In this document: one piece after another, positions 1 to 39,732 of the stretch | How the letters are laid out: every line of letters starts with the position of its first letter | How positions within the stretch are numbered: the stretch's first letter is position 1 | Sequence record: NC_002167.1 | Length of the DNA stretch: 39,732 bases | DNA from: Escherichia phage HK97 | Reading direction: 5' to 3' (one strand) | The notes under the pieces: model-generated | What the model was told of the DNA's origin: nothing | The model's input: only the letters and a program-made list of their open reading frames with translations | The model's database searches: none | Translations under genes and position numbers: made by a program

Positions 1-49
1 GTTTGAATTTAACGCTAACCCGATTTTTTTAGTTTTAAGGTGTTGACAT

Positions 50-535
50 ATGGCAGATAAACGAATCCGTTCCGACAGTTCGGCGGCAGCGGTTCAGGCC
101 ATGAAAAATGCAGCTGTGGACACCATCGATCCGCCGTCCCATGCAGGTTTGGAGAAAAAAGCCGAACCATTCTGGCATGACAATATCAGATCGAAAGCTC
201 TGGACAGCTGGACGCCTGCCGACCTTCTAGCCGCCGTAGAACTTGCTAATAATCAGCTCTATATCACCGTTTTACGCAAGGATTTACGCAAAGAAGAGCG
301 CATACGCGGGGAGGAGCGAGACGAAGGCCTTATAAAAGACCTCCGCAAGCAAATTGTTGAGCTACAACGAACTATCCTGGCTCAGCGCCGCGACCTCCAG
401 ATCCACTCCCACGCAACCAACGGCGAAAGTCGCGACCAGAAGAAACGTAATCAGAACGATCGTGATGCACGGAATACCAAAAACGAGCATCAGGACCAGG
501 ACGATAACCTGATCGCCTTTCCCAAGCACGGATAA
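50..535 (+). CDS. terminase small subunit
   Basis: 161-aa ORF, SD-like aaggtg upstream of ATG, directly upstream of and co-oriented with the large terminase; charged C-terminal half typical of TerS. Confidence 0.7.
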   Translation: MADKRIRSDSSAAAVQAMKNAAVDTIDPPSHAGLEKKAEPFWHDNIRSKALDSWTPADLLAAVELANNQLYITVLRKDLRKEERIRGEERDEGLIKDLRKQIVELQRTILAQRRDLQIHSHATNGESRDQKKRNQNDRDARNTKNEHQDQDDNLIAFPKHG

Positions 536-541
536 AAGACT

Positions 542-2056
542 ATGACGCGAGGTGAGCGTGTAATAGCGTTCATTGAGCGCTTTTGCATCGTGCCAGAAGG
601 CAAGCTTATCGGCCAACCTATGCGGTTGGACCCCTTTCAGAAAGATTTCATCCTGGCGGTTTACGACAATCCAGCCGGAACGGATATGGCGATCCTCTCC
701 ATCGCCCGAAAAAATGGTAAGACTGGCCTGATTGCCGGAATTCTGCTGGCTCACCTGGTGGGGCCTGAAGCGGTGCAGAACACGCAGATTGTCAGCGGTG
801 CACTCAGCCGGGAACAGGCGGCCATCGTTTTTAACCTCGCGGTGAAGATGGTTAACCTGAACCCCAAGCTGCAGGAGATTGTGCACATTACGCCCAGCGG
901 CAAAAAGCTGATCGGCCTGCCGTGTAACGTCGAATACAAGGCTTTATCCGCAGAAGGTAAGACGACGCACGGCCTTTCCCCCATTCTGGCCATTCTCGAT
1001 GAAACAGGGCAGGTTAGGGGCCCGCAGGATGATTTTATCGATGCAATAACTACGGCGCAGGGGGCTCATGAAAACCCGCTGCTAATCGTTATCAGTACGC
1101 AGGCAGCAAACGATGCTGACCTGCTTAGCATCTGGATTGATGATGCGGTCAAATCGAAAGATCCGCACATCGTGTGCCACGTTTATGAAGCGCCAAAAGA
1201 CGCTGATATCAGTAAACGCGAGTCCTGGCTGGCTGCGAACCCGGCACTGGGAACATTCAGGTCAGAAAAAGACATGGCGCGCCAGGCTGAGAAAGCTGGC
1301 CGAATGCCAAGCTTCGAAAACACCTTCCGAAACCTCAACCTCAATCAGCGCGTGTCTACCGTATCGCCGTTTATCTCCCGCAGCGTGTGGGAGCTTTGCG
1401 GAGAGATGCCGATTAACACCCCGAGGAAGTGGTACGCGGGGCTGGATCTGTCAGCCAGGAACGACTTAACGGCGCTGGTTATCGCTGGTGAAGCAGATGA
1501 TGGTGTCTGGGATGTTTTCCCCTTCTTCTGGACACCGCAAAAGACTCTTGAAGAGCGAACCAAAACGGACCGAGCACCCTATGACGTTTGGGTGAGGGAG
1601 GGGCTGCTGCGCACCACGCCAGGAGCTTCGGTGGATTACTCATTCGTCGTTGCGGATATCGCTGAAATTATCGGTGATTTCGACCTTACCTCGATGGCTT
1701 TTGACCGCTGGCGCATTGACCAGTTCAGGAAGGATGCCGATGCCATTGGGCTGAGCCTCCCGCTGGTCGAGTTCGGCCAGGGCTTTAAGGATATGGGGCC
1801 AGCTGTAGACACGCTGGAGTCTCTGATGCTTAACGGGCGCGTGAGGCATGGCATGCACCCCGTATTAACGATGTGTGCTGTGAATGCGGTGGTGGTGAAA
1901 GATGCTGCTGGCAACCGCAAGCTCGATAAATCCAAAGCAACGGGCCGTATTGATGGCATGGTCGCAATGACAATGTCCGTTGGTGCTGCTAATGGGGAAG
2001 TTACCGAACAGGGTGGTGACTTCGACGACTTCATTTTCCGACCGCTGAGCATGTGA
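542..2056 (+). CDS. terminase large subunit (ATPase/nuclease)
   Basis: 504-aa ORF 6 nt after TerS; size and position typical of TerL; stop overlaps portal start (TGATG). Confidence 0.85.
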   Translation: MTRGERVIAFIERFCIVPEGKLIGQPMRLDPFQKDFILAVYDNPAGTDMAILSIARKNGKTGLIAGILLAHLVGPEAVQNTQIVSGALSREQAAIVFNLAVKMVNLNPKLQEIVHITPSGKKLIGLPCNVEYKALSAEGKTTHGLSPILAILDETGQVRGPQDDFIDAITTAQGAHENPLLIVISTQAANDADLLSIWIDDAVKSKDPHIVCHVYEAPKDADISKRESWLAANPALGTFRSEKDMARQAEKAGRMPSFENTFRNLNLNQRVSTVSPFISRSVWELCGEMPINTPRKWYAGLDLSARNDLTALVIAGEADDGVWDVFPFFWTPQKTLEERTKTDRAPYDVWVREGLLRTTPGASVDYSFVVADIAEIIGDFDLTSMAFDRWRIDQFRKDADAIGLSLPLVEFGQGFKDMGPAVDTLESLMLNGRVRHGMHPVLTMCAVNAVVVKDAAGNRKLDKSKATGRIDGMVAMTMSVGAANGEVTEQGGDFDDFIFRPLSM

Positions 2057-3330
2057 TGGAAGAACCTAAATACACGATTGACCTGCGAACCAATAACGGC
2101 TGGTGGGCAAGGCTGAAGTCCTGGTTTGTCGGCGGGCGTTTAGTCACCCCAAATCAGGGCTCACAGACGGGGCCTGTTTCGGCCCACGGATACCTGGGCG
2201 ATTCATCCATTAACGATGAACGGATACTGCAAATTTCGACTGTGTGGCGCTGCGTGAGCCTGATTTCAACGCTCACGGCATGCTTACCGCTTGATGTCTT
2301 CGAAACAGACCAGAATGACAACCGTAAAAAAGTGGATTTGAGCAATCCACTGGCGCGACTGCTGCGCTACTCACCGAATCAGTACATGACCGCCCAAGAA
2401 TTCAGGGAGGCCATGACGATGCAGCTCTGTTTCTACGGTAACGCATATGCACTTGTGGACCGCAACAGCGCAGGTGACGTGATCAGCCTTCTCCCGCTTC
2501 AGTCTGCCAATATGGATGTGAAGCTCGTCGGAAAAAAAGTGGTTTATCGCTATCAACGCGACAGCGAATACGCCGACTTTTCGCAGAAAGAGATTTTTCA
2601 CCTTAAAGGCTTCGGATTCACCGGGCTTGTAGGCCTGTCACCCATTGCTTTTGCCTGTAAATCGGCAGGTGTGGCAGTTGCGATGGAGGACCAGCAGCGA
2701 GATTTCTTTGCCAACGGCGCCAAGTCTCCGCAAATCCTCTCAACTGGCGAAAAAGTGCTAACTGAACAGCAGCGCTCCCAGGTCGAAGAGAACTTCAAAG
2801 AGATCGCCGGCGGCCCGGTAAAAAAACGCCTCTGGATTCTGGAAGCGGGTTTTTCTACATCGGCAATTGGCGTAACTCCGCAGGATGCCGAAATGATGGC
2901 GTCCCGAAAATTTCAGGTAAGTGAACTGGCGCGATTCTTTGGCGTACCGCCTCACCTTGTCGGCGACGTCGAGAAATCAACGAGCTGGGGATCGGGCATC
3001 GAGCAGCAGAATCTCGGCTTCCTGCAGTACACGCTGCAGCCCTATATCTCCCGGTGGGAAAACAGTATTCAGCGATGGCTGATCCCATCGAAAGACGTTG
3101 GCCGCCTACATGCTGAGCACAATCTTGATGGTCTCCTGAGGGGCGATTCTGCCTCCCGTGCCGCGTTCATGAAGGCAATGGGAGAGTCCGGCCTGCGTAC
3201 CATCAACGAAATGCGCCGAACAGACAACATGCCGCCATTACCGGGTGGCGATGTAGCGATGCGACAGGCGCAGTATGTGCCAATTACCGACTTAGGAACC
3301 AACAAAGAGCCCCGAAATAACGGGGCTTAA
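2056..3330 (+). CDS. portal protein (HK97-type)
   Basis: 424 aa from ATG at 2056; position between terminase and prohead protease; recalled similarity to HK97-family portal. Confidence 0.85.
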   Translation: MEEPKYTIDLRTNNGWWARLKSWFVGGRLVTPNQGSQTGPVSAHGYLGDSSINDERILQISTVWRCVSLISTLTACLPLDVFETDQNDNRKKVDLSNPLARLLRYSPNQYMTAQEFREAMTMQLCFYGNAYALVDRNSAGDVISLLPLQSANMDVKLVGKKVVYRYQRDSEYADFSQKEIFHLKGFGFTGLVGLSPIAFACKSAGVAVAMEDQQRDFFANGAKSPQILSTGEKVLTEQQRSQVEENFKEIAGGPVKKRLWILEAGFSTSAIGVTPQDAEMMASRKFQVSELARFFGVPPHLVGDVEKSTSWGSGIEQQNLGFLQYTLQPYISRWENSIQRWLIPSKDVGRLHAEHNLDGLLRGDSASRAAFMKAMGESGLRTINEMRRTDNMPPLPGGDVAMRQAQYVPITDLGTNKEPRNNGA

Positions 3331-3335
3331 TTTTT
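3308..3335 (+). terminator. hairpin plus T-run overlapping portal 3' end
   Basis: agccccg-aaataa-cggggct stem-loop followed by TTTTT; overlaps last portal codons and stop. Confidence 0.4.
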
Positions 3336-3347
3336 ATGGGGGCCGTG

Positions 3348-4025
3348 ATGCCTGAAATCGTAAAAACGCTGTCCTTCGACGAGACAGAAATCAAATTCAC
3401 CGGTGACGGGAAGCAGGGGATTTTCGAAGGATATGCCTCTGTTTTTAATAACACCGATTCCGATGGCGACATCATTCTGCCCGGGGCGTTTAAAAACGCG
3501 CTGGCGAACCAGACCCGAAAAGTGGCGATGTTTTTCAACCACAAGACGTGGGAGCTGCCGGTTGGTAAATGGGACAGTCTGGCCGAAGACGAAAAAGGGC
3601 TCTACGTTCGCGGTCAACTTACCCCAGGACACAGCGGCGCCGCCGACCTGAAAGCAGCAATGCAGCACGGCACGGTTGAGGGTATGTCGGTTGGCTTTTC
3701 CGTTGCGAAAGACGATTACACCATCATTCCCACAGGCCGGATTTTTAAGAATATCCAGGCTCTGCGCGAAATCAGCGTCTGCACTTTCCCCGCCAACGAA
3801 CAGGCTGGCATCGCAGCCATGAAAAGTGTCGATGGCATTGAAACGATCCGTGATGTGGAGAACTGGCTGAGGGATTCAGTCGGCCTCACCAAATCACAGG
3901 CAGTTGGGCTAATAGCCCGGTTTAAGTCAGCGATTCGGAGCGAGTCCGAGGGCGACGGAAACGAAGCACAAATAAACGCTCTGCTTCAGAGCATCAAATC
4001 TTTCCCTTCTAACTTAGGTAAATAA
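3348..4025 (+). CDS. prohead maturation protease (HK97 gp4-like)
   Basis: ORF between portal and capsid; start most likely ATG 3348 (G-rich SD upstream), giving about 225 aa; alternative in-frame starts at 3336/3345. Confidence 0.8.
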   Translation: MPEIVKTLSFDETEIKFTGDGKQGIFEGYASVFNNTDSDGDIILPGAFKNALANQTRKVAMFFNHKTWELPVGKWDSLAEDEKGLYVRGQLTPGHSGAADLKAAMQHGTVEGMSVGFSVAKDDYTIIPTGRIFKNIQALREISVCTFPANEQAGIAAMKSVDGIETIRDVENWLRDSVGLTKSQAVGLIARFKSAIRSESEGDGNEAQINALLQSIKSFPSNLGK

Positions 4026-4027
4026 TT

Positions 4028-5185
4028 ATGTCTGAACTCGCTCTCATTCAAAAAGCTATCGAAGAATCCCAGCAGAAAATGACCCAGCTTTTCGATGCGC
4101 AGAAAGCAGAAATCGAAAGCACAGGCCAGGTTTCCAAACAGTTGCAGTCCGACCTGATGAAAGTACAGGAAGAGCTGACCAAATCCGGCACTCGCCTCTT
4201 CGATCTGGAACAGAAACTGGCATCCGGCGCTGAGAATCCTGGTGAGAAGAAATCCTTCTCTGAACGGGCTGCTGAAGAGCTTATTAAGTCATGGGACGGT
4301 AAACAGGGCACCTTTGGCGCTAAAACGTTTAACAAGTCACTAGGCAGTGACGCTGATTCGGCTGGCTCACTGATCCAGCCTATGCAGATCCCAGGCATCA
4401 TCATGCCAGGCCTGCGCCGTCTTACCATTCGTGATCTGCTGGCTCAGGGCCGCACTTCCAGTAACGCTCTGGAATATGTGCGTGAAGAGGTGTTTACCAA
4501 TAACGCCGACGTGGTGGCAGAGAAAGCACTGAAGCCAGAATCGGATATCACCTTCAGCAAACAAACCGCGAACGTGAAGACCATCGCGCACTGGGTGCAG
4601 GCATCACGTCAGGTGATGGATGATGCGCCAATGCTTCAGTCCTACATTAACAACCGCCTCATGTACGGCCTGGCACTGAAGGAAGAGGGCCAGCTGCTGA
4701 ACGGCGACGGTACCGGGGATAACCTGGAAGGGCTGAACAAAGTGGCAACCGCCTATGACACCTCGCTGAATGCCACCGGCGACACCCGCGCTGACATTAT
4801 CGCTCACGCTATTTATCAGGTGACCGAGTCTGAGTTCAGCGCTTCCGGTATCGTCCTGAACCCGCGCGACTGGCACAACATCGCGTTGCTGAAAGACAAT
4901 GAAGGCCGCTATATCTTCGGTGGTCCTCAGGCATTCACCAGTAACATCATGTGGGGCTTGCCAGTGGTTCCGACTAAGGCGCAGGCCGCCGGCACCTTTA
5001 CCGTAGGCGGTTTCGATATGGCCTCACAGGTCTGGGATCGCATGGATGCCACCGTGGAAGTTAGCCGTGAAGACCGCGATAACTTCGTGAAAAACATGCT
5101 GACCATCCTGTGCGAAGAGCGTCTGGCGCTGGCGCATTATCGCCCGACAGCAATCATCAAGGGCACCTTCTCTTCTGGCTCATGA
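4028..5185 (+). CDS. major capsid protein, HK97 fold (gp5-like)
   Basis: 385-aa ORF that matches my recollection of the HK97 gp5 sequence (MSELALIQKAIEES...); directly follows protease. Confidence 0.9.
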   Translation: MSELALIQKAIEESQQKMTQLFDAQKAEIESTGQVSKQLQSDLMKVQEELTKSGTRLFDLEQKLASGAENPGEKKSFSERAAEELIKSWDGKQGTFGAKTFNKSLGSDADSAGSLIQPMQIPGIIMPGLRRLTIRDLLAQGRTSSNALEYVREEVFTNNADVVAEKALKPESDITFSKQTANVKTIAHWVQASRQVMDDAPMLQSYINNRLMYGLALKEEGQLLNGDGTGDNLEGLNKVATAYDTSLNATGDTRADIIAHAIYQVTESEFSASGIVLNPRDWHNIALLKDNEGRYIFGGPQAFTSNIMWGLPVVPTKAQAAGTFTVGGFDMASQVWDRMDATVEVSREDRDNFVKNMLTILCEERLALAHYRPTAIIKGTFSSGS

Positions 5186-5191
5186 TGGAGG

Positions 5192-5213
5192 GGGCGGGGA
5201 AACCCGCCCTTTT
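5192..5213 (+). terminator. GNRA-loop hairpin plus short T-run after capsid gene
   Basis: gggcggg-gaaa-cccgccc followed by TTTT, 7 nt after capsid stop. Confidence 0.45.
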
Positions 5214-5218
5214 AACGT

Positions 5219-5545
5219 ATGGCGATAGATGTTCTGGATGTAATTTCCCTCAGTCTGTTTAAGCAGCAGATTGAGTTTGAGGAAGACGACAGGGACGAGC
5301 TGATCACGCTGTACGCCCAGGCCGCTTTTGACTACTGCATGCGCTGGTGCGATGAACCAGCATGGAAGGTTGCGGCTGATATTCCTGCCGCCGTTAAGGG
5401 CGCCGTTCTGCTTGTCTTTGCTGACATGTTTGAACACCGGACGGCACAAAGCGAAGTGCAGCTTTATGAGAATGCAGCCGCCGAACGCATGATGTTCATT
5501 CATCGCAACTGGCGCGGAAAAGCCGAATCAGAGGAGGGCTCCTGA
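5219..5545 (+). CDS. head-tail connector protein (gp6-like)
   Basis: 108-aa ORF directly after capsid gene; size and position typical. Confidence 0.6.
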   Translation: MAIDVLDVISLSLFKQQIEFEEDDRDELITLYAQAAFDYCMRWCDEPAWKVAADIPAAVKGAVLLVFADMFEHRTAQSEVQLYENAAAERMMFIHRNWRGKAESEEGS

Positions 5546-5883
5546 TGGAACCGGGACGATTCAGGAACAGGGTAAAAATTCTCACCTTCACGACTTCGCG
5601 CGATCCATCTGGTCAGCCGGTTGAATCGTGGACAGGTGGCAACCCGGTCCCGGCTGAGGTAAAGGGGATCAGCGGCAGAGAGCAGCTTTCAGGCGGCGCG
5701 GAAACGGCGCAGGCAACGATTCGCGTCTGGATGCGCTTCAGGTCAGAGCTGAATGCCTCTTCTCGTCTGGAAGTGCTCAGCGGCCCGTATAAAGGTCAGG
5801 TGCTAAATATCATCGGTCCTCCTGTAGCAAATGCGACCGGCACTCGCCTGGAAATTCTTTGCAAAACGGGAGCTGAAAAATGA
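5545..5883 (+). CDS. head closure / head-tail joining protein
   Basis: 112-aa ORF, start overlaps previous stop (coupled), position in connector module. Confidence 0.55.
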   Translation: MEPGRFRNRVKILTFTTSRDPSGQPVESWTGGNPVPAEVKGISGREQLSGGAETAQATIRVWMRFRSELNASSRLEVLSGPYKGQVLNIIGPPVANATGTRLEILCKTGAEK

Positions 5884-6329
5884 TTGAGACGAGCCTCGAT
5901 TTTTCCGGGTTAAATGACATTGCAAAGGATCTGGAGGCGCTTAGCCGCGCTGAAAACAATAAGGTTCTTCGTGATGCCACCCGCGCCGGCGCGGAAGTGC
6001 TTAAGGAAGAAGTGATCGACCGCGCTCCGGTGCGTACCGGGAAACTGAAAAAAAACGTGGTGGTGGTGACCCAAAAAAGCCGTCGCCGCGGGGAAATTTC
6101 TTCCGGCGTCCATATTCGTGGCGTTAACCCGCGCACCGGAAACAGCGATAACACGATGAAGGCTAATAACCCGAGAAACGCCTTTTACTGGCGATTCGTT
6201 GAGCTTGGTACCGCGAACATGCCTGCACATCCGTTTGTGCGACCCGCTTACGATACTCGCGAGGAAGAGGCCGCCAGCGTCGCCATTGCCAGGATGAATC
6301 AGGCTATTGATGAGGTATTGAGCAAGTGA
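5880..6329 (+). CDS. HK97 gp10-like tail component
   Basis: 149-aa ORF with 4-nt overlap to upstream gene; position and size. Confidence 0.55.
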   Translation: MIETSLDFSGLNDIAKDLEALSRAENNKVLRDATRAGAEVLKEEVIDRAPVRTGKLKKNVVVVTQKSRRRGEISSGVHIRGVNPRTGNSDNTMKANNPRNAFYWRFVELGTANMPAHPFVRPAYDTREEEAASVAIARMNQAIDEVLSK

Positions 6330-6673
6330 ATGAAGATAATATCTACGCCTTGCTTTCTCCCCTGGCAGAAGGACGGGTATATCCCTATGTTGCGCCATTA
6401 GGTAGTGACGGTAAACCGTCTGTCTCTCCACCCTGGATTATCTTTTCCATCGTCGATGATGTTTCCGCTGACGTGCTGTGTGGTCAGGCAGAGAGCAGGG
6501 TTTCCGTTCAGGTCGATGTGTATTCCACTTCGATCGCTGAATCACGATCCCTGAGAGATTTGGTGCTCGCTTCGCTTGAGCCGTTAACCCCTACAGAGGT
6601 GGTAAAAATCCCCGGGTACGAGCCAGATTATCGGCTCTACCGTGCCACCCTGGATTTTAAAGTTACCCCCTGA
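6326..6673 (+). CDS. tail completion / tail terminator-like protein
   Basis: 115-aa ORF coupled to upstream gene, immediately before major tail protein. Confidence 0.5.
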   Translation: MNEDNIYALLSPLAEGRVYPYVAPLGSDGKPSVSPPWIIFSIVDDVSADVLCGQAESRVSVQVDVYSTSIAESRSLRDLVLASLEPLTPTEVVKIPGYEPDYRLYRATLDFKVTP

Positions 6674-6692
6674 CAATTAATTCACCCAACGA

Positions 6693-6719
6693 ACCCGCCA
6701 GATGGCGGGTTTTCTTTTT
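6693..6719 (+). terminator. hairpin plus T-run upstream of major tail gene
   Basis: acccgcc-agat-ggcgggt followed by TTTCTTTTT. Confidence 0.5.
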
Positions 6720-6732
6720 CCAGGAGACAGCT

Positions 6733-7437
6733 ATGTCTGCACTTTATGAAAAATCGCAGCTGACGAAGATCCTTATTTCCTCCCTGCCGTCCACCAAAGA
6801 AACGATGGATTCCGCCACCTTTCTCGATCTGAGTTGCACCATCAAAGAAATTCAGTTCACTGGTGGCCAGAAGCAGGATATCGACGTAACAACACTTTGC
6901 TCTACCGAGCAGGAGAACATCAACGGCCTGCCTTCTCCGTCAGAAATCTCTCTGTCCGGCAACTTCTACAATAATCCAGCGCAGGACGCCTTGCGTGATG
7001 CGTATGACAACGACACCACTTACGGCTTCCAGATCATCTTCCCGTCAGGTAATGGTTTTAAGTTCCTGGCCGAAGTTCGCCAGCATACCTGGTCATCTGG
7101 TACCAATGGTGTTGTGGCAGCTACATTCTCACTGCGCCTTAAAGGCAAGCCTGTCCCGATTGACTCTGTACTTAAACTGACCACTGATCTTCCTTCCTCA
7201 CTGTCTGTAGCGGTGGGGGCTGCGATCAGCATGGCTGTAGTAGCTGCCGGTGGTAAGCCTCCGTATGCCTACACCTGGAAGAAGGCAGGTAGCACCGTCA
7301 GCGGGCAGACATCCGATACCTTTAATAAAGCCACCGCAGTTTCAGGTGATGCAGGTGATTACACCTGTGTGGTTACGGATTCTTCTTCTCCGGTCAAAAC
7401 GGTTACCTCAGCTGCCTGCACCCTTACTATCAGTTAA
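6733..7437 (+). CDS. major tail protein with C-terminal Ig-like domain
   Basis: 234-aa ORF with SD aggaga; C-terminal about 80 aa resemble a bacterial Ig-like surface domain (…GDAGDYTCVVTD…); position before G/T chaperones. Confidence 0.7.
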   Translation: MSALYEKSQLTKILISSLPSTKETMDSATFLDLSCTIKEIQFTGGQKQDIDVTTLCSTEQENINGLPSPSEISLSGNFYNNPAQDALRDAYDNDTTYGFQIIFPSGNGFKFLAEVRQHTWSSGTNGVVAATFSLRLKGKPVPIDSVLKLTTDLPSSLSVAVGAAISMAVVAAGGKPPYAYTWKKAGSTVSGQTSDTFNKATAVSGDAGDYTCVVTDSSSPVKTVTSAACTLTIS

Positions 7438-7471
7438 TGGAGATGCCGGGTTGTCCCGGCATGGATAAGCG

Positions 7472-7858
7472 ATGTCGCAAACTTTAAAACAATTAGCCAT
7501 GGCGAAAATGGCTGGCTTTCGCCATAAGACGGTCGTTGTCCCTGAGTGGGAAGGTGTCAAAGTGGTTCTCCGTGAGCCGTCAGGTGAAGCCTGGCTGCGC
7601 TGGCAGGAGGTGGTGAAAGGGGGGGGCGACGATGAAAATGTGTCGGTATCGGAAAAGGCGCACCGTAATCTTTGCGCTGACGTGGTGCTCTTCATTGACG
7701 TTCTGTGTGACACCGATAAGCAACCGGTATTCAGCGTAGACGAAGAAGAGCAGGTGCGTGAAATTTACGGGCCCGTGCACTCACGTCTGCTCAAACAGGC
7801 GCTTGACCTGATCAACAATGCGGACGAAGCGCGGGAAAAGTCTCAACCCCCGGCGTAA
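7472..7858 (+). CDS. tail assembly chaperone (gpG-like)
   Basis: 128-aa acidic ORF between major tail and tape measure; followed by an overlapping ORF in the -1 frame. Confidence 0.65.
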   Translation: MSQTLKQLAMAKMAGFRHKTVVVPEWEGVKVVLREPSGEAWLRWQEVVKGGGDDENVSVSEKAHRNLCADVVLFIDVLCDTDKQPVFSVDEEEQVREIYGPVHSRLLKQALDLINNADEAREKSQPPA

Positions 7859-8145
7859 AGTTTCTGATGTCGCTTGCGCTCCGGATGGGGCGCACGCTCT
7901 CAGAGCTTCGGCAGAATATGACGGCAAGCGAGCTTCTGATGTGGATTGAGTACGACAGGCAAAGCCCGGTTGGCGATATTCGCGGTGATATCCATGCAGC
8001 GCAGATTGTCTCTGCCATCTACGGCTCGCAGGGGGCAAAAGTACCGCTGGACGATGCGATCCTGCGCTGGGGTGGTGATGAGCAATCAGAACCGAAGGAC
8101 CCGTTTGCAGGGCTTGAGGCGGCACTTACAGCTGCGACACAATAA
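7807..8145 (+). CDS. tail assembly chaperone -1 frame extension (gpT-like segment)
   Basis: -1 frame relative to G is open from 7807 to 8145 and overlaps the G 3' end; GGGAAAAG run at 7833-7840 resembles the lambda G/T slippery site. Confidence 0.45.
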   Translation, partial: PDQQCGRSAGKVSTPGVKFLMSLALRMGRTLSELRQNMTASELLMWIEYDRQSPVGDIRGDIHAAQIVSAIYGSQGAKVPLDDAILRWGGDEQSEPKDPFAGLEAALTAATQ

Positions 8146-8202
8146 TTGCTTCACATGCCTTCAATGTAGCGATACGCTCTTTCCTTAAGTAAAGGAGGCG
8201 TT

Positions 8203-8391
8203 ATGGAACCACTGGTAGTAGTGTTTGGAATATTCGGCTGGATGATAAATCTAATTGTGATTTTTTATTTATTACGGTTTAGCACAAGGGCAAATGAACA
8301 AGTTGAAGCCCTTAAAGAGATAAATAAAAAGCAAGATGCGCAAATAGATTTATTAATACAAGTCGCTCACCAAAGAAAAGACAGTTTATAA
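8203..8391 (+). CDS. moron-encoded small membrane protein (candidate superinfection exclusion, HK97 gp15-like)
   Basis: 62-aa ORF, strong SD aaggagg, one N-terminal TM helix; AT-rich compared with flanking tail genes; own terminator downstream. Confidence 0.6.
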   Translation: MEPLVVVFGIFGWMINLIVIFYLLRFSTRANEQVEALKEINKKQDAQIDLLIQVAHQRKDSL

Positions 8392-8397
8392 CTCACG

Positions 8398-8422
8398 ACC
8401 CGCTATCAAGCGGGTTTTTTTT
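8398..8422 (+). terminator. intrinsic terminator after moron
   Basis: acccgc-tatcaa-gcgggt followed by T8. Confidence 0.6.
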
Positions 8423-8434
8423 ATGGGTGAAAAT

Positions 8435-11400
8435 ATGGCTACGTTGCGCGAACTGATCATCAAAATATCTGCAAACTCTCAGTCATTCCAGTCTGAAATT
8501 TCTCGTGCTTCAAGAATGGGGAATGACTATTACCGGGTAATGCAGACTGGAGGACGCCAATCGGCCGCAGCTTCGCGTGAAACTCAGCGTGCCTTGGCTG
8601 AGGTAACTAGTCAAATAAACACCGCGAAGGCCTCAGCACTGGGAATGGCTGGTGCATTTGCTGGAGCATTTGCGACTGGTCATCTTATATCGCTGGCCGA
8701 TGAATGGAGCTCTGTTAATGCCAGGCTAAAGCAGGCTTCCCAGTCGTCAGATGATTTCACGGAGTCCCAGCGGGCGCTGATGGATATTAGCCAGCGAACC
8801 GGAACCGCCTTCTCTGATAATGCGAGTCTTTTTGCGCGTTCAGCCGCTTCTATGCGTGAATATGGCTACAGTTCAGAAGAGGTTCTGAAGGTAACCGAGG
8901 CTATATCAACAGGGCTTAAGCTGTCAGGCGCAAGCGCGTCTGAAGCGAGTTCGGTAATCACGCAGTTCAGCCAGGCTCTGGCGCAGGGTGTTCTTCGAGG
9001 CGAGGAATTTAACTCCGTCAACGAAAACGGTGATCGAGTTATCCGTGCTCTTGCCGCAGGGATGGGTGTAGCTCGTAAAGATCTGAAGGCAATGGCCGAT
9101 CAGGGGATGCTAACCGCAGATAAAGTTGTCCCGGCCCTGATAAGTCAACTTGGCACTATGCGTGGTGAATTTGAGGCAATGCCGCAGACCGTTTCTGCTG
9201 CCACGACGAAAGTCGAAAATGCTTTCATGGCATGGGTAGGTGGCGCTAATGAAGCCACTGGTGCGACAAGTACTCTTGTTGCCGTATTGAATACGGTTTC
9301 TGACAATATAGACACTGTGGCTACGGCTGCCGGAGCTTTGGCTGCGATAGGTGGAGCTCGCTATCTTGGAGGGATGTTTGGCGATCTTGGGAACCAGACG
9401 GCGCAATTAATAGATGCCAGAAAGAACGAAATTGCGCTCGCAGCTGCAAGGGCTGAATCTGCTACCCAATCACAACGCAAGGCCGCCGCCGATGCTATTG
9501 CTGCTGAGCGAGCTTACCAGCTTGCTCAGTCAGAACTTGTGCTGGCAAAGAATACTAATGCTGAGGCTACTGCCACTCAAAATGCCATATCCAAGCGCCG
9601 GGCAATGATTACAGCAAATGCGGCACTGGTACAGTCAAACAGAGCCGTTGCAGCCTCTCAGCAGGCACTTAACTCTGCAACATCAGTGCTGGGGCTTGTA
9701 AAAACTGGCGCTACGGGTCTTTTGTCGTTAGTTGGTGGTTTGCCAGGAATTTTAATGTTGGGTGCTGGGGCGTGGTACACGATGTATCAACGCCAAGAAC
9801 AAGCCAGGGAATCTGCAATCCAATATGCGGACACAATCGAGCAGGTACGAGATAATCTGAAATCAATGTCTCAGACGCAGATATCCGCCAACCTTGGACA
9901 GGCGAATATTTCACTGGATGCTCAGAATAGTGCGATTGAACAGCAGAAGCAGAAAGTTGCTGAATTATCCAATCAACTTTATAACGCAAAATTAGCAGCC
10001 AATTCTGCTTCAGAGGGGACATGGCTGTATAACGATGCGGTTGAGAAAGCCGCAGACTTTGCTTCAGAACTTGCGGTTGAAGAAGGCCGACTTGAGCAAA
10101 TGCTCAATAAAAGAAAGCAAACACAACAGTTAATAAACGACATAACTGATCAGGCTATAAATAAAACAGTAGAAATGGCTGGCGCCGTAAGTTCTCTTAC
10201 AGAGATGTATGACCGGCTGAACAAGGTTTCCAGACAGTCTACAGCAGTGTCCCCACCAAAATATGCAGGACCTGTACTTCCTGCGCTTGATAATAAGCAA
10301 CAACAAGCTATTGAGAAAGCACAGCGACAGCTTGAGCTATCTGGCCTTCAGGGTTTGGATAAGGCTCGAAAGCAGGCAGAATTCGATGCATCTGATCTGA
10401 ACCTTCCAGCTGGTTGGCGTGAGAAATATGTCAGCATGGAAGTTGAGTCTGCTAGGCAATTACAAGCAATTCGTAACTCAAGCCGCCATAAGGGTGGAAA
10501 ATCCGAGGCGGAAAAAACAGCTGATACCTATGACAAGCTGATCAAGCAGCAAAAAGAGCAGATCGCTCTGCAAGGGCAGAATACCGAGCTGGCAAAGGTT
10601 AAATATCAGGTAAGCCAGGGTGAGCTTTCTACGCTAAGTCAGGCCCAGAAAGCCGAAGTTATGCGTAATGCTGCTCTCATCGATCAGGTTAAATTGCGTG
10701 GACAACTGCGAAATTACGAAGCCAACCTTGCTGACAGTAACGCCAGCGCCCGCGCAGCCAATGAAGCGCAACTGCTGGGCTACGGGCAGGGAACCAGGTT
10801 CCGTGAAAGACTTCAGGAGCAGTTCAATCTGCGTAAGGAGTTTGAGCAGAAGAATACCGATCTTCTCCGCCAGCGTCAGGCTGGTGAAATCGACGAGACG
10901 TTCTATCAGCAGGGGCTGGCACTTAATAAGCGCTACCTCGAAGAGCGCCTGCGCGACCAGGAGGGATATTACGCAGCTTCTGATGCGCAGCGTGACGACT
11001 GGATGACGGGACTGTCTGAGGGTTATGCGAACTGGGTGGATGAAGCGACAGATTACTCCTCCATGGCAGCTGACGGGATGAAGCAGGCAATGGGTGGGGC
11101 GGTAACTTCGATTACTGACATGCTCAATGGTAACGTCGACAGCTGGAAGGACTGGGGTGTCAGCGTACTGAAGATCATCCAGAATGTTCTGGTCAATATG
11201 GCTGTTGCTAACGGCGTCAGTTCAATTGGTTCTCTCTTCAGCTTTGGCGCATCTTCCGCCGCTGCCGCCAGTAGCGGTACTGCAATTCAGAACGCTGGCG
11301 CGAACTTCACCTTTAACGCGAAGGGTAATGTTTACGACTCTCCGTCCCTGAGCGCATACAGCAATGGCGTGTTTCAGACCCCTCAGCTTTTTGCTTTTGC

Positions 11401-11704
11401 CAAAGGAGCGGGTGTGTTTGCAGAGGCTGGACCTGAAGCCATTATGCCGCTTACCCGTGCTGCTGATGGTTCGCTTGGCGTTCGGGCTGTTGGCACTGGT
11501 GGTGGTGGTCAGGCTGTATCTTCGGCTCCACAGGTTTACTCACCAATCGATGGCAACGGAAATACTTCCACGCAGACTTCACCCGGCCTTGAGCAATTTG
11601 GTGCTGATGTCGGTAAATATATTGATCAGCGATATAAGCAGAACATCATGCGAGATATTCGCCCTGGCGGTGACATCTGGAACGCAATGAAAGGAACCCG
11701 ATAA
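8435..11704 (+). CDS. tail tape measure protein
   Basis: ORF of over 1000 aa, Ala/Gln-rich coiled-coil composition, between chaperones and M/L/K; start taken as ATG 8435 (MATLREL; in-frame ATG also at 8423). Confidence 0.85.
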   Translation: MATLRELIIKISANSQSFQSEISRASRMGNDYYRVMQTGGRQSAAASRETQRALAEVTSQINTAKASALGMAGAFAGAFATGHLISLADEWSSVNARLKQASQSSDDFTESQRALMDISQRTGTAFSDNASLFARSAASMREYGYSSEEVLKVTEAISTGLKLSGASASEASSVITQFSQALAQGVLRGEEFNSVNENGDRVIRALAAGMGVARKDLKAMADQGMLTADKVVPALISQLGTMRGEFEAMPQTVSAATTKVENAFMAWVGGANEATGATSTLVAVLNTVSDNIDTVATAAGALAAIGGARYLGGMFGDLGNQTAQLIDARKNEIALAAARAESATQSQRKAAADAIAAERAYQLAQSELVLAKNTNAEATATQNAISKRRAMITANAALVQSNRAVAASQQALNSATSVLGLVKTGATGLLSLVGGLPGILMLGAGAWYTMYQRQEQARESAIQYADTIEQVRDNLKSMSQTQISANLGQANISLDAQNSAIEQQKQKVAELSNQLYNAKLAANSASEGTWLYNDAVEKAADFASELAVEEGRLEQMLNKRKQTQQLINDITDQAINKTVEMAGAVSSLTEMYDRLNKVSRQSTAVSPPKYAGPVLPALDNKQQQAIEKAQRQLELSGLQGLDKARKQAEFDASDLNLPAGWREKYVSMEVESARQLQAIRNSSRHKGGKSEAEKTADTYDKLIKQQKEQIALQGQNTELAKVKYQVSQGELSTLSQAQKAEVMRNAALIDQVKLRGQLRNYEANLADSNASARAANEAQLLGYGQGTRFRERLQEQFNLRKEFEQKNTDLLRQRQAGEIDETFYQQGLALNKRYLEERLRDQEGYYAASDAQRDDWMTGLSEGYANWVDEATDYSSMAADGMKQAMGGAVTSITDMLNGNVDSWKDWGVSVLKIIQNVLVNMAVANGVSSIGSLFSFGASSAAAASSGTAIQNAGANFTFNAKGNVYDSPSLSAYSNGVFQTPQLFAFAKGAGVFAEAGPEAIMPLTRAADGSLGVRAVGTGGGGQAVSSAPQVYSPIDGNGNTSTQTSPGLEQFGADVGKYIDQRYKQNIMRDIRPGGDIWNAMKGTR

Positions 11705-11706
11705 AA

Positions 11707-12045
11707 ATGGCTATCGAAACTTTCACCTGGTGCCCACGACTTAACGCTGAGGCAGATATAAATTTCCGCGTCAGGAAAGCACAGTTTGGTGATGGATATG
11801 AGCAGGTTTCAGGGGATGGATTGAATACCAGAACCCAGCAGTGGACGCTCAACTTTACTGGCAACGAAACCTACATTTCCGCCATAAAGACTTTTCTCGA
11901 CAGGCATGAAGGGACGAAAGCCTTTCAGTGGAAGCCACCGCTCGAACCTTTGGGTTTGTATCGTTGCGAAACGTATAAACCCACCGGGCTGGGTGCGGGA
12001 AAATTCAACCTTGAAGCAACATTCATCCAGGCATTTAAACCATGA
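11707..12045 (+). CDS. minor tail protein M-like
   Basis: 112-aa ORF directly after tape measure, lambda gpM position and size. Confidence 0.7.
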   Translation: MAIETFTWCPRLNAEADINFRVRKAQFGDGYEQVSGDGLNTRTQQWTLNFTGNETYISAIKTFLDRHEGTKAFQWKPPLEPLGLYRCETYKPTGLGAGKFNLEATFIQAFKP

Positions 12046-12800
12046 GCTTAAACGCAGACTATCAGAAGCTTGAATCCGGAAACGATGTTCGTCTGATTGA
12101 GGTGGACGGTTCTTCCTTTGGGCTAACGGACGTTCTCCGCTTTCACAATTACAGCATTCCCCACACGGAAGCGGAAATCATCGCCGCTGGTGGTGATGAG
12201 TCCAAGCTACCGGCGAAACCAATCTGGTGGCAGGGAAATGAATACGCCGCCTGGCCGTATCAGCTGGAAGGCCTGGAAAAATCAACCAGTGGGAGCAATG
12301 CAACGCCATCACTGACGGTTGCGAACATCGAAAGCTCTATTTCTGCCATGTGTCTTGCGTATGACGATCTGCTGCAGGCGAAAGTCACTATTCACGACAC
12401 AAAAGAGAAATATCTCGATGCCAGAAATTTCGCGGACGGCAACCCCACAGCAGACCCGACTCAGGAAAAGCTGCAGGTCTGGTATATCGACGGGAAAACT
12501 GGCGAGCTTGCCGGTGAAACCGTTGAATTTGTTCTGTCCAGCCCGATGGACCTGCAGGGGCAAATGATCCCGACGCGACAGCTTCATTCCCTGTGTACCT
12601 GGTGCATCCGGAATAAATATCGTACCGGCGACGGCTGCGACTATGCCGGCATCCGCTATTTCGATAAAAACAACAACCCGGTAAGCGATCCGTCGCTGGA
12701 TGAATGCAATGGCACGCTGACGGCCTGCAAACTCCGATTCGGCGAAAATAACGAACTCTCGTTTGGTGGCTTCCCGGGCACGTCTTTGATCAGGAGTTGA
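12042..12800 (+). CDS. minor tail protein L-like
   Basis: 252-aa ORF with C-terminal Cys cluster (CTWC…C…C) as in lambda gpL. Confidence 0.75.
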   Translation: MSLNADYQKLESGNDVRLIEVDGSSFGLTDVLRFHNYSIPHTEAEIIAAGGDESKLPAKPIWWQGNEYAAWPYQLEGLEKSTSGSNATPSLTVANIESSISAMCLAYDDLLQAKVTIHDTKEKYLDARNFADGNPTADPTQEKLQVWYIDGKTGELAGETVEFVLSSPMDLQGQMIPTRQLHSLCTWCIRNKYRTGDGCDYAGIRYFDKNNNPVSDPSLDECNGTLTACKLRFGENNELSFGGFPGTSLIRS

Positions 12801-12801
12801 T

Positions 12802-13512
12802 ATGCGTCAGAAAACCATAGATGCGATTATGGCGCATGCTGCAGCTGAATATCCTCTTGAGTGTTGCGGCGTGGTGGCGCAGAAAAGCCGCGTTGAACGT
12901 TATTTCCCGTGCCGGAATCTTGCCGCGGCGCCGGAGGACAATTTTGTCCTTTGCCCCGAAGACTACGCAGCTGCTGAGGACTGGGGAACGGTGATCGCCA
13001 TCGTTCACAGTCACCCTGACGCCACTACGCAGCCGAGCGAACTGGATAAAGCGCAATGCGACGCAACGCTTTTACCCTGGCATATTGTGAGCTGGCCGGA
13101 GGGGGATTTACGCACCATCCAGCCGCGCGGAGAACTGCCGCTGCTGGAGCGTCCGTTTGTGCTTGGACACTTCGACTGCTGGGGGCTGGTAATGAGCTAT
13201 TTCCGGCAAACGCATGGTATCGAGCTCCACGATTACCGGGTGGATTATCCCTGGTGGGAAAACGACTATCCGGACAATTTTTATCAGGATTGCTGGTATG
13301 AATGCGGATTCAGGGAGTTTGACGGCCCGCCTCAGGAAGGGGACCTCGTCATCATGCAGGTGCAGGCCGATAAGTGGAATCATGCCGGGATTTTACTGGA
13401 GGGTAACATGCTGCTGCACCACCTGTACGGACATCTGAGCCAGCGCGTGCCGTATGGTGGCTACTGGCAGGAAAGGACGATGAAGATTCTTAGACATCAG
13501 AATTTTATTTAA
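12802..13512 (+). CDS. tail assembly protein K-like (MPN/JAMM + NlpC/P60)
   Basis: 236-aa ORF with HSHPD JAMM-type motif and a Cys/His peptidase-like C-terminal half. Confidence 0.75.
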   Translation: MRQKTIDAIMAHAAAEYPLECCGVVAQKSRVERYFPCRNLAAAPEDNFVLCPEDYAAAEDWGTVIAIVHSHPDATTQPSELDKAQCDATLLPWHIVSWPEGDLRTIQPRGELPLLERPFVLGHFDCWGLVMSYFRQTHGIELHDYRVDYPWWENDYPDNFYQDCWYECGFREFDGPPQEGDLVIMQVQADKWNHAGILLEGNMLLHHLYGHLSQRVPYGGYWQERTMKILRHQNFI

Positions 13513-13559
13513 CAAACTGTCACTGATACTATCGTGTAGCACACAGCAAGGAGAACGAT

Positions 13560-13784
13560 ATGTATACAGTTGGGTTTGGTTGGATCTTCGTCGGTATTTT
13601 TATTGGGTTAATTCTCTGGTTTTTCATCAACCGCGCCAGCGTCAGAGCGAACAGGTAGGTTGAATTACTTGAGTCTATCGACCAGAAATTATCAAAAATA
13701 GTAGATCCAAACTTCGAGGCAAATAACAAAGACCAGTCGAAAGAAAACTACCTTGAAGAAGCAAGGAAAAAAGCTGGGCTTTGA
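13560..13784 (+). pseudogene. paralogue of the 8203-8391 moron ORF interrupted by in-frame amber
   Basis: SD aaggaga then ATG 13560; 32-aa TM peptide (MYTVGFGWIFVGIFIGLILWFF…RANR) stops at TAG 13656-13658; the same frame continues 41 codons to TGA 13782-13784; aligns to the 8203 ORF with TAG opposite its Gln codon. Confidence 0.5.
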
Positions 13785-13798
13785 GAGCGTAAATTAAC

Positions 13799-13822
13799 AA
13801 ACCACCTACGGGTGGTTTTTTT
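13799..13822 (+). terminator. intrinsic terminator after second moron
   Basis: aaccacc-tacg-ggtggtt followed by T7. Confidence 0.6.
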
Positions 13823-13833
13823 ATGGGGGCAGC

Positions 13834-14442
13834 ATGCAAGAGGTAATGACAAGAATTGAGCTAAGTGGCGTGCTAGCTAAGACATATGGAAGGGTTCATC
13901 ACCGTCTGGTTCGCACTACTGCTGAAGCCATTAATGCACTCGCGAAAACCATCAATGGATTCGAGAAATTCTTAAACACAAGCAAAGCCCGAGGGCTGAC
14001 GTATGCCGTTTATAGAGATAAAAAGAATATTGGCGTTGATGATCTCGGCTTTCCCGTCACCGGCGAAGTGATCCGGATTGTCCCTGTAGTAATAGGGAGT
14101 AAAAAGGCTGGTCTTTTGCAGACGATCTTGGGGGCCGTGCTTATTACTGCTGCTGTGTTGACTGGACCCGGCGGTATTGGCGCTGCTTTCGCTGCTGGTG
14201 GATTGACGGGGTTTGCTGCTGCCACTGGTGCCTCGTTGGTCCTCGGTGGGGTTATTCAGCTGCTTTCACCGCAGCCATCAGGCATAGCCAGTAAACAAAG
14301 CGCAGATAACCGTGCATCGTATGCGTTTGGCGGGGTAACCAACACTGCAGCGCAAGGCTACCCGGTGCCTCTGCTTTATGGTAAGCGTCGAATCGGCGGA
14401 GCGATTATTTCTGCCGGAATTTATGTCGAAGATCAACAATAA
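13834..14442 (+). CDS. tail assembly protein I-like
   Basis: 202-aa ORF with Gly/Ala-rich hydrophobic central segment, position between K and J. Confidence 0.7.
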   Translation: MQEVMTRIELSGVLAKTYGRVHHRLVRTTAEAINALAKTINGFEKFLNTSKARGLTYAVYRDKKNIGVDDLGFPVTGEVIRIVPVVIGSKKAGLLQTILGAVLITAAVLTGPGGIGAAFAAGGLTGFAAATGASLVLGGVIQLLSPQPSGIASKQSADNRASYAFGGVTNTAAQGYPVPLLYGKRRIGGAIISAGIYVEDQQ

Positions 14443-14474
14443 ATCATTAATTAGCCGAAAGGCAGGAGAGCGTT

Positions 14475-14837
14475 ATGGAAATGACTGTAGGATTCCCTGA
14501 AATGGGTTCACGATTTGAATATGTAAGCTTCGTTCCTGATTTAGAAATTAAAACAATTAAAACTGTCACAACCAAAATTACAGTTTGCAAGCTGGAACAA
14601 ATCAATGCGCCCCATGAATTGGTGTTTATCTATCAGGAGGATTTCAATCCAAGTAGCTCTTTTGCCGAAGTCGAAGCACGCGCTAAAGAATATGCCAGTA
14701 ATGCAATTGCCGGATTAAAAACCCCGGCTCAACCGGGGCAAAGCATTAACTTTGATGCGATGGTAAATATTATCAGCCCTGGCATACAACCTGGATACCG
14801 CCTCGGCTCGGCCTTGCTCTTGCATCGTCATTTTTGA
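14475..14837 (+). CDS. hypothetical protein (moron between I and J)
   Basis: 120-aa ORF with SD aggaga; 5' two-thirds AT-rich; 3' end overlaps a convergent ORF. Confidence 0.4.
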   Translation: MEMTVGFPEMGSRFEYVSFVPDLEIKTIKTVTTKITVCKLEQINAPHELVFIYQEDFNPSSSFAEVEARAKEYASNAIAGLKTPAQPGQSINFDAMVNIISPGIQPGYRLGSALLLHRHF

Positions 14838-14975
14838 TGTATCTTCACCGTATGCCTTAGTCATATACTGAGTCACGCGCTGGCGGAAAGCTCCAGCATC
14901 ACCAGACTCGACAGTGGCGACGGCTAATAAAAACGCCAACGCTTCATCCTGTTGGTCTTCTTTGTTAAAGCTCAT
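14715..14975 (-). CDS. hypothetical protein (antisense to late operon)
   Basis: 86-aa ORF with SD aggag 7 nt upstream of ATG; minus-strand hairpin plus T-run overlaps its stop codon. Confidence 0.45.
   Translation of the reverse strand: MSFNKEDQQDEALAFLLAVATVESGDAGAFRQRVTQYMTKAYGEDTSKMTMQEQGRAEAVSRLYARADNIYHRIKVNALPRLSRGF
14717..14738 (-). terminator. intrinsic terminator for the minus-strand ORF
   Basis: On minus strand: ccccgg-ttgag-ccgggg followed by TTTTT (plus coordinates 14738 down to 14717). Confidence 0.4.
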
Positions 14976-15106
14976 TATAAACTCCTGTTATACCGAGGTC
15001 ATCAGCCGCACCGTCGGCAATTAGTGCGCCAGTGCCCACCACTGGCGGGCTGAGCTTACACATTAACCAGGGATTCCTGTTACCAACAGCCTGATATTTA
15101 AACAGT

Positions 15107-15129
15107 AGCCACCTTTGGGTGGCTTTTTT
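15107..15129 (+). terminator. intrinsic terminator upstream of J
   Basis: agccacc-ttt-gggtggct followed by T6; about 85% identical to the 13799-13822 terminator. Confidence 0.55.
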
Positions 15130-15140
15130 ATGGACGCGAT

Positions 15141-18100
15141 ATGGCTACAGAGAAAGTATTAAAGGGCCGCAAGGGCGGCAGCTCCAGTTCACGAACTCCT
15201 ACCGAACAACCTGATGATCTGCAATCTGTAGCGAAGGCCAAAATCCTCGTTGCGCTTGGGGAAGGTGAGTTTGCAGGGCAGCTCACCGGCAAAGATATCT
15301 ACCTGGACGGAACAGCGCTGGAGAATGCTGACGGCTCCCAAAACTTCAGCGGGGTAACGTGGGAGTTTCGCGCGGGAACTCAGGCGCAAAAATATATTCA
15401 GGGTATTCCCGGTACCGAAAACGAGATCAGCGTAGGAACTGAGGTATCAAGTGCCACAACCTGGACGCGCACGTTTACCAATACGCAGCTTTCAGCAGTT
15501 CGCCTGCGTCTTAAATGGCCCTCGCTTTTCAAACAGGAGGACGACGGCGATCTGGTGGGTTACTCGGTCAATTATGCAATTGACCTGCAGACGGACGGCG
15601 GCACATGGCAGACGGTACTCAATACCAGCGTGACCGGCAAAACGACGTCTGGTTATGAGCGCAGCCACCGTATCGATTTACCGCAGGCTGGCAGCACATG
15701 GACAATACGTCTGCGTAAGATTACCTCTGACGCCAACAGCGCGAAGATCGGCGACACGATGATGCTGCAGAGCTTCACCGAGGTGATTGATGCCAAACTG
15801 CGCTACCCGAACACCGCGCTGCTCTACGTCGAATTCGACTCAAGCCAGTTCAACGGCTCTATTCCTCAAATTTCATGCGAACCGCGCGGCCGCGTTATCC
15901 GCGTTCCAGATACCTACGACCCTGAAACCCGCACTTATAGCGGTACATGGACCGGTGCGTTTAAGTGGGCATGGACGGATAACCCTGCGTGGATTTTTTA
16001 CGACCTGGTTGTTTCTGACCGGTTCGGCCTTGGGCACCGTTTGACCGCTGCGAATATTGATAAATGGACGCTTTATCAGGTTGCTCAGTATTGTGATCAG
16101 ATGGTACCAGACGGCAAAGGGGGCAACGGTACAGAACCACGTTATACCTGCAACGTGTACATTCAGGACCGGAACGACGCCTACACAGTCCTGCGTGATT
16201 TTGCCGCTATCTTCCGTGGCATGACCTACTGGGGCGGGGATCAGATTGTGGCCCTGGCTGACATGCCGCGCGATGTTGATTACAGCTATACGCGCGCTAA
16301 CGTTGTTGGCGGTCGCTTCACCTATTCGAGCAGCACCACGAAAAGCCGCTACACCACAGCGCTGGTTTCATGGTCAGACCCGGGTAACGCTTATGCCGAC
16401 GCGATGGAACCGGTATTTGAGCAGGCGCTGGTGGCGCGGTACGGCTTCAATCAGCTGGAAATGACAGCCATCGGCTGCACCAGGCAGTCAGAGGCGAACC
16501 GAAAGGGGCGCTGGGGTATTCTCACCAATAACAAGGATCGCGTTGTTTCGTTTGATGTCGGGCTGGACGGAAACATTCCGCAGCCGGGCTACATCATCGC
16601 CGTGGCAGACGAGCTGCTTTCCGGAAAGGTTATGGGCGGCCGCATCAGCGCCGTTAACGGTCGCGTTATCAAACTTGACCGCGTAGCTGATGCAGCACCA
16701 GGTGATCGCCTTATTCTCAACCTGCCTTCCGGAGCGTCGCAGAGCAGGACCATTCAGGCCGTGAACGGGGAATCAGTCACAGTCACCACGGCATACAGTG
16801 AGACGCCACAGGCCGAAGCTGTTTGGGTGGTTGAATCTGACGAGCTTTACGCGCAGCAGTATCGTGTTGTCAGCGTTTCCGATAACAATGATGGCACTTT
16901 CTCGATTACCGGCGCATGGCACGACCCGGATAAATATGCCCGTATCGATACCGGAGCCATCATTGACCAACGGCCGGTGAGCGTGATCCCGCCGGGCAAC
17001 CAGTCGCCGCCTGCGAATATCGTGATCAGCTCGTTTTCCGTGGTTCAGCAAAATATCAGCGTCGAAACAATGCGCGTGAGCTGGGACCAGGCGCAGAACG
17101 CTATCGCCTATGAAGCGCAATGGCGCCGCAACGACGGGAACTGGGTTAACGTGCCGCGCACCTCCACCACGTCATTCGACGTCCCGGGGATTTATGCCGG
17201 GCGCTACCTGGTGCGGGTGCGCGCAATCAATGCCGCAGAAATTTCATCCGGATGGGGCTATTCAGAAGAGAAAACGCTGACGGGTAAAGTGGGCAATCCA
17301 CCGAAGCCGGTTGGCTTTATCGCCTCTGAAAACGTGGTGTTCGGTATCGAGCTGAACTGGGGATTCCCGGCGAATACCGACGACACGCTGAAGACGGAAA
17401 TTCAGTACAGCCTGACCGGTACTGAAGACGATGCCATGCTGCTGGCCGATGTGCCTTACCCGCAGCGCAAATATCAGCAGATGGGCCTTAAGGCTGGGCA
17501 GATTTTCTGGTACCGCGCGCAGCTGGTTGACCGCAGCGGTAACGAGTCAGGTTATACCGGCTGGGTTCGTGGGCAGGCCAGTATCGATGTTTCTGACATC
17601 ACAGATGTGATCCTTGAAGACATCAAAGGGTCTGAGACGTTCAAAGACCTGATCGAGAACGCTGTGGACAGCAATGAAAAAATTGCTGGCATGGCTGACG
17701 ACATCAAACAGGCCAACGATGAACTTGAACTCCAGGCGCAGGAAATCGCAAAAAACGCGCAGGACATCGGGCAGGTTCAGACCAGCGTTAATGAGCTTTC
17801 TAGCACGGTCGGTGATGTGTCGTCTTCTCTCTCAGATCTTGAGCAGACTGTTGCGACTGCTGATACCGCACTGGGCCAGCGAATCGACAGCATCAGCGTG
17901 TCTATGGACGGCATGACGGGCGGGGTGAAGAACTCTGCTATCGCAATTATTCAGGGCAACCTGGCGCAGGTAGCCGCGCGTAAAACGTTGTCTGCATCTG
18001 TAGCAGGGAACAGCGCTCAGCTGGACCGTCTAGACGAGGTGATCGTCAGTGAGAAGGAAGCCACAGCACGTTCATTGCTGAGCCTGCAGACGGACGTCAA

Positions 18101-19031
18101 CGGCAACAAGGCATCCATCAACAGCCTGAATCAGACGCTCTCCGACTATCAGCAGGCCACCGCCACGCAGATAAACGGCATCACGGCGACCGTGAACGGG
18201 CATACCTCCGCCATCACCACTAACGCTCAGGCTATAGCCAACGTTAATGGCGAACTCAGCGCGATGTACAACATCAAGGTTGGTGTCTCCAGCAACGGGC
18301 AGTATTACGCCGCGGGCATGGGGATTGGCGTTGGGAACACGCCGTCAGGCATGCAGTCGCAGGTTATCTTCCTGGCTGACCCGTTCGCCGTCACCACGGC
18401 AGCAGGTAACAGCGTGGCTTTGCCGTTCGTGATCCAGAACGGGCAGACATTCATCCGGGCCAGCTTCATCCAGGACGGCACCATTGAGAACGCCAAAATC
18501 GGCAACTATATCCAGTCCAACAACTATGCAGCTGGTTCTGCTGGTTGGAAGTTGAATAAAGCTGGAGATGCTGAATTCAACAATGTGACCGTCAGAGGTG
18601 TAGTATATGCTAGTGGCGGTAGCTTTACTGGTGAGATCCAAGCAACAAGCGGTAAATTCAAAGGGACTGTGGAAGCCCAAAGTTTTATCGGGGACATTGC
18701 AAATATGCACACCGGAACTAACGTTAGTCGGTCTAGTAACGGTCTTTTAGAAAAGGTAATAACTTATACGGATTCATCCAGTTCTGGGCACGCAAGACAC
18801 GTCTGTGTTATAGCAAACGTGAGAGGGAATGGTGCAGGTACGATAAATATTAACGGATCTGAGGGCTCTTCCAGCGTACAGGATGTAGAACGACTTATTA
18901 TGCATTCTGCTGTTGTAACTGGTCCAAACGTTACGGTAAGAATTACAGTTTCCGCTCAGAACAATAGAGGGGCGTCTATATCCTCACCTACTATTATTGT
19001 TTCGCACGGATCCGGTTCATTCACTGGTTAA
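15141..19031 (+). CDS. J: tail tip / host specificity protein J-like
   Basis: 1296-aa ORF after I; size and position as lambda gpJ; C-terminal about 170 codons are compositionally distinct (AT-rich). Confidence 0.85.
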   Translation: MATEKVLKGRKGGSSSSRTPTEQPDDLQSVAKAKILVALGEGEFAGQLTGKDIYLDGTALENADGSQNFSGVTWEFRAGTQAQKYIQGIPGTENEISVGTEVSSATTWTRTFTNTQLSAVRLRLKWPSLFKQEDDGDLVGYSVNYAIDLQTDGGTWQTVLNTSVTGKTTSGYERSHRIDLPQAGSTWTIRLRKITSDANSAKIGDTMMLQSFTEVIDAKLRYPNTALLYVEFDSSQFNGSIPQISCEPRGRVIRVPDTYDPETRTYSGTWTGAFKWAWTDNPAWIFYDLVVSDRFGLGHRLTAANIDKWTLYQVAQYCDQMVPDGKGGNGTEPRYTCNVYIQDRNDAYTVLRDFAAIFRGMTYWGGDQIVALADMPRDVDYSYTRANVVGGRFTYSSSTTKSRYTTALVSWSDPGNAYADAMEPVFEQALVARYGFNQLEMTAIGCTRQSEANRKGRWGILTNNKDRVVSFDVGLDGNIPQPGYIIAVADELLSGKVMGGRISAVNGRVIKLDRVADAAPGDRLILNLPSGASQSRTIQAVNGESVTVTTAYSETPQAEAVWVVESDELYAQQYRVVSVSDNNDGTFSITGAWHDPDKYARIDTGAIIDQRPVSVIPPGNQSPPANIVISSFSVVQQNISVETMRVSWDQAQNAIAYEAQWRRNDGNWVNVPRTSTTSFDVPGIYAGRYLVRVRAINAAEISSGWGYSEEKTLTGKVGNPPKPVGFIASENVVFGIELNWGFPANTDDTLKTEIQYSLTGTEDDAMLLADVPYPQRKYQQMGLKAGQIFWYRAQLVDRSGNESGYTGWVRGQASIDVSDITDVILEDIKGSETFKDLIENAVDSNEKIAGMADDIKQANDELELQAQEIAKNAQDIGQVQTSVNELSSTVGDVSSSLSDLEQTVATADTALGQRIDSISVSMDGMTGGVKNSAIAIIQGNLAQVAARKTLSASVAGNSAQLDRLDEVIVSEKEATARSLLSLQTDVNGNKASINSLNQTLSDYQQATATQINGITATVNGHTSAITTNAQAIANVNGELSAMYNIKVGVSSNGQYYAAGMGIGVGNTPSGMQSQVIFLADPFAVTTAAGNSVALPFVIQNGQTFIRASFIQDGTIENAKIGNYIQSNNYAAGSAGWKLNKAGDAEFNNVTVRGVVYASGGSFTGEIQATSGKFKGTVEAQSFIGDIANMHTGTNVSRSSNGLLEKVITYTDSSSSGHARHVCVIANVRGNGAGTININGSEGSSSVQDVERLIMHSAVVTGPNVTVRITVSAQNNRGASISSPTIIVSHGSGSFTG

Positions 19032-19048
19032 ACAAAACCCCGCATTAG

Positions 19049-19157
19049 GGAAGGTGCGAATAAGTACCCTCCGCAACGAAAATGAAACTTTTAGTCAATT
19101 AAATTCAATCACTTACATAGGCGTTTTTTTGCGTTTGGTGACTTATTCGCACCTTCC
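19049..19157. repeat. 17-bp perfect inverted repeat flanking a 75-bp AT-rich spacer
   Basis: ggaaggtgcgaataagt at 19049-19065; exact reverse complement acttattcgcaccttcc at 19141-19157. Confidence 0.8.
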
Positions 19158-19238
19158 TTAAAAACCAATTCAGAAATTATTTCTGGTGAGGGTTATATAC
19201 CTCTCCGGGCTTCATGTTGTCTAAATTTAGGAGTTGTT

Positions 19239-20204
19239 ATGATTTATAGCACCGGAACTATCTCTATTAACGGAAATACCGCAACCGGCTCCGGTACAAA
19301 CTGGACAGCTCCCGCCAGCCAGGTCCGCGCTGGCCAGACGATTATCGTGATGTCTAACCCGGTGCAGCTGTTTCAGATTTCATCCGTGAACAGCGCCACG
19401 TCAATGACGGTTACTCCAGCTGCTTCCCCTGCGCTGAGCGGCCAGAAGTATGGAATTCTTGTGTCGGACATTATCTCGGTCGACGGACTGGCACAGGCGA
19501 TGTCACAGCTCATCAAAGAGTACGACGAGAACATTGGCGCGTGGGAGACGTTCGCCAGCACCTCAGCAAACCAAAGCATCACAGTTACCATCAACGGCAC
19601 CGCCGTAACCATCCCAGGCATCGGTAAACTTGCGCAGAAAGGGAGCAACGGTGCGGTTACTGTCGCAGACGGCGGAACCGGCGCAACGAATGCCGCAGAC
19701 GCTCGCACAAACCTTGGTTTGGGAGAAGGCTCTGCATTACCTGTTGGTGTCCCTGTTCCGTGGCCTTCCGCCACTCCGCCAACAGGCTGGCTGAAATGCA
19801 ACGGTGCGGTTTTTTCTGCTGAAGAATACCCGGAACTGGCAAAGGCTTATCCAACAAATAAATTGCCTGATTTACGTGGTGAGTTTATTCGTGGTTGGGA
19901 TGACGGGCGCGGTATTGACGCGGGGCGCGAAATTCTGTCTGCTCAGGGGGATGCTATTCGTAATATAACCGGCACATTTGGCGATGGAGAAACCGAAGTT
20001 AATGCGTCTATTAGCTTTTATAGGGCGGATGGTGTTTTTGTAACTCAGAAAAAACTTCGTAATACGATAGGTAACACCACAATCATTGCGGATACCCCAA
20101 ACAATCCTTATTTAATCAATTTTGATGCTTCAAGAGTAGTGCCAACTGCCTCAGAGAACAGACCAAGAAACATTGCATTTAACTACATTGTAAGGGCAGT
20201 ATAA
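19239..20204 (+). CDS. side tail fibre protein
   Basis: 321-aa ORF with SD aggag; Gly/Thr/Ala-rich repeats and tail-collar-like segment; last about 250 nt AT-rich. Confidence 0.65.
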   Translation: MIYSTGTISINGNTATGSGTNWTAPASQVRAGQTIIVMSNPVQLFQISSVNSATSMTVTPAASPALSGQKYGILVSDIISVDGLAQAMSQLIKEYDENIGAWETFASTSANQSITVTINGTAVTIPGIGKLAQKGSNGAVTVADGGTGATNAADARTNLGLGEGSALPVGVPVPWPSATPPTGWLKCNGAVFSAEEYPELAKAYPTNKLPDLRGEFIRGWDDGRGIDAGREILSAQGDAIRNITGTFGDGETEVNASISFYRADGVFVTQKKLRNTIGNTTIIADTPNNPYLINFDASRVVPTASENRPRNIAFNYIVRAV

Positions 20205-20812
20205 TGACCACAAAAGAAATCACCTTAGATGAAAACGGATTCGCAACAGAAGCTGGCTTCATCACCGTTTACAACTACAGCGGTGAAACGCGGGAATATA
20301 TTTCCACATCAACTGAATATCTTGCCGTTGGTGTCGGTATCCCGGCATGTTCTTGTTTAGATGCACCAGTTACACATAAAGCTGGTTATGCAATCTGCCG
20401 TTCTGCAGATTTTAACTCATGGGAATATGTGCCAGACCATCGCGGTGAAATCGTCTTTAGCACCGAAACAGGAGAATCAAAAGAAATCACAGCTCCGGGT
20501 GATTACCCTGATAATACAACCACTATCGCCCCGTTAACACCATACGATAAATGGGATGGTGAGAAATGGGTGACGGATACCGAAGCACAGCATAGCGCCG
20601 CAGTAGATGCAGCAGAAGCACAGCGCCAGTCACTGATTGATACTGCAATGGCTTCAATCAGTCTGATTCAGCTGAAATTACAGGCCGGACGGAAGTTGAC
20701 GCAGGCAGAAACAACCCGACTTAACGCCGTGCTGGATTACATTGACGCGGTGACGGCAACAGATACCAGCACCGCGCCGGATGTCATCTGGCCTGAACTG
20801 CCGGAGGCGTAG
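20204..20812 (+). CDS. tail fibre assembly protein (Tfa-like)
   Basis: 202-aa ORF coupled (ATGA) to the fibre gene; sequence resembles Tfa family. Confidence 0.7.
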   Translation: MTTKEITLDENGFATEAGFITVYNYSGETREYISTSTEYLAVGVGIPACSCLDAPVTHKAGYAICRSADFNSWEYVPDHRGEIVFSTETGESKEITAPGDYPDNTTTIAPLTPYDKWDGEKWVTDTEAQHSAAVDAAEAQRQSLIDTAMASISLIQLKLQAGRKLTQAETTRLNAVLDYIDAVTATDTSTAPDVIWPELPEA

Positions 20813-21042
20813 GCCATTCAATATCTGGCGCACCGGAAGTATCGACCAGCTCCAGTGCGTCCAGTTGACATCCTCCACGCCCTGAAGGACGGGGTTTTAC
20901 GGCGCACCGGATAAATCCAAATGGAGTTTCGGGAGATAAATGAAACCGCAGCCACGTCGTATGCAAGAACGTGCTGCGGTTGGCTGGTGAACTTTCGATA
21001 GTGCGAGTATTGAATGATTTCCAGCCGTTACCGATTTTACGA

Positions 21043-21084
21043 CAAAAAATTAGCGCAAGAAGACAAAAATCACCTTGCGCTAAT
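21043..21084 (-). terminator. tI/sib-like terminator beyond attP
   Basis: 11-bp perfect inverted repeat attagcgcaag / cttgcgctaat with 14-nt loop, followed on the minus strand by a T-run; about 150-190 bp beyond the attP core as for lambda tI. Confidence 0.5.
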
Positions 21085-21229
21085 GCTCTGTCTCAGGTCA
21101 CTAATACTATCTAAGTAGTTGATTCATAGTGACTGGATATGTTGTGTTTTGTAGCATCATGTAGTCTATTTTTTATACTAAAGATATTGTAACACATTGA
21201 TATTAATGATTTTTAATGTTTCACGTTCA

Positions 21230-21244
21230 GCTTTTTTATACTAA
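21230..21244. other. attP: attP core (lambda-type)
   Basis: GCTTTTTTATACTAA, which I recall as the lambda att core, flanked by AT-rich arms, directly downstream of int-xis. Confidence 0.85.
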
Positions 21245-21317
21245 GTTGGCATTATAAAAAAGCATTGCTTATCAATTTGTTGCAACGAACAGGTCACTAT
21301 CAGTCAAAATAAAATCA

Positions 21318-22388
21318 TTATTTGATTTCAATTTTGTCCCACTCCCTGCCTCTGTCATCACGATACTGTGATGCCATGGTGTCCGACTTATGCCCGAGAA
21401 GATGTTGAGCAAACTTATCGCTTATCTGCTTCTCATAGAGTCTTGCAGACAAACTGCGCAACTCGTGAAAGGTAGGCGGATCCCCTTCGAAGGAAAGACC
21501 TGATGCTTTTCGTGCGCGCATAAAATACCTTGATACTGTGCCGGATGAAAGCGGTTCGCGACGAGTAGATGCAATTATGGTTTCTCCGCCAAGAATCTCT
21601 TTGCATTTATCAAGTGTTTCCTTCATTGATATTCCGAGAGCATCAACATGCAATGCTGTTGGGATGGCAATTTTTACGCCTGTTTTGCTTTGCTCGACAT
21701 AAAGATATCCATCTACGATATCAGACCACTTCATTTCGCATAAATCACCAACTCGTTGCCCGGTAACAACAGCCAGTTCCATTGCAAGTCTGAGCCAACA
21801 TGGTGATGATTCTGCTGCTTGATAAATTTTCAGGTATTCGTCAGCCGTAAGTCTTGATCTCCTTACCTCTGATTTTGCTGCGCGAGTGGCAGCGACCGGG
21901 TTTGTTGTTATATGGCCTTCAGCTATTGCCTCTCGGAATGCATCGCTCAGTGTTGATCTGATTAACTTGGCTGACGCAGCCTTGCCCTCGTCTATGTATC
22001 CATTGAGCATTGCCGCAATTTCTTTTGTGGTGATGTCTTCAAGTGGAGCATCAGGCAGCCCCCTCCTTATTGCTTTAATTTTGCTCATGTAATTTATGAG
22101 TGTCTTCTGCTTGATTCCTCTGCTGGCGAGGATTTTTTCGTAGCGATCAAGCCATGAATGTAACGTAACAGAATTATCACTGTTGATTCTTGCTGTCAGA
22201 GGCTTGTGTTTGTGTCCTGAAAATAACTCAATGTTGGCCTGTATAGCTTCAGTGATTGCTATCCTCCTGTCTCGGCCTAATCCGAACTCTTTACCCGTCC
22301 TTGGGTCCCTGTAGCAGTAATATCCATTGTTTCTTATATAAAGGTTAGGGGGTAAATCCCGGCGCTCATGACTTCGCCTTCTTCCCAT
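21318..22388 (-). CDS. int: tyrosine integrase (lambda Int)
   Basis: 356-aa ORF essentially matching recalled lambda Int (MGRRRSHERRDLPPNLYIRNNGYY…). Confidence 0.95.
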   Translation of the reverse strand: MGRRRSHERRDLPPNLYIRNNGYYCYRDPRTGKEFGLGRDRRIAITEAIQANIELFSGHKHKPLTARINSDNSVTLHSWLDRYEKILASRGIKQKTLINYMSKIKAIRRGLPDAPLEDITTKEIAAMLNGYIDEGKAASAKLIRSTLSDAFREAIAEGHITTNPVAATRAAKSEVRRSRLTADEYLKIYQAAESSPCWLRLAMELAVVTGQRVGDLCEMKWSDIVDGYLYVEQSKTGVKIAIPTALHVDALGISMKETLDKCKEILGGETIIASTRREPLSSGTVSRYFMRARKASGLSFEGDPPTFHELRSLSARLYEKQISDKFAQHLLGHKSDTMASQYRDDRGREWDKIEIK

Positions 22389-22584
22389 TTCTGATCCTCT
22401 TCAAAAGGCTACCTGTTACTGGTCGATTTAAGTCAACCTTTACCGCTGATTCGTGGAACAGATACTCTCTTCCATCCTTAACCGGAGGAGGGAATATCCT
22501 GCATTCGCGCACCCATCGACGAACTGTTTCAAGGCTTCTTGGGCGTCGCTGGCGAGCGTTCCACTCCTGAAGTGTCAAGTACAT
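22366..22584 (-). CDS. xis: excisionase
   Basis: 72-aa product MYLTLQEWNARQRRPRSLETV… as recalled for lambda Xis; 3' end overlaps int start. Confidence 0.9.
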   Translation of the reverse strand: MYLTLQEWNARQRRPRSLETVRRWVRECRIFPPPVKDGREYLFHESAVKVDLNRPVTGSLLKRIRNGKKAKS

Positions 22585-22670
22585 CGCAAAGTCTCCGCAA
22601 TTACACGCAAGAAAAAGCCGCATTGATGCGGCGATGGTAGGTCTGGATATCATTGAGCAATGAACAGGCC

Positions 22671-22775
22671 TCATCGAGTGTGAGGCGGGTTAGTCCTTGC
22701 GTAGCTCGCTAATTCTTCTGTAAGTCTCTGGTGCTTTGCTATCTCACGCAGTGCCTGATAGTCAATCTTGCTCAC
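22671..22775 (-). CDS. small hypothetical protein
   Basis: 34 codons from GTG 22775, strong SD AGGAGG 6 nt upstream, GTGA overlap with upstream gene stop. Confidence 0.3.
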   Translation of the reverse strand: MSKIDYQALREIAKHQRLTEELASYARTNPPHTR

Positions 22776-23302
22776 TGGTTGCCTCCTTTGCGAAGCTGGT
22801 CGGCGAACAAACGTACACTAGACGCTTCACTGCGTAGAAACTTAACGGCATAATCAAAACCACCTCGTTCTGCGTCGTCTGCTCCGTTGTCGAGGTTATC
22901 TGCGTACATCTCTACCCCCTGCGCCCGTACTTCAGCCAGGAAAGCATCGGTGGCTGGGGTTTCGATATCGTTAATTTCAGGAAGAATCTCTTCCCATGTG
23001 GCGATATCGCCATTCAAATGCCATCCGGCAATTCCACTGGAGTTATCCGCAACACTGCGAACGGCTTCAATAGTTTCGAGCATTACCGCACTCTCCGCTA
23101 CCAGCGCCGCGCACTTGGCCTCAAGGTTATCAATCGTGATTCCAGCAGAACGACACTCCCGCAACGCCGTTTCCAGTTTTGATTCAAGCTCACCGAACTT
23201 ACGCACCAGATATTCAGCGTTTGTTTCGTTAACCTTTAAATCTCGCGGGATGCATTTACCTTTCAGGAATCCATCCATCTCAATTAGTGACATTTGTTTC
23301 AT
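22772..23302 (-). CDS. hypothetical early protein
   Basis: 176 aa from first ATG (23302; the 182-aa track ORF begins at GTG 23320); acidic; pL-operon position between the recombination module and xis. Confidence 0.55.
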
Positions 23303-23463
23303 TTCTTCCCACTCCGCCACATTTCATTCAGATATTTGTTGTCATTAACAGAACCGAAACTATTTCTCTTAAGCAATTCCTCTCTCGATGGCATTGGCTT
23401 TACGCGTTGGCGAATAATCATTTCTGCCGGAAGAATGCCGGGATTGTATGCAAGTCCTCTCAT
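23299..23463 (-). CDS. small hypothetical early protein
   Basis: 54-aa ORF from ATG 23463 with SD gagga; stop overlaps downstream start (ATGA). Confidence 0.35.
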
Positions 23464-23473
23464 GGTAAATTCC

Positions 23474-23767
23474 TCAGTCATTACTGATAGCGCCATAGCG
23501 TGAGCGGTAATTACGCAGGCGCGGGTCAATTTCAGGGAAGTGGGTATATGTGGCTTTGCGGAATGGTCGGATTGATGTCTGGTAAATCTGCTCGCGCTCT
23601 TCTTTCTCTGCAAGCCATATACAATGGCGAAATTCCTTTTCCTCTTTCGTTTCCTGCGGTAGCGACATTATCAGGTCGTATTTTTTTCTGAATTTATCCA
23701 GCACCTCCGATACGGAATTGCCGGAACAGCGGAGCGGGTCATCCGCACCATACAGAGGCGCTGGCAT
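23474..23767 (-). CDS. hypothetical early protein
   Basis: 97-aa ORF with SD agga 4 nt upstream. Confidence 0.5.
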
Positions 23768-23785
23768 AATGGAATCCTTATTTTT

Positions 23786-24175
23786 CTAAATCAGAATGGG
23801 ATTGGAATCGTCGTATACAGGAGTGTTCTGCTGGTTACTGCTTTGTTGCTGTTGGCTGTTTCCTGAAGTTGTAAATCCAATCTTTGCATTCAGTAATTCA
23901 AGAGTGATTGATTGACCATTTTGCCCCTGATAAACATCAACCCTGATGTTTTCTCCGGTAATTTCTACAATGCCACCTTCAACAAGAACACTACGGTAGT
24001 AATCCGCTTGCGCTCCCGGCTTGGCAAATACAACGGCGCTGTAGTTTGTCCATTCTTTCTTTTTTGTCTGGCGATCGTAATGCTGAACGCCAGCACGGAT
24101 GTTGAATCCGATATTTTCCCCGGCCTGAAACTCTCTTGCGGGCTTGTTTAGTCTTACAGTAATCGAATGTGCCAT
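23786..24175 (-). CDS. SSB-like protein (OB-fold, Gln-rich linker, acidic tip)
   Basis: 129 aa from ATG 24175 (TAATG overlap with erf stop); Gln/Ser-rich linker NSQQQQSSNQQ and tail …DDSNPILI reminiscent of SSB. Confidence 0.45.
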   Translation of the reverse strand: MAHSITVRLNKPAREFQAGENIGFNIRAGVQHYDRQTKKKEWTNYSAVVFAKPGAQADYYRSVLVEGGIVEITGENIRVDVYQGQNGQSITLELLNAKIGFTTSGNSQQQQSSNQQNTPVYDDSNPILI

Positions 24176-24780
24176 TAAGCAGCCGCTCCTTCTAATTCGT
24201 CTCGTCTGATGTTGTAAACGTCCTGCGCTTTGTGCTGCTCCGGTGTGCCTTCGAGCATCTTCCACGCTTTGGCGAACGCCTGTTTAAGCTCTTCTACGGT
24301 GTTTTTCTGCATTGCTGCGTCAGTGAATGCCTTTAAAACCTGTTCAGGTGTAGGTGATGGCTTTGATTGCTTTGCTGCTGCGTTCTGCTGATGTTTATGC
24401 TCGTCTGTATCTGCATCTTTCGCATCATCTATGCCGAACAAACCATTGAGGCAATACTTGCGTGCATAAGAGCTTGTAGCTCCAGTAACTTGTGCAGAAT
24501 CCATTCCTTTCTTGCTTTCTTCCTCTCGTGCAAGAGCGGTTGCCGTATGGCTGTTTTCGCCATCGGTAATAGTTGCCGTGGCTTTCACGTAATACCGATC
24601 ACCAATCAACACAACTTCATCGCTGATTGATAAAAACAGACCATTCAGTAACGGCTTAACGCCTTCAAGAATATCTTCGCAGCTTCTGTATTTATATTTA
24701 CCGAATGAGTTGTACTGATTCTTTGGCGCGTTCAGATTCTCCTGAATAGCTGCCAGTCTTGCGTAAAATTCTTTGCTCAT
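24175..24780 (-). CDS. erf: Erf-family single-strand annealing protein
   Basis: From MSKEFYARLAAIQENLNAPKNQYNSFGKYKYRSCEDILEG…; recalled similarity to P22 Erf. Confidence 0.8.
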   Translation of the reverse strand: MSKEFYARLAAIQENLNAPKNQYNSFGKYKYRSCEDILEGVKPLLNGLFLSISDEVVLIGDRYYVKATATITDGENSHTATALAREEESKKGMDSAQVTGATSSYARKYCLNGLFGIDDAKDADTDEHKHQQNAAAKQSKPSPTPEQVLKAFTDAAMQKNTVEELKQAFAKAWKMLEGTPEQHKAQDVYNIRRDELEGAAA

Positions 24781-24790
24781 ATGATTGTTC

Positions 24791-25042
24791 TCAGAATGGA
24801 CACGGCCCAAGGAAATAACGCTGATTTAATACTTCGACTCGGGACAAATTAAGGCATACCAGCATTCCTTCGCGGTCGCCATTATGGCGATACCAGAGAG
24901 CTTTCTCGCGTGTGACATGCGTCTCTGTAACTTGCTCTCCTTCACTGTGGTTGCAAGTGACATGCATATCTCCTTCGTTACCGATTAATTCTTTCATCTG
25001 ACGAATGAATTCTTCGTCTGACCAGTTATCTGTAAAACTCAT
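24791..25042 (-). CDS. hypothetical protein upstream of erf
   Basis: 83 aa from ATG 25042, overlapping the kil stop (ATGA). Confidence 0.45.
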   Translation of the reverse strand: MSFTDNWSDEEFIRQMKELIGNEGDMHVTCNHSEGEQVTETHVTREKALWYRHNGDREGMLVCLNLSRVEVLNQRYFLGPCPF

Positions 25043-25190
25043 TTCCTGCGATACCACGGAAGGTTGATAGCTGATTTCATCGCTTTATTTGCTTCAAGCC
25101 ACATTTTTGAATCACCAATAAATCTGGCTATTACTGCTTTGTTCTGTGCAGCACGAAGCATCTGGTGATTAATGGCTATTTCATTGCGCA
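25039..25190 (-). CDS. kil: Kil-like host division inhibitor
   Basis: 50-codon ORF with SD GGAGG; …IARFIGDSKMWLEANKAM… resembles recalled lambda Kil; overlaps cIII-like 3' end as in lambda. Confidence 0.45.
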
Positions 25191-25310
25191 TAACGCCTCC
25201 AGTTGTTTCTTTGCTGCTCTGATTAATTGTTTAACTCGGCGTGATAATTCAGATTCGTGCGGGTAGAAAGCGGACATGACGCCGCTACCCGCGAGCTGAA
25301 AGTGCATCAT
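25176..25310 (-). CDS. cIII: cIII-like protein (FtsH inhibitor)
   Basis: 44-aa product from ATG 25310 with SD AGGAG; amphipathic helix ESELSRRVKQLIRAAKK resembles lambda cIII core. Confidence 0.5.
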   Translation of the reverse strand: MMHFQLAGSGVMSAFYPHESELSRRVKQLIRAAKKQLEALCAMK

Positions 25311-25376
25311 GGGTAACTCCTTATATTTGATTGCATAACGAAAACGCCTCGAGTGAAGCGTTATTGGTATGCATAT

Positions 25377-25400
25377 AAAAAAGCCCTCACACTGGAGGGC
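25377..25400 (-). terminator. intrinsic terminator in pL operon (tL-like)
   Basis: On minus strand: gccctc-cagtgt-gagggc followed by T6. Confidence 0.5.
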
Positions 25401-25504
25401 AAAGAAGATTTCCAATAATCAGAACAAGTCGGCTCCTGTTTAGTTACGAGCGACATTGCTCCGTGTATTCACTCGTTGGAATGAATACACAGTGCTTATT
25501 CGTA

Positions 25505-25975
25505 CTAATAAAATACCCAATTTTCTGTTTCTTGGTTGTGCCCAAAGTTATATTCAATATCTGGTGTTGATGTATCAATATTCTTCATCCCATCAACAAG
25601 AGTTGATACAACAGCCAAATCTTGTTTGATTCTCATTAAATGGTATTTCTTCCGGCGCAATAAACTCTCAATGGCAAGTTTCTTCGTTGGGAATGCAAAA
25701 GATCTTTCTGCATTTTTTGCTACTTTCTTAATTGCATATCTATTTCTCCTTTGTTTCCATTCCTGTAACCACTGATTTGGTGCTGGTTTAAAATTAATAA
25801 TCCAATGCGCAGGAACCAACCATGCATAATGCTCTGTCTGATGAAAAGCTATATATTGAAGTGCGAATATTTTTATCCCATCTTCTTCAACTGTCGCCTG
25901 GAATCTCCAGAAAACAGGCATTCCATCATGTTCAGTTTCTGATTCAGGAAAAGGTACGCTCCATGATTTTGTCAT
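25505..25975 (-). CDS. hypothetical protein (AT-rich orphan in pL operon)
   Basis: 156-aa ORF with SD GAGGTG; markedly AT-rich compared with neighbours; no recognisable family. Confidence 0.6.
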   Translation of the reverse strand: MTKSWSVPFPESETEHDGMPVFWRFQATVEEDGIKIFALQYIAFHQTEHYAWLVPAHWIINFKPAPNQWLQEWKQRRNRYAIKKVAKNAERSFAFPTKKLAIESLLRRKKYHLMRIKQDLAVVSTLVDGMKNIDTSTPDIEYNFGHNQETENWVFY

Positions 25976-26033
25976 ATCTCACCTCAAATAAGTGGTTTGC
26001 TGCCTAATTTCATTTTCTGGCGACCAACACAAG

Positions 26034-26417
26034 TCACCTTGCTGTCAGTTGTTTTGATTTCCTGTAGCCTGCCGCGTAAAGAGCTACATTTGGAAGACAT
26101 ACACCAGTTTCTGGTTGCCTATGCCCAAACTCATTCGCGTACACAATGGCCGCTCTCTCCAGATTGCGTCTGTATTCTTTCTGTTGCCAGATCACGTCCT
26201 GTGCCATGAACTTAATTGGCTTAGCGTCTTCTATGCGCTCAGGCGTTTCGTGAGTACCTTTAGCCTGAATCTGCGCTCTGCTTAGAGTAGGGCGGTGTAA
26301 TACTTCTGAACTTATTGCTTCTTCGCGGGCCAGTACGCCGTTAGCTAATGCCTTTGCCTTTAAACGCTCACGACGACGAGAACGTGAATTGCCTTTGAAC
26401 TGAGTTCTGCGTGTCAT
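26034..26417 (-). CDS. N-like transcription antiterminator (P22 gp24-like)
   Basis: 127-aa ORF with SD GGAGG; N-terminal Arg-rich motif (RRTQFKGNSRSRRRERLKAKA); C-terminus LPNVALYAAGYRKSKQLTAR resembles recalled P22 N; first gene after pL. Confidence 0.7.
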   Translation of the reverse strand: MTRRTQFKGNSRSRRRERLKAKALANGVLAREEAISSEVLHRPTLSRAQIQAKGTHETPERIEDAKPIKFMAQDVIWQQKEYRRNLERAAIVYANEFGHRQPETGVCLPNVALYAAGYRKSKQLTAR

Positions 26418-26582
26418 ATAGACCTCCTGATGAACTTTGGTGGTGTGGTAGGTGGGAGACCCATTTCGACCTGTTTCGGCCTACTTCAATTCGGCAATAG
26501 TACCGCAGGCCTCGCCGCTTTACGTGCGACATATTCCCGTCCATGAACCCTTCACCACACCCCAAAGTTCACTTTGGTTATT

Positions 26583-26597
26583 GCGCTTTGTCAGCGC
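26583..26597 (-). promoter_or_regulatory. nutL boxB hairpin (P22-type)
   Basis: Leftward transcript would carry GCGCUGACAAAGCGC, which I recall as the P22 boxB; lies between pL and N. Confidence 0.5.
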
Positions 26598-26663
26598 CGT
26601 AGATTCATATTCGAATCGTTGTATATCACCGCCCTGGTGAGTAGTGCGTCCTGCTGATGTGTT

Positions 26664-26726
26664 TAGTATCACCGCCAGTGGTATTTATGTCAACACCGCC
26701 AGAGATAATTTATCACCGCAGATGGT
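26664..26726 (-). promoter_or_regulatory. OL1-OL2-OL3 operators with pL
   Basis: TATCACCGCCAGTGGTA, CAACACCGCCAGAGATA, TATCACCGCAGATGGTT match recalled lambda OL1-3; pL -35 TTGACA and -10 GATACT on the minus strand. Confidence 0.85.
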
Positions 26727-26908
26727 TATCTGTATGTTTTTTATATAGATTTATTTTTTTTGCAGGGGTGTGTGGCTTGGGAGGTGATCGAGAGATCTGA
26801 ATTGCGATGTTTAGTGAGTTGTATCTATTAATTTTCAAATAAATACAATTGGTTATGTGTTTTGGGGCGAACGTGAGGCAAAGAAACCCCGGCGCGGTGG
26901 CCGTTTAT

Positions 26909-27559
26909 TTATTGCTTAGGAGCTTGTTGTGATGACGATTGGTTAGTTGGAGCGCTCGTTAATGGTTGCTGTGTCGGTACCTGTATTATAATTGGAGCCG
27001 GGCTGGTTACTGATGGTGACTTGTCATTGCCGGAGATAATCCAACTTGAGGCTAACATCACGCCAGACAGAATCACAGTAACTAAAGTCAAGCCAACGGC
27101 CATCGCCCACTGAGTCGTTGTAAGTCCCGTTTTCAAACCGCCGATTTCACCTTTAATTTCAGCAATACCTCTCTCAATAGAAGAAAATTGCTGAGTATAA
27201 TAGGTTTTAAAGTCAGCTGATTCGCGACGCATTTCCGCAGCAATAGACTCTACCTCTGATTTGTTTTGTGAAAGCTTTGCGTCAAGTTCTTCTCTGGACA
27301 TTCCGCTCACGCTTACCTCCAGGGTATCACTCTTCATCGCTACATCTTCCTTACTTGGGCGCAAACCCGTTTCGTCCATGGCGTATGAAACTCTATTTGA
27401 TACCTTAGCATCAATACCAATACTTTGGTACTGAGATGGATCCCCATAAGGAGAAACGGTTGTCGCTGCTAGGGTTGCACTAACTATAATACTTGGAAGA
27501 ACTGATGATGTTGTTCCTGAGGTAGGTTGAACTGAAGAAACTGGCTTCAGTCTTTCCAT
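26909..27559 (-). CDS. membrane-anchored coiled-coil protein (rex-position module, gene 3)
   Basis: 216-aa ORF; start overlaps upstream stop by 13 nt; central charged helical region, single TM (WAMAVGLTLVTVILSGVMLASSWII), Pro/Ser/Gln-rich C-terminal tail. Confidence 0.6.
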   Translation of the reverse strand: MERLKPVSSVQPTSGTTSSVLPSIIVSATLAATTVSPYGDPSQYQSIGIDAKVSNRVSYAMDETGLRPSKEDVAMKSDTLEVSVSGMSREELDAKLSQNKSEVESIAAEMRRESADFKTYYTQQFSSIERGIAEIKGEIGGLKTGLTTTQWAMAVGLTLVTVILSGVMLASSWIISGNDKSPSVTSPAPIIIQVPTQQPLTSAPTNQSSSQQAPKQ

Positions 27560-27813
27560 AGCCCATTATCCCTGAGAGCTACCTGTAATGATTTTACTAA
27601 TGCAACAGCTTGATCCGGGCTCATTGAGACTGACATGTTAGGGGTCAACTCAACTTTTACTTGGAAGCTATTATTTCCTTGCTCATCAGACTGCATGTGA
27701 TGCTCAAATTCATGGCGGTAAAAAGTAATGATTGTTTCAGCACGATCAGGCGTAATAAGAACTGATGTGGCGGTCATGTGCTGAGGTATGATTTTAATAG
27801 TGTTATCTGACAT
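27547..27813 (-). CDS. small soluble protein (rex-position module, gene 2)
   Basis: 88 aa from ATG 27813 with SD aagga 7 nt upstream (frame stays open to ATG 27954, which lacks an SD); AT-rich. Confidence 0.5.
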   Translation of the reverse strand: MSDNTIKIIPQHMTATSVLITPDRAETIITFYRHEFEHHMQSDEQGNNSFQVKVELTPNMSVSMSPDQAVALVKSLQVALRDNGLWKD

Positions 27814-28005
27814 AAGTATCCTTTTTGTTTCCTTAGTATTTTTTTGCATTGACATCAGAAATAGCGAATCCACAAGAGTATGAGTAAAGCTAATCAGTTT
27901 AGTGATACGGTGACTATTAAAGTGGTAAACCACATCAAAGCTCGCAGAGTGCATACCAGGCTGTCACACATGACAAAGTAACGAGGATGCCTGATCTCAT
28001 AGCGC

Positions 28006-28161
28006 TCAAAGAGACATGCCGATAATGGCATTAACCACGCATGACGCCATAAACACGCCGCCAACGATGAAGCTGGCTTGGTTCTTCCTGGTAGCGCCAA
28101 GAGTCAACAGAACCACTGAAAGGGCAAAAAAAGGTATCGCGATTATGCTGAACGTGTTCAT
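28006..28161 (-). CDS. 51-aa two-TM membrane peptide (rex-position module, gene 1)
   Basis: ATG 28161 with SD GAGG 5 nt upstream; two hydrophobic helices; below the ORF-track size cutoff; 78 nt downstream of cI stop. Confidence 0.4.
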   Translation of the reverse strand: MNTFSIIAIPFFALSVVLLTLGATRKNQASFIVGGVFMASCVVNAIIGMSL

Positions 28162-28238
28162 GTTGACCTCAACTTATTTCGATTCTCCATCACCCTTAAT
28201 CCGCCGCCCCATGTGTTTGTTGTGATCCGTTGCTGGCC

Positions 28239-28955
<717 letters not shown>

Positions 28956-28962
28956 TTAAATC

Positions 28963-29028
28963 TATCACCGCAAGGGATAAATATCTAACACCGTGCGTGT
29001 TGACTATTTTACCTCTAGCGGTGATAAT
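28963..29028. promoter_or_regulatory. OR3-OR2-OR1 operators with pRM/pR
   Basis: TATCACCGCAAGGGATA (OR3), TAACACCGTGCGTGTTG (OR2), TACCTCTAGCGGTGATA (OR1-like); pR -35 TTGACT and -10 GATAAT upstream of cro. Confidence 0.85.
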
Positions 29029-29043
29029 GGTTGCATGTACTAA

Positions 29044-29253
<210 letters not shown>

Positions 29254-29260
29254 GTAACAC

Positions 29261-29306
29261 CGCTCTTTTCACAATGGACATTCGTCCTACGTCGCTGACA
29301 AAGCGA
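29261..29306 (+). promoter_or_regulatory. nutR (boxA + boxB)
   Basis: boxA-like CGCTCTTTT at 29261-29269; boxB hairpin tCGCTGACAAAGCGa at 29292-29306 with the same GACAA loop as nutL. Confidence 0.55.
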
Positions 29307-29390
29307 GCCCCAAGATATCTGACCAACTAAGGCCATATGCGTTTCCACGCATACCTTTCAACTAACTATTCACTATTGGAAAATTAACAA

Positions 29391-29687
29391 ATGACACAAG
29401 CAAGTTACAGCAAGCCAACACAGCGAGAAATTGATCGCGCAGAAACAGATTTACTCATCAACCTGTCAACGCTTACCCAGCGCGGTCTGGCAAAGATGAT
29501 TGGCTGTCATGAATCGAAGATAAGCAGAACGGACTGGAGATTTATTGCTTCGGTCTTGTGTGCTTTCGGAATGGCATCAGACATCAGTCCGATTAGCAGG
29601 GCTTTTAAGTATGCATTGGATGAAATCACAAAGAAAAAATCCCCGGCTGCCACCGAGGATTTTAAGCAAATTGATATGCAATTCTGA
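29391..29687 (+). CDS. cII-like transcriptional activator
   Basis: 98-aa ORF after cro and nutR; C-terminus KKKSPAATEDFKQIDMQF resembles the lambda cII tail, N-terminal region differs. Confidence 0.65.
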   Translation: MTQASYSKPTQREIDRAETDLLINLSTLTQRGLAKMIGCHESKISRTDWRFIASVLCAFGMASDISPISRAFKYALDEITKKKSPAATEDFKQIDMQF

Positions 29688-29719
29688 GGGAATTACTGGA
29701 TCAATCCACAGGAGTAATT

Positions 29720-29881
29720 ATGACAAAACGTCGTAAGAAATACCAGGAAAAAGAAGAGATTCGACACCCTGATTCACCTGAGGGATTAGTGGTAGCCGCA
29801 GCAAATAACAGGGCGTTCGCAGAGCGCCTTGTTGGTGTTTACAGACTAGCCAAAGCAGGAGTGAAACATGGGCGTCGTTAA
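29720..29881 (+). CDS. small basic hypothetical protein
   Basis: 53-aa ORF with SD aggag 5 nt upstream; 3' end overlaps the O-like gene start. Confidence 0.4.
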   Translation: MTKRRKKYQEKEEIRHPDSPEGLVVAAANNRAFAERLVGVYRLAKAGVKHGRR

Positions 29882-30689
29882 GTTAGCTGATTACAGGCCT
29901 CAACTGGAGGTCGTGGAGCATCGCGTGGCAGATACCGAAGATGGTTTCATGCGCGTTGCTAACGAGATTACCGACAGTCTGCTGATGGCTGATTTAACCG
30001 TCCGGCAGATGAAGGTGATGCTCGCTATCATGCGCAAGACATACGGATTCAATAAGCCGATGGATCGACTCACAAACACGCAGATAGCAGCCATGACAGG
30101 TATTCATCACACTCATGTTTGCGCTGCCAAGCGCCAGCTTATCGAGCGTAAATTCCTCATTGCTGATGGCGTGAAAATCGGAGTGAACAAGGTGGTTTCT
30201 CAGTGGATTAGCCAGGACAGCTTAACATTAGCTAAAACAGCTAATAAAACATTAGCCAAGTCGGCTAATGGGTATAAGCCAAGTCAGCTAAACACAAAAG
30301 ACAATATACAAAAGACAATAAATACAAATACCCCCTTACCCCCTAACGGGGGCGGCGATGGGCAGGTTAAACCTGAACGTCGCAAGGCAGAACGAATCGA
30401 CTATGAATCCTTCCTGAACGCCTACAACACCGAAGTCGGTGACAGACTGCCACACGCTGTTGCGGTCAACGAGAAACGCAAACGTCGCCTGAAGAAAATC
30501 ATTCCGCAACTGAAAACGCCAAACGTGGACGGTTTCAGAGCGTATGTCAGGGCGTTTGTGCATCAGGCCAAGCCGTTTTACTTCGGAGACAACGACACGG
30601 GCTGGACGGCAGATTTTGATTACCTGCTGAGAGAAGACTCGTTAACGGGAGTTCGGGAAGGGAAGTTTGCAGACAGGGGGATTGCATGA
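29868..30689 (+). CDS. replication initiator (O-like)
   Basis: 273-aa ORF; direct-repeat iterons followed by an AT-rich tract lie inside the coding sequence; followed by a helicase gene. Confidence 0.75.
30205..30335. other. putative origin of replication (iterons + AT-rich tract)
   Basis: Repeated TTAGC[CT]AA-type motifs at 30205-30298 followed by acacaaaagacaatatacaaaagacaataaatacaaata, inside the initiator gene. Confidence 0.5.
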
Positions 30690-32062
30690 GACAGGATATC
30701 GAAGCGAGCGTTATCGGTGGCCTGCTGATTGGTGGATTAACTCCAACCGCCAGCGACGTTCTGGCAACGCTAGAGCCGGAAGCGTTTTCAATTCCGCTCT
30801 ACCGGAAAGCCTTCGAGGTTATTCGCAAGCAGGCGAGAAACAGAAACCTAATCGACGCGCTGATGGTTGCCGAGGAGTGCGGAGAGGAGCATTTCACGTC
30901 AATCCTGATGACCAGCAAAAACTGCCCGAGTGCCGCAAACCTGAAGGGATATGCCGGAATGGTCGCGGATAACTATCACCGCCGTCTGGTGCTGGAAATC
31001 ATGGATGAAATGCGTGAACCAATCCAAAGCGGAACCATCGACGCATCGAGTCAGGCGATGGATGAACTTGTAAAGCGTCTTTCAGCCATCAGAAAGCCCC
31101 GTGACGAGGTTAAACCTGTACGGTTAGGGGAAATCATCACTGACTACACTGACACGCTTGACAGGCGTCTGAGGAACGGAGAAGAGTCAGATACCCTGAA
31201 GACCGGAATCGACGAACTTGACGCCATCACCGGAGGGATGAACGCAGAAGACCTGGTGATTATCGCCGCTCGTCCTGGTATGGGTAAAACCGAACTGGCG
31301 CTGAAGATTGCCGAAGGCGTTGCAAGCCGCGTTATTCCCGGTTCTGACGTCCGGCGCGGAGTGTTGATTTTCTCAATGGAAATGAGCGCATTGCAGATTG
31401 CAGAGCGAAGCATTGCCAACGCCGGGAGGATGTCAGTTAGCGTGCTGCGAAATCCTGCATCGATGGATGACGAAGGCTGGGCGCGTGTTGCTAACGGCAT
31501 GAGTCAGCTTGCAGATTTGGATGTATGGGTAGTCGATGCCTCGCGGTTATCGGTCGAAGAAATTCGCTCAATCGCAGAACGGCACAAACAGGAAAATCCA
31601 AACCTGTCACTCATCATGGCGGATTATCTTGGCCTGATTGAGAAGCCGAAAGCAGATCGCAACGACCTCGCAATTGCTCACATCTCAGGAAGCCTGAAGG
31701 CGATGGCGAAAGACCTGAAAACGCCTGTTATCTCCCTGAGTCAGCTTTCACGCGATGTTGAGAAGCGACCAAACAAACGCCCGACAAACGCAGATTTGCG
31801 TGATTCAGGAAGCATTGAACAGGACGCAGACTCAATCATCATGCTCTATAGGGAAGCGGTATATGACGAGAACAGTAGCGCCGCGCCATTTGCTGAAATC
31901 ATTGTGACAAAAAACCGTTTTGGCTCGCTTGGTACGGTTTACCAGCGGTTCTGTAACGGACACTTTGTTGCATGTGACCAGGATGAAGCCAGACAGATTT
32001 GCACAGCATCAAATGCACCCGCTGCACGTGGCAGACGATATGCACAAGGGGCTGACGTATGA
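30686..32062 (+). CDS. replicative DNA helicase (DnaB family)
   Basis: 458-aa ORF with Walker A-like GMGKTE and DnaB-like layout; start overlaps initiator stop. Confidence 0.85.
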
Positions 32063-32088
32063 CCATCTACATCACTGAGCTAATAACA

Positions 32089-32116
32089 GGGGCTATTTAC
32101 ACAGTAGCCCTTTTTT
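32089..32116 (+). terminator. intrinsic terminator after helicase (tR2-like)
   Basis: gggcta-tttacacag-tagccc followed by T6. Confidence 0.55.
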
Positions 32117-32143
32117 ATTGGATTAAGAACGAGGGGGATCCTG

Positions 32144-32356
32144 ATGGACACCGTTAACGGAATGTGTTCAGACGCACCGCGTGCCAAAAAATGTAAATGC
32201 GGAAAATCACCGACAATATTCGACATGGAGAACGGGTGCCAAATCTACTGCGCTAACCACGCCGCTGTGGCGGCCGCGAATTATCGCAGTGCGGTAACGG
32301 AGTGGAATAACCTGAAATCTGTTAGAGAGGGAAGTCATGAAAAAACTAACCTTTGA
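32144..32356 (+). CDS. small Cys-rich nin-region protein
   Basis: 70-aa ORF with SD GAGGGGG; Cys pattern CKC…C…C suggests zinc binding. Confidence 0.45.
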   Translation: MDTVNGMCSDAPRAKKCKCGKSPTIFDMENGCQIYCANHAAVAAANYRSAVTEWNNLKSVREGSHEKTNL

Positions 32357-32777
32357 AATTCGATCTCCAGCACATCAGCAAAACGCTATTCACGCGGTAC
32401 AGCAAATTCTTCCAGACACAACCAAACCAATCGTAGTAACCATTCAGGAACGCAACCGCAGCTTAGACCAAAACCGAAAGCTTTGGGCTTGCCTTGGTGA
32501 CGTCTCTCGTCAGGTTGAATGGCATGGTCGCTGGCTGGATGCAGAAAGCTGGAAGTGTGTGTTTACCGCAGCATTAAAGCAGCAGGACGTTGTTCCTAAC
32601 CTTGCCGGGAATGGCTTTGTGGTAATAGGCCAGTCAACCAGCAGGATGCGTGTAAGCGAATTTGCGGAGCTATTAGAGCTTATACAGGCATTCGGTACAG
32701 AGCGTGGCGTTAAGTGGTCAGACGAAGCGCGACTGGCTCTCGAATGGAAAGCGCGATGGGGAGATCGGGCTGCATGA
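32337..32777 (+). CDS. ninB: NinB / Orf recombination mediator
   Basis: 146-aa ORF, same size as lambda NinB and recalled sequence similarity. Confidence 0.75.
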   Translation: MKKLTFEIRSPAHQQNAIHAVQQILPDTTKPIVVTIQERNRSLDQNRKLWACLGDVSRQVEWHGRWLDAESWKCVFTAALKQQDVVPNLAGNGFVVIGQSTSRMRVSEFAELLELIQAFGTERGVKWSDEARLALEWKARWGDRAA

Positions 32778-33301
32778 CTATCAAATCAAATACGCCAGCA
32801 CACGACAAGGACTGCTGGCAAACGCCGCTTTGGCTTTTTGATGCACTGGATATTGAGTTTGGATTCTGGCTGGATTCGGCAGCGAGCGACAAAAATGCTC
32901 TGTGCGCTCACTGGTTAACTGAGGCTGACGACGCGCTAAATTCTGAGTGGATAAGCCACGGTGCAATCTGGAATAACCCACCGTACAGCAATATCAGGCC
33001 GTGGGTGGAAAAAGCCGCTGAGCAGTGCATACAACAGCGACAGACGGTAGTGATGCTTGTGCCAGAGGATATGTCTGTAGGATGGTTCAGTAAGGCTCTG
33101 GAGAGTGTTGACGAAGTTCGCATCATCACTGATGGACGGATTAATTTTATCGAACCATCGACGGGGTTGGAGAAGAAGGGAAACAGCAAAGGCTCCATGC
33201 TGCTGATTTGGCGACCGTTCATCAGTCCTCGACGGATGTTTACTACCGTATCCAAATCGGCATTGATGGCGATCGGGCAGGGCGTCAGGAGGGCTGCATG
33301 A
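32774..33301 (+). CDS. phage DNA N6-adenine methyltransferase
   Basis: From ATG 32774 (ATGA overlap with ninB stop); contains NPPY catalytic motif (…[13 protein letters not shown]…). Confidence 0.75.
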
Positions 33302-33480
33302 GGCGACAGCGACGAAGCATCACCGACATCATCTGCGAAAACTGCAATTACCTTCCAACGAAACGCTCCAGAAATAAACGCAAGCCAATCCCAAAAGAAT
33401 CTGACGTAAAAACCTTCAACTACACGGCTCACCTGTGGGATATCCGGTGGCTTAGAGAACGTGCGAGGAAAACAAGGTGA
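33298..33480 (+). CDS. ninE: NinE-like protein
   Basis: 60-aa product [30 protein letters not shown]… from ATG 33298 (ATGA overlap). Confidence 0.6.
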
Positions 33481-33647
33481 TTGACCCAAATCGAAGTTAC
33501 GAACAAGAAAGCGTCGAGCGGGCTTTAACGTGCGCTAACTGCGGTCAGAAGCTGCATGTGCTTGAAGTTCACGTGTGCTCCGATTGCTGCGCAGAGCTGA
33601 TGAGCGATCCGAATAGCTCAATGTACGAGGAAGAAGACGATGAATGA
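33477..33647 (+). CDS. ninF: NinF-like protein
   Basis: 56-aa Cys-containing product from GTG 33477 (GTGA overlap with ninE stop). Confidence 0.5.
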
Positions 33648-34365
33648 GTTAATAAATGGCAATGCCATCAAAATGACAAGCATTGAAATCGCTGAGTTGG
33701 TAGAAAGCCGCCATAGCAATGTAAAAGTATCCATAGATAGATTGGTGAAACGTGGCGTTATCAAGCCTCCTGCATTGCAGCACACTAACATAATCAATGA
33801 TTTAGGTGTTATTACCGGGAAGCGTGATTTCTACGTCTTCGAAGGCGAAAAAGGTAAGCGCGATAGCATTATTGTCGTTGCCCAGTTGTCGCCGGAATTC
33901 ACCGCTCGCCTTGTTGACCGCTGGCGAGAGCTTGAAGAAGCTGCGGTTAATATCCCCAAAACGCTACCGGAAGCGTTGCGCCTTGCTGCTGATCTTGCTG
34001 AGCAGAAAATGCAACTGGAAAACCAGCTCGCAATTGCCGCACCTAAAGTTGAGTTTGCCGATCGAGTTGGCGAGGCCAGTGGAATTTTGATTGGAAACTT
34101 TGCAAAGGTTGTTGGTATTGGTCCAAACAAACTGTTTGCGTGGATGCGCGATCACAAAATCCTTATTGCTTCAGGTGCCCGGCGCAATGTGCCAATGCAG
34201 GAATATATGGAGCGCGGCTATTTCACAGTGAAAGAAACAGCAGTCAATACAAATCACGGAATACAGATATCGTTCACCACAAAAATCACCGGGCGTGGTC
34301 AACAGTGGCTGACCAGAAAGCTGCTCGATAACGGAATGCTGAAAGTAACAGGGGAGGCTGCTTAA
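33640..34365 (+). CDS. antirepressor-like protein (Rha N-terminal + KilAC C-terminal domains)
   Basis: 241-aa ORF; N-terminal region resembles Rha-type phage regulatory domain, C-terminal region resembles KilAC/Ant domain. Confidence 0.55.
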   Translation: MNELINGNAIKMTSIEIAELVESRHSNVKVSIDRLVKRGVIKPPALQHTNIINDLGVITGKRDFYVFEGEKGKRDSIIVVAQLSPEFTARLVDRWRELEEAAVNIPKTLPEALRLAADLAEQKMQLENQLAIAAPKVEFADRVGEASGILIGNFAKVVGIGPNKLFAWMRDHKILIASGARRNVPMQEYMERGYFTVKETAVNTNHGIQISFTTKITGRGQQWLTRKLLDNGMLKVTGEAA

Positions 34366-34655
34366 TGGCTAACCTACGCAAAGAAGCGCGCGGCAGAGAA
34401 TGCCAGGTACGTATTTACGGCGTATGCAATGGCAACCCTGAAACTACAGTTCTGGCACATTACCGGATGGCTGGAATTTGCGGAACTGGAATGAAGCCTG
34501 ACGACCTGATCGGTGCATGGGCTTGTAGTGACTGCCACGCGGAGATCGACCGACGCACCCATAATCTCGACAACAAAGACGCCAGACTTTACCACCTCGA
34601 AGGCGTGATCAGGACGCAGGCGATACTGCTGAAGGAGGGGAAGATTAAGCCATGA
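34365..34655 (+). CDS. DUF1364 (YbcO-like) protein
   Basis: 96-aa ORF MANLRKEARGRECQVRIYGVCNGNPETTVLAH… with Cys/His ligand pattern as recalled for DLP12 YbcO. Confidence 0.6.
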   Translation: MANLRKEARGRECQVRIYGVCNGNPETTVLAHYRMAGICGTGMKPDDLIGAWACSDCHAEIDRRTHNLDNKDARLYHLEGVIRTQAILLKEGKIKP

Positions 34656-35014
34656 ACGAATATCAGTTTGTGCTTCCATACCCGCCGTCGCTGAACACCT
34701 ACTGGCGAAGAAGGGGAAGCCAATACTACATCAGCGATAAAGGCCAGAAATACCGAAAAGACGTTCAGCAAATCATCCGCCAACTCAAGTTAGACATTTT
34801 CACCAAATCACGACTCCGCATCAAAGTAATCGCAGACGTTCCAGACTCCCGCCGCCGCGACCTCGATAACATCCTGAAAGGTTTACTCGACTCCCTTATC
34901 CACGCCGGATTTGCGGAAGACGACGAGCAATTCGATGACATTCGCGTAATTCGTGGTGTGAAAGTACCAGGCGGACGGCTTGGAATAAAAATCACAGAAC
35001 TGGAGAGCGTATGA
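34652..35014 (+). CDS. rusA: Holliday junction resolvase RusA
   Basis: 120-aa ORF with the RusA-like motif …PDSRRRDLDN…; nin-region position. Confidence 0.8.
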   Translation: MNEYQFVLPYPPSLNTYWRRRGSQYYISDKGQKYRKDVQQIIRQLKLDIFTKSRLRIKVIADVPDSRRRDLDNILKGLLDSLIHAGFAEDDEQFDDIRVIRGVKVPGGRLGIKITELESV

Positions 35015-35199
35015 ACGCCACAATTCAAACGATACCAGAACTGCTTATCCAGACACGAGGCAATCAGACCGAAGTGGCGAGGATGCTTTCCTGCGCAAGA
35101 GGAACAGTGCTCAAGTACAACCGAGACAGCAAAGGCGAGCGTCACGTAATAGTTAACGGCGTCCTGATGGTCAAACAGGGCAAGAGGGGAAGACCATGA
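35011..35199 (+). CDS. ninH: NinH-like protein
   Basis: 62-aa ORF …GNQTEVARMLSCARGTVLKY… resembles recalled lambda NinH. Confidence 0.55.
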   Translation: MNATIQTIPELLIQTRGNQTEVARMLSCARGTVLKYNRDSKGERHVIVNGVLMVKQGKRGRP

Positions 35200-35819
35200 G
35201 ACTCGAAAGCGTAGCTAAATTTCACTCGCCAAAAAGCCCGATGATGAGCGACTCACCACGGACCACGGCTTCTGACTCTCTTTCCGGTACTGATGTGATG
35301 GCTGCTATGGGGATGGCGCAATCACAAGCCGGATTCGGAATGGCTGCATTCTGCGGTAAGCATGAACTCAGCCAGAACGACAAACAAAAGGCTATCAACT
35401 ATCTGATGCAATTTGCACACAAGGTATCGGGGAAATACCGTGGTGTGGCAAAGCTCGAAGGAAATACTAAGGCAAAGGTACTGCAAGTGCTCGCAACATT
35501 CGCTTATGCGGATTATTGCCGTAGTGCCGCGACGCCGGGCGCAAGATGCAGAGATTGCCACGGTACAGGCCGTGCGGTTGATATTGCCAAAACAGAGCTG
35601 TGGGGGAGAGTTGTTGAGAAAGAATGCGGAAGATGCAAAGGTGTCGGCTATTCAAGAATGCCAGCAAGCGCCGCATATCGCGCTGTAACGATGCTAATCC
35701 CAAACCTCACCCAACCCACCTGGTCACGCACTGTTAAGCCGCTGTATGACGCTCTGGTGGTGCAATGCCACAAGGAAGAGTCAATTGCAGACAACATTTT
35801 GAACGCGGTCACACGTTAG
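35196..35819 (+). CDS. Q: late gene antiterminator Q
   Basis: 207-aa ORF matching recalled lambda Q (MRLESVAKFHSPKSPMMSDSPR…); Cys cluster CRDCHGTGR. Confidence 0.9.
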   Translation: MRLESVAKFHSPKSPMMSDSPRTTASDSLSGTDVMAAMGMAQSQAGFGMAAFCGKHELSQNDKQKAINYLMQFAHKVSGKYRGVAKLEGNTKAKVLQVLATFAYADYCRSAATPGARCRDCHGTGRAVDIAKTELWGRVVEKECGRCKGVGYSRMPASAAYRAVTMLIPNLTQPTWSRTVKPLYDALVVQCHKEESIADNILNAVTR

Positions 35820-35861
35820 CAGCATGATTGCCACGGATGGCAACATATTAACGGCATGATA

Positions 35862-35896
35862 TTGACTTTTTGAATAAAGTTGGGTAAATTTGACAT
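35862..35896 (+). promoter_or_regulatory. late promoter pR' with qut region
   Basis: -35 TTGACT, 17-bp spacer, -10 TAAATT, immediately downstream of Q. Confidence 0.7.
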
Positions 35897-35928
35897 CAAC
35901 GATGGATAAATGCACTCGTTAAATAAAG

Positions 35929-35955
35929 CCCTGAGTTAATAGCTCGGGGCTTTTT
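35929..35955 (+). terminator. tR'-like intrinsic terminator
   Basis: gccctgag-ttaata-gctcggggc (one G-U pair) followed by T5, about 35-60 nt downstream of pR'. Confidence 0.55.
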
Positions 35956-36247
35956 GCGTTTTAAGCACGGCCTTTCTGAAAGCACATCAAACCAAATACC
36001 CAGACAGACAATACCCTCACCTTATCCGCTGTGGCTACGGTGCGGTGTGCTTTGTATAAAAGAAAACCAGCTCAATGTCTGGCTTCGTGAAAGCGGGTGG
36101 CAGGAGGTTGCGCTAACAACCTCATGCCGTTTGCCGTGCATATCGGTCACGAACAAATCTGATTACTAAACACAGTAACTGGATTTGTTCTATCAGTAAT
36201 CGGCCTTATCCTAATTAAATAGAGCAATCCCTTATTGGGGGTAAGAC

Positions 36248-36568
36248 ATGAAGATGCCAGAAAAAATGACTGTAGCCGCCATTCTCGCGGCAAAGGAACA
36301 AGGCATCGGGGCAATCCTTGCGTTTGCAATGGCGTACCTTCGCGGCAGATATAATGGCGGTGCGTTTACAAAAACAGTAATCGACGCAACGATGTGCGCC
36401 ATTATCGCCTGGTTCATTCGTGACCTTCTCGACTTCGCCGGACTAAGTAGCAATCTCGCTTATATAACGAGCGTGTTCATCGGCTACATCGGTACTGACT
36501 CGATTGGTTCGCTTATCAAACGCTTCGCTGCTAAAAAAGCCGGAGTAGAAGATGGTGGAAATCAATAA
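36248..36568 (+). CDS. S: holin (class I, lambda S-like)
   Basis: 106-aa ORF with dual-start motif MKM, three TM segments; near-identical to recalled lambda S. Confidence 0.9.
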
Positions 36569-37028
36569 TCAACGTAAGGCGTTCCTCGATATGCTGGCGT
36601 GGTCAGAGGGAACTGATAACGGACGGCAGAAAACCAGAAATCATGGTTATGACGTCATTGTAGGCGGAGAGCTATTCACTGATTACTCCGATCACCCTCG
36701 CAAACTTGTCACGCTAAACCCCAAACTCAAATCAACAGCCGCCGGACGCTACCAGCTTCTTTCCCGTTGGTGGGATGCCTACCGCAAGCAGCTTGGCCTG
36801 AAAGACTTCTCTCCCAAAAGCCAGGACGCTGTGGCACTGCAGCAGATTAAGGAGCGTGGCGCTTTACCGATGATTGATCGCGGTGATATCCGTCAGGCAA
36901 TCGACCGTTGCAGCAATATCTGGGCTTCGTTGCCGGGGGCTGGTTATGGCCAGTTCGAGCATAAGGCTGACAGCCTGATTGCAAAATTCAAAGAAGCAGG
37001 CGGAACGGTCAGAGAGATTGAGGTATGA
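36552..37028 (+). CDS. R: endolysin (lytic transglycosylase, lambda R-like)
   Basis: 158-aa ORF matching recalled lambda R ([28 protein letters not shown]…). Confidence 0.9.
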
Positions 37029-37462
37029 GCAGAGTCACCGCGATTATCTCCGCTCTGGTTATCTGCATCATCGTTTGCCTGTCATGGGCTGTTAATCATT
37101 ACCGTGATAACGCCATCGCCTACAAAGAGCAGCGCGACAAAGCCGCATCCATCATCGCTGACATGCAGAAGCGTCAACGTGATGTAGCAGAACTTGACGC
37201 CAGATACACAAAGGAGCTTGCTGATGCTAACGCGACTATCGAAAGTCTCCGTGCTGATGTTTCTGCTGGTCGTAAGCGCCTGCAAGTCTCTGCCACCTGT
37301 GCAAAGTCAACGACCGGAGCCAGCAGCATGGGCGATGGAGAAAGTCCAAGACTTACAGCAGATGCTGAACTCAATTATTACCGTCTCCGAAGTGGAATCG
37401 ACAGGATAACCGCGCAGGTTAACTACCTGCAGGAGTACATCAGGACTCAGTGCCTGAAATAA
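37025..37462 (+). CDS. Rz: i-spanin Rz
   Basis: 145-aa ORF with N-terminal TM anchor then coiled coil; coupled to R. Confidence 0.85.
37224..37409 (+). CDS. Rz1: o-spanin Rz1 (lipoprotein, embedded in Rz +1 frame)
   Basis: 61-aa ORF with SD aaggag; signal peptide with lipobox LLVVSAC; Pro-rich mature part; fully nested in Rz. Confidence 0.75.
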
Positions 37463-37494
37463 TTTTTTTGCAAATCACAAAGTCAATTTAATGA

Positions 37495-37519
37495 GCCTCG
37501 CGAAAAGCGGGGCTTTTTT
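37495..37519 (+). terminator. hairpin plus T-run after lysis cassette
   Basis: agcctcgc-gaaaa-gcggggct (one G-U pair) followed by T6. Confidence 0.5.
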
Positions 37520-37671
37520 ATGTACCTCAGTAAACCGCGCATTCTCGTGCGCATATCAACCAAGAGCTTTTCGGGATATGAGACAGAGACAGGACGGTGG
37601 CTTACATCGTGCCGCTCTTGGGCTGTCCATGTCTGCGAGAACTGGCTCATATCACCAAAAAGGTAAATACG

Positions 37672-38400
37672 ATGTCCAATATCATCCCGATTGATTTCGA
37701 AGGCCATCCCATGCGTTTTTCTGACGATGGCTGGTTTGACGCGACTGCGGCAGCCGACAAGTTCAACAAGGAGCCGGCTCAGTGGCTTAGGCTTCCTGAG
37801 ACCGTCCGTTACATCGAGGCGTTAAAGAGTAGATATGGGAATATCACATATGTAAAAACCAGCCGCGCTCGCAAAGACCGTGGCGGCGGAACATGGCTTC
37901 ACCCAAAACTGGCGGTCAGATTTGCTCGATGGCTTTCTGTAGATTTTGAGATCTGGTGTGATGAGCAAATTGACGCAATCATTCAGGGTTCCGTTCATCA
38001 TATCGACGATGAAAGAATAAAGGCTATTTTCCTTCTGGATAAATCTCAGCCATGGGAAAAGAGGTTTAGCGATCCGTTTTATTCTGCGATGTTCAAAATG
38101 TCAGGGCTGCCCCGTCATCGGCCAGGTCGTCGCCCCTCACTATTTGGGATGATCAGTGCCAAGTGGGTATATGGCCCGGTATTACCACCAGAAGTATATG
38201 CAGAGGTTAAAAGACGGCTGGCTGCGGGAGACAAAATCCATCAGCACCTTAAACCTGACGCGCTGACATTGGTTGAGCGACAGATCATTGCCGTTACCAG
38301 CATTGCCAATGGGTGCTCTGATTATCGTGATTTCGAAGCGCGTTGCATGTCGGCATTCCAGGTGAAAGGGCAGATGAAATTGCTCTATGCGGCGGCCTGA
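37672..38400 (+). CDS. KilA-N domain protein
   Basis: From ATG 37672 (MSNIIPIDFEGHPMRF…DGWFDATAAADKFNKEP…) N-terminal region resembles KilA-N DNA-binding domain; the ORF-track frame opens earlier at 37597. Confidence 0.55.
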   Translation: MSNIIPIDFEGHPMRFSDDGWFDATAAADKFNKEPAQWLRLPETVRYIEALKSRYGNITYVKTSRARKDRGGGTWLHPKLAVRFARWLSVDFEIWCDEQIDAIIQGSVHHIDDERIKAIFLLDKSQPWEKRFSDPFYSAMFKMSGLPRHRPGRRPSLFGMISAKWVYGPVLPPEVYAEVKRRLAAGDKIHQHLKPDALTLVERQIIAVTSIANGCSDYRDFEARCMSAFQVKGQMKLLYAAA

Positions 38401-38403
38401 TCA

Positions 38404-38636
38404 TGAGCACCCGAATAATAGAATGCGCCTCCAGAGCGGGGCGCGACTTCTCAGAGTTCATGAAAGGCGAGAAGGGCATGATGGAAGCATTGGCCTCGGT
38501 GGATGAGTTTGGCGAGCAGCTGCGCCTCAACGGCTGTGTCAATCATCACTTTGTTAGCTACATGGATGCGGAACTCGATCATGCAGGCATTCATGGACAT
38601 GGCAAAAGCCGAGAGGAAAGAAGAGCGCCGGCGTAA
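38404..38636 (+). CDS. hypothetical protein
   Basis: 77-aa ORF from ATG 38404 just after the KilA-N gene stop; no clear SD. Confidence 0.3.
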
Positions 38637-39053
38637 GCGAGCGGAAGCAAAAGCGAAGTAGCCATTACAAAGCCAAACTACTGGTGGGCTTGATAATGAA
38701 ACCGGAGTTAATTTCTGGTCACTAATTAACGGCAGCACCGCGAAACAACCCAAGCCAGAAAGTGGGGAAATAACACTGGCAGCCACTGAAAGATGAACCT
38801 CCTGCCTTATGGCAAAAAAGATTCTTTGTGGTGGCGGACTGATGGAAAGACATCGGTTATTGCAGAGGCCATTCAATGAGTGGTCTCGACAATGACTTAT
38901 ACCCTGCACGGGATAACTTAACTGATATCCCTTTTAACGGATAAACGGAGCCAACAATGGCAGAGATTATTCTCATGACTGAAGAACAGAAATTCCAGTT
39001 AGAGATTTACAAACTGGTCATGAACCAGAACGCCGCCGTGCATGGAGACTGGC

Positions 39054-39413
39054 ATGAACAAAGAGCCCCGCGTATATGGCAGCCGATGGGATAAGGCCCG
39101 TCTGCGTTTTCTCCAGCAGCACCCACTGTGTGTGATGTGCGAGCAGCAGGGGCGCATAACACCAGCAACGGTGGTCGACCATATCGTGCCCCACAAACTG
39201 AAAGATGCGCTTAAGTCAGGTAACCCTCTGGCCATATCGAAAGCACAGCTCCTGTTCTGGAGTAAAGAGAACTGGCAGCCACTGTGCAAAGCGCATCATG
39301 ACTCAACGAAACAGAGAATGGAGAAGAGCGGCGCGGTAATCGGTTGTGATGCCAACGCGACCCGCTCGATCCTGCGTCTCACTGGAGCACGTAATGAAAG
39401 ACCTCATCATTGA
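39054..39413 (+). CDS. HNH endonuclease (terminase-associated)
   Basis: HNH-type motif …DHIVPH…NWQPLCKAHHD…; located at the right end, which would adjoin the terminase genes on a circularised genome; start at ATG 39054 (MNKEP) or 39042. Confidence 0.75.
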   Translation: MNKEPRVYGSRWDKARLRFLQQHPLCVMCEQQGRITPATVVDHIVPHKLKDALKSGNPLAISKAQLLFWSKENWQPLCKAHHDSTKQRMEKSGAVIGCDANATRSILRLTGARNERPHH

Positions 39414-39597
39414 ATACCGAGACGGTAAGTTTGTTCAGCTGGCGATTGATGGCGTGGAGATGAAGCGCGTAACGTCTATCCAGTTCTCCCACACCGTAGG
39501 CGAGGACGTACCGACATTGACCGTGTCAGGACATGTGTGGTCCGAGTATGGGAAAGGCGATCACAAACTCGAACAGGTAGACAAACATTCGGCATAG
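39394..39597 (+). CDS. hypothetical protein
   Basis: 67-aa ORF from ATG 39394 (MKDLIIEYRDG…) overlapping the HNH 3' end. Confidence 0.4.
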   Translation: MKDLIIEYRDGKFVQLAIDGVEMKRVTSIQFSHTVGEDVPTLTVSGHVWSEYGKGDHKLEQVDKHSA

Positions 39598-39732
39598 CGC
39601 CGCGGCGGCAAGTCGATTATCTATCATGTGAAATCATTTCAAATGCAATTACATCAAATGAGAATGAATCGCATCAGGGCAGGGGGGGGGATCAAATCTT
39701 CAAAACCTTTGCCCCAAATGACCGCCGCCAAA

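What the first reader, a model, noticed from the sequence alone, without database searches (positions are those of the whole stretch)
7807..7858. Candidate programmed -1 frameshift joining the G-like and T-like chaperone ORFs
The -1 frame relative to the G-like ORF is open from 7807 through 8145 and overlaps the last 17 codons of G. A GGGAAAAG run (7833-7840) resembles the lambda G/T slippery sequence, although in the G frame it reads cgG GAA AAG and so is not a canonical X-XXY-YYZ heptamer.
Basis: partly seen in the sequence, partly recalled or inferred. Interest (0 to 1): 0.4.

Follow-up and report, generated by a model that had tools for sequence, protein, structure and literature searches.

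The report
Known HK97 tail-chaperone frameshift site
This is the programmed -1 ribosomal frameshift that joins the two tail-assembly chaperone reading frames of an HK97-type phage; the fusion is already annotated in GenBank, and its only unusual point is a weak, non-canonical slip sequence (G_GAA_AAG).

Summary
The G-like ORF (7472-7858) is overlapped by a -1 frame that is open from 7807 to 8145 and encodes a lambda gpT-type domain. The shift site is the heptamer G_GAA_AAG (7834-7840); after the shift the next codon is GTC (7840-7842). The predicted 224-aa fusion (...DEAREK|VSTPGVKFLMS...) is identical to GenBank NP_037707.1/AAF31104.1 (phage HK97) and to HK446_011, so the fusion is already annotated.

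I compared 90 distinct junction sequences from relatives.
- T lies in the -1 frame of G in 160 of 162 loci where both marker motifs were found.
- An in-frame N_NNA_AAG sits at the homologous position in all 90. The forms are A_AAA_AAG, G_GGA_AAG, G_GAA_AAG, N_GCA_AAG and G_GTA_AAG.
- The phase of codon-position variability switches from the G frame to the -1 frame exactly at this site.
- Residues encoded upstream of ATG 7867 (Val, Pro, Phe) are nearly invariant.
- ATG 7867 is an internal Met with the weakest Shine-Dalgarno pairing of ten starts tested, and some relatives lack it.

The one notable point is that G_GAA_AAG is the sequence a reconstituted-translation study chose as its "unfavourable" control. 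I found no stimulatory element, so efficiency is probably low. Verdict: real, ordinary, already known.

The parts
7472..7858 (+). G-like tail assembly chaperone gene (HK97 gp13 type), 128 aa, the 0-frame product
   Evidence: ORF list. PF06222 Phage_TAC_1 1.2e-60. PDB 2ob9 'Tail assembly chaperone' 1.6e-79 over residues 1-127. Annotated as tail assembly chaperone in HK446, mEpX1 and HK75.
7834..7840 (+). Shift heptamer G_GAA_AAG. The 0-frame codons are GAA (7835-7837, Glu122) and AAG (7838-7840, Lys123). After the -1 slip the tRNAs sit on GGA (7834-7836) and AAA (7837-7839).
   Evidence: Direct reading. It is the homologous position of G_GGA_AAG, A_AAA_AAG and N_GCA_AAG in relatives. The fusion built from this junction is an exact match to NP_037707.1. 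The heptamer is invariant in 24 distinct HK97-type junctions.
7840..8145 (+). The -1-frame segment translated after the shift (Val124 to Gln224 of the fusion, stop TAA 8143-8145). It carries the gpT-type domain.
   Evidence: Translation. PF06223 Phage_tail_T 2e-20 starts 28 residues after the junction, against 29 in lambda. phrog_14766 covers positions 124-224 of a 224-position fusion profile.
7807..7855 (+). The overlap in which the -1 frame is open while G is still being decoded. Any shift must occur here.
   Evidence: TGA at 7804-7806 closes the -1 frame upstream, and the G stop is at 7856-7858.
7867..7869 (+). ATG that gene callers use as the T start. In the fusion it is the internal Met133 of the conserved F-L-M motif.
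   Evidence: Anti-SD pairing is -1.7 kcal/mol, the weakest of 10 starts tested. It is replaced by Leu in 4 of 47 distinct junction peptides. The -1-frame residues upstream of it (Val +1, Pro +4, Phe +8) are nearly invariant.
7846..7852 (+). A_CCC_CCG, the only other slip-prone run in the overlap. Considered and rejected as the shift site.
   Evidence: It is broken to CCC CTG in L111 and L161 while G_GAA_AAG stays intact. It is absent from relatives whose G stops directly after AAG. Fusions built from this junction are not in the protein collection.
7875..7894 (+). GC-rich hairpin (UGCGCUCC-GGAU-GGGGCGCA) inside the T segment, 34 nt 3' of the heptamer. Probably not a stimulator; its role is uncertain.
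   Evidence: Predicted in the MFE and centroid folds, but the region's z-scores are -0.03 and +0.48. At least 6 of 8 pairs are present in 52 of 80 distinct relatives, the stem is lost in the Gly-Lys clade, and no compensatory changes were seen.
6733..7437 (+). Context: the major tail (tube) protein gene with a C-terminal Ig-like domain, immediately upstream of G
   Evidence: PF16460, PF08813 and Ig_3. Annotated as major tail subunit.
8423..11704 (+). Context: the tape measure protein gene downstream of T, separated from it by the gp15 moron
   Evidence: PF20155 2.7e-58, PF06120 and PF09718.

Best explanation
A small fraction of ribosomes translating the G-like chaperone gene slip back one nucleotide at G_GAA_AAG (7834-7840). 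They continue from GTC (7840-7842) in the -1 frame to the stop at 8143-8145. The result is a 224-aa G-T fusion (HK97 gp14) alongside the abundant 128-aa G protein (gp13).

The driving event is re-pairing of the single E. coli tRNA-Lys from AAG to AAA. The P-site tRNA-Glu can follow only imperfectly: on GGA it has a second-position G.U mismatch. The site therefore behaves like an NNA_AAG 'hexanucleotide' or single-tRNA slip site rather than a true tandem-slip heptamer, and efficiency is probably below lambda's ~4%.

By analogy with lambda gpG/gpGT, the G part binds the tape measure protein and the T part recruits the tail tube protein, which fixes the chaperone ratio for tail assembly.

Shown here: the frames, the junction, its homology across relatives, coding in the -1 frame upstream of the ATG, and identity to the annotated HK97 fusion. 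Inferred: the tRNA mechanics, the efficiency and the assembly role.
For: (1) The frames and domains fit: PF06222 in the 0 frame and PF06223 in the -1 frame, between the tube and tape-measure genes.

(2) The fusion with junction ...AREK|VSTPG... is an exact match to NP_037707.1/AAF31104.1 (HK97), AFH20639.1 (HK446_011, a joined CDS) and AFH20577.1. Seven alternative junctions are absent from the collection. The mEpX1 record notes 'translated due to a -1 frameshift'.

(3) T is in the -1 frame of G in 160 of 162 related loci where both marker motifs were found. All 90 distinct junctions carry an in-frame N_NNA_AAG at the same place.

(4) Fusions predicted from 7 relatives at 51-64% identity align without gaps across the junction. 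V124, P127, F131 and L132, all encoded upstream of ATG 7867, are invariant.

(5) The entropy by codon position peaks at G-frame position 3 upstream of the site (1.65 against 0.90 and 1.02). It peaks at -1-frame position 3 in the 7 codons right after it (1.62 against 1.01 and 1.02). In the 43 sequences where that stretch is non-coding in the G frame, the figures are 1.53 against 0.65 and 0.98.

(6) Lambda has the same layout: GCG GGA AAG plus 5 codons to the stop, a K|V junction, and PF06223 starting 29 residues after it.

(7) An endosymbiont copy (L013) with one extra A in its A-run is an in-frame G-T fusion reading ...AKKKVTQPGMQFLM..., the same junction.

(8) NNA_AAG and G_GA-type sites are documented -1 sites (PMC5009743). 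A_AAG is the best single-tRNA tetramer in E. coli (PMC4066793). Two prophage genes similar to an HK97 tail-chaperone protein gave 6-7% frameshifting in reporters (PMC3711429).
Against: G_GAA_AAG was chosen as the 'unfavourable' control in a reconstituted E. coli system. There it gave mainly 0-frame product at every EF-G concentration (PMC6924986).

A_AAG without a stimulator is barely above background in vivo: 0.147% against 0.112% (PMC4066793).

I found none of the usual stimulators.
- No upstream SD-like element: best anti-SD pairing is -3.2 kcal/mol.
- No 0-frame stop directly after AAG, unlike 46 of 90 relatives.
- No structure at a 5-9 nt spacing: fold z-scores are -0.03 and +0.48.

No protein-level evidence for the HK97 fusion could be read here. 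Xu et al. 2004 is not held.
Confidence: 0.9

Rival explanations
1. T is made as a free 92-aa protein from ATG 7867. This would happen either by independent initiation or by termination-reinitiation after the G stop 8 nt upstream, with no frameshift.
For: An ATG lies 8 nt after the G stop. RefSeq/PGAP and several phage records annotate G and T as two separate genes. G's own start also has weak SD pairing, -3.1 kcal/mol, so a weak SD alone does not exclude initiation.
Against: Anti-SD pairing before ATG 7867 is -1.7 kcal/mol, the weakest of 10 starts. The ATG is the Met of a conserved F-L-M motif and is Leu in 4 of 47 distinct junction peptides; for example L042 and L049 read ggc/ggt ttt ctg ctg. 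The 8 codons upstream of the motif show coding periodicity in the -1 frame and nearly invariant Val, Pro and Phe, even where they are non-coding in the G frame. The predicted fold pairs CUGA (7863-7866), directly upstream of the AUG, into a stem. In lambda, function depends on the G-T fusion (PMC5009743).
Confidence: 0.04
2. The -1 shift happens further downstream, on the C-run A_CCC_CCG (7846-7852). The fusion would then read ...EKSQPP|GVKFLMS....
For: Five consecutive C in the overlap allow tRNA-Pro to re-pair from CCG to CCC. C_CC.C_CC.G is on the list of heptamers with more than 0.1% shifting in PMC4066793. The resulting peptide would also contain P-G-V-K-F-L-M.
Against: The first base is A, not C, so this is not a full heptamer. 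Natural variants L111 and L161 read CCC CTG, and L158 reads CCC CCA, while G_GAA_AAG is invariant. Most relatives have no such run because G stops right after AAG. That fusion sequence is not in the protein collection. Val(+1) is conserved in 45 of 47 junction peptides, which shows translation in the -1 frame begins at the AAG site.
Confidence: 0.03
3. The frame change is made at the RNA level by transcriptional slippage on the A-run, not by the ribosome.
For: Relatives with A7-A9 runs (A_AAA_AAG) could in principle slip during transcription. A-run length differences do occur between related copies: A9 in L013 against A8 in L025, and A6 in L058 against A7 in L055.
Against: The window has only four A (7836-7839). 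Programmed transcriptional realignment is described for homopolymers of about 8 or more (PMC3711429). Relatives with GCA_AAG, GTA_AAG and GGA_AAG have only 3 A.
Confidence: 0.01

Closest known systems
Phage HK97 genes 13/14 (GenBank AAF31104.1 = NP_037707.1) and the HK446_011 joined CDS
   Same: The predicted 224-aa fusion is residue-for-residue identical. The DNA at 7440-8200 is 100% identical to HK446 and 99.7-99.9% identical to HK544, mEpX1, HK75, HK633, HK106 and mEp234.
   Different: Nothing differs; this is the same feature. HK97 itself is not in the searchable phage collection, so I could not read its own record's feature table.
Phage lambda gpG/gpGT -1 frameshift at G_GGA_AAG (Levin et al. 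1993; Xu et al. 2004, 2013, 2014)
   Same: The pair lies between the tube and tape-measure genes. The -1 ORF carries PF06223. The junction is K|V, five 0-frame codons follow AAG before the stop, and the T domain starts 28-29 residues after the junction. The A-site codon AAG and its tRNA-Lys are the same.
   Different: The P-site codon is GAA, not GGA, so tRNA-Glu meets a second-position mismatch after the slip. The G domain belongs to a different Pfam family (PF06222 against PF06894). Pairwise BLASTP between the two fusions is not significant. In lambda the 0 frame is kept ~96% of the time (PMC3296357); the efficiency here is unknown.
NNA_AAG 'hexanucleotide' -1 sites (B. subtilis cdd A_CGA_AAG, IS1222 G_CGA_AAG, IS3-based NNA_AAG series of Licznar et al. 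2003)
   Same: Only the A-site tRNA-Lys can re-pair cognately. The 5' codon varies: relatives here use GAA, GCA, GTA, GGA and AAA at the same position. The class is described in PMC5009743.
   Different: Appreciable levels in those studies needed a downstream pseudoknot or similar stimulator (PMC4066793), and none was found here. The review says 5' codons read by tRNAs with greater wobble propensity shift better. GAA is read by an mnm5s2U34 tRNA, which I recall as a restricted-wobble type. Licznar 2003 could not be read.
Related prophage chaperone pairs with A_AAA_AAG or G_GGA_AAG followed directly by the 0-frame stop
   Same: The G and T proteins are homologous at 45-90% identity, and the shift position and post-shift peptide V-x-x-P-G-x-x-F-L-M are the same.
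   Different: Those sites allow full tandem re-pairing, and in 46 of 90 distinct junctions a 0-frame stop directly follows the slip site. A stop adjacent to a slippery run is, as I recall, a known stimulator ('shifty stop'). The HK97 type has lost both features.
E. coli dnaX A_AAA_AAG frameshift
   Same: It is a -1 slip on an AAG codon read by tRNA-Lys.
   Different: dnaX uses an upstream SD-like element and a downstream stem-loop and reaches ~50% (PMC6924986; PMC3711429). Neither element is present here.

Membership tests
Conserved tail-assembly-chaperone G/GT frameshift of long-tailed phages (lambda type) | Two overlapping ORFs located between the major tail (tube) gene and the tape measure gene | tested here: met
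   The tube gene is 6733-7437, G is 7472-7858, the T frame is 7807-8145 and the tape measure gene is 8423-11704. The 189-nt gp15 moron is inserted between T and the tape measure gene.
Conserved tail-assembly-chaperone G/GT frameshift of long-tailed phages (lambda type) | The downstream ORF lies in the -1 frame and is conserved in that frame among relatives | tested here: met
   It is in the -1 frame in the window and in 160 of 162 related loci where both marker motifs were found.
Conserved tail-assembly-chaperone G/GT frameshift of long-tailed phages (lambda type) | A canonical X_XXY_YYZ slippery heptamer in the overlap, in phase with the upstream ORF | tested here: not met
   The site is G_GAA_AAG. 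YYZ = AAG is in phase, but X_XX = G_GA is not three identical bases. Such G_GA intermediates are recognised in the literature (PMC5009743).
Conserved tail-assembly-chaperone G/GT frameshift of long-tailed phages (lambda type) | The downstream part is translated only as an extension of the upstream protein: coding signal continues upstream of any ATG, and there is no own ribosome-binding site | tested here: met
   The phase of codon-position variability switches at the site. Val, Pro and Phe upstream of the ATG are nearly invariant, and the ATG is missing in some relatives. Anti-SD pairing is -1.7 kcal/mol.
Conserved tail-assembly-chaperone G/GT frameshift of long-tailed phages (lambda type) | A fusion protein is produced at a low, fixed ratio to the short protein and is required for tail assembly | not testable with these tools
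   This needs protein expression and genetics. The only indirect evidence is 6-7% frameshifting for two prophage genes similar to an HK97 tail-chaperone protein (PMC3711429), and those came from clusters selected for A-rich heptamers.
Pfam PF06223 Phage_tail_T (lambda gpT domain) | Score above the curated gathering threshold | tested here: met
   The score is 73.0-73.8 bits against a cutoff of 25.9. Lambda gpT scores 54.1 bits.
Pfam PF06222 Phage_TAC_1 (HK97 gp13-type chaperone) | Score above the curated gathering threshold and a match to the solved structure | tested here: met
   The score is 203.3 bits against a cutoff of 25. PDB 2ob9 matches at 1.6e-79.
NNA_AAG single-tRNA (hexanucleotide) -1 frameshift sites | An in-frame A_AAG in which only the AAG-reading tRNA-Lys can re-pair cognately in the -1 frame | tested here: met
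   The codons are GAA AAG. AAG->AAA is cognate, and GAA->GGA gives a second-position mismatch (stated in these words for this same sequence in PMC6924986).
NNA_AAG single-tRNA (hexanucleotide) -1 frameshift sites | A flanking stimulator (downstream structure or upstream SD) that raises the level above background | tested here: inconclusive
   No SD-like element lies 6-17 nt upstream. There is no significant local folding. The only stable hairpin is 34 nt downstream and is not conserved family-wide. Pseudoknots and nascent-peptide effects were not tested.
dnaX-type frameshift signal | A_AAA_AAG with an upstream SD-like element and a closely spaced downstream stem-loop | tested here: not met
   The heptamer differs and neither stimulator is present.

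The most novel reading that the evidence does not exclude
HK97-type phages depend on a heptamer (G_GAA_AAG) that purified E. coli translation components treat as essentially non-slippery. They also lack the adjacent 0-frame stop and the full re-pairing that their relatives have. Two readings follow. Either an unrecognised stimulator operates here, such as the nascent peptide, the C-run, the conserved hairpin at 7875-7894, or the use of two mnm5s2U34 tRNAs (Glu and Lys). Or this chaperone family assembles tails with a much lower GT:G ratio than lambda's ~1:30. The second reading would mean that single-tRNA A_AAG slippage is enough for a programmed, essential frameshift.
Probability: 0.2. Interest if true: 0.4.

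Novelty: already known. Interest (0 to 1): 0.15.

Why it matters
The feature is a textbook case. The G/GT frameshift sets the ratio of two tail-assembly chaperones and is conserved across long-tailed phages. This work adds little beyond confirmation.
- It shows the exact junction and shows that automatic annotation (PGAP, several phage records) still splits the gene in two.
- It documents that within one protein family the only invariant part of the signal is A_AAG, while the P-site codon drifts among AAA, GGA, GAA, GCA and GTA.
- It notes that the HK97 site is identical to a sequence used as a non-slippery control in vitro. That makes HK97 a convenient natural test of how little slippage a phage needs, and of whether tRNA s2U34 modification status affects it as it does lambda.

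Tried and rejected
(1) The alternative shift site A_CCC_CCG (7846-7852) was rejected. Natural variants break it, most relatives lack it, and fusions built from it are absent from the protein collection.

(2) A downstream stimulatory structure was not supported. Folds of 7841-7930 and 7790-7960 are no more stable than shuffled sequence, with z-scores of -0.03 and +0.48. The only solid hairpin (7875-7894) is 34 nt from the site, is lost in one clade and shows no compensatory changes. The Leu codon CTC (50 of 80) and the Gly codon GGG (59 of 80) that form it are curiously constant, but relatedness of the sequences could explain that.

(3) No upstream SD-like stimulator was found.

(4) Transcriptional slippage was rejected because there are only four A.

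(5) A pairwise BLASTP of the HK97 and lambda fusions gave nothing significant. The homology rests on the shared Pfam T-domain profile and the equivalent layout.

(6) Several literature look-ups failed. Xu et al. 2004, Licznar et al. 2003 and Xu et al. 2013/2014 are not held. I therefore could not check whether HK97 was among the phages confirmed experimentally, or how GAA_AAG ranked in the NNA_AAG series.

(7) HK97's own record is not in the phage collection. The tape-measure protein is not in the gene-position index, so the window's identity as HK97 rests on the exact fusion match and on the genome length as I remember it.

(8) An early version of the junction script picked AAG codons beyond the G stop, and a wrong spacing class was used. 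Both were corrected.

Full report
**What is in the sequence**

The stretch at 7800-7859 reads cgcttgacct gatcaacaat gcggacgaag cgcgggaaaa gtctcaaccc ccggcgtaaa. The G-like ORF runs from 7472 to 7858 (128 aa). In its frame the end reads GCG CGG GAA AAG TCT CAA CCC CCG GCG TAA. The frame one base back is closed by TGA at 7804-7806 and open from 7807 to the TAA at 8143-8145. There it reads ...GCG GGA AAA GTC TCA ACC CCC GGC GTA AAG TTT CTG ATG TCG....

The motif by itself is not special. GGAAAAG occurs 9 times in the window against 6.4 expected. In-frame NNA_AAG occurs 66 times in long ORFs. G itself holds a second in-frame G_GAA_AAG at 7651-7657, whose -1 frame stops after three codons. What matters is the context.

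**What the two frames encode and where they sit**

- The 0-frame product matches PF06222 Phage_TAC_1 (1.2e-60) and the solved structure 2ob9, 'Tail assembly chaperone' (1.6e-79).
- The -1 frame matches PF06223 Phage_tail_T, the lambda gpT family (2.6e-20).
- Upstream is a tail tube gene with an Ig-like domain (6733-7437). Downstream is a 1093-aa tape measure gene (8423-11704).
- This is the classical G/T position of lambdoid phages.

**It is already annotated**

The DNA at 7440-8200 is 100% identical to phage HK446 and 99.7-99.9% identical to HK544, mEpX1, HK75, HK633, HK106 and mEp234. HK446 carries a joined CDS (HK446_011) over G plus T, 'similar to Gp14 [HK97]'. The mEpX1 record says 'translated due to a -1 frameshift'.

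I built the fusion expected from a slip at G_GAA_AAG (...NNADEAREK|VSTPGVKFLMS..., 224 aa), together with seven alternative junctions. Only the first exists in the protein collection. It is AAF31104.1 = NP_037707.1 'tail protein [Escherichia phage HK97]', AFH20639.1 (HK446_011) and AFH20577.1. HK97's own record is not in the searchable phage collection. Other records and RefSeq's automatic annotation still list two separate genes.

**Where exactly the shift occurs**

In relatives at 45-90% protein identity the end of G reads as follows:
- GAG GGA AAG TAG (Salmonella phage SP-016)
- GCG GGA AAG CCG TAA (HK542)
- AGA/AAA/GAA AAA AAG TAG (BP-4795, phi467, Morganella phage)
- AAA GCA AAG TAA (Klebsiella phage)

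After the AAG, the -1 frame always continues G-TN as Val, followed by x-x-Pro-Gly-x-x-Phe-Leu-Met.

In the -1 frame the window reads GGA AAA GTC where SP-016 reads GGG AAA GTA. The HK97-type heptamer G_GAA_AAG (7834-7840) is therefore the lambda-type G_GGA_AAG with one G replaced by A. The eight-base 'GGGAAAAG run' is an accident of the preceding G.

The survey covered 73 bacterial-genome loci and 80 viral-contig loci.
- T is in the -1 frame of G in 160 of 162 loci where both marker motifs were found.
- All 90 distinct junctions have an in-frame N_NNA_AAG at the homologous place:

| Heptamer | Distinct junctions |
|---|---|
| A_AAA_AAG | 43 |
| G_GAA_AAG | 24 |
| G_GGA_AAG | 7 |
| A_GCA_AAG | 7 |
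| G_GCA_AAG | 5 |
| A_GAA_AAG | 2 |
| G_GTA_AAG | 1 |
| G_TTA_AAG (probably a script artefact, most likely from the in-frame fusion locus L013; not checked) | 1 |

- Only A_AAG is constant.
- The three apparent exceptions are damaged copies. L013 is in an endosymbiont, has A9 where its relative L025 has A8, and is an in-frame fusion reading ...AKKKVTQPGMQFLM.... L058 has A6 where a relative has A7. L012 has an indel inside G.

**Frameshift versus an independent start at ATG 7867**

- Predicted fusions from seven relatives at 51-64% identity align without a gap across the junction. V124, P127, F131 and L132, all encoded upstream of the ATG, are invariant.
- Over 76 distinct junctions, variability by codon position peaks at G-frame position 3 upstream of the site (1.65 against 0.90 and 1.02). 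It peaks at -1-frame position 3 in the seven codons right after it (1.62 against 1.01 and 1.02).
- The same holds in the 43 sequences where this stretch is not coding in the G frame at all (1.53 against 0.65 and 0.98). The stretch between the shift site and the ATG is therefore translated in the -1 frame.
- The Met is Leu in 4 of 47 distinct junction peptides, and L042 and L049 have no ATG there.
- Pairing of the anti-Shine-Dalgarno sequence ahead of ATG 7867 is -1.7 kcal/mol. That is the weakest of ten starts tested, whose range is -2.5 to -11.6.

**The other candidate sites**

The C-run A_CCC_CCG (7846-7852) is broken in natural variants (CCC CTG in L111 and L161) while the heptamer is untouched. 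Most relatives lack it. Four A are too few for transcriptional slippage; the literature describes runs of about eight or more (PMC3711429).

**How it most likely works**

*Shown here:* the layout is the same as in lambda. Lambda reads GCG GGA AAG followed by five codons and a stop. Its junction is K|V, and its PF06223 domain begins 29 residues after the junction, against 28 here.

*From the literature:*
- In lambda the shift gives gpG and gpGT at about 30:1. The G part binds the tape measure protein and the T part binds the tube protein (PMC5009743). The 0 frame is kept about 96% of the time (PMC3296357).
- A_AAG is the most shift-prone tetramer in E. coli because tRNA-Lys re-pairs cognately on AAA. 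Alone it is barely above background, and it reaches 5.6% with a strong pseudoknot (PMC4066793).
- NNA_AAG sites are known in B. subtilis cdd and IS1222. X_XX = G_GA occurs in several RNA viruses (PMC5009743).

*Inferred:* tRNA-Lys slips from AAG to AAA while tRNA-Glu follows onto GGA with a second-position G.U mismatch. Alternatively, the P-site tRNA slips first and tRNA-Lys then reads AAA. Both routes give the same protein.

**The one unusual point**

Peng et al. 2019 used exactly AUG GAA AAG as their 'unfavourable' sequence, for the reason just given. They saw mainly 0-frame product at every EF-G concentration, while G_GGA_AAG and A_AAA_AAG gave more than 70% -1 product at low EF-G (PMC6924986).

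The HK97 type also lacks a 0-frame stop directly after AAG, which 46 of 90 relatives have. I found no upstream SD-like element. I found no structure at a useful distance: z-scores are -0.03 and +0.48. The stable hairpin at 7875-7894 is 34 nt away, is lost in one clade and shows no compensatory changes.

The efficiency is thus probably below lambda's, unless a stimulator of a kind I could not test exists. Two prophage genes similar to an HK97 tail-chaperone protein gave 6-7% in reporters. They came from clusters selected for A-rich heptamers, and which heptamers the two carried was not stated in what I read (PMC3711429).

**Verdict**

The feature is already known: it is HK97 gp13/gp14, a member of the conserved tail-chaperone frameshift. 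It fails the strict X_XXY_YYZ criterion but meets every other feature that could be tested. It works as an A_AAG single-tRNA variant of the same mechanism. Interest is low. The residual open question is how such a weak site yields enough fusion protein.

Noticed in passing
window 8203-8391 (with terminator 8397-8416): A 62-aa ORF sits between T and the tape measure gene. It has a YebO-like domain (PF13974, 1.2e-08) and a GC content of 0.32-0.37 against about 0.55-0.58 in the flanks. It has the strongest SD pairing of the ten starts tested (-11.6 kcal/mol) and its own terminator. This is the HK97 gp15 moron, labelled 'Gp15 exclusion protein' in PV340543. Relatives have different inserts or none at this spot.
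   Followed up: partly
window 7875-7894: An 8-bp GC-rich hairpin lies in the codons for L-A-L-R-M-G-R-T. The Leu codon CTC (50 of 80 distinct sequences) and the Gly codon GGG (59 of 80) that form the stem are kept far more often than the neighbouring Leu codon choice would suggest. The stem is destroyed in the clade with Gly-Lys, and no compensatory changes were seen. In the predicted fold, an outer stem pairs CUGA (7863-7866), directly upstream of ATG 7867, with UCAG further downstream.
   Followed up: partly
L013 (Candidatus Symbiopectobacterium endolongispinus), near 961 in the locus; L058 (Serratia sp. L9), near 966: L013 has A9 where its relative L025 has A8. That puts G and T in one frame as a natural in-frame fusion, within a copy whose G N-terminus is also disrupted. 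L058 has A6 where L055 has A7, which puts T in the +1 frame. These are either homopolymer sequencing errors or decay of prophage genes.
   Followed up: partly
window 7619-7626: A run of eight G lies inside the G gene (AAA GGG GGG GGC, K-G-G-G) within a strongly SD-like stretch: caggaggtggtgaaagggggggg has anti-SD pairing down to -11.6 kcal/mol. The close relative SaltyDalty reads KWGA there instead of KGGG.
   Followed up: no
window 6733-7437: The major tail protein has a C-terminal Ig-like domain (Ig_3, Ig_2 and I-set hits at residues ~153-224). Relatives such as SaltyDalty and Salmonella phage SP-016 have a 444-nt tube gene without it, while BP-4795 and phi467 have long versions.
   Followed up: no
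window 7443-7462: The inverted repeat gccgggttgtcccggc lies between the tube gene and G. HK446 annotates it as a rho-independent terminator and mEpX1 as a stem-loop. My simple scan did not call it, because no T-run follows.
   Followed up: no
E. coli complete genomes (H80-H91): Only 13 of 5,426 complete E. coli genomes carry this G/T allele at 87% identity or more. In all 12 listed, PGAP annotates two separate genes ('phage tail assembly chaperone' plus 'phage tail assembly protein T' or 'DUF4035') with no frameshift.
   Followed up: no

What the first reader, a model, noticed from the sequence alone, without database searches (positions are those of the whole stretch)
8148..8422. Moron in the tail chaperone / tape measure junction encoding a small inner-membrane protein
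A 62-aa ORF with a strong SD, a single N-terminal TM helix and its own strong intrinsic terminator is inserted between the G/T chaperone genes and the tape measure gene, in an AT-rich block. This matches the architecture I recall for the HK97 gp15 moron, a superinfection-exclusion protein blocking DNA entry. It would be expressed from the prophage independently of late transcription if a promoter lies in 8148-8200.
Basis: partly seen in the sequence, partly recalled or inferred. Interest (0 to 1): 0.5.

Follow-up and report, generated by a model that had tools for sequence, protein, structure and literature searches.

The report
HK97 gp15 moron, already known

Summary
There is a 62-aa ORF at 8203..8391 with an AAGGAGG Shine-Dalgarno. 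It has one N-terminal hydrophobic helix and a strong intrinsic terminator (8397-8416 plus a T-run, -13 kcal/mol, z -4.8). It sits in a 277-bp AT-rich block (GC 0.37, against 0.54-0.58 in the flanking chaperone genes). That block lies between the tail chaperone genes G/T and the tape measure gene.

The protein is identical to AAF31105.1, "Gp15 [Escherichia phage HK97]". The tape measure protein is identical to HK97 NP_037710.1, which is on record from a single contig of 39,732 b, the length of this window. The window is therefore the HK97 genome, and this is the element for which the word "moron" was first used.

Published work shows that gp15 is expressed from the prophage, is a YebO-family inner-membrane protein, and blocks DNA entry by HK97 and HK75 in a way that depends on the incoming phage's tail and tape measure genes.

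My additions are small:
- A promoter-like TTCACA-17-TACGCT at 8150-8178 keeps its position in diverged relatives.
- gp15-like genes always sit next to an HK97-type tape measure gene, and their divergence tracks that gene's.
- HK97 carries a second YebO-type moron (gene 20), cut short by an amber codon found only in HK97.

The parts
8146..8422 (+). The whole gp15 moron: the extra DNA between the stop codon of tail gene T (TAA, 8143-8145) and the end of the terminator T-run.
   Evidence: GC 0.368 against 0.50 genome-wide. Relatives without it have only 19 b (HK022), 32 b (Serratia OS31) or 46 b (vB_EcoM-606R7) between T and the tape measure gene. Megablast matches of SaltyDalty, AsXd-1 and LAU1 stop at 8141. 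Homology of the tape measure gene in other phages resumes at 8435.
8150..8178 (+). Candidate sigma-70 promoter: -35 TTCACA (8150-8155), 17-nt spacer, -10 TACGCT (8173-8178). The inferred start is near 8185.
   Evidence: 8/12 match, below the tool's threshold. The same -35/17/-10 arrangement sits at the same place in diverged loci L006, L009, L010 and L011 as TTCACA-17-TACGAT (9/12), with different spacer sequences. In K. spallanzanii L005 it is GTGACA-17-TAGGAT (9/12). Function is inferred; prophage expression is from the literature.
8192..8198 (+). Shine-Dalgarno sequence AAGGAGG.
   Evidence: Read directly. GGAGG/GGGGG is kept in the HK97-like relatives (L005, L006, L009-L011) in alignment A1; Klebsiella phage ST147-VIM1phi7.2 has GGAGTG there.
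8203..8391 (+). Gene 15: a 62-aa YebO-family single-pass membrane protein (gp15, superinfection exclusion).
   Evidence: Exact match to AAF31105.1, Gp15 of HK97. Pfam YebO PF13974 scores 35.4 bits against a cut-off of 27. phrog_5031, E 5e-29. Hydropathy. AF2 single helix.
8397..8424 (+). Intrinsic terminator: an 8-bp stem, a 4-nt loop and a T8 run.
   Evidence: -13.0 kcal/mol, z -4.84. HK75 annotates a terminator at 8398..8422. Every homologous locus has its own GC-rich hairpin plus T-run with a different sequence, -10.9 to -14.2 kcal/mol.
7472..8145 (+). Upstream neighbours: tail assembly chaperone G (7472..7858) and T (7867..8145, in the -1 frame relative to G).
   Evidence: Pfam Phage_TAC_1 E 1e-60 and Phage_tail_T E 1.5e-20. 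Frame analysis.
8435..11704 (+). Downstream neighbour: the tape measure protein gp16 (1089 aa from ATG 8435). Its sequence decides sensitivity to gp15 according to the literature.
   Evidence: Exact match to NP_037710.1. Pfam TMP_3, Phage_HK97_TLTM and Tape_meas_lam_C. ATG 8435 and the preceding GGTGA are conserved in relatives, whereas ATG 8423 is not.

Best explanation
This is the gp15 moron of coliphage HK97: a self-contained transcription unit (weak sigma-70 promoter, strong Shine-Dalgarno, 62-codon gene, intrinsic terminator) lodged between tail gene T and the tape measure gene.

[quoted passage not shown] The likely topology is N-out/C-in, with a roughly 37-residue cytoplasmic helix.

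When HK97 or HK75 later adsorbs to LamB, gp15 stops the tape-measure-protein/PtsG-dependent passage of DNA across the inner membrane. Superinfection fails after adsorption.

During lytic growth, antiterminated late transcription is expected to read through the moron terminator into the tape measure gene.

Basis of each step:
- Shown here: identity, anatomy, YebO-family membership, the inserted nature of the DNA, and the conserved position.
- Taken from the literature: prophage expression, the exclusion phenotype, dependence on the tail/tape-measure genes, and the PtsG link.
- Inferred: the exact promoter, the topology, and read-through of the terminator.
For: Identity: gp15 is an exact match to AAF31105.1. 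The tape measure protein is an exact match to NP_037710.1 on a 39,732-b contig. HK75, HK633, mEpX1, HK446, HK106, mEp234 and HK544 carry the same region at 99.5-99.9% identity, annotated as 'similar to HK97 gp15' in HK75, 'Gp15' in the newer mEpX1 and mEp234 records and 'Gp15 exclusion protein' in the mEpX1 note.

Anatomy: Shine-Dalgarno, ORF, terminator and AT-rich block.

Insertion: relatives without the moron have 19-46 b between T and the tape measure gene.

Family: Pfam YebO scores above its cut-off. There is 38% identity over 48 aa to E. coli K-12 YebO, E 1e-6.

Promoter footprint: a -35/17/-10 pair is conserved in position with variable spacers across five diverged loci.

Terminator: conserved as a structure, not as a sequence.

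Function, from papers:
- PMC3594210: expressed from the prophage, located in the inner membrane, excludes HK97 and HK75, receptors not blocked, and a swap with HK022 tail genes relieves exclusion.
- PMC12939059: gp15 acts through the TMP-PtsG complex.
- bioRxiv 10.1101/2025.12.01.691526: HK97 needs LamB, FkpA and PtsG, and the TMP interacts with PtsG.

Support for a functional link to the tape measure protein: in five diverged loci, gp15-like identity to HK97 (75, 83, 80, 76, 46%) follows tape measure identity (71, 82, 82, 80, 54%) and not G or T identity (56-70%).
Against: - The promoter match in HK97 itself is only 8/12. The tool's standard scan reports none. Matches of at least 8/12 occur about 2 per kb per strand in this genome, so the sequence alone does not establish a promoter.
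- I could not read the two primary papers (PMC3430355 is not held; Mol Microbiol 2015 is not held). The functional statements therefore rest on the authors' own review and on later papers that cite them.
- The molecular contact (gp15 with PtsG, with the tape measure protein, or with both) is described only loosely in the sources I could read. PMC3594210 says the precise mechanism is unknown.
- PADLOC has no model that matches gp15.
Confidence: 0.95

Rival explanations
1. gp15 is a phage copy of the host small membrane protein YebO. It does for the lysogen whatever YebO does (an unknown membrane or stress role), and exclusion is incidental.
For: The Pfam YebO hit is above its cut-off. There is 38% identity to E. 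coli YebO over the membrane-proximal region. NCBI names cluster members 'YebO family protein'.
Against: The review reports that overexpressing or deleting E. coli YebO had no effect on HK97 propagation, and that gp15 diverges from YebO at the C-terminus. Within the gp15 clade, the C-terminal helix RANEQVEALKEINKKQDAQIDLLIQ is the most conserved part and differs from YebO's. All gp15-like genes I found sit next to an HK97-type tape measure gene.
Confidence: 0.04
2. The ORF is a late-operon accessory gene needed for tail assembly, for example a third chaperone for the tape measure protein, rather than an independent prophage-expressed unit.
For: It is co-oriented with the tail genes and lies between them. 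It would also be transcribed by late read-through. Its divergence tracks that of the tape measure protein.
Against: It is absent from HK022, Serratia OS31 and vB_EcoM-606R7, which have homologous G/T and tape measure genes separated by only 19-46 b. It has its own terminator immediately before the tape measure gene. Its base composition is foreign. The predicted product is a membrane protein.
Confidence: 0.01
3. A chance open reading frame in an AT-rich intergenic spacer, with no protein made.
For: It is short (62 codons), and the PHROG family is labelled 'unknown function'.
Against: Pfam and PHROG hits. Homologues at 42-97% identity keep the reading frame across Escherichia, Citrobacter, Enterobacter, Klebsiella and Salmonella. 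There is a strong Shine-Dalgarno. A phenotype has been published.
Confidence: 0

Closest known systems
HK97 gp15 (AAF31105.1 / Q9MCS4), the moron-encoded superinfection exclusion protein (Juhala et al. 2000; Cumby et al. 2012)
   Same: Everything: identical 62-aa sequence, identical genome position, identical neighbours.
   Different: Nothing. This is the same element.
E. coli K-12 YebO (b1825, 95 aa; Pfam PF13974)
   Same: An N-terminal transmembrane helix followed by the R-x-S-x-R-x-N-E-Q motif and a helical segment. 38% identity over 48 aa.
   Different: YebO is a chromosomal gene next to mgrB. It is 33 aa longer, with a different acidic C-terminus. It is reported to have no effect on HK97.
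HK022 gp20, annotated 'moron gene product' (NP_037680.1, 74 aa); its HK97 counterpart lies at 13560-13784 in this window
   Same: It is also a YebO-family small membrane protein (PF13974, 47.7 bits). It also lies in an AT-rich insert with its own Shine-Dalgarno and terminator between two tail genes.
   Different: It sits at a different junction (K-like / I-like genes). It is only 36% identical to gp15. I found no published function for it. The HK97 copy is cut short by an amber codon.
YebO-like proteins of Klebsiella prophages (e.g. QBP28426.1 of phage ST147-VIM1phi7.2)
   Same: Same slot between T (DUF4035) and the tape measure gene, with the same Shine-Dalgarno/terminator layout. 42-46% identity.
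   Different: Longer, at 77 aa. The C-terminal tail (KDYLDEARKKAGLI) resembles gp20 rather than gp15. It is untested. In that record an IS21 element lies just upstream.
P22 SieA, Streptococcus phage TP-J34 Ltp and Lactococcus phage Tuc2009 Sie2009
   Same: Prophage-encoded envelope proteins that block DNA injection after adsorption. For TP-J34, escape maps to the tape measure protein.
   Different: No sequence relationship was detected in the family searches. The sizes and anchors differ (Ltp is a lipoprotein), and so do the hosts.

Membership tests
HK97 gp15 superinfection exclusion protein | Amino-acid sequence of gp15 | tested here: met
   Exact-sequence look-up returns AAF31105.1 / Q9MCS4_BPHK7, 'Gp15 [Escherichia phage HK97]'.
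HK97 gp15 superinfection exclusion protein | Location between the tail assembly chaperone (G/T) genes and the tape measure gene of an HK97-type tail module | tested here: met
   Pfam assignments of the neighbours. The tape measure protein is identical to HK97 NP_037710.1.
HK97 gp15 superinfection exclusion protein | Inner-membrane localisation | not testable with these tools
   Only predicted here: one hydrophobic helix at residues ~3-25 and an AF2 helix. Stated in PMC3594210.
HK97 gp15 superinfection exclusion protein | Excludes HK97 and HK75 at the DNA-entry step when expressed from a prophage or plasmid | not testable with these tools
   Reported in PMC3594210 and cited in PMC10883804 and PMC12939059. 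The primary paper is not held.
Moron (as described in PMC3594210, citing Juhala et al. 2000) | Extra DNA between two genes that are adjacent in related phages | tested here: met
   The gap from the T stop to the tape measure start is 289 b here. It is 19 b in HK022, 32 b in OS31 and 46 b in 606R7.
Moron (as described in PMC3594210, citing Juhala et al. 2000) | Base composition different from the surrounding genes | tested here: met
   GC 0.368 against 0.54-0.58 (G, T) and 0.51 (tape measure gene). The same holds in all five diverged loci, 0.27-0.35.
Moron (as described in PMC3594210, citing Juhala et al. 2000) | Own terminator | tested here: met
   8397-8416 plus T8, -13.0 kcal/mol, z -4.84. 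Conserved as a structure in relatives.
Moron (as described in PMC3594210, citing Juhala et al. 2000) | Own promoter active in the repressed prophage | tested here: inconclusive
   No hit at the tool's 9/12 threshold. The 8/12 TTCACA-17-TACGCT at 8150-8178 is conserved in position in relatives at 9/12. Activity is known only from the literature.
YebO family (Pfam PF13974) | Score above Pfam's gathering threshold | tested here: met
   35.4 bits against 27, residues 14-59 on profile positions 8-53 of 80.
YebO family (Pfam PF13974) | Pairwise similarity to the founding E. coli YebO | tested here: met
   38% identity over 48 aa, E 1e-6. The C-terminal third of YebO has no counterpart in gp15.

The most novel reading that the evidence does not exclude
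YebO-type morons may be a wider, modular family of injection blockers embedded in tail modules, each co-inherited with and matched to the neighbouring tape measure protein.

- gp15-like genes at 42-83% identity always sit beside an HK97-type tape measure gene and diverge in step with it.
- A second paralogue, gene 20, occupies another tail junction. It is intact in HK022, HK75, HK633 and ECP1 but truncated by an amber codon in HK97, and it may exclude a different set of phages.

If so, the conserved cytoplasmic helix, rather than the membrane helix, would carry the specificity.
Probability: 0.25. Interest if true: 0.4.

Novelty: already known. Interest (0 to 1): 0.07.

Why it matters
As a discovery it does not matter. 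This is the textbook example of a moron and a characterised superinfection exclusion gene, in the reference genome of HK97.

As a calibration point it is useful. A reader without tools recognised the element correctly from its anatomy alone: Shine-Dalgarno, transmembrane helix, terminator, AT-rich insert and position.

Two side observations are cheap, testable leads on how small membrane proteins block tape-measure-mediated DNA entry, whose precise mechanism the sources I could read leave open:
- gp15-like genes diverge in step with the adjacent tape measure gene.
- HK97 has a second YebO-type moron that is disabled.

Tried and rejected
- Looking up HK97 itself (NC_002167) in the phage collection: not held. 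Identity was established through exact protein look-ups instead.
- Reading the primary papers: DOI 10.1128/JB.00843-12 and PMC3430355 are not held. I relied on the authors' review and on later citing papers.
- Standard promoter scan: no hit in 6500-9500. Two other 8/12 matches inside the 3' end of gene T (8114 and 8119) were rejected because they are not conserved in relatives.
- Genome-collection scan with gp15: only one locus, in Klebsiella spallanzanii. Diverged loci were obtained through protein search plus contig look-up.
- PADLOC: no defence-system model hits gp15. NCBIfam: only a sub-threshold TIGR04561 hit.
- Rfam and tRNA scans of the whole window: nothing.
- Counting covariation in the terminator on alignment A1: abandoned, because the hairpins are not in register in the alignment. 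Each was folded separately instead.
- Pfam and PADLOC on the unrelated ORFs that fill the same slot in AsXd-1 and SaltyDalty: no hits.
- No fold search was run, because the model is a single helix.

Full report
**1. The observation**

The window holds a 62-codon ORF at 8203..8391 on the + strand. It is preceded by AAGGAGG (8192-8198), 4 nt before the ATG.

The product begins M-E-P and continues with about 22 hydrophobic residues. Kyte-Doolittle 19-residue means are about 2.4 over residues 3-24. A charged, helix-prone tail follows. AlphaFold2, run on a 16-sequence alignment, gives one continuous helix from residue 2 to 61, with mean pLDDT 85.5.

Six bases after the stop codon lies GACCCGCT-ATCA-AGCGGGTT followed by eight T. 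As RNA it folds at -13.0 kcal/mol, z = -4.84, and none of 200 shuffles folds as well.

GC is 0.368 over 8146-8422 and 0.328 in the ORF. It is 0.543 and 0.577 in the two upstream genes, 0.506 in the downstream gene and 0.498 genome-wide.

The upstream genes are Phage_TAC_1 (7472..7858) and Phage_tail_T (7867..8145). The downstream gene is a tape measure protein carrying the TMP_3, Phage_HK97_TLTM and Tape_meas_lam_C domains. No minus-strand ORF of 30 aa or more lies inside the block.

Every descriptive element in the finding is therefore present at the stated coordinates.

**2. What it is**

An exact-sequence look-up of the 62-aa product returns AAF31105.1 / UniProt Q9MCS4_BPHK7, "Gp15 [Escherichia phage HK97]".

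The tape measure protein read from ATG 8435 is identical to NP_037710.1, "tail length tape measure protein [Escherichia phage HK97]". That protein is on record from one contig of 39,732 b, exactly the window's length. The major capsid protein at 4028..5185 is identical to CAPSD_BPHK7.

The HK97 record itself is not in the phage collection. Its close relatives HK75, HK633, mEpX1, HK446, HK106, mEp234 and HK544 carry the same 834-b stretch at 99.5-99.9% identity. In HK75 it lies at identical coordinates, and the gene is annotated "similar to Bacteriophage HK97 gp15".

The window is the HK97 genome, and the finding is gene 15 itself.

**3. It is inserted DNA**

Phages with homologous G/T and tape measure genes but no gene 15 have only a short spacer between them:
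- 19 b in HK022, where the tape measure protein is still called gp16, skipping 15.
- 32 b in Serratia phage OS31.
- 46 b in vB_EcoM-606R7.

In HK97 the gap is 289 b. DNA similarity to SaltyDalty, AsXd-1 and LAU1 stops at 8141, the end of T. Tape measure similarity to many phages resumes at 8435.

AsXd-1 and SaltyDalty fill the same slot with unrelated ORFs that match no family. The T/tape-measure junction is thus a variable slot.

**4. Family**

gp15 scores 35.4 bits on Pfam YebO (cut-off 27). It aligns with E. coli K-12 YebO at 38% identity over 48 residues, E 1e-6. The aligned stretch covers the end of the membrane helix and the R-x-S-x-R-x-N-E-Q motif.

YebO's C-terminal third has no counterpart in gp15. 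This agrees with the authors' statement that gp15 resembles YebO at the N-terminus and diverges at the C-terminus.

**5. Signals**

*Promoter.* The tool's scan finds no promoter in 6500-9500. Relaxing the threshold to 8/12 gives TTCACA (8150-8155), a 17-nt spacer and TACGCT (8173-8178). On its own this is weak, because matches of at least 8/12 occur about 2 per kb per strand in this genome.

I fetched diverged copies of the moron from Citrobacter, Enterobacter and Klebsiella prophages and aligned the region. The same arrangement sits at the same place directly after the T stop codon. It reads TTCACA-17-TACGAT (9/12) in L006, L009, L010 and L011, with three different spacer sequences. It reads GTGACA-17-TAGGAT (9/12) in K. 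spallanzanii.

Two other 8/12 matches inside the end of gene T are not conserved.

This footprint supports a real but modest promoter, with a start near 8185 and a leader of roughly 17 nt. Activity itself is known from the literature only.

*Terminator.* It is conserved as a structure and not as a sequence. Each locus has its own GC-rich hairpin plus T-run, at -10.9 to -14.2 kcal/mol.

**6. How it works**

From the authors' review (PMC3594210):
- Gene 15 was the element for which "moron" was first used.
[quoted passage not shown] - The block is relieved by swapping in the HK022 tail region.

Later papers add the following:
- HK97 injection needs LamB, the periplasmic chaperone FkpA and the inner-membrane glucose transporter PtsG, with the tape measure protein contacting PtsG (bioRxiv 10.1101/2025.12.01.691526).
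- gp15 acts through the TMP-PtsG complex (PMC12939059).

My inferences from the sequence:
- The positive-inside rule (no basic residue before the helix; R25, R29, K38, K42 and K43 after it) puts only about three residues in the periplasm and the 37-residue C-terminal helix in the cytoplasm.
- Within the gp15 clade, that C-terminal helix (RANEQVEALKEINKKQDAQIDLLIQ) is more conserved than the membrane helix.
- gp15 therefore probably acts inside the membrane or on its cytoplasmic face, not in the periplasm.
- During lytic growth, the late transcript must pass the moron terminator to reach the tape measure gene. In lambdoid phages this is expected from Q-type antitermination. That is established knowledge; I did not test it here.

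**7. Distribution**

The 90% cluster around gp15 has 66 member sequences. They come from Escherichia, Salmonella, Enterobacter and Citrobacter, and most are named "YebO family protein". The HK75-type variant, one residue different, is on 528 contigs.

More distant members (72-85% identity) are mainly from Citrobacter. Klebsiella phages carry 42-46% homologues.

In every locus I examined, the gene lies between T and an HK97-type tape measure gene. Only 6 of 5,426 complete E. coli genomes carry this moron at high identity.

Across five diverged loci, gp15-like identity to HK97 (75, 83, 80, 76, 46%) follows tape measure identity (71, 82, 82, 80, 54%). G and T identities stay at 56-70% regardless.

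With n = 5 this is only suggestive. It fits an old insertion inherited together with the tape measure gene. The low GC (0.27-0.35) persists in all five loci, so it is not simply a sign of recent arrival.

**8. Comparison with the known, and the verdict**

The element is not merely like HK97 gp15; it is HK97 gp15. Membership is met for sequence, position, YebO family, inserted nature, composition and terminator. It is inconclusive by sequence for the promoter. It cannot be tested here for localisation and phenotype, both of which are published.

Novelty: already known. Interest is low.

The rivals each fail on the evidence given under the rival explanations: a housekeeping YebO-like role, a tail assembly accessory, and a chance ORF.

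**9. Side observations**

The most notable is a second YebO-type moron at 13513-13833, between the K-like and I-like tail genes. It has its own Shine-Dalgarno and terminator and GC 0.387.

In HK022 this gene is annotated gp20, "moron gene product", 74 aa. It is intact in HK022, HK75, HK633 and ECP1. HK97 alone has T instead of C at 13656, which turns CAG into TAG at codon 33.

The full-length reading scores 47.7 bits on Pfam YebO. I found no paper in the held library that links gp20 to YebO or gives it a function.

Noticed in passing
window 13513-13833 (ORF from ATG 13560; in-frame TAG at 13656-13658; terminator 13799-13818): A second YebO-family moron (gene 20) lies between the K-like (12802..13512) and I-like (13834..14442) tail genes. 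It is AT-rich (GC 0.387), with Shine-Dalgarno AAGGAGAA and its own terminator. The frame reads MYTVGFGWIFVGIFIGLILWFFINRASVRANR*VELLES...YLEEARKKAGL*. HK022 (gp20, 'moron gene product', 74 aa), HK75, HK633 and ECP1 have CAG where HK97 alone has TAG, so the HK97 copy is truncated to 32 aa, the membrane helix only. With Q restored it scores 47.7 bits on Pfam YebO. I found no published function.
   Followed up: partly
window 8423-8437: The mechanical ORF list and the HK75 annotation start the tape measure gene at ATG 8423, which overlaps the moron terminator's T-run and has no Shine-Dalgarno. The conserved start is ATG 8435 (MATLREL...), preceded by GGGTGA. Relatives have no ATG at the 8423 position. 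The 8435 product is the exact HK97 RefSeq protein NP_037710.1, while the 8423 product is not in the collection.
   Followed up: yes
loci L004, L005, L006, L010, L011 compared with window 7472-11134: Identity of gp15-like proteins to HK97 gp15 tracks identity of the adjacent tape measure protein (75/71, 83/82, 80/82, 76/80, 46/54%) and not that of G or T (56-70%). The moron stays at GC 0.27-0.35 in all of them. This suggests long co-inheritance with the tape measure gene. The sample is small, n=5.
   Followed up: partly
L004 3983-4216 (Klebsiella phage ST147-VIM1phi7.2): The Klebsiella YebO-like protein in the T/tape-measure slot has a gp15-like core (RANDQIAMLKEISEKQSAQIDLLIALAH) and a gp20-like C-terminal tail (KDYLDEARKKAGLI), which links the two HK97/HK022 morons. 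In this record an IS21 element (transposase plus AAA ATPase) is inserted between T and the moron.
   Followed up: partly
L015 1091-1441 (Aeromonas phage AsXd-1); L003 2833-3126 (Escherichia phage SaltyDalty): Other HK97-like phages fill the same T/tape-measure slot with unrelated ORFs of 116 and 97 aa. Neither has a Pfam or PADLOC match. The junction looks like a recurrent insertion slot.
   Followed up: partly
window 14475-15140: Between the I-like gene and the host-specificity (J-like) gene 15141..19031 lies another AT-rich stretch. It holds a + strand ORF of 120 aa (14475..14837; phrog_11851, unknown function). It also holds a minus-strand unit: a promoter-like ATGACC-17-TATAAT (10/12, 15002..14974), an 86-aa ORF (14975..14715) and a terminator (14739..14721). 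The 86-aa ORF has no Pfam or PHROG hit. This may be a further moron, in reverse orientation.
   Followed up: partly
window 7830-7870: T (7867..8145) is in the -1 frame relative to G (7472..7858). The T frame is open back to about 7807, overlapping the end of G. The run GGGAAAAG at 7833-7840 (zero frame CGG GAA AAG) is a plausible slip site for the conserved G-T frameshift product. HK022's record notes the same arrangement.
   Followed up: no
window 8146-8434, searched against E. coli genomes: Only 6 of 5,426 complete E. coli genomes carry this moron at 96.9% identity or more, always on the chromosome and annotated 'YebO family protein'. It is rare in E. coli even though HK97 is a model phage.
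   Followed up: yes

What the first reader, a model, noticed from the sequence alone, without database searches (positions are those of the whole stretch)
13529..13822. Second moron is a paralogue of the first, interrupted by an in-frame amber at a Gln-aligned codon
The AT-rich insert between K and I encodes (from ATG 13560) a TM peptide whose frame stops at TAG 13656-13658 and then continues 41 more codons to 13784. It aligns with the 62-aa moron protein at 8203-8391 (…RFSTRANEQVEALKEI… versus …NRASVRANR*VELLESI…), with the TAG opposite the CAA Gln codon. It could be a decaying pseudogene, a 32-aa truncated membrane peptide, or a gene made full length only in amber-suppressing hosts; supE inserts Gln, which would restore the aligned residue.
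Basis: partly seen in the sequence, partly recalled or inferred. Interest (0 to 1): 0.65.

Follow-up and report, generated by a model that had tools for sequence, protein, structure and literature searches.

The report
Amber-broken YebO-family moron gene 20
A small accessory ("moron") membrane-protein gene between tail genes K and I, intact in every related phage and prophage examined, carries a single private C-to-T change here that turns a conserved glutamine codon into an amber stop; this is an ordinary fresh knockout allele, not a new kind of feature.

Summary
ATG 13560 opens a 32-codon ORF that stops at TAG 13656-13658. The frame then runs 41 more sense codons to TGA 13782-13784.

With Gln at the stop, the 74-aa product matches Pfam YebO (PF13974), as does the 62-aa ORF at 8203-8391. 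Both fall in phrog_5031, and they align pairwise at E=5e-9.

In 39 related copies (6 distinct alleles; some are the same phages from different collections) the 225-nt ORF is intact. The codon is CAG in 36 and CCG in 3, never TAG. Thirty-one copies differ from the window only at base 13656.

Gln33 is invariant across 33 family members in Enterobacter, Serratia and Pantoea. The part downstream of the stop is under purifying selection (dN/dS 0.09) and keeps a conserved C-terminus. The orthologues checked sit at the same K-I junction.

This is therefore the orthologue of HK022 gp20 ("moron gene product") with one recent nonsense mutation. It is not a decaying pseudogene and not programmed readthrough. 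A Gln-inserting suppressor would rebuild the ancestral protein exactly. In non-suppressing hosts only a 32-aa membrane stub is made, cut inside the family's core motif.

The function of the intact protein is untested. Inner-membrane superinfection exclusion, as for gp15, is an analogy. Interest is low.

The parts
12802..13512 (+). Upstream neighbour: tail-tip gene K homologue (236 aa; relatives annotate it as minor tail protein K or C40-family peptidase). It ends with TAA 13510-13512.
   Evidence: ORF list; annotations of relatives; Pfam Prok-JAB and NLPC_P60 on orthologues.
13524..13532 (+). Candidate extended -10 promoter element, TGaTACTAT (TGnTAnTAT). Inferred only.
   Evidence: The element is kept in the window, HK022 and two diverged orthologous loci, L023 and L043. 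The stringent two-hexamer consensus scan found no promoter here, nor upstream of the 8203-8391 ORF. A review (PMC3594210) reports that HK97 gp15, which I identify with the 8203-8391 ORF, acts when expressed from a prophage, so the scan's null result is not informative.
13549..13553 (+). Shine-Dalgarno sequence AGGAG, 6 nt before the ATG.
   Evidence: Read directly from the sequence. GGAG is conserved in orthologous loci.
13560..13658 (+). Truncated gene 20 reading frame: 32 codons plus the amber stop. It encodes an N-terminal membrane helix (residues 5-23) and the juxtamembrane NRASVRANR.
13656..13658 (+). Amber codon TAG. Base 13656 is T here and C in every related copy, so the ancestral codon is CAG (Gln33).
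   Evidence: 0 of 39 related copies carry TAG (36 CAG, 3 CCG). It is the only window-private change found at the positions between 13141 and 15115 where at least 6 relatives align.
13659..13784 (+). Former C-terminal half of gene 20: 41 codons plus TGA. It is untranslated in a non-suppressing host. There is no in-frame ATG, GTG or TTG from which translation could restart.
   Evidence: Purifying selection in orthologues: dN/dS 0.088 against L023, and differences concentrated at third codon positions. The ELLESID and YLEEARKKAGL motifs are conserved.
13799..13825 (+). Intrinsic terminator: an 8-bp stem AAACCACC/GGTGGTTT with a 4-nt loop, then a T-run.
   Evidence: Scan. The same site is annotated as a rho-independent terminator in HK446, HK75, mEp234, mEp235, mEpX1, HK633, HK106 and HK542.
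13834..14442 (+). Downstream neighbour: tail assembly gene I homologue (202 aa).
   Evidence: annotations of relatives.
8203..8391 (+). Intact paralogue: a 62-aa YebO-family moron ORF (HK97 gene 15 type) between the tail chaperone genes and the tape-measure gene. It has its own terminator at 8397-8416 plus a T-run.
   Evidence: HK75 annotates the identical-coordinate CDS as 'similar to Bacteriophage HK97 gp15'.

Best explanation
The insert at 13513-13833 is a self-contained accessory cassette (a 'moron') sitting between tail genes K and I. It carries the orthologue of phage HK022 gene 20. This gene encodes a 74-aa YebO-family protein with one N-terminal membrane helix and a helical, positively charged juxtamembrane and cytoplasmic tail.

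In this genome a single recent C-to-T transition at 13656 changed the invariant Gln33 codon CAG to the amber codon TAG. Everything else about the gene is untouched: ribosome-binding site, start codon, the remaining 73 codons, stop codon and terminator.

Consequences (inferred):
- In a non-suppressing host, translation ends after 32 residues. The product is a membrane-helix stub cut in the middle of the family's most conserved motif (NRASVRANR|QVELLESID) and lacking the conserved C-terminus. It is most likely a null allele of a gene that is dispensable for lytic growth.
- In a host with a Gln-inserting amber suppressor (supE/glnV44), a fraction of ribosomes would produce exactly the ancestral protein.

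The arrangement is a fresh loss-of-function allele private to this isolate or laboratory stock. It is not an old pseudogene and not an evolved recoding device.

What the intact protein does is not shown. By analogy with the paralogue gp15, it may act in the inner membrane of the lysogen against DNA entry by superinfecting phages.
For: - Private single-base change. Twelve related phages have a 225-nt ORF identical to the window except 13656 C. Seven E. coli prophages have it intact and annotated 'YebO family protein', five with CAG and two with CCG. Nineteen more matches from viral, genome and metagenome collections give 18 CAG, 1 CCG and 0 TAG. Pooled, that is 39 copies and 6 alleles, none with a stop (some copies are the same phages held in different collections).
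- Family membership. PF13974 YebO scores 47.7 bits against a cut-off of 27. phrog_5031 matches at E=7e-41 over its full length.
- The full-length protein is the selected unit. Gln33 is invariant in 33 diverse members, and ELLESID and EEARKKAGL are conserved. For codons 34-74, dN/dS is 0.088 against L023. L043 has 6 differences downstream of the stop, 5 of them at third codon positions.
- Long residence at this site. Orthologues 66-93% identical lie between the K and I homologues in contigs labelled Metakosakonia massiliensis and Serratia fonticola and in metagenome contigs.
- No incompatibility with the paralogue. HK633 encodes both an intact gp15-type and an intact gp20-type ORF. HK75 has both annotated as full-length CDSs. 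Five further phages match both cassettes at 99% or more.
- Cassette anatomy. GC drops to 0.39 and there is a terminator.
- Where the truncation falls. The AlphaFold model shows one continuous helix over residues 3-48, so the stop falls inside it.
- No phage-encoded suppressor. The window has no tRNA gene.
- Original annotation. In relatives' notes HK97 gp19 and gp21 carry consecutive protein accessions (NP_037713 and NP_037714), while HK022 has gp20 labelled 'moron gene product'. So no gene 20 was annotated in the genome this window appears to be.
Against: - Nothing here shows whether the TAG is a true mutation or a base-calling error in this one sequence.
- I could not tell whether it arose in nature or during laboratory propagation.
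- Expression of gene 20 from a prophage is not demonstrated. The consensus scan finds no canonical promoter.
- The truncated peptide keeps the membrane helix and three arginines, so residual or altered activity cannot be excluded.
- Within the closely related alleles, the few substitutions seen are mostly non-synonymous (I13F, Q33P, G73W). Recent constraint within this clade is therefore not demonstrated. The purifying-selection signal comes from deeper comparisons.
- The function of the intact protein is unknown. PADLOC has no model for it.
Confidence: 0.85

Rival explanations
1. Sequencing or assembly error: the phage really has CAG at 13656-13658 and gene 20 is intact.
For: The difference is a single base, and it is unique among 39 related copies. 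The same sequence carries other private oddities nearby. One is a -1/+1 indel pair 6 nt apart in the tape-measure gene, which looks like the kind of local misread seen in older sequences.
Against: The window has 17 private differences in about 5.6 kb of well-covered alignment, so private substitutions are not unusual for this lineage. The accession numbering quoted by relatives implies that no gene 20 was annotated, i.e. the depositors accepted the stop. A C-to-T change at CAG is the classic spontaneous route to amber.
Confidence: 0.07
2. The 32-aa stub (membrane helix plus NRASVRANR) is itself functional. It might retain the activity of the full protein, or act as a dominant-negative partner of gp15 or host YebO in the membrane.
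For: The N-terminal helix and the R-x-x-x-R-A-N juxtamembrane residues are the region shared between the two paralogues. The start codon, ribosome-binding site and candidate promoter are intact.
Against: The stop cuts the most conserved motif in half. No natural family member among 38 homologues ends there; the only short one, P0025 (43 aa), comes from a 253-bp contig and is labelled partial by its source. The C-terminal half is under purifying selection. The model shows the stop inside a continuous helix.
Confidence: 0.05
3. Evolved conditional expression or programmed readthrough: the amber is kept so that full-length protein is made only at low level or only in suppressor-carrying hosts.
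For: A Gln-inserting suppressor, or near-cognate tRNA-Gln misreading of UAG, would regenerate the exact ancestral protein. The base after the stop is G, a purine, which by general knowledge is the more suppression-friendly context.
Against: Recoding signals are conserved among relatives, but here the stop is absent from all 39 relatives. The phage has no tRNA gene. No Rfam match or distinctive structure lies downstream.
Confidence: 0.02
4. Old, decaying pseudogene made redundant by the paralogue gene 15.
For: An intact paralogue is present in the same genome.
Against: There is only one lesion. The other 224 nt of the ORF, the Shine-Dalgarno sequence and the terminator are identical to functional copies. 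HK633 and HK75 carry both paralogues as full-length ORFs, and five further phages match both cassettes at 99% or more.
Confidence: 0.01

Closest known systems
Phage HK022 gp20 (NP_037680, annotated 'moron gene product') and its copies in HK75, HK633, HK544, HK542, HK446, HK106, mEp234, mEp235, mEp506, mEpX1 and ECP1
   Same: Same position between K and I. Same 225-nt ORF, identical at 224 of 225 bases. Same terminator and upstream region.
   Different: The window has TAG where these all have CAG at codon 33, so only the first 32 residues can be made without suppression.
HK97 gp15 moron protein, an inner-membrane superinfection exclusion protein (Cumby et al. 2012, as summarised in PMC3594210). 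In this window it is the ORF at 8203-8391.
   Same: Same Pfam family (YebO) and the same PHROG. Same build: a short N-terminus, one membrane helix, then R-x-S-x-R-A-N-x-Q-V-E. Both are AT-rich cassettes with their own terminator, inserted between tail genes.
   Different: Only about 32-43% identical, with no DNA-level similarity in the ORF or upstream. The C-terminus differs: gp15 lacks YLEEARKKAGL. It sits at a different insertion site, between the chaperone and tape-measure genes. The exclusion function is demonstrated for gp15 only.
Bacterial YebO family (PF13974), small membrane proteins of Enterobacterales with unknown function
   Same: The HMM match is above the gathering score. RefSeq names the prophage copies 'YebO family protein'.
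   Different: These copies are phage-borne and lie at a fixed tail-operon site. According to PMC3594210, over-expression or deletion of E. coli YebO had no effect on HK97 growth, so family membership does not predict function.
Classical amber (CAG to TAG) mutations of phage genes, suppressible by supE
   Same: A single C-to-T transition in a Gln codon. A Gln-inserting suppressor would restore the wild-type sequence.
   Different: It lies in a non-essential accessory gene, so it gives no conditional-lethal phenotype and would go unnoticed in ordinary propagation.

Membership tests
YebO-like protein family (Pfam PF13974 / phrog_5031) | Profile-HMM score above the curated gathering threshold | tested here: met
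   The 74-aa read-through product (Gln at codon 33) scores 47.7 bits against a cut-off of 27, E=1.8e-12. The 62-aa paralogue scores 35.4 bits. Both match phrog_5031, at E=7e-41 and 5e-29.
YebO-like protein family (Pfam PF13974 / phrog_5031) | Small protein with a single N-terminal membrane helix followed by the conserved NRAS-R-AN-Q-ELLE motif | tested here: met
   Hydrophobic segment at residues 5-23. R25, S27, R29, A30, N31, Q33, L37 and I40 are invariant in 31-34 aligned members. The window's codon 33 is the stop.
Moron (sense of Juhala et al. 2000, as described in PMC3594210) | Extra DNA between genes that are otherwise adjacent, with alternative or no cargo in related genomes | tested here: met
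   The insert lies between K and I. HK140 and mEpX2 carry an unrelated 113-aa putative lipoprotein gene at the same junction. The Serratia locus L025 carries the YebO gene plus a second ORF there.
Moron (sense of Juhala et al. 2000, as described in PMC3594210) | Base composition different from the surrounding genes | tested here: met
   GC is 0.39 at 13500-13800, against 0.53-0.59 in K and 0.51-0.58 in the body of I.
Moron (sense of Juhala et al. 2000, as described in PMC3594210) | Own transcription terminator | tested here: met
   Stem-loop at 13799-13818 plus a T-run. Eight related records annotate it as a rho-independent terminator.
Moron (sense of Juhala et al. 2000, as described in PMC3594210) | Own promoter that allows expression from the repressed prophage | tested here: inconclusive
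   The consensus scan found none. A conserved extended -10-like TGnTAnTAT lies at 13524-13532. Expression itself cannot be tested with these tools.
gp15-type superinfection exclusion proteins | Lysogen or plasmid expression blocks infection by specific phages at the DNA-entry step | not testable with these tools
   Only homology to gp15 is shown. PADLOC has no model that matches either protein.
Programmed stop-codon readthrough / recoding site | The stop codon is conserved among relatives, with selection on the downstream frame | tested here: not met
   The downstream frame is under selection, but 0 of 39 related copies have the stop.
Decaying pseudogene | Several disabling lesions, or relaxed constraint relative to intact orthologues | tested here: not met
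   Exactly one difference from the commonest intact allele across the 225-nt ORF.

The most novel reading that the evidence does not exclude
The amber allele makes gene 20 a host-genotype-dependent accessory gene in a widely used model phage. In supE (glnV44) K-12 hosts the lysogen would make authentic gp20, and in sup0 hosts only the 32-aa stub. If gp20 is a second exclusion or host-modifying factor, phenotypes of lysogens of this phage would differ silently between common laboratory strains. The stub might also interfere with gp15 or host YebO in the membrane.
Probability: 0.07. Interest if true: 0.4.

Novelty: already known. Interest (0 to 1): 0.18.

Why it matters
It matters mainly as a practical note. 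The gene family, the cassette and its position are already annotated in many related phages, with HK022 gp20 labelled 'moron gene product'. The numbering quoted in relatives' records shows that the genome this window appears to be was deposited without a gene 20.

What the analysis adds:
- The ancestral codon was CAG.
- The lesion is private, single and recent.
- The intact gene is conserved at the K-I junction across several enterobacterial genera, so it probably does something useful for the lysogen.

This gives a clean natural knockout and revertant pair for testing what the second YebO-family moron does. It also flags that suppressor genotype could matter when this phage is used in exclusion experiments.

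Tried and rejected
- **Promoter scan.** The two-hexamer consensus scan found nothing upstream of either moron. By the literature, HK97 gp15, which I identify with the 8203-8391 ORF, acts from the prophage, so I treated the null as uninformative and used conservation instead.
- **Defence and naming libraries.** PADLOC and NCBIfam gave no meaningful hits.
- **RNA explanations.** Rfam at a relaxed threshold gave only sub-threshold matches: the terminator against an sRNA model, and a chance CRISPR-repeat match. I rejected an RNA-gene explanation.
- **Phage-encoded suppressor.** ARAGORN found no tRNA gene in the window.
- **DNA-level comparison of the two cassettes.** There is no similarity upstream or within the ORFs. 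Only the 3' terminator junction is alike. A recent intragenomic duplication is therefore rejected.
- **Literature.** The primary papers (Juhala et al. 2000; Cumby et al. 2012) are not held. Five full-text searches found no open-access statement about the stop codon in this gene. Prior description of the amber is therefore inferred from accession numbering, not read.
- **Reverse-strand ORFs.** The ORFs at 13529-13729 and 13675-13839 on the minus strand were considered and dismissed. Substitution patterns in orthologues follow the plus-strand frame.

Full report
**Setting.** The window is a complete 39,732-bp lambdoid phage genome of the HK97/HK022 group (Hendrixvirinae). The region under study lies in the tail operon. 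It sits between a K homologue (12802-13512) and an I homologue (13834-14442). Relatives' annotations refer to 'Gp19 [HK97]' and 'Gp21 [HK97]' for these two flanking genes.

**The observation.** Translation of 13560-13784 gives MYTVGFGWIFVGIFIGLILWFFINRASVRANR*VELLESIDQKLSKIVDPNFEANNKDQSKENYLEEARKKAGL*.
- AGGAG lies 6 nt upstream of the ATG.
- An intrinsic terminator follows at 13799-13818 plus a T-run.
- GC falls to 0.39 inside the insert, against about 0.55 in the neighbours.
- The pattern alone is not special. Twenty-six places in the window have a TAG joining an ORF of at least 25 codons to at least 35 stop-free codons.

**Paralogy with the first moron.**
- With Gln at the stop, the product aligns to the 62-aa ORF at 8203-8391 with 43% identity over 44 residues, E=5e-9.
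- The Smith-Waterman score is 81, against 23.2 +/- 4.6 for 5000 shuffles. It remains significant with the membrane helix removed (54 against 23.4 +/- 4.6).
- Both proteins pass the Pfam gathering score for YebO (PF13974): 47.7 and 35.4 bits against 27. Both match phrog_5031.
- The TAG lies opposite CAA (Gln33) of the paralogue at 8299-8301.
- The 41 residues after the stop are not significantly similar to the paralogue on their own (443 of 5000 shuffles reach the score).
- The two cassettes share no DNA-level similarity upstream or within the ORFs.
- The paralogue is 32% identical to this protein, whereas gp20-type orthologues from other genera are 47% or more.
- So this is an old paralogy, not a recent duplication within this genome.

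**Orthologues settle what the locus is.**
- Twenty-six phage records align across the whole K/insert/I region at 98.7-99.6% identity.
- In twelve distinct phages the annotated 225-nt CDS is identical to the window at every base except 13656, which is C. These are HK022, ECP1, HK544, HK446, HK75, mEp234, mEp235, mEpX1, mEp506, HK633, HK106 and HK542. The codon in all of them is CAG, Gln. HK022's copy is annotated 'gp20, moron gene product'.
- Seven E. coli chromosomes carry it in prophages, named 'YebO family protein'. Five have CAG and two have CCG.
- A pattern search that left the codon free found 15 IMG/VR contigs, one Enterobacter sichuanensis genome contig and three metagenome contigs: 18 CAG, 1 CCG and no TAG.
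- Pooled, this gives 39 copies and 6 alleles, none with a stop. Some copies are the same phages held in different collections.
- At the 5,617 positions where at least six close relatives align, the window has 17 private differences. The amber is the only one found at the aligned positions between 13141 and 15115.

**The full-length protein is the selected unit.**
- A database search returned 38 homologues, all with the YebO domain. Source names include Enterobacter, Metakosakonia, Serratia and Pantoea.
- In alignments of 31-34 sequences Gln33 is invariant. The stop falls inside the strongest motif, NRASVRANR-Q-VELLESID. The C-terminus YLEEARKKAGL is nearly invariant although the middle is variable.
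- For codons 34-74, the window against the 93%-identical orthologue L023 shows 11 synonymous and 6 non-synonymous differences, dN/dS 0.088. Against more distant orthologues the synonymous sites are saturated while dN is about 0.2.
- Differences concentrate at third codon positions on both sides of the stop.
- The three diverged orthologues looked up (66-93% identical) all lie between the K and I homologues of prophage tail modules. The cassette is therefore a long-term resident of this junction.
- The same junction holds an unrelated lipoprotein-like gene in HK140 and mEpX2. This fits the moron concept of alternative cargo at a fixed slot.

**Structure and topology.**
- Residues 5-23 form the hydrophobic helix. 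The N-terminus is uncharged and three arginines follow the helix. By the positive-inside rule this predicts N-out, C-in; that step is inference.
- An AlphaFold model built on the family alignment has mean pLDDT 71, rising above 80 for residues 11-40. It shows one continuous helix over residues 3-48 and a second, low-confidence helix over 52-71.
- The stop therefore cuts the long helix about nine residues after it leaves the membrane.

**Interpretation.**
- The locus is gene 20 of the HK022 type, carrying one recent CAG-to-TAG nonsense mutation private to this genome.
- It is not a decaying pseudogene, because there is no second lesion.
- Redundancy with gene 15 does not explain the loss. HK633 encodes both genes as full-length ORFs. 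HK75 annotates both as full-length CDSs. Five further phages match both cassettes at 99% or more.
- It is not a recoding site, because the stop is not conserved. There is also no phage tRNA and no Rfam match above threshold.
- In a sup0 host the product would be a 32-aa stub, and no in-frame start codon downstream would allow re-initiation.
- From established knowledge of E. coli suppressors, supE (glnV44) inserts Gln at UAG with partial efficiency, so it would regenerate the ancestral protein. Rare near-cognate reading of UAG by tRNA-Gln would do the same at a very low level. I cannot tell whether the mutation arose in nature or during laboratory growth.
- A base-calling error is the main rival, at about 7%. 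However, the consecutive accessions for HK97 gp19 and gp21 (NP_037713 and NP_037714), alongside HK022's gp20, show that the depositors left gene 20 unannotated.

**Function of the intact gene.** This is unknown and was not tested here.
- The only experimental anchor is the paralogue. [quoted passage not shown] It blocks infection by HK97 and HK75 without touching the outer-membrane receptors, and the block depends on the incoming phage's tail region.
- The same review says that over-expressing or deleting E. coli YebO did not affect HK97.
- A similar inner-membrane exclusion role for gp20 is therefore a reasonable guess, perhaps 40%, not a finding.

**Verdict.** The explanation is ordinary: a fresh nonsense allele of a known, annotated accessory gene. 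Its value is practical. It offers a natural knockout for studying the second YebO-family moron, and it is a reminder that host suppressor genotype could affect it.

Noticed in passing
window 13200-14140 (the K 3' end against the insert plus the I 5' end): There is a mosaic joint at the K/moron boundary. In HK446, mEp234, mEp235, mEpX1, HK106 and several prophages the last 313 nt of K are only 89-92% identical to the window. The moron and the first 300 nt of I are 99-100% identical. The cassette and I seem to travel together across phages whose K genes have diverged.
   Followed up: partly
window about 11497-11546 (3' end of the tape-measure gene 8423-11704): The window has private length differences from HK544, HK446, HK633 and HK75. 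One is an extra GGT in a GGT run. The other is a -1/+1 indel pair 6 nt apart (TTTAC-TCACCAATC against TTTACATCACC-ATC) that changes two residues. This could be real, or local misreads in one of the sequences.
   Followed up: partly
window 8408-8426 and 13808-13828: Both moron cassettes end with almost the same 3' junction, CGGGT(GG)TTTTTTTATGGG. It runs from the terminator's descending arm through the T-run into the sequence just before the next tail gene. The rest of the two cassettes shares no DNA similarity. Mononucleotide shuffles overstate the significance of T-runs, so this may be chance or a common terminator design.
   Followed up: no
L046 1043-1384 (HK140), L047 1043-1384 (mEpX2) and L025 4278-4610 (Serratia prophage): The K-I junction is a slot with alternative cargo. 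HK140 and mEpX2 carry a 113-aa ORF 'similar to putative phage-related lipoprotein' instead of the YebO gene. A Serratia prophage carries the YebO gene plus an extra 110-aa ORF.
   Followed up: no
E. coli prophage loci L018, L019 and IMG/VR locus L035, codon 33 of the gene 20 orthologue: A minor natural allele has CCG (Pro) at the otherwise invariant Gln33, together with G73W at the conserved C-terminus. This suggests a second, independently compromised or altered version of the gene.
   Followed up: no
window 13540: The window has C here, as do HK022, HK75 and HK633. Most other relatives have T. The position lies about where transcription would start from the candidate extended -10 element at 13524-13532.
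   Followed up: no

What the first reader, a model, noticed from the sequence alone, without database searches (positions are those of the whole stretch)
13799..15129. Recurrent hairpin + T-run + ATGG junction modules preceding late genes
Hairpin/T-run elements at 3308-3335, 8398-8422, 13799-13822 and 15107-15129 are each followed immediately by ATGG. The last two are about 85% identical (ccacct..gggtgg.TTTTTTATGG) although they bound different inserts. At 13823 and 15130 the ATG opens a mini-ORF (7 and 10 codons) that overlaps the real start of I and J in another frame. This suggests a shared 3' moron boundary (a recombination linker) and possibly translational coupling or re-initiation control of the downstream tail gene. 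These terminators lie inside an operon that must be read through by Q-modified polymerase.
Basis: seen in the sequence. Interest (0 to 1): 0.45.

Follow-up and report, generated by a model that had tools for sequence, protein, structure and literature searches.

The report
Terminator hairpins abutting late-gene ribosome sites
The four "hairpin + T-run + ATGG" modules in this phage HK97 genome are ordinary, already-annotated transcription terminators that sit directly against the ribosome-binding site of the next late gene; the ATGG is the seam between the two, not a conserved mini-gene.

Summary
The window is the whole genome of coliphage HK97. Four GC-rich hairpins with T-runs (3307-3335, 8397-8422, 13799-13822, 15107-15129) are each followed by ATGG. 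TTTTTATGG occurs only at these four sites, against 0.41 expected by chance.

They are Rho-independent-terminator-like elements on the sense strand of the Q-dependent late operon. Sister-phage GenBank records already annotate them as terminators.

The ATGG is the "AU" end of the U-rich tail plus the first two Gs of the Shine-Dalgarno sequence of the real start codon, 11-12 nt downstream. In relatives the hairpin, T-run and Shine-Dalgarno persist while ATG becomes ATT, TAG or CTG, except upstream of J. The mini-ORFs vary in frame and length, so a translational-control role is not supported.

The "moron 3' boundary" reading is only partly right. The hairpin travels with the downstream gene. It is present in 69 of 78 relatives with no I/J insert and in 23 of 78 with no insert before the tape-measure gene. 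There is no insert at all at the portal/protease junction.

The I and J hairpins are truly homologous, but I found no sign of ongoing exchange between them.

Ordinary and largely known; low interest. One side observation may deserve follow-up: a conserved structured leader RNA next to the J hairpin.

The parts
3307..3335 (+). Terminator-like hairpin (stem 3307-3314 / 3321-3328, loop AAATAA) and T-run 3331-3335. It lies in the last codons of the portal gene. The portal stop codon TAA 3328-3330 sits between stem and T-run.
   Evidence: segment folds at -18.6 kcal/mol. Annotated 'stem_loop' in HK97 record U18319 and 'terminator' in HK75. Conserved with changed stem sequences in Klebsiella, Serratia and Pseudomonas phages.
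3336..3350 (+). Seam and ribosome-binding site of the prohead protease gene: ATGG 3336-3339, Shine-Dalgarno GGGGG 3338-3342, real start ATG 3348-3350.
   Evidence: Best anti-SD pairing is -8.4 kcal/mol at 3336-3343. Serratia and Pseudomonas relatives have TAGGGGG and CTGGAGG in place of ATGGGGG and keep the ATG-CC(N) (Met-Pro) start. U18319 annotates the start at the position equal to 3348.
8397..8422 (+). Terminator-like hairpin (8397-8416) and 8-T run (8415-8422). It begins 5 nt after the stop codon of the gp15 moron gene.
   Evidence: Annotated 'terminator' in HK75 at 8398-8422. Among 80 tape-measure relatives, 76 loci carry a hairpin and T-run here, in 15 distinct hairpin sequences.
8423..8437 (+). 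Seam and ribosome-binding site of the tape-measure gene: ATGG 8423-8426, Shine-Dalgarno GGGTGA 8425-8430, real start ATG 8435-8437 (MATLREL...).
   Evidence: Relatives carry ATTGGGTGA, ATTAGGTGG, ATTTGGTGA or CGTCCGGAG in place of ATGGGTGA. HK542 has 11 nt instead of 12, so its first ATG is out of frame. Distant tape-measure homology starts at 8435.
13799..13822 (+). Terminator-like hairpin (13799-13818, UACG loop) and 7-T run (13816-13822), at the end of the K/I insert.
   Evidence: Annotated 'terminator' in HK75. Among 80 gene-I relatives, 75 loci carry a hairpin and T-run, in 21 distinct hairpin sequences.
13823..13836 (+). Seam and ribosome-binding site of tail gene I: ATGG 13823-13826, Shine-Dalgarno GGGGG 13825-13829, real start ATG 13834-13836. 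The 7-codon mini-ORF 13823-13846 is incidental.
   Evidence: Relatives carry ATGGAG, ATTGGAG, ATTTGGAGG, ATTTAGGAG or ATTCTCGGAG.
15107..15129 (+). Terminator-like hairpin (15107-15124) and 6-T run (15124-15129) immediately upstream of J.
   Evidence: Present in HK75 and in 69 of 78 relatives that have no I/J insert. The compensatory variant CCGCC/GGCGG occurs in L318 and in lambda.
15130..15143 (+). Seam and ribosome-binding site of J: ATGG 15130-15133, weak Shine-Dalgarno GGA 15132-15134, real start ATG 15141-15143. The 10-codon mini-ORF 15130-15162 is incidental.
   Evidence: T-run + ATGG is found in 78 of 78 J relatives and as TTTATGGAG in lambda.
8146..8396 (+). Insert between the tail chaperone gene and the tape-measure gene, carrying gp15 (8203-8391, YebO-like).
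   Evidence: Pfam PF13974. GC is 0.36. Absent from 23 of 78 relatives. Described as the first moron in PMC3594210.
13513..13798 (+). Insert between K and I, carrying the gp20 open reading frame (13560-13784). In HK97 the frame is interrupted by TAG at 13656-13658.
   Evidence: GC is 0.41. All 76 relatives measured have an insert of 321-1146 nt at this junction.
14443..15106 (.). Insert between I and J: gp22 (14475-14837, +), gp23 (14715-14975, -), a minus-strand terminator (14739-14721), and the minus-strand promoter/leader region 14976-15106.
   Evidence: GC is 0.45. Absent from 69 of 78 relatives.
5188..5213 (+). Another late-operon terminator-like hairpin, after the major capsid gene. It lacks the TTTTTATGG seam.
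   Evidence: segment folds at -21 kcal/mol. Annotated 'terminator' in HK75.
6691..6719 (+). Another late-operon terminator-like hairpin, before the major tail gene. It lacks the TTTTTATGG seam and is followed by CCAGGAGA as Shine-Dalgarno.
   Evidence: Annotated 'terminator' in HK75.
35196..35953 (+). Q antiterminator gene (35196-35819), pR'-like promoter (35862-35890) and tR'-like terminator (35925-35953). Together they would make late transcription terminator-resistant.
   Evidence: Pfam PF03589, E = 9e-58. Promoter and terminator scan. HK75 annotates pR' and tR' at the corresponding place.

Best explanation
Each element is a Rho-independent (intrinsic) transcription terminator on the sense strand of the HK97 late operon. 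It is squeezed into the few bases between the end of the upstream unit and the ribosome-binding site of the next gene (protease, tape measure, I, J).

- **Upstream unit:** This is a gene end or an inserted accessory "moron".
- **The seam:** The U-tract ends in A-U and the Shine-Dalgarno (GGGGG, GGGUGA, GGA) begins at once. The seam therefore reads UUUUU-AU-GG. The real start codon follows 11-12 nt after that A.
- **The ATG and mini-ORFs:** They are by-products of this juxtaposition.
- **Function in a lysogen (inferred from the lambda Q paradigm and the moron model):** Unmodified RNA polymerase coming from moron promoters or from stray read-in stops at the hairpins. Accessory genes are thus expressed as short insulated units, and the head and tail genes stay silent.
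- **Function after induction (inferred):** Polymerase modified by Q at pR' reads through all of the hairpins.
- **Evolution (shown by comparison):** The terminator is inherited with the downstream gene, and variable DNA is accepted on its 5' side.
For: **Structure**
- Stems of 7-8 bp, 5-8 T, sense orientation, and stable folds for the segments containing them.

**Prior annotation**
- Annotated as 'terminator' or 'stem_loop' by the depositors of HK75 and HK97.

**Structure conserved while sequence changes**
- There are 15 distinct hairpins upstream of the tape-measure gene, 21 upstream of I and 17 upstream of J, nearly all followed by at least 5 T.
- The portal/protease hairpin is kept with altered stems in Klebsiella, Serratia and Pseudomonas phages.
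- CCACC/GGTGG becomes CCGCC/GGCGG in L318 and in lambda.

**The GG of ATGG is the Shine-Dalgarno**
- In 30 of the 31 junction types with an ATG next to the T-run, the best anti-SD pairing overlaps those Gs. Spacing to the real start is mostly 3-7 nt (HK97 itself).

**The ATG is dispensable**
- ATT, TAG or CTG replace it at the tape-measure, I and protease junctions, with the hairpin, T-run and Shine-Dalgarno retained.

**"T-run then AT" is general here**
- TTTTTAT occurs 22 times against 6.9 expected in the window.
- 65 of 127 sampled CCACC..GGTGG hairpins in viral contigs are followed by AT.

**The hairpin stays without an insert**
- 69 of 78 relatives at I/J and 23 of 78 upstream of the tape-measure gene.

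**Q system present**.
Against: - No experimental 3'-end mapping or termination assay was available, so termination itself is inferred.
- Element 1 has TAA between stem and T-run, and element 4 has only 6 T. Their efficiencies may be modest.
- Upstream of J the ATGG is invariant in all 78 relatives and is also present in lambda. The J relatives sampled are 96-99% identical in protein, so this invariance carries little weight either way.
- A conserved terminator at junctions without any moron needs a reason. Insulation against stray transcription is only one candidate.
- Hairpins could also, or instead, protect mRNA 3' ends.
Confidence: 0.75

Rival explanations
1. The first ATG is a functional start. 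It would open a regulatory mini-ORF overlapping the starts of I and J, giving translational coupling or occlusion. At the protease and tape-measure genes it would add a 4-residue N-terminal extension.
For: - ATG directly follows the T-run at all four HK97 sites and in all 78 J relatives.
- The first ATG is in frame at the protease and tape-measure genes, and the HK75 record annotates those genes from it.
- The portal stop codon is only 5 nt upstream of ATG 3336, so re-initiation is conceivable.
- The G-rich 3' arm of each hairpin lies 4-9 nt upstream of the first ATG and pairs weakly with the anti-SD, at -5.0 to -6.5 kcal/mol.
Against: - The ATG is not conserved at three of the four junction families (ATT, TAG, CTG), while the Shine-Dalgarno and the real start are conserved.
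- The distance to the real start is 11, 12, 13 or 14 nt, so the frame varies. HK542 has 11 nt where HK97 has 12 at the same gene.
- Mini-ORF lengths range from 2 to more than 10 codons.
- The only SD-like sequence upstream of the first ATG is locked in a hairpin (the segments containing these hairpins fold at -12 to -19 kcal/mol).
- Homology of distant tape-measure and protease genes begins at the second ATG.
Confidence: 0.07
2. The hairpin + T-run + ATGG cassette is a portable recombination joint ("linker"). Near-identical copies at successive tail-gene junctions would provide the crossover points by which morons and tail genes are shuffled.
For: - The I-upstream and J-upstream elements share exact 27-29-mers (AAGCCACCTTCGGGTGGCTTTTTTTATGG) in 8 of 78 contigs and exact matches of 22 nt or more in 13.
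- CCACC..GGTGG hairpins also precede M-like and L-like tail genes.
- One antisense moron family, whose end reads CCTGATATTYARACAGTAG, abuts a hairpin at I/J, H/M and M/L junctions in different phages.
- Homology to the J module starts within about 2 nt of the stem base in every upstream context, and inside the loop in L157.
Against: - The hairpin sequence follows the downstream gene, not the moron. The moron boundary is therefore 5' of the hairpin rather than within it.
- No concerted evolution is seen between the two copies in one genome: 16 of 44 identical against 17.3 expected by random pairing, P = 0.87.
- The permissive zone between a stop codon and a needed hairpin or ribosome-binding site is only about 20 nt. 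Selection alone would therefore place every surviving insertion at that spot.
- Hairpins before the tape-measure and protease genes are unrelated in sequence to those before I and J.
Confidence: 0.15
3. The hairpins act mainly as RNA-stability or processing elements within the long late transcript rather than as terminators. They would act as 3'-exonuclease barriers that set the relative abundance of the segments.
For: - Hairpins sit at boundaries between genes needed in very different amounts: after the major capsid gene, before the major tail gene, and before the tape-measure gene.
- They persist where no moron needs terminating.
- Q-modified polymerase would ignore them as terminators anyway.
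Against: - A run of at least 5 T immediately 3' of the stem is kept in nearly every relative. Termination requires this; a simple exonuclease barrier does not.
- All hairpins are in the sense orientation and have canonical terminator geometry.
Confidence: 0.15
4. Chance: any GC hairpin plus T-run next to a gene start looks like this.
For: - G at position +4 and AT after T-runs are both common.
Against: - Four exact TTTTTATGG sites against 0.41 expected, with 0 of 100 shuffles reaching four.
- Fixed 11-12 nt spacing to the start.
- Conservation of the architecture across genera.
Confidence: 0.01

Closest known systems
Predicted late-operon terminators annotated in HK97-like phages (GenBank HM173637 HK75; JQ086372 HK446 and others) and the 'stem_loop' in HK97 gene 3 (U18319)
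   Same: These are the same elements at homologous positions. HK75 annotates terminators at 3310-3335, 8398-8422, 13796-13822 and 14460-14483. U18319 marks the stem-loop at the end of gene 3.
   Different: The annotations do not mention the TTTTTATGG seam. They disagree on which ATG starts the protease and tape-measure genes: HK75 uses the first, U18319 the second.
Moron transcription units (promoter - gene - terminator) of lambdoid phages, e.g. the HK97 gene 15 moron. Sources: Juhala et al. 2000, cited from memory and via PMC3594210; Cumby et al. 2012.
   Same: Low-GC inserts between late genes. They end at a factor-independent terminator just before the next late gene. gp15 is the founding example.
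   Different: At the J and tape-measure junctions the terminator persists in relatives that have no insert. The portal/protease element has no insert at all. The terminator is therefore better described as resident at the junction than as part of the moron. For the antisense gp23 unit, the + strand hairpin cannot be its terminator; that one is at 14739-14721 on the - strand.
Lambda Q-mediated processive antitermination of the late operon (pR', qut, tR'). Textbook knowledge; Q function also described in PMC11364771.
   Same: HK97 has a Q-family protein, a pR'-like promoter and a tR'-like terminator. Internal terminators must be read through during lytic growth.
   Different: Nothing here tests read-through. 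Lambda itself has a hairpin in the I-J gap, but with a broken T-run, TTTTGTCATTT.
Upstream-ORF / translational coupling control of bacterial and phage genes (leader peptides, overlapping ATGA-type coupling). General knowledge.
   Same: A short ORF starts 11 nt upstream of the starts of I and J and overlaps them.
   Different: The upstream ATG, its frame, its length and its stop position are not conserved. No free Shine-Dalgarno precedes it.
Conserved boundary or 'linker' sequences proposed for modular exchange in lambdoid phages (Susskind and Botstein's modular theory; boundary sequences reported for HK620 by Clark et al. 2001). Cited from memory.
   Same: A short sequence recurs at several module boundaries, and homology breaks coincide with it.
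   Different: Here the recurring sequence has an obvious function of its own (terminator plus ribosome-binding site). No statistical sign of exchange between copies was found.

Membership tests
Rho-independent (intrinsic) terminator | GC-rich stem-loop of about 5-10 bp with a short loop | tested here: met
   7-8 bp stems with 4-6 GC pairs and loops of 4-6 nt. The junction segments containing them fold at -12.3 to -18.6 kcal/mol, z = -2.2 to -3.4.
Rho-independent (intrinsic) terminator | U-tract directly 3' of the stem | tested here: met
   8, 7 and 6 T at elements 2-4. Element 1 reads TAATTTTT, with the stop codon in between. At least 5 T are kept in 76 of 80 I relatives and 78 of 78 J relatives.
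Rho-independent (intrinsic) terminator | Orientation matches the direction of transcription | tested here: met
   All four are on the + strand, the strand of the late genes. The reverse strands have no T-run.
Rho-independent (intrinsic) terminator | Pairing maintained in evolution while the sequence changes | tested here: met
   53 distinct hairpins at three junction families, each forming a hairpin of 4-10 bp (most 6-10). Changed stems at the portal/protease junction in four genera.
Rho-independent (intrinsic) terminator | RNA 3' ends or release of polymerase at the site | not testable with these tools
   No transcript-end data were found. The Cumby 2012 paper on the gp15 moron is not held in the library.
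Moron (autonomous promoter-gene-terminator insert) | Extra DNA absent from close relatives, with deviant base composition | tested here: met
   The I/J insert is absent in 69 of 78 relatives and the insert before the tape-measure gene in 23 of 78. GC is 0.36, 0.41 and 0.45 against 0.51-0.54. There is no insert at the portal/protease junction.
Moron (autonomous promoter-gene-terminator insert) | The terminator belongs to the insert (comes and goes with it) | tested here: not met
   At the J and tape-measure junctions the hairpin, T-run and ribosome-binding site remain when the insert is absent. They are identical with and without it: L266 against L272, and HK75 against HK022. The hairpin type follows the downstream gene. 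At the K/I junction the hairpin type does follow the insert type, so the result is mixed there.
Moron (autonomous promoter-gene-terminator insert) | Own sigma-70 promoter active in the lysogen | tested here: inconclusive
   The consensus scan found no strong promoter upstream of gp15 or gp20, and only weak matches in the I/J insert. gp15 is reported to be expressed from the prophage (PMC3594210).
Regulatory upstream ORF / translational coupling element | Upstream start codon conserved among relatives | tested here: not met
   It is replaced by ATT, TAG or CTG at the tape-measure, I and protease junctions. It is conserved only upstream of J.
Regulatory upstream ORF / translational coupling element | Conserved frame, length or stop position relative to the main start | tested here: not met
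   The ATG-to-ATG distance is 11, 12, 13 or 14 nt. Mini-ORFs range from 2 to more than 10 codons.
Regulatory upstream ORF / translational coupling element | Accessible ribosome-binding site for the upstream start | tested here: not met
   The only anti-SD complementarity upstream of the first ATG is the 3' arm of the hairpin, which is paired within the stem.
Recombination linker between phage modules | The same sequence at non-homologous junctions | tested here: met
   Exact 27-29-mers occur upstream of both I and J in 8 of 78 contigs. HK97 elements 3 and 4 are 85% identical. This does not hold for the protease and tape-measure hairpins.
Recombination linker between phage modules | Evidence of exchange through the sequence (concerted evolution, or breakpoints inside it) | tested here: inconclusive
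   No concerted evolution within genomes, P = 0.87. Breakpoints lie at the stem base, and in one case (L157) in the loop. Selection on a 20-nt permissive zone explains this equally well.

The most novel reading that the evidence does not exclude
The late-operon terminators are resident, gene-linked insulators rather than parts of morons, and they determine where accessory DNA can be accepted. Any promoter-bearing insert that lands just 5' of such a hairpin is automatically insulated from the downstream tail gene. The near-identical CCACC..GGTGG + T-run + ATGG copies in front of M, L, I and J would then serve as crossover points that move accessory cassettes from one tail-gene junction to another. 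One such cassette is the antisense unit with the conserved structured leader found next to the J hairpin.
Probability: 0.2. Interest if true: 0.45.

Novelty: already known. Interest (0 to 1): 0.2.

Why it matters
As it stands, the result mainly tidies annotation.

- **Start codons:** The true starts of the HK97 protease, tape-measure, I and J genes are the second ATGs (3348, 8435, 13834, 15141). The upstream ATGs and mini-ORFs should not be annotated as genes.
- **Public records:** Some records that start the protease and tape-measure genes at the first ATG, such as HK75, probably carry four spurious N-terminal residues.
- **The moron picture:** At several junctions the terminator stays when the moron is absent. 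Terminators therefore appear to be fixtures of the late operon that make certain junctions safe places for accessory genes. This is a small refinement.
- **If the recombination-joint reading were true:** It would give a concrete mechanism for the old "linker" idea of modular phage evolution. The evidence here does not establish that.

Tried and rejected
- **Rfam:** The gathering search of the whole window gave no family. A relaxed search of 14650-15200 gave only sub-threshold matches to the terminators of unrelated sRNAs. The elements are therefore not known structured RNAs.
- **Solved structures:** I searched the extended protease and tape-measure N-termini to see which start experimenters used. 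There was no HK97 entry for the protease and only distant tape-measure proteins, so this was uninformative.
- **Literature:** The primary gp15 moron paper (PMC3430355) is not held. Searches found the moron commentary and general moron descriptions, but nothing on the TTTTTATGG seam or on terminators resident at insert-free junctions.
- **Hfq-dependent sRNA 3' ends:** I considered whether the hairpins are the 3' ends of sRNAs of the kind described in PMC4104026. I rejected this for the four elements because three follow protein-coding sequence directly. At J, the conserved upstream RNA is on the opposite strand: G-U pairs occur only on the minus strand.
- **HK022 put antiterminator RNA:** I compared the leader next to the J hairpin with putL and putR. 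I saw no resemblance on comparing the printed sequences and folds.
- **Cryptic ribosome-binding site:** I considered whether the G-rich 3' arm plus the U-run forms a ribosome-binding site for the first ATG. I judged this unlikely because the arm is paired and the ATG is not conserved.
- **Uninformative call:** A search for bare TTTTT added nothing.
Full report
**Identity of the window**

The 39,732-base window is the genome of coliphage HK97.
- Bases 3050-3650 are 100% identical to the 1995 HK97 record U18319 (portal, protease and capsid genes).
- The tail region is 94-98% identical to HK022, HK75, HK446, mEp506 and other Hendrixvirinae.
- Pfam confirms the genes around the finding:

| Gene | Coordinates |
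|---|---|
| portal | 2053-3330 |
| S78 prohead protease | from 3348 |
| tape measure | from 8435 |
| lambda-I-like | 13834-14442 |
| J | 15141-19031 |
| gp15 (YebO-like) | 8203-8391 |
| Q-family antiterminator | 35196-35819 |

- The junction segments containing them fold at -12.3 to -18.6 kcal/mol, well below shuffled controls.
- TTTTTATGG occurs exactly four times in the genome, only on the + strand and only at these sites. Chance expectation is 0.41.
- Elements 3 and 4 match at 23 of 27 positions without gaps.
- The two mini-ORFs are 7 and 10 codons long.
- The accepted start codon lies 12, 12, 11 and 11 nt after the first ATG.
- Two other late-operon terminator-like hairpins do not have the seam motif: one after the capsid gene at about 5188-5213, and one before the major tail gene at 6691-6719.

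**They are known predicted terminators**

- The depositors of HK75 annotated "terminator" at 3310-3335, 5192-5213, 6692-6719, 8398-8422, 13796-13822 and 14460-14483.
- Other HK and mEp records do the same.
- U18319 marks a stem-loop at the end of HK97 gene 3.
- The moron concept includes a terminator at the end of the insert, and HK97 gene 15 is its founding case (PMC3594210).

**What the ATGG is**

I collected 80 relatives of each of the four downstream genes from viral contigs, together with more distant phages.

- *Tape-measure gene.*
  - 76 of 80 loci have a hairpin and T-run, in 15 different hairpin sequences.
  - The bases after the T-run read ATGGGTGA, ATTGGGTGA, ATTAGGTGG, ATTTGGTGA, ATTCGGTGA, AATAGGTGA, CGTCCGGAG or GTTTCTGGAG.
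- *Gene I.*
  - There are 21 different hairpins.
  - They are followed by ATGGAG, ATGGGGG, ATTGGAG, ATTTGGAGG, ATTTAGGAG, ATTATTGGAGG or ATTCTCGGAG.
- *Portal/protease junction.*
  - A Klebsiella phage keeps ATGGGGG.
  - A Serratia phage has T-run + AGGGGG.
  - A Pseudomonas phage has T-run + CTGGAGG.
  - Each has a hairpin of altered sequence, the portal stop codon between stem and T-run, and the same Met-Pro start.

The constant parts are therefore the hairpin, the T-run, a Shine-Dalgarno sequence and the real start.
- The G of "ATG" is simply the first G of the Shine-Dalgarno when no spacer separates it from the A-T that ends the U-rich tail.
- Of 56 junction types, 31 have an ATG within 2 nt of the T-run. 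In 30 of those 31 the best pairing to the 16S rRNA 3' end overlaps those Gs. Spacing to the real start is mostly 3-7 nt.
- HK97's own four sites behave the same way.
- "T-run then AT" is a general habit of terminators in this material. TTTTTAT occurs 22 times against 6.9 expected in the window. AT follows the T-run in 65 of 127 sampled CCACC..GGTGG hairpins from unrelated viral contigs.

**The mini-ORF idea**

- The upstream ATG is lost in relatives at three of the four junctions.
- Its distance to the real start is 11, 12, 13 or 14 nt. HK542 has 11 nt where HK97 has 12 at the same gene, which puts it out of frame.
- Mini-ORFs range from two codons (ATG GAG TAA) to more than ten.
- The only Shine-Dalgarno-like sequence upstream of it is the paired 3' arm of the hairpin.
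- Distant homology of the tape-measure and protease genes begins at the second ATG.
- Only upstream of J is ATGG invariant: 78 of 78 relatives, and TTTATGGAG in lambda. There the GG is the only Shine-Dalgarno-like element, and the sampled relatives are very close (96-99% protein identity).
- I therefore regard the mini-ORFs as incidental. A residual possibility remains for J.

**Moron boundary or resident terminator?**

The inserts are real. They are low in GC (0.36, 0.41 and 0.45 against 0.51-0.54) and variably present. The hairpin, however, mostly goes with the downstream gene.
- *I/J.* In 69 of 78 relatives, I and J are 46-56 nt apart, and the hairpin, T-run and ATGG are still there. Nine relatives have inserts of 318-879 nt placed 5' of the same hairpin.
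- *Tape-measure gene.* In 23 of 78 relatives the tail chaperone gene and the tape-measure gene are 45-47 nt apart, with a hairpin and T-run. L272 has a 447-nt insert 5' of the very same hairpin and ribosome-binding site. HK542 also lacks the gp15 insert and keeps the hairpin.
- *Portal/protease.* This hairpin lies within portal coding sequence and has no insert.
- *Lambda.* Lambda has a hairpin in its insert-free I-J gap, with a broken T-run.
- *K/I.* This junction differs. All 76 relatives measured carry an insert of 321-1146 nt, and the hairpin type follows the insert type.
- *An independent test.* The non-coding end of the HK97 I/J insert reads ...CCTGATATTTAAACAGTAG.
  - The degenerate form of this 19-mer (CCTGATATTYARACAGTAG) occurs in at least 119 viral contigs.
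  - It lies in front of J-like, M-like, L-like and other genes.
  - In each case the adjacent hairpin differs, and the hairpin correlates with the downstream gene.
  - The insert's boundary is thus at the base of the stem, not beyond the ATGG.

**Recombination linker?**

- The I-upstream and J-upstream hairpins are homologous. Exact 27-29-mers (AAGCCACCTTCGGGTGGCTTTTTTTATGG) flank gene I in 8 of 78 contigs, and exact matches of 22 nt or more in 13.
- The same hairpin type precedes M- and L-like genes elsewhere.
- The two copies in one genome are no more alike than copies paired at random between genomes: 16 of 44 identical against 17.3 expected, P = 0.87.
- The zone in which an insertion can survive, between a stop codon and a needed hairpin, is only about 20 nt. 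Coincidence of breakpoints with the hairpin is therefore expected from selection alone.
- The hypothesis is neither established nor excluded.

**Most likely mechanism**

- *Shown:* canonical terminator geometry in the sense orientation; evolutionary maintenance of stem pairing and T-run; immediate juxtaposition to the Shine-Dalgarno; a Q gene with a pR'-like promoter (35862-35890) and a tR'-like terminator (35925-35953).
- *Inferred from the lambda Q paradigm and the moron model:*
  - In the prophage, unmodified polymerase from moron promoters or stray read-in stops at these sites.
  - Accessory genes are thereby insulated and the head and tail genes stay silent.
  - After induction, Q-modified polymerase reads through.
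- *Possible additional roles that I could not test:*
  - protection of upstream mRNA segments from 3' exonucleases;
  - enhancement of downstream translation by the U-rich leader (binding of ribosomal protein S1 to U-rich leaders; from memory);
  - at the portal gene, suppression of hairpin formation by ribosomes reading to the stop codon that lies between stem and T-run.

**Verdict**

They are already annotated, and the striking ATGG is explained by terminator-tail plus Shine-Dalgarno. Novelty: already known. Interest: 0.2.

**Seen in passing**

The 131 bases between the gp23 start codon and the J hairpin (14976-15106) form a widespread, conserved, structured leader on the minus strand.
- It precedes about 20 unrelated small accessory genes.
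- It has compensatory changes in its stems, and G-U pairs occur only on the minus strand.
- It matches no Rfam family and is unannotated in RefSeq E. coli genomes.

This may be more interesting than the finding itself.

Noticed in passing
window 14976-15106 (minus strand); also L030, L100, L124, L452-L567: A conserved non-coding cassette lies between the start codon of the antisense gene gp23 and the J hairpin.

- **Distribution:** It also occurs in 152 of 5,426 complete E. coli genomes, where nothing is annotated under the 25 matches listed.
- **Structure on the minus strand:** It folds into a hairpin, CGUCAGUG..CACUGGCG, that is 98.6% paired, with 3 pairs showing compensatory changes. A second hairpin, CAGAGG..CCUCUG, sits just before the Shine-Dalgarno. 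An invariant UCAGCC could pair with GGCUGA in the loop of that second hairpin, which would make a possible pseudoknot.
- **Strand:** G-U pairs appear only on the minus strand, so it looks like a promoter plus structured 5' leader.
- **Cargo:** It precedes about 20 unrelated small ORFs of 25-211 aa, mostly without Pfam matches.
- **Rfam:** No match.

   Followed up: partly
window 13560-13784 (TAG at 13656-13658): The gp20 moron ORF of HK97 carries an in-frame TAG where HK75 has CAG (HK022 annotates a full-length 225-nt gp20 at the same place). It would encode 32 residues instead of 74. It may be a pseudogene, a strain mutation or a read-through case.
   Followed up: no
window 3336/3348 and 8423/8435; HK75 record HM173637 (L006): Public annotations disagree on start codons. 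HK75 starts the protease and tape-measure genes at the ATG that abuts the T-run. U18319 starts HK97 gp4 at the second ATG. Comparative evidence favours the second ATG.
   Followed up: yes
window 3307-3335; L568, L569, L570: The portal stop codon always sits between the terminator stem and the T-run: stem-TAA-TTTTT, stem-TAG-TTTTTT, stem-TAG-TTTTT. This holds in Escherichia, Klebsiella, Serratia and Pseudomonas phages. A ribosome finishing the portal gene must melt the hairpin, which could make termination depend on translation.
   Followed up: partly
window 14475-14975: gp22 (+ strand, 14475-14837) and gp23 (- strand, 14715-14975) overlap convergently by about 120 bp. A minus-strand terminator lies at 14739-14721, inside gp22. 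An antisense accessory gene embedded in the Q-driven operon resembles the "noncontiguous operon" arrangement described for phi80 tai/ati (PMC11364771). Neither protein has a Pfam match.
   Followed up: no
L291 (lambda J02459 15445-15504): Lambda's insert-free I-J gap contains the hairpin AACCGCC-TGCG-GGCGGTT, followed by TTTTGTCATTT, ATGGAGCGTGAGGA and then the J start. It appears homologous to the HK97-type J junction but has an interrupted T-run.
   Followed up: no
L292-L371 (K/I junction of relatives); L008: - Every one of 76 relatives measured has an insert of 321-1146 nt between K and I, in several size classes (about 321, 416, 576 and 777 nt). This junction is a constant accessory-gene slot.
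- A gp20-like 3' end (GAAGAAGCAAGGAAAAAAGCTGG...) occurs instead in front of the tape-measure gene in Klebsiella phage 1 LV-2017. The same small membrane-protein family therefore occupies two different junctions.
   Followed up: partly
window 13811-13825 and 15118-15132: The G-rich 3' arm of the hairpins (GGGUGG) lies 4-7 nt upstream of the first ATG, separated by the U-run, and pairs weakly with the anti-SD at -5.8 to -6.5 kcal/mol. It would form a ribosome-binding site for the first ATG only when the hairpin is melted.
   Followed up: no

What the first reader, a model, noticed from the sequence alone, without database searches (positions are those of the whole stretch)
14475..15129. Convergent, overlapping ORF pair between I and J with an internal minus-strand terminator
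A plus-strand 120-aa ORF (AT-rich 5' part, SD aggaga) and a minus-strand 86-aa ORF (SD aggag) overlap by about 120 nt. The minus-strand ORF ends exactly at a minus-strand hairpin plus T-run (14717-14738), so an antisense gene embedded in the late tail operon has its own terminator. A plus-strand terminator (15107-15129) then precedes J. This suggests an independently regulated cassette; at most one of the overlapping reading frames may be functional over the overlap.
Basis: seen in the sequence. Interest (0 to 1): 0.5.

Follow-up and report, generated by a model that had tools for sequence, protein, structure and literature searches.

The report
HK97 moron genes 22 and 23
The overlapping gene pair is the already annotated accessory ("moron") genes 22 and 23 of phage HK97; the 123-base overlap comes from two small changes that removed both stop codons in this genome only, so it is not a designed overlap.

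Summary
The window is the complete phage HK97 genome. The two ORFs match its annotated Gp22 (120 aa) and Gp23 (86 aa) exactly.

In 22 related loci and the nearest relative, the same cassette encodes an 85-96 aa plus-strand protein and a 75 aa minus-strand protein. These do not overlap, or overlap by only 8 nt. HK97 alone lost both stops:
- TAA became CAA in the hairpin loop (14730).
- A net +2 nt arose at the gene 23 stop (about 14749-14753).

Both conserved cores are under purifying selection: dN/dS is 0.01-0.07 for gene 23 and 0.1-0.28 for gene 22. The added tails are not conserved.

The cassette is mobile. It sits in the I-J or H-M slot, and in other late-operon slots in Erwinia, Photorhabdus and Xenorhabdus. 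HK106 has an empty I-J site.

Gene 23 has its own terminator and a structured 5' leader, which more than 119 cassettes with at least 28 unrelated cargo genes also carry. Protein function is unknown: there are no family or fold matches.

Verdict: real, already known in kind, and the overlap is incidental.

The parts
14443..15108 (.). Inserted accessory ('moron') cassette between tail genes I (gp21) and J (gp24); these are HK97 genes 22 and 23
   Evidence: HK106 is 97.5% identical over the structural region and has only 52 nt at this site. The same cassette, 78-92% identical, sits in the I-J or H-M slot of 22 other loci.
14464..14468 (+). Shine-Dalgarno sequence (AGGAG) of gene 22, 6 nt before the ATG
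   Evidence: Read from the sequence. Invariant in all cassette copies.
14475..14729 (+). Gene 22 conserved core (85 codons); AT-rich; probably read from the late-operon transcript
   Evidence: Exact match to HK97 Gp22. Homologues are 85-96 aa and end at ...LKTPA or shortly after. dN/dS is 0.1-0.28. Distant homologues (26-42% identity) pair with gp23-like genes in Erwinia, Photorhabdus and Xenorhabdus. GC is 34-35%.
14730..14837 (+). HK97-specific 35-codon tail of gene 22. The ancestral stop TAA at 14730-14732, in the hairpin loop, is CAA here.
   Evidence: Alignments. The tail is absent from all homologues. This frame is the codon-aligned antisense frame of gene 23 and is open in all relatives regardless of gene 22.
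14717..14739 (-). Intrinsic terminator of gene 23: stem 14739-14721, then TTTTT at 14721-14717. On the plus strand no T-run follows, so late transcription is not stopped here.
   Evidence: The scan reports it on the minus strand only. Fold. The stem is invariant and the loop variable in all cassette copies. GC-rich hairpins also follow gp23-like genes in three distant genera.
14715..14750 (-). HK97-specific 11-codon tail of gene 23 (VNALPRLSRGF) plus stop. It results from a net +2 nt (GCATTAACTTTGATG here, GCATTA(C/T)TTGATG in relatives) that removes the ancestral TAA.
   Evidence: Nearest relative L026 lacks the +2 nt and encodes the 75-aa form. The 86-aa form is seen only on the 39,732-bp HK97 contig.
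14751..14975 (-). Gene 23 conserved core (75 codons); predicted three-helix bundle
   Evidence: Exact match to HK97 Gp23. The 75-aa form occurs on 579 contigs. dN/dS is 0.01-0.07 with dS up to about 2. The family has 18 clusters across Enterobacterales. AlphaFold2 mean pLDDT is 88.6, with helices at 5-22, 27-42 and 51-74.
14982..14986 (-). Shine-Dalgarno sequence (AGGAG) of gene 23, 6 nt before the ATG
   Evidence: invariant block AACTCCTGTTATACCGAGG.
14993..15053 (-). Structured 5' leader of the gene 23 mRNA. It starts with UCAGCC (15053-15048), then hairpin P2 (15047-15027), then hairpin P3 (15017-14993). The P3 loop carries GGCUGA (15007-15002), complementary to the 5' UCAGCC.
   Evidence: Alignment of 58 leaders: 93.6% of cells paired against 28-48% in slid controls. 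P2 pairs use G-U on the minus strand only. P3 has both-side changes in 4 of 6 pairs. No Rfam family matches.
15060..15098 (-). Putative promoter region of gene 23: -10-like TAATGT (15065-15060), conserved blocks CCCTGGTTA (15072-15064) and AATATCAGG (15098-15090), and a weak -35-like TGTTGG
   Evidence: Block conservation across 91 unique arms. The hexamer reads TA(A/T)nGT in most of the listed arms, 6 nt before UCAGCC. The consensus scan found no match. This part is inferred, not shown.
15107..15129 (+). Plus-strand intrinsic terminator just before J; also present at the empty I-J site of HK106
   Evidence: (z = -2.8). The window encodes a Q antiterminator at 35196-35819 (PF03589, E = 9e-58). 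The HK106 late operon is annotated with several internal terminators.

Best explanation
The region is the moron cassette of phage HK97 that carries genes 22 and 23. It is a horizontally mobile, convergent two-gene module inserted between tail genes I and J.

**Gene 23 (minus strand)** is an autonomous unit. It has an inferred weak sigma-70-type promoter in the conserved right arm, with a -10-like TAATGT at 15065-15060. Next come a structured 5' leader, an SD, a 75-codon core encoding a small three-helix-bundle protein, and an intrinsic terminator at 14739-14717.

**Gene 22 (plus strand)** has no promoter of its own. It is translated from the Q-antiterminated late transcript. That transcript also reads through the hairpin (no T-run on the plus strand) and through the pre-J terminator. 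Ancestrally the stop codon of gene 22 lies in the loop of the shared hairpin. The stop of gene 23 lies a few nt before the hairpin, so the genes abut without overlapping.

**In HK97 only**, T to C at 14730 (TAA to CAA) and a net +2 nt at about 14749-14753 removed both stops. This added a 35-aa tail to Gp22 and an 11-aa tail to Gp23 and created the 123-nt overlap. The overlap has no conserved function.

**Inferred, not shown:** Gp23 is made in the lysogen and Gp22 only during lytic growth. Convergent late transcription then shuts gene 23 off. The two proteins are functionally coupled, for example a prophage-expressed host-benefit or exclusion factor and a late-expressed partner or antagonist.
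For: **Identity.** Both ORFs match HK97 Gp22 and Gp23 exactly. The 120-aa and 86-aa forms occur on one 39,732-bp contig only.

**Overlap is derived.**
- 22 related loci encode 85-96 aa and 75 aa proteins with gaps of 2-13 nt.
- Nearest relative L026 shares the CAA loop codon but lacks the +2 nt. It encodes 92 aa and 75 aa with an 8-nt overlap.
- Base-level alignments show the two lesions.

**Both genes are real.**
- Gene 23 has dN/dS 0.01-0.07.
- Gene 22 has dN/dS 0.1-0.28.
- Homologues reach down to 26-50% identity.

**Mobility.**
- The HK106 I-J site is empty.
- The cassette sits in the I-J slot in 9 loci plus the window, and in the H-M slot in 13.
- Distant pairs lie between the lysis genes and terminase, between H and M, or between Q and holin. 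The gp22-like gene is always co-directional with the late genes, and the gap is 12-16 nt.

**Minus-strand transcription.**
- The terminator is minus-strand-specific.
- Leader hairpins tolerate C-A on the plus strand, which is G-U on the minus strand, but never T-G. They also show compensatory changes.

**Gene 22 depends on late transcription.**
- No promoter-like site lies upstream.
- In H-M-slot copies a terminator T-run ends about 20 nt before its SD.
- A Q antiterminator is encoded in the window.
Against: - No consensus promoter was found for gene 23. The proposed -10 has a poor -35.
- No transcript or protein data for HK97 genes 22 or 23 were found in the searchable literature.
- Function is unknown. 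Pfam, PADLOC and NCBIfam gave nothing, and PHROGs gave only a weak match to a family of unknown function. No solved or predicted-viral fold match reached E < 1. The Gp22 model is unusable (pLDDT 44).
- gp22-like genes also pair with 8 other cargo families, which weakens a specific Gp22-Gp23 partnership.
- The +2 nt could be an error in the original record rather than a mutation. I could not check this.
Confidence: 0.8

Rival explanations
1. The 123-nt overlap, or at least its larger part, is a sequencing artefact. The net +2 nt next to a GC-rich hairpin would be an error in the deposited HK97 sequence. Real HK97 would then look like L026: a 92-aa Gp22, a 75-aa Gp23 and an 8-nt overlap.
For: The cassette otherwise differs from L026 by only about 5 substitutions in roughly 700 nt. 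The +2 nt is unique among all copies examined. The 86-aa and 120-aa forms are seen on a single contig.
Against: There is no independent HK97 sequence in the collections to compare with (one search found no full-length match). HK97 also carries a clean C to T nonsense change in the neighbouring gene-20 moron. That fits real decay of accessory genes in this stock. The CAA loop codon is real, since 44 E. coli contigs share it.
Confidence: 0.15
2. This is a true overlapping (overprinted) gene pair, and the C-terminal tails of Gp22 and Gp23 are functional parts of the proteins in HK97.
For: Both ORFs are open and annotated. Homologues tolerate short, variable C-terminal tails.
Against: The tails are absent from every relative. 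The Gp22 tail is simply the codon-aligned antisense frame of gene 23, and it is open in all relatives whether or not it is joined to gene 22. The Gp23 tail is encoded by the terminator hairpin itself.
Confidence: 0.03
3. The minus-strand transcript acts mainly as an antisense RNA against late tail-operon mRNA, like STnc6030 of Salmonella prophage BTP1, rather than through its protein.
For: It is fully complementary to the late transcript across about 340 nt. A prophage antisense RNA within late genes does mediate superinfection exclusion in BTP1 (PMC7067206).
Against: With dN/dS of 0.01-0.07 and saturated synonymous change, selection acts on the protein, not the RNA sequence. The same leader drives at least 28 unrelated ORFs. 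The transcript is antisense only to cassette DNA, not to an essential tail gene.
Confidence: 0.07
4. Genes 22 and 23 form a toxin-antitoxin or defence-antidote pair. The prophage makes one protein; the other, made late, neutralises it so the phage's own lytic cycle is not blocked.
For: The pair is conserved as a convergent module with a 2-16 nt gap across genera, at only 26-50% protein identity. The orientation rule predicts expression in opposite life-cycle phases. Prophage defence with a self-inhibitor made in the lytic cycle has a precedent in Tha of S. aureus prophages (PMC11087260; abstract seen).
Against: PADLOC and Pfam gave no match. gp22-like genes also pair with other cargo families. 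One gp23-like gene stands alone. Classical type II TA operons are co-transcribed, not convergent.
Confidence: 0.2

Closest known systems
Morons of lambdoid phages, as defined for HK97 and HK022 (Juhala et al. 2000, as summarised in PMC3594210); for example HK97 gene 15
   Same: It is extra DNA between two genes that are adjacent in relatives. Its base composition is deviant, it has its own terminator, and it lies inside the repressed late/tail operon. These very ORFs are the annotated HK97 Gp22 and Gp23.
   Different: Gene 15 is a single co-directional gene with a shown function (superinfection exclusion, YebO-like). Here there are two convergent genes, one of them antisense to the operon. Function is unknown and the promoter is not demonstrated.
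HK022 gp22 / gp23 ('srb protein', annotated DUF2594 in mEp506), in the same I-J slot
   Same: The slot is the same, and the pair is again a convergent plus/minus ORF pair annotated as 'moron gene product'. The right arm of about 130 nt and the pre-J terminator are the same.
   Different: The proteins are unrelated. hhalign of the gp23 family against the DUF2594-like cargo gives 0.4% probability. The annotated HK022 and mEp506 ORFs overlap by 81 nt and 51 nt.
STnc6030 antisense RNA of Salmonella prophage BTP1 (PMC7067206)
   Same: It is a prophage transcript antisense to late structural genes.
   Different: STnc6030 is non-coding and targets an essential phage gene. Here the antisense unit encodes a strongly constrained protein and overlaps only accessory DNA.
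Tha defence with a lytic-cycle self-inhibitor in S. aureus prophages (PMC11087260)
   Same: The logic is a prophage-expressed factor plus a phage-encoded counter-factor made during the phage's own lytic cycle. Here this is only a hypothesis.
   Different: There is no sequence or domain similarity, and nothing was tested here.

Membership tests
Moron (Juhala et al. 2000 sense) | Extra DNA between two genes that are adjacent in related phages | tested here: met
   HK106 has 52 nt between I and J; HK97 has 698 nt. The cassette is also found in the H-M slot.
Moron (Juhala et al. 2000 sense) | Own transcription terminator | tested here: met
   A minus-strand-specific hairpin plus T-run lies at 14739-14717. 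It is conserved in all copies and in distant homologues.
Moron (Juhala et al. 2000 sense) | Own promoter | tested here: inconclusive
   The consensus scan found no match. A conserved TA(A/T)nGT hexamer lies 6 nt before the conserved leader start, with only a weak -35. Indirect support comes from minus-strand-specific RNA pairing in the leader.
Moron (Juhala et al. 2000 sense) | Base composition different from neighbouring genes | tested here: met
   Gene 22 is 34-35% GC against 46-60% in I and J. Gene 23 is about 50%.
Moron (Juhala et al. 2000 sense) | Expressed from the repressed prophage | not testable with these tools
   This needs strand-specific RNA-seq or a reporter in an HK97 lysogen. 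No data were found.
Functional overlapping (overprinted) genes | Both reading frames conserved across the overlap in relatives | tested here: not met
   There is no overlap in the 22 related loci and 8 nt in the nearest relative. The tails are absent from all homologues.
Type II toxin-antitoxin module | Two co-transcribed genes with recognisable toxin and antitoxin domains | tested here: not met
   The genes are convergent, not co-transcribed. Pfam, NCBIfam and PADLOC gave no match.
DUF2594 / HK022 Srb-like proteins | Sequence or profile similarity to the family | tested here: not met
   Gp23 has no Pfam hit. hhalign probability is 0.4% or less against clusters 2 and 4.
Any Rfam RNA family (for the leader and the hairpins) | Covariance-model match at or above the gathering score | tested here: not met
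   The best hits (isrD 18 bits against 37; STnc130 24.5 against 55) fall on terminator hairpins only.

The most novel reading that the evidence does not exclude
The roughly 130-nt right arm of the cassette may be a widespread, undescribed expression platform. It would be a promoter plus a structured 5' leader with two hairpins and a possible 5'-end/loop pseudoknot. In lambdoid prophages of Enterobacterales it drives at least 28 unrelated small genes placed antisense inside late operons. These genes are usually paired with a convergent small gene read from the late transcript. The architecture would then be a general lysogeny/lysis toggle: the antisense cargo is on in the prophage and is silenced by convergent late transcription, while the partner is made only in lytic growth. 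Gp23/Gp22 would be one such pair, for example a host-benefit or exclusion factor and its late-expressed antagonist.
Probability: 0.25. Interest if true: 0.6.

Novelty: already known. Interest (0 to 1): 0.25.

Why it matters
For the finding as written, very little. It rediscovers two annotated HK97 accessory genes, and the eye-catching overlap is incidental.

It is useful as a caution. Long convergent overlaps in a single genome can arise from trivial stop-codon loss. Comparison with relatives resolves them quickly.

The wider context is more interesting. A conserved leader/terminator arm is reused by many unrelated antisense cargo genes in late operons of lambdoid prophages. That points to a standard plug-in format for prophage accessory genes whose functions and regulation are almost entirely uncharacterised.

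Tried and rejected
**Protein searches that found nothing**
- Pfam, NCBIfam and PADLOC for both proteins and for the HK022 and mEp506 counterparts gave nothing above noise. PHROGs gave only a weak Gp22 hit to phrog_11851, of unknown function.
- PDB sequence profiles gave nothing.
- Foldseek of the Gp23 model against PDB and BFVD gave no hit with E < 1.
- The afdb50 library was unavailable.
- The AlphaFold2 model of Gp22 is unusable, pLDDT 44.

**RNA**
- Rfam at E <= 10 hit only terminator-like fragments.

**Alternatives in the right arm, all rejected or left open**
- A 32-aa upstream ORF on the minus strand (14965-15063) was rejected. Its ATG is in a different frame in relatives and it stops early there.
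- The scan's minus-strand promoter hit at 15002-14974 was rejected. Its TATAAT is the SD-ATG spacer of gene 23.
- A plus-strand promoter inside gene 23 that could make an sRNA ending at the pre-J terminator was rejected. The -10 is not conserved, and hairpin variation favours the minus strand.
- A sigma-54 reading of the conserved blocks was rejected because the GG-GC spacing is wrong.
- The imperfect inverted repeat AATATCAGG/CCCTGGTTA as an RNA helix shows no compensatory change.

**Homology tests**
- Gp23 against 27 other cargo clusters: only cluster 14 is related (85% probability).
- gp22-like against DUF1327-like partners: weak and inconclusive (47% probability).

**Literature**
- Juhala et al. 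2000 and Cumby et al. 2012 are not held.
- Accession and keyword searches found nothing specific on HK97 gp22 or gp23.

**Caveat on the arm sample**
- The 119 arm-bearing loci were found with a pattern inside the leader. The pattern fixed part of P2 and the UCAGCC block.

Full report
**What the window is.** The 39,732-bp window is the complete genome of the lambdoid phage HK97. An exact-sequence look-up places the plus-strand 120-aa ORF as HK97 Gp22 (AAF31110 / NP_037715). It places the minus-strand 86-aa ORF as HK97 Gp23 (AAF31113 / NP_037716). Each exact form is recorded on a single 39,732-bp contig. The flanking genes are the lambda I homologue (13834-14442, Pfam Lambda_tail_I) and the J homologue (15141-19031). 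HK97 itself is absent from the annotated phage collection. Its closest member there is HK106, 97.5% identical over 92% of the first 25 kb.

**Checking the observation.**
- Plus ORF: 14475-14837, with AGGAG at 14464-14468.
- Minus ORF: 14715-14975, with AGGAG at 14986-14982.
- Overlap: 123 nt.
- Minus-strand hairpin: 14739-14721, followed by TTTTT. On the plus strand no T-run follows, so it is a terminator for the minus strand only.
- Plus-strand terminator: 15107-15129, just before J.
- The 5' part of the plus ORF is 34-35% GC against 46-60% in the flanks, and GC skew reverses over the minus-strand gene.

In HK97 the minus ORF does not end before the hairpin. It reads through it, and its TAA lies inside the T-run.

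**Why the ORFs overlap.** The same cassette, 78-92% identical in DNA, was found in E. coli chromosomes and in 19 IMG/VR viral contigs.
- In all 22 related loci the plus-strand gene encodes 85 or 96 aa and the minus-strand gene 75 aa. They are separated by 2-13 nt.
- Base-level alignment shows two HK97 lesions. First, the ancestral stop of gene 22 is TAA in the loop of the shared hairpin (CCCCGGCT-TAA-CCGGGG), and HK97 has CAA (T to C at 14730). Second, the ancestral stop of gene 23 is the TAA in CGC ATC AAR TAA. HK97 has a net +2 nt (GCATTAACTTTGATG against GCATTA(C/T)TTGATG). This shifts the frame past the stop and adds 11 codons that are simply the terminator hairpin.
- The nearest relative is an E. 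coli metagenome contig in the same I-J slot, with about 5 substitutions in 700 nt. It shares CAA but lacks the +2 nt. It encodes 92 aa and 75 aa with an 8-nt overlap. That 92-aa/75-aa pair occurs on 43-44 E. coli contigs.
- The 35-aa tail that HK97 adds to Gp22 is the codon-aligned antisense frame of gene 23. That frame is open over the same stretch in every relative, whether or not it is joined to gene 22. Its length is therefore a passive property of gene 23's codons.

So the overlap is derived, confined to HK97, and carries no conserved coding on the second frame. I cannot exclude that the +2 nt is an error in the original record.

**Are both genes real?** Yes.
- Gene 23 shows dN/dS of 0.01-0.07 while synonymous divergence reaches saturation.
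- Gene 22 shows dN/dS of 0.1-0.28.
- An exhaustive search and a profile search give a gp23 family of 18 clusters, 71-85 aa, in Escherichia, Enterobacter, Citrobacter, Kluyvera, Atlantibacter, Erwinia, Photorhabdus and Xenorhabdus.
- AlphaFold2 predicts a confident three-helix bundle for Gp23, pLDDT 88.6. It has no significant match in PDB or BFVD.
- Gp22 has homologues down to 26% identity, but its model is unusable.
- No Pfam, NCBIfam or PADLOC family matches either protein. PHROGs gives only a weak hit to a family of unknown function.

**A mobile, convergent two-gene module.**
- HK106 has an empty I-J site: 52 nt that contain only the pre-J terminator.
- Among the related loci the cassette lies between I and J in 9 (plus HK97) and between the tape-measure region and M in 13. 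The orientation is always the same.
- Distant gp23 homologues (43-50% identity) again have a convergent gp22-like partner 12-16 nt away. In Erwinia the pair lies between the lysis genes and terminase, in Photorhabdus between the tape measure and M, and in Xenorhabdus between Q and holin. The gp22-like gene is always co-directional with the late genes. A GC-rich hairpin follows the gp23-like stop in each.
- One gp23-like gene stands alone beside a prophage remnant.

**How it is probably expressed.**

*Shown.*
- The terminator is specific to the minus strand.
- Gene 22 has no promoter-like site upstream. In H-M-slot copies a terminator T-run ends about 20 nt before its SD.
- HK97 encodes a Q antiterminator.
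- The late operon of HK106 is annotated with several internal terminators.

*Also shown: the leader is structured RNA on the minus strand.*
- The leader between the gene 23 start and about 15053 behaves as structured RNA on the minus strand. In 58 leaders, 93.6% of cells pair, against 28-48% when partners are slid.
- Hairpin P2 (15047-15027) varies as U-A, C-G and U-G at one pair, and as U-G, C-G and U-A at another. The plus-strand equivalent would be C-A mismatches, and the reverse pattern (T-G on the plus strand) is never seen.
- Hairpin P3 (15017-14993) has both-side changes at 4 of 6 pairs. Its conserved 12-nt loop contains GGCUGA, complementary to the invariant UCAGCC at the leader's start.

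*Inferred.*
- The promoter is a TA(A/T)nGT hexamer (TAATGT, 15065-15060) 6 nt upstream of UCAGCC, with only a weak -35-like TGTT(G/A)C. It is flanked by the conserved blocks CCCTGGTTA and AATATCAGG.
- Gene 23 is therefore expected to be transcribed in the lysogen and terminated at the hairpin.
- Gene 22 is expected to be made only from the antiterminated late transcript, whose passage should also interfere with gene 23.

No transcript data for these genes were found.

**The wider family of cassettes.** The right arm is not specific to gene 23. HK022 and mEp506 carry unrelated convergent ORF pairs in the same slot with the same arm. In HK022 these are annotated 'moron gene product', one of them 'srb protein'; in mEp506 one is annotated DUF2594.
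- On the minus strand the arm precedes a small ORF in 119 of the 120 motif occurrences. These cargo ORFs fall into 28 clusters. They include DUF1883, DUF2594-like proteins, a 154-aa retropepsin-like protein and many helical orphans.
- Only one other cluster is related to Gp23.
- Most cargo genes have a convergent plus-strand partner. It often starts MTLEQRVEALE..., is gp22-like in 23 of 115 cases (with 9 cargo clusters), or is DUF1327-like. Short 3' overlaps of 17-54 nt are common.
- The sample is biased by the search pattern, and the ORF calls are mechanical.

**Comparison with what is known.** These are the genes numbered 22 and 23 in HK97. They fit the 'moron' concept introduced for HK97 and HK022, as summarised in PMC3594210: extra DNA in a conserved gene order, deviant composition, and their own transcription signals. 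Three of those criteria were met here. The promoter is inconclusive, and prophage expression cannot be tested with these tools. The pair is not a type II TA module, because the genes are convergent and have no known domains. It is not a conserved overprinted pair, not DUF2594, and not any Rfam family. Analogies such as the STnc6030 antisense RNA (PMC7067206) and prophage defence with a lytic-cycle self-inhibitor (PMC11087260) are leads only.

**Verdict.** The feature is already known: annotated moron genes. The overlap is an incidental, HK97-only consequence of losing two stop codons. Interest in the finding itself is low. The reusable structured leader/terminator arm, and the many uncharacterised convergent gene pairs that use it, are the part worth following up.

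Noticed in passing
window 13560-13658 (C to T at 13656); compare L002:761-985 and L152:13507-13731: The moron between K and I encodes a 74-aa YebO-like protein in HK022 (gp20) and HK106 (HK106_018). The HK97 copy is 99% identical but has CAG changed to TAG, which truncates it to 32 aa. The transmembrane segment and the Pfam YebO match are retained. With genes 22 and 23, this makes three accessory genes in HK97's tail region with ORF-boundary lesions relative to relatives.
   Followed up: partly
window 14976-15108 (minus strand); alignment A8; loci L033-L151: A conserved arm of about 130 nt (putative promoter, structured 5' leader with two hairpins, possible 5'-end/loop pseudoknot UCAGCC/GGCUGA) precedes small antisense genes of at least 28 unrelated families in more than 119 viral contigs. 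It matches no Rfam family.
   Followed up: partly
loci L033-L151, plus-strand ORFs next to the cargo genes: 53 of 115 convergent plus-strand partner ORFs begin with a near-identical coiled-coil N-terminus (MTLEQRVEALE...) fused to otherwise different sequences. This suggests a conserved left recombination boundary or a shared N-terminal module. Other partners are DUF1327 or gp22-like.
   Followed up: partly
L030 (Xenorhabdus taiwanensis AP028978.1), locus 302-2174: The prophage that carries a gp23/gp22-like pair between Q and holin also encodes KwaA/KwaB (Kiwa defence) and an Acb2/Tad1-hairpin-like protein just beyond the lysis genes.
   Followed up: no
L029 (Photorhabdus cinerea PUJW01000038.1), locus 693-2772: The H-M slot there holds several accessory genes beside the gp23/gp22-like pair: a RelB/YafQ-ParE toxin-antitoxin pair, an ORF6N-domain protein and a DUF2545/zinc-ribbon protein. 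This makes the slot a multi-cargo hotspot.
   Followed up: no
window 13799-13818 and 15107-15124: Two near-identical plus-strand terminators sit immediately before I and before J: (A)AACCACCTACGGGTGGTTTTTTTATGG and AGCCACCTTTGGGTGGCTTTTTTATGG. Each is followed by ATGG and then a tail-gene start. The same unit precedes M in H-M-slot cassettes.
   Followed up: partly

What the first reader, a model, noticed from the sequence alone, without database searches (positions are those of the whole stretch)
18500..19031. Compositional break inside J marks a swapped receptor-binding C-terminus
The last roughly 500 nt of the J-like gene are much more AT-rich than the rest of the gene. The same is true for the last roughly 250 nt of the fibre gene (19950-20204). 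This is the signature of horizontally exchanged receptor-binding domains and predicts a host receptor different from that of phages sharing only the J N-terminal region.
Basis: partly seen in the sequence, partly recalled or inferred. Interest (0 to 1): 0.4.

Follow-up and report, generated by a model that had tools for sequence, protein, structure and literature searches.

The report
Swapped LamB-binding tip of HK97 J
The AT-rich last ~540 bases of the tail-tip gene J of phage HK97 are a horizontally exchanged receptor-binding module shared with unrelated virulent phages that use the LamB porin, which fits HK97's known use of LamB where its sister phage HK022 uses FhuA; this is a real but textbook kind of phage mosaicism.

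Summary
The window is the complete genome of coliphage HK97: J, stf and tfa are exact matches to NP_037717-9 on a 39,732-bp contig. GC in J falls from 0.558 to 0.439 at nt 18494 (GC3 0.65 to 0.36; 0/1000 codon shuffles reach this). GC in the side-fibre gene falls from 0.55 to 0.38 at 19954 (0/1000).

At 18480-18485 the sequence switches from the lambdoid J-body type to the type found in virulent Queuovirinae, whose genomes have GC 0.44. KurtStettler and the mEp010 group, which carry this tail type, need LamB. HK97 is reported to adsorb to LamB, and HK022 uses FhuA.

Two refinements apply.
- The GC break is an old module boundary that prophages such as the one in E. coli Nissle also carry.
- HK97's most recent junctions lie elsewhere, at about 17890-17950 and 18785-18821. 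The last 242 nt are 98% identical to KurtStettler.

One extra observation: a 109-bp MITE with IS5 ends sits directly after J. It occupies the place of about 650 bp that in relatives encode a LamB-linked superinfection-exclusion lipoprotein. The kind of event is already known, so interest is low to moderate.

The parts
15141..19031 (+). Gene J (central tail fibre / tip attachment protein), 1296 aa; an exact match to HK97 NP_037717.1
   Evidence: ORF list; exact-sequence look-up; Pfam FNIII-A_GpJ at residues 92-218, Phage-tail_3 at 344-505 and Phage_Tail_Tip at 1024-1161
15141..17890 (+). J body segment of HK022 type, GC about 0.56. It is 95-96% identical to HK022/HK106 over the whole body and 98-100% identical to HK022 where sliding windows were computed (16800-17880)
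   Evidence: blastn 95.5-96.0% over 15141-18561; sliding identity from 16800; informative sites
17891..18484 (+). J body segment closest to prophage J alleles: EC2001-type, then Nissle-type (100% over 18060-18240), then EC2001-type again. It is still of lambdoid-body composition
   Evidence: Sliding identity; site-by-site pattern
18480..18494 (+). Deep module boundary, where both composition and ancestry switch. It lies in codons for ...FIQDGT|IENAKIGN... (J residues about 1114-1118), inside the conserved Phage_Tail_Tip domain
   Evidence: Informative-site switch between 18480 and 18485, with 216 of 252 sites consistent; maximum-likelihood GC break at 18494; alignment
18485..18785 (+). J tail, proximal part: the beta-helical linker and the start of the receptor-binding domain. 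It is 96-100% identical to the Nissle/EC2001 prophage alleles and 81-92% to phage 9g
18821..19031 (+). J tail, distal part (last ~70-80 aa of the receptor-binding domain). Over 18790-19031 it is 237/242 nt identical to virulent LamB-dependent KurtStettler and 233/242 to Dru_SM1, but only 77% to 9g
   Evidence: receptor of KurtStettler from PMC8594841
18693..19028 (+). Predicted globular all-beta receptor-binding domain (J residues about 1185-1296), starting after the conserved IGDI motif
   Evidence: AlphaFold models with pLDDT above 90 over this stretch; the best PDB fold matches are lambda gpJ in complex with LamB
19032..19043 (+). Remnant (left arm, ACAAAACCCCGC) of the terminator hairpin that follows J in KurtStettler and Dru_SM1; the right arm is missing
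   Evidence: Direct comparison of post-stop sequences; blastn homology ends at 19041-19043
19049..19157 (.). 109-bp MITE whose two 16-bp ends are identical to the left inverted repeat of IS5. It is flanked by TTAG (19045-19048) and TTAA (19158-19161)
   Evidence: Inverted repeat; comparison with IS5A of MG1655 and with 4 other copies that have perfect 4-bp duplications; 188 copies in 75 E. coli genomes; absent from the phage collection; only these two IR matches in the window
19158..19238 (+). Upstream region of stf, 98-100% identical to the Nissle and EC2001 prophages. It starts at the TTAA that is the stop codon of the DUF6453 gene in those prophages
19239..20204 (+). Side tail fibre gene stf (321 aa, NP_037718.1), with a Collar domain at residues 170-217
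19954..20204 (+). AT-rich stf tip (GC 0.38). Within it, about 19920-20130 has no close relative: HK106 falls from 100% to 30-40% identity, and the best phage protein match is 56%
20204..20812 (+). Tail fibre assembly gene tfa (202 aa, NP_037719.1). The first ~300 nt are AT-rich (GC 0.44) and belong to the same low-GC block as the stf tip

Best explanation
The window is phage HK97. Its J protein is a chimera. The first ~1114 residues are the lambdoid tail-tip body that builds the tip complex. The last ~180 residues are a cassette consisting of a beta-helical linker and a ~110-residue beta-sandwich receptor-binding domain (RBD). This cassette circulates among unrelated siphophages: temperate lambdoid prophages, the temperate mEp010 group and the virulent Queuovirinae. 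It keeps a GC content of 0.43-0.44 in all of them. That value equals the ambient GC of Queuovirinae, so in a lambdoid J (GC 0.56) the cassette shows up as a sharp AT-rich step. The join lies in a conserved motif (FIQDGTI.NAKIGN), which gives short homology for recombination (inferred).

The cassette determines the outer-membrane receptor. Every phage with this tail type whose receptor has been tested needs LamB, whereas phages sharing only the J body (HK022 type, with cor) use FhuA. The domain probably works like lambda gpJ: the trimeric RBD docks on the LamB trimer and opens the tip (inferred from fold similarity and from the literature).

The exchange is layered. An old body/tail junction at 18480-18494 is shared with prophage alleles. 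Recent homologous exchanges lie at about 17890-17950 and 18785-18821, and the second one brought in a distal RBD half that is 98% identical to the virulent phage KurtStettler.

The side fibre shows the same principle. A low-GC module made of the stf tip and the tfa N-terminus holds a ~200-nt patch unique to HK97.

Next to J, an IS5-ended MITE occupies the place of about 650 bp that in relatives hold the J terminator's right arm, a LamB-linked exclusion lipoprotein gene and a DUF6453 gene. The most likely cause is a transposition-associated adjacent deletion.
For: Identity as HK97: exact protein matches on a 39,732-bp contig. Composition: (0/1000 shuffles for J and for stf; the GC3 shift). Discordant relatives: (body) against (tail). 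Coincidence of the ancestry switch (18480/18485) with the GC break (18494). Constant tail GC of 0.43-0.44 against J-body GC of 0.44 (Queuovirinae), 0.49 (mEp010) and 0.55-0.56 (lambdoids). Same junction in prophages of 32 genomes. A 1029-nt cassette (J tail, terminator, lipoprotein gene, start of the lateral-fibre gene) 89% identical between 9g and the Nissle prophage. Fine mosaic and junction positions. Receptors: KurtStettler LamB (PMC8594841); mEp010/013/044/554 LamB (PMC11893012); HK97 LamB (PMC6832061); HK022 FhuA (PMC6814406); Cor inactivates FhuA (PMC3594210). Fold: the RBD is modelled at pLDDT above 90, and the top PDB hits are lambda gpJ-LamB 8xcj/8xck (E 6e-7 and 9e-5; TM 0.52-0.57 for the domain alone). 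MITE and deletion. Lipoprotein homology to the tested Lpp010.
Against: No experiment here or in the papers I read maps LamB binding to HK97 J residues 1185-1296. The assignment rests on homology and on analogy with lambda. The RBD has no detectable sequence similarity to lambda's LamB-binding domain. The fold match is only moderate (TM about 0.55), and generic TNF-like jelly rolls score similarly. The direction of transfer is inferred from composition alone, and the flanking moron-like DNA is even more AT-rich (0.37-0.41) than Queuovirinae genomes. The pre-MITE state of the HK97 lineage is inferred from relatives, not observed. The junction coordinates depend on the few relatives available.
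Confidence: 0.85

Rival explanations
1. The AT-rich tail is not foreign. Its composition reflects the amino-acid content or a functional constraint of a receptor-binding domain that evolved in place, for example fast diversifying evolution.
For: The distal parts of other J genes are also lower in GC than their bodies: the HK022/HK106 tail and cor region is at 0.467-0.473, and the mEp010 tail is at 0.438 against a body at 0.493. A general property of RBD regions is therefore conceivable.
Against: The shift is in synonymous positions (GC3 0.65 to 0.36) while GC2 rises. The closest relatives change abruptly at the same place. The last 242 nt are 98% identical to a virulent phage whose genome is otherwise unrelated.
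Confidence: 0.03
2. The GC break is the scar of one recent swap in the HK97 lineage itself: an HK022-like J recombined at nt ~18490 with a Queuovirinae J.
For: Against HK022/HK106 versus 9g, the informative sites switch at 18480-18485, next to the GC break. At 90% identity HK97's J forms a cluster of one among the proteins of the collection.
Against: Prophage J alleles (Nissle, EC2001) with quite different N-terminal bodies have the same junction and the same GC step, and they are 96-100% identical to HK97 straight through it (18015-18760). HK97's identity to HK022 already ends at about 17890-17950, roughly 550 nt upstream. A further junction lies at 18785-18821.
Confidence: 0.08
3. The direction is the opposite, or neither. 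The cassette is native to temperate enterobacterial prophages, or to a third unknown low-GC gene pool, and the Queuovirinae acquired it.
For: 9g's own annotation calls its neighbouring side-fibre genes similar to lambdoid prophages. The cassette includes a superinfection-exclusion lipoprotein, a typical temperate-phage moron. DNA downstream of J in the prophages is at GC 0.37-0.41, below the Queuovirinae average.
Against: The tail's GC (0.43-0.44) equals that of the whole Queuovirinae J gene and of the flanking locus (0.44-0.45), where it makes no step. It makes a step in both temperate groups.
Confidence: 0.2
4. The MITE simply inserted into an intergenic region that never held the lipoprotein and DUF6453 genes, so no deletion was associated with it.
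For: The pre-insertion state of the HK97 lineage is not observed. HK106 and HK022 have a different gene set at this position: two hypothetical genes and cor.
Against: Homology to KurtStettler/Dru_SM1 stops 5 nt before the MITE, inside their terminator hairpin. Homology to the Nissle prophage resumes at the first base after the MITE, at the DUF6453 stop codon. The two flanks are TTAG and TTAA, whereas four independent copies have perfect 4-bp duplications.
Confidence: 0.12

Closest known systems
Lambda gpJ C-terminal receptor-binding domain bound to LamB (PDB 8xcj/8xck; Ge and Wang 2024, as cited in PMC11893012)
   Same: Same protein family (Pfam FNIII-A_GpJ, Phage-tail_3, Phage_Tail_Tip) and the same position after K and I. 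It has the same layout of a beta-helical linker, an (I/V)GDI motif and a terminal all-beta domain. It is the best fold match and the reported receptor is the same, LamB.
   Different: There is no detectable sequence similarity in the receptor-binding domain itself. The domain is shorter, about 110 aa against about 135 aa. The fold match is only moderate (TM about 0.55). How it contacts LamB is unknown.
HK022-type J tail with gp25, gp26 and cor (FhuA-specific module of HK022, HK106, mEp235 and others)
   Same: Same J body (95-100% nt), the same kind of drop in GC after the body (0.47) and the same position in the genome.
   Different: The tail is unrelated beyond nt 18561. HK97's J is 113 aa longer. 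HK97 has no gp25, gp26 or cor genes. The receptor is FhuA instead of LamB.
J-like tail tip proteins of LamB-dependent small siphoviruses of the BASEL collection (KurtStettler/Bas22) and of 9g and Dru_SM1 (Queuovirinae)
   Same: The C-terminal 196 aa are 79-89% identical and the last 242 nt are 96-98% identical to Dru_SM1 and KurtStettler. The terminator's left arm after the stop codon is the same. KurtStettler depends on LamB.
   Different: The rest of J and the rest of the genome are unrelated: virulent phages of 56-60 kb with GC 0.44 and 7-deazaguanine DNA (PMC8594841). Those phages keep the reverse-strand lipoprotein gene after J, which HK97 lacks.
mEp010-group (mEpimmI) J plus the Lpp010 exclusion lipoprotein
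   Same: J tail 50-63% identical and LamB-dependent. The lipoprotein gene directly after J (gp116 = Lpp010) is 51% identical to the one in the Nissle-type prophages.
   Different: A more distant allele in a different phage group. HK97 has no lipoprotein gene at this position.
IS5 and bacterial MITEs
   Same: Both ends of the 109-bp element equal the 16-bp left IR of IS5. Other copies have 4-bp duplications of TTAG, TTAA or TTAT. The element has many copies per genome and no coding capacity.
   Different: The interior has no similarity to IS5. In HK97 the two flanks are not a duplication. I found no published description of this element.

Membership tests
Lambda-like tip attachment protein J (TipJ / central tail fibre) | Pfam domains FNIII-A_GpJ, Phage-tail_3 and Phage_Tail_Tip in this order | tested here: met
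   E 3e-50, 2e-13 and 3e-47, all above the curated cut-offs
Lambda-like tip attachment protein J (TipJ / central tail fibre) | Gene lies after the K-like and I-like tail genes and before the side-fibre genes | tested here: met
   ORFs 12802-13512 and 13834-14442 precede J and stf/tfa follow it; the HK106 annotation of the homologous genes agrees
Lambda-like tip attachment protein J (TipJ / central tail fibre) | C-terminal receptor-binding domain with the fold of lambda gpJ's RBD | tested here: inconclusive
   Lambda gpJ is the top PDB hit (E 6e-7 and 9e-5) but TM is only 0.52-0.57, and unrelated jelly rolls score similarly
LamB-type J tail cassette (9g / KurtStettler / Nissle prophage / mEp010 type) | Sequence homology over the last ~180-196 aa of J | tested here: met
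   88.8%, 79.6%, 79.1% and 62.6% aa identity at 95-100% coverage; 237/242 nt identical to KurtStettler at the end
LamB-type J tail cassette (9g / KurtStettler / Nissle prophage / mEp010 type) | Infection depends on LamB | not testable with these tools
   Literature only: HK97 adsorbs to LamB (PMC6832061). KurtStettler and the mEp010 group are LamB-dependent
LamB-type J tail cassette (9g / KurtStettler / Nissle prophage / mEp010 type) | Terminator hairpin and a reverse-strand ~77-82-aa lipoprotein gene (phrog_12984, Lpp010 type) directly after J | tested here: not met
   Present in 9g, KurtStettler, Dru_SM1, mEp010, Nissle and EC2001. In the window only the hairpin's left arm remains, and no such ORF exists in 19032-19238
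HK022-type FhuA module (J tail + gp25 + gp26 + cor) | Homologous J tail followed by the two small genes and cor | tested here: not met
   Homology to HK022/HK106 ends at 18561 and resumes at 19238; the three genes are absent
IS5-derived MITE | Terminal inverted repeats matching IS5, small size, no transposase | tested here: met
   16/16 identity at both ends to IS5A of MG1655; 109 bp; no similarity inside
IS5-derived MITE | Multiple copies at unrelated sites with 4-bp target duplications | tested here: met
   188 places in 75 genomes, up to 32 per genome. Four copies examined have TTAG/TTAG, TTAA/TTAA, TTAT/TTAT and TTAG/TTAG
IS5-derived MITE | The copy in the window is a simple insertion with a duplicated target | tested here: not met
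   The flanks are TTAG and TTAA, and the flanking DNA is not contiguous in relatives; this is read as an adjacent deletion
IS5-derived MITE | Mobilised in trans by the IS5 transposase | not testable with these tools
   Inferred from identical ends only

The most novel reading that the evidence does not exclude
HK97 acquired the distal half of its LamB-binding domain very recently from (or shared it with) virulent Seuratvirus-type phages: 98% identity over 242 nt against otherwise unrelated genomes. An IS5-ended MITE then deleted the linked LamB-blocking exclusion lipoprotein gene. HK97 would thus be a natural 'exclusion-minus' variant of a receptor cassette that normally travels as RBD plus cognate exclusion gene. 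That would make HK97 and the Nissle-type prophages a ready test pair for whether this lipoprotein family blocks LamB. It would also be the first example I am aware of where a MITE reshapes a phage host-range locus.
Probability: 0.35. Interest if true: 0.45.

Novelty: already known. Interest (0 to 1): 0.27.

Why it matters
The finding confirms, in one of the best-studied lambdoid phages, that a compositional step inside J is a reliable sequence-only marker of the exchangeable receptor-binding cassette. The cassette's relatives correctly predict the receptor: LamB for HK97 and FhuA for HK022. That supports in-silico receptor prediction for prophages, for example the Nissle 1917 prophage, which carries the same tail type. 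The added details are of modest but real use for work on superinfection exclusion and on engineering host range. They are the near-identity of the distal RBD half to a virulent phage, the ~1-kb cassette shared between virulent and temperate phages, and the replacement of the linked exclusion lipoprotein gene by a MITE. None of this changes current understanding of how J proteins evolve.

Tried and rejected
- HK97 (NC_002167) is not in the annotated phage collection, so identity was established through exact protein look-up instead.
- The original genome paper (Juhala et al. 2000) and Cumby et al. 2012 are not held. I therefore could not check what they say about the J C-terminus or the MITE. 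My statement that HK97/HK022 mosaicism was described there rests on citations in other papers and on memory.
- blastn alone put the end of HK022/HK106 homology at 18561. Informative-site analysis showed that this is an over-extension through a conserved motif and that the true switch is at 18480-18485.
- I first read the break as HK97's own recombination scar. The sliding identity against prophage alleles ruled that out.
- The first structure model (196 aa) had a poorly modelled linker, which depressed TM scores. A domain-only model gave a cleaner but still moderate match.
- The search for homologous proteins returned only 20 proteins, mostly partial, so the alignment behind the models is shallow.
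- The promoter/terminator scan found nothing in the J-stf gap.
- One E. coli MITE hit seemed to share flanks with HK97 (H153). Inspection showed an ordinary TTAG/TTAG insertion in an unrelated tail gene region, with only chance similarity in the flanks.
- Literature searches for an IS5-ended MITE in E. coli or phages found nothing specific.
- DNA searches for the stf tip patch (19958-20132) found no relative in the phage collection.
Full report
IDENTITY OF THE WINDOW. The window is a complete lambdoid phage genome. The 1296-aa product of 15141-19031 is an exact match to NP_037717.1 (tail protein, Escherichia phage HK97). The next two genes match NP_037718.1 and NP_037719.1 exactly. All of them lie on a contig of 39,732 bases, which is the length of the window. 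HK97 itself is missing from the annotated phage collection. The nearest records there are HK106, HK633, HK75, HK022 and the mEp phages.

THE OBSERVATION. A sliding GC profile shows J at 0.55-0.59 until about 18400 and at 0.43-0.45 from 18500 to the stop codon. A single-break likelihood scan puts the break at 18494/18495, with GC 0.558 before it and 0.439 after it and LLR 13.15. None of 1000 codon shuffles reached that value; the largest was 9.29. The change sits at synonymous positions: GC3 falls from 0.65 to 0.358 while GC2 rises. It is therefore not a by-product of amino-acid content. The fibre gene stf (19239-20204) has a break at 19954/19955, with GC 0.55 before and 0.38 after, and 0/1000 shuffles reach it. 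Its low-GC block runs on into the first ~300 nt of tfa. One caveat: the J tail's GC3 is below the 5th percentile of equal-sized windows in the other late genes, but it is not the lowest value.

WHO ARE THE RELATIVES OF EACH PART. The J body matches HK022 and HK106 at 95-96% over 15141-18561 by blastn and at 98-100% over 16800-17880 in sliding windows. The last 196 aa find none of these phages. The best matches are the virulent Queuovirinae: 9g at 88.8%, Dru_SM1 at 79.6% and KurtStettler at 79.1%. Next come the temperate non-lambdoid mEp010 group at 50-63% and many other small siphoviruses at about 35-50% (DNA level). I then took the sites where HK022 and HK106 agree with each other but differ from 9g. 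At these sites the window switches from the first type to the second between 18480 and 18485, and 216 of 252 sites fit a single switch. This is within 15 nt of the GC break. The switch lies in the codons for FIQDGT|IENAKIGN (J residues about 1114-1118). That motif is conserved in all J types compared and lies inside the Pfam Phage_Tail_Tip domain, residues 1024-1161.

COMPOSITION OF THE CASSETTE IN DIFFERENT GENOMES. The tail has GC 0.43-0.44 wherever it occurs, whereas the J body differs between groups: 0.44 in 9g, KurtStettler and Dru_SM1, 0.49 in mEp010 and 0.55-0.56 in HK97 and the prophages. The cassette thus keeps its own composition. That composition equals the ambient GC of Queuovirinae, where it produces no step. 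This is the basis for inferring, though not proving, a low-GC origin.

THE BREAK IS OLDER THAN HK97. A query spanning the junction (18250-19044) matches prophages in 54 E. coli genomes. In 32 of them the match covers more than 80% of the query at about 90-91.5% identity, and E. coli Nissle 1917 is among them. In the Nissle and EC2001 prophages the first two thirds of J are only about 65-69% identical to HK97. From nt 17508 onward they match at about 89%, and they show the same GC step, 0.55 to 0.44. Sliding identity and site-by-site analysis show a fine mosaic in HK97:
- HK022 type up to about 17890
- EC2001 type to about 18000
- Nissle type (100%) over about 18015-18280
- EC2001 type over about 18300-18420
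- both prophage types at 96-100% from 18420 to 18785, straight through the GC break
- KurtStettler/Dru_SM1 type from 18821 to the stop codon, at 237/242 and 233/242 identical against 186/242 for 9g

So the GC step marks the deep boundary between a lambdoid body and a Queuovirinae-like tail. The most recent exchanges in HK97's ancestry lie about 550 nt upstream of that boundary and about 300 nt downstream of it, and the second one lies inside the receptor-binding domain.

RECEPTOR. According to the literature, HK97 adsorbs to LamB (PMC6832061 citing Dhillon 1980 and Cumby 2015; bioRxiv 10.1101/2025.12.01.691526). The HK022 receptor is FhuA (PMC6814406), and the Cor protein of HK022 inactivates FhuA (PMC3594210). 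KurtStettler (Bas22) depends on LamB (PMC8594841). So do mEp010, mEp013, mEp044 and mEp554 (PMC11893012). The prediction made from the sequence alone is therefore borne out.

HOW THE DOMAIN IS BUILT. A sequence search of the PDB with J residues 901-1296 aligns lambda gpJ, an F2-pyocin fibre and other J-like proteins only up to about residue 1190. BLASTP against the last 232 aa of lambda J finds only 26% identity over 54 aa in the linker that ends in the shared (I/V)GDI motif. AlphaFold models give a confident all-beta domain (pLDDT above 90) for residues about 1185-1293. The best Foldseek hits in the PDB are lambda gpJ bound to LamB and its closed state (8xcj, 8xck), together with the OmpC-binding A8 variant (9wca). 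For the domain alone E goes down to 9e-5 and TM is 0.52-0.57, but unrelated TNF-like jelly rolls score almost as well. I read this as the same general architecture as lambda with a different binding surface. The actual contacts with LamB remain unknown.

WHAT FOLLOWS J. In 9g, KurtStettler, Dru_SM1, mEp010 and the Nissle and EC2001 prophages, J is followed by a terminator hairpin and a reverse-strand gene for a 77-82-aa lipoprotein (phrog_12984). The mEp010 copy is gp116, or Lpp010, which has been shown to exclude LamB-dependent phages including lambda. The prophage protein is 51% identical to it. 9g and the Nissle prophage share 1029 nt at 89% identity. That stretch covers the J tail, the terminator, the lipoprotein gene and the first ~85 nt of 9g's lateral-fibre gene, so the mobile unit is about 1 kb.

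In HK97 only the first ~600 nt of that unit remain. After the stop codon the left arm of the KurtStettler/Dru_SM1 hairpin (ACAAAACCCCGC) is kept. Five bases later a 109-bp element begins (19049-19157). Both of its ends are identical to the 16-bp left inverted repeat of IS5A from MG1655, and its interior is unrelated to IS5. The element occurs at 188 places in 75 of 5426 E. coli genomes, with up to 32 copies per genome, at 99-100% identity and in unrelated contexts. It is absent from the phage collection. Four copies that I examined have perfect 4-bp target duplications. In HK97 the flanks are TTAG and TTAA. The DNA to the right (19158 onward) is 98-100% identical to the Nissle prophage, starting at the TTAA that is the stop codon of its DUF6453 gene. 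About 650 bp, holding the hairpin's right arm, the lipoprotein gene and the DUF6453 gene, are therefore replaced by the MITE. The most economical reading is an insertion followed by a transposition-associated adjacent deletion. As RNA the region folds into a long hairpin (-66.6 kcal/mol, z = -6.6), which follows trivially from the inverted repeats.

THE FIBRE. HK106 is 100% identical to HK97 from about 19560 to 19830. It drops to 30-40% over about 19920-20100 and returns to 99-100% from about 20240. The divergent patch has no DNA relative in the phage collection. The best protein matches to the stf tip are only 44-56% identical, and many of them are fibres of P2-like and other myoviruses. In the EC2001 prophage, an 80.6%-identical copy of HK97's stf C-terminus plus tfa lies in inverted orientation next to a recombinase gene, which looks like an invertible fibre-tip cassette. 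The fibre part of the finding is thus also confirmed. As in J, the compositional block is larger and older than the most recent replacement inside it.

COMPARISON WITH WHAT IS KNOWN, AND VERDICT. Exchange of the C-terminal receptor-binding part of J-like proteins is a textbook theme, as are linked exclusion genes and AT-rich morons in HK97 and HK022 (PMC8594841; PMC3594210). HK97's receptor is established. The finding is correct and well observed, but the kind of event is already known. Three things seem not to be described in the literature I could search:
- the IS5-ended MITE at this locus and the loss of the exclusion lipoprotein gene
- the 98% identity of the distal RBD half to a virulent Seuratvirus
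- the demonstration that the GC step is an inherited module boundary and not HK97's own scar

These raise the interest slightly above that of a routine mosaic junction.

Noticed in passing
window 19045-19161: A 109-bp MITE with both ends identical to the 16-bp IR of IS5, flanked by TTAG and TTAA. There are 188 copies in 75 E. coli genomes and none in 50,697 phage records. I found no published description.
   Followed up: yes
window 19032-19238, compared with L009 5283-5975: HK97 lacks the reverse-strand 77-aa lipoprotein gene (a homolog of the LamB-linked exclusion protein Lpp010) and a DUF6453 gene, both of which follow this J tail type in relatives. About 650 bp are replaced by the MITE.
   Followed up: yes
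L009 4687-5715 and L003 3996-5024: A ~1.03-kb cassette (J tail, terminator, lipoprotein gene, first ~85 nt of 9g's lateral-fibre gene) is 89% identical between the virulent phage 9g and the E. coli Nissle 1917 prophage. The prophage keeps a truncated 'MAIRLH...' start of the 9g-type fibre gene.
   Followed up: partly
L008 7242-8392 (EC2001 prophage), compared with window 19714-20864: HK97's stf C-terminus plus tfa is present at 80.6% identity in inverted orientation next to a recombinase-family gene. This suggests an invertible fibre-tip cassette like the Mu G or P1 C segments.
   Followed up: no
window about 19920-20130: A patch of about 200 nt in the stf tip has no DNA relative in the phage collection and at best 56% protein identity elsewhere, although the flanks are 99-100% identical to HK106. 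The side-fibre receptor of HK97 may therefore differ from that of HK106.
   Followed up: partly
window 14475-14837: An AT-rich (GC about 0.39-0.41) 120-aa ORF lies between the I-like gene and J, at the place where HK022 has moron genes. Its only match is the unannotated phrog_11851 (E 4e-5).
   Followed up: partly
window 20900-21400: The lowest GC of the region (0.33) lies between tfa and int, where HK106 annotates a lambda-like attP core. Homology to HK106 has a small gap at 21035-21041.
   Followed up: no
window 8423-11704: The tape-measure gene has a much lower GC3 (0.46) than the other late genes (about 0.60-0.65). It probably contains the lowest-GC3 window among the late genes (0.341), so J is not the only compositionally heterogeneous late gene.
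   Followed up: no
window 15141-19031: At 90% identity HK97's full-length J and its stf each form a cluster with a single member in a collection of about 15 billion proteins, although every segment of J has relatives at 96-100% identity. The particular combination seems unique to HK97.
   Followed up: partly
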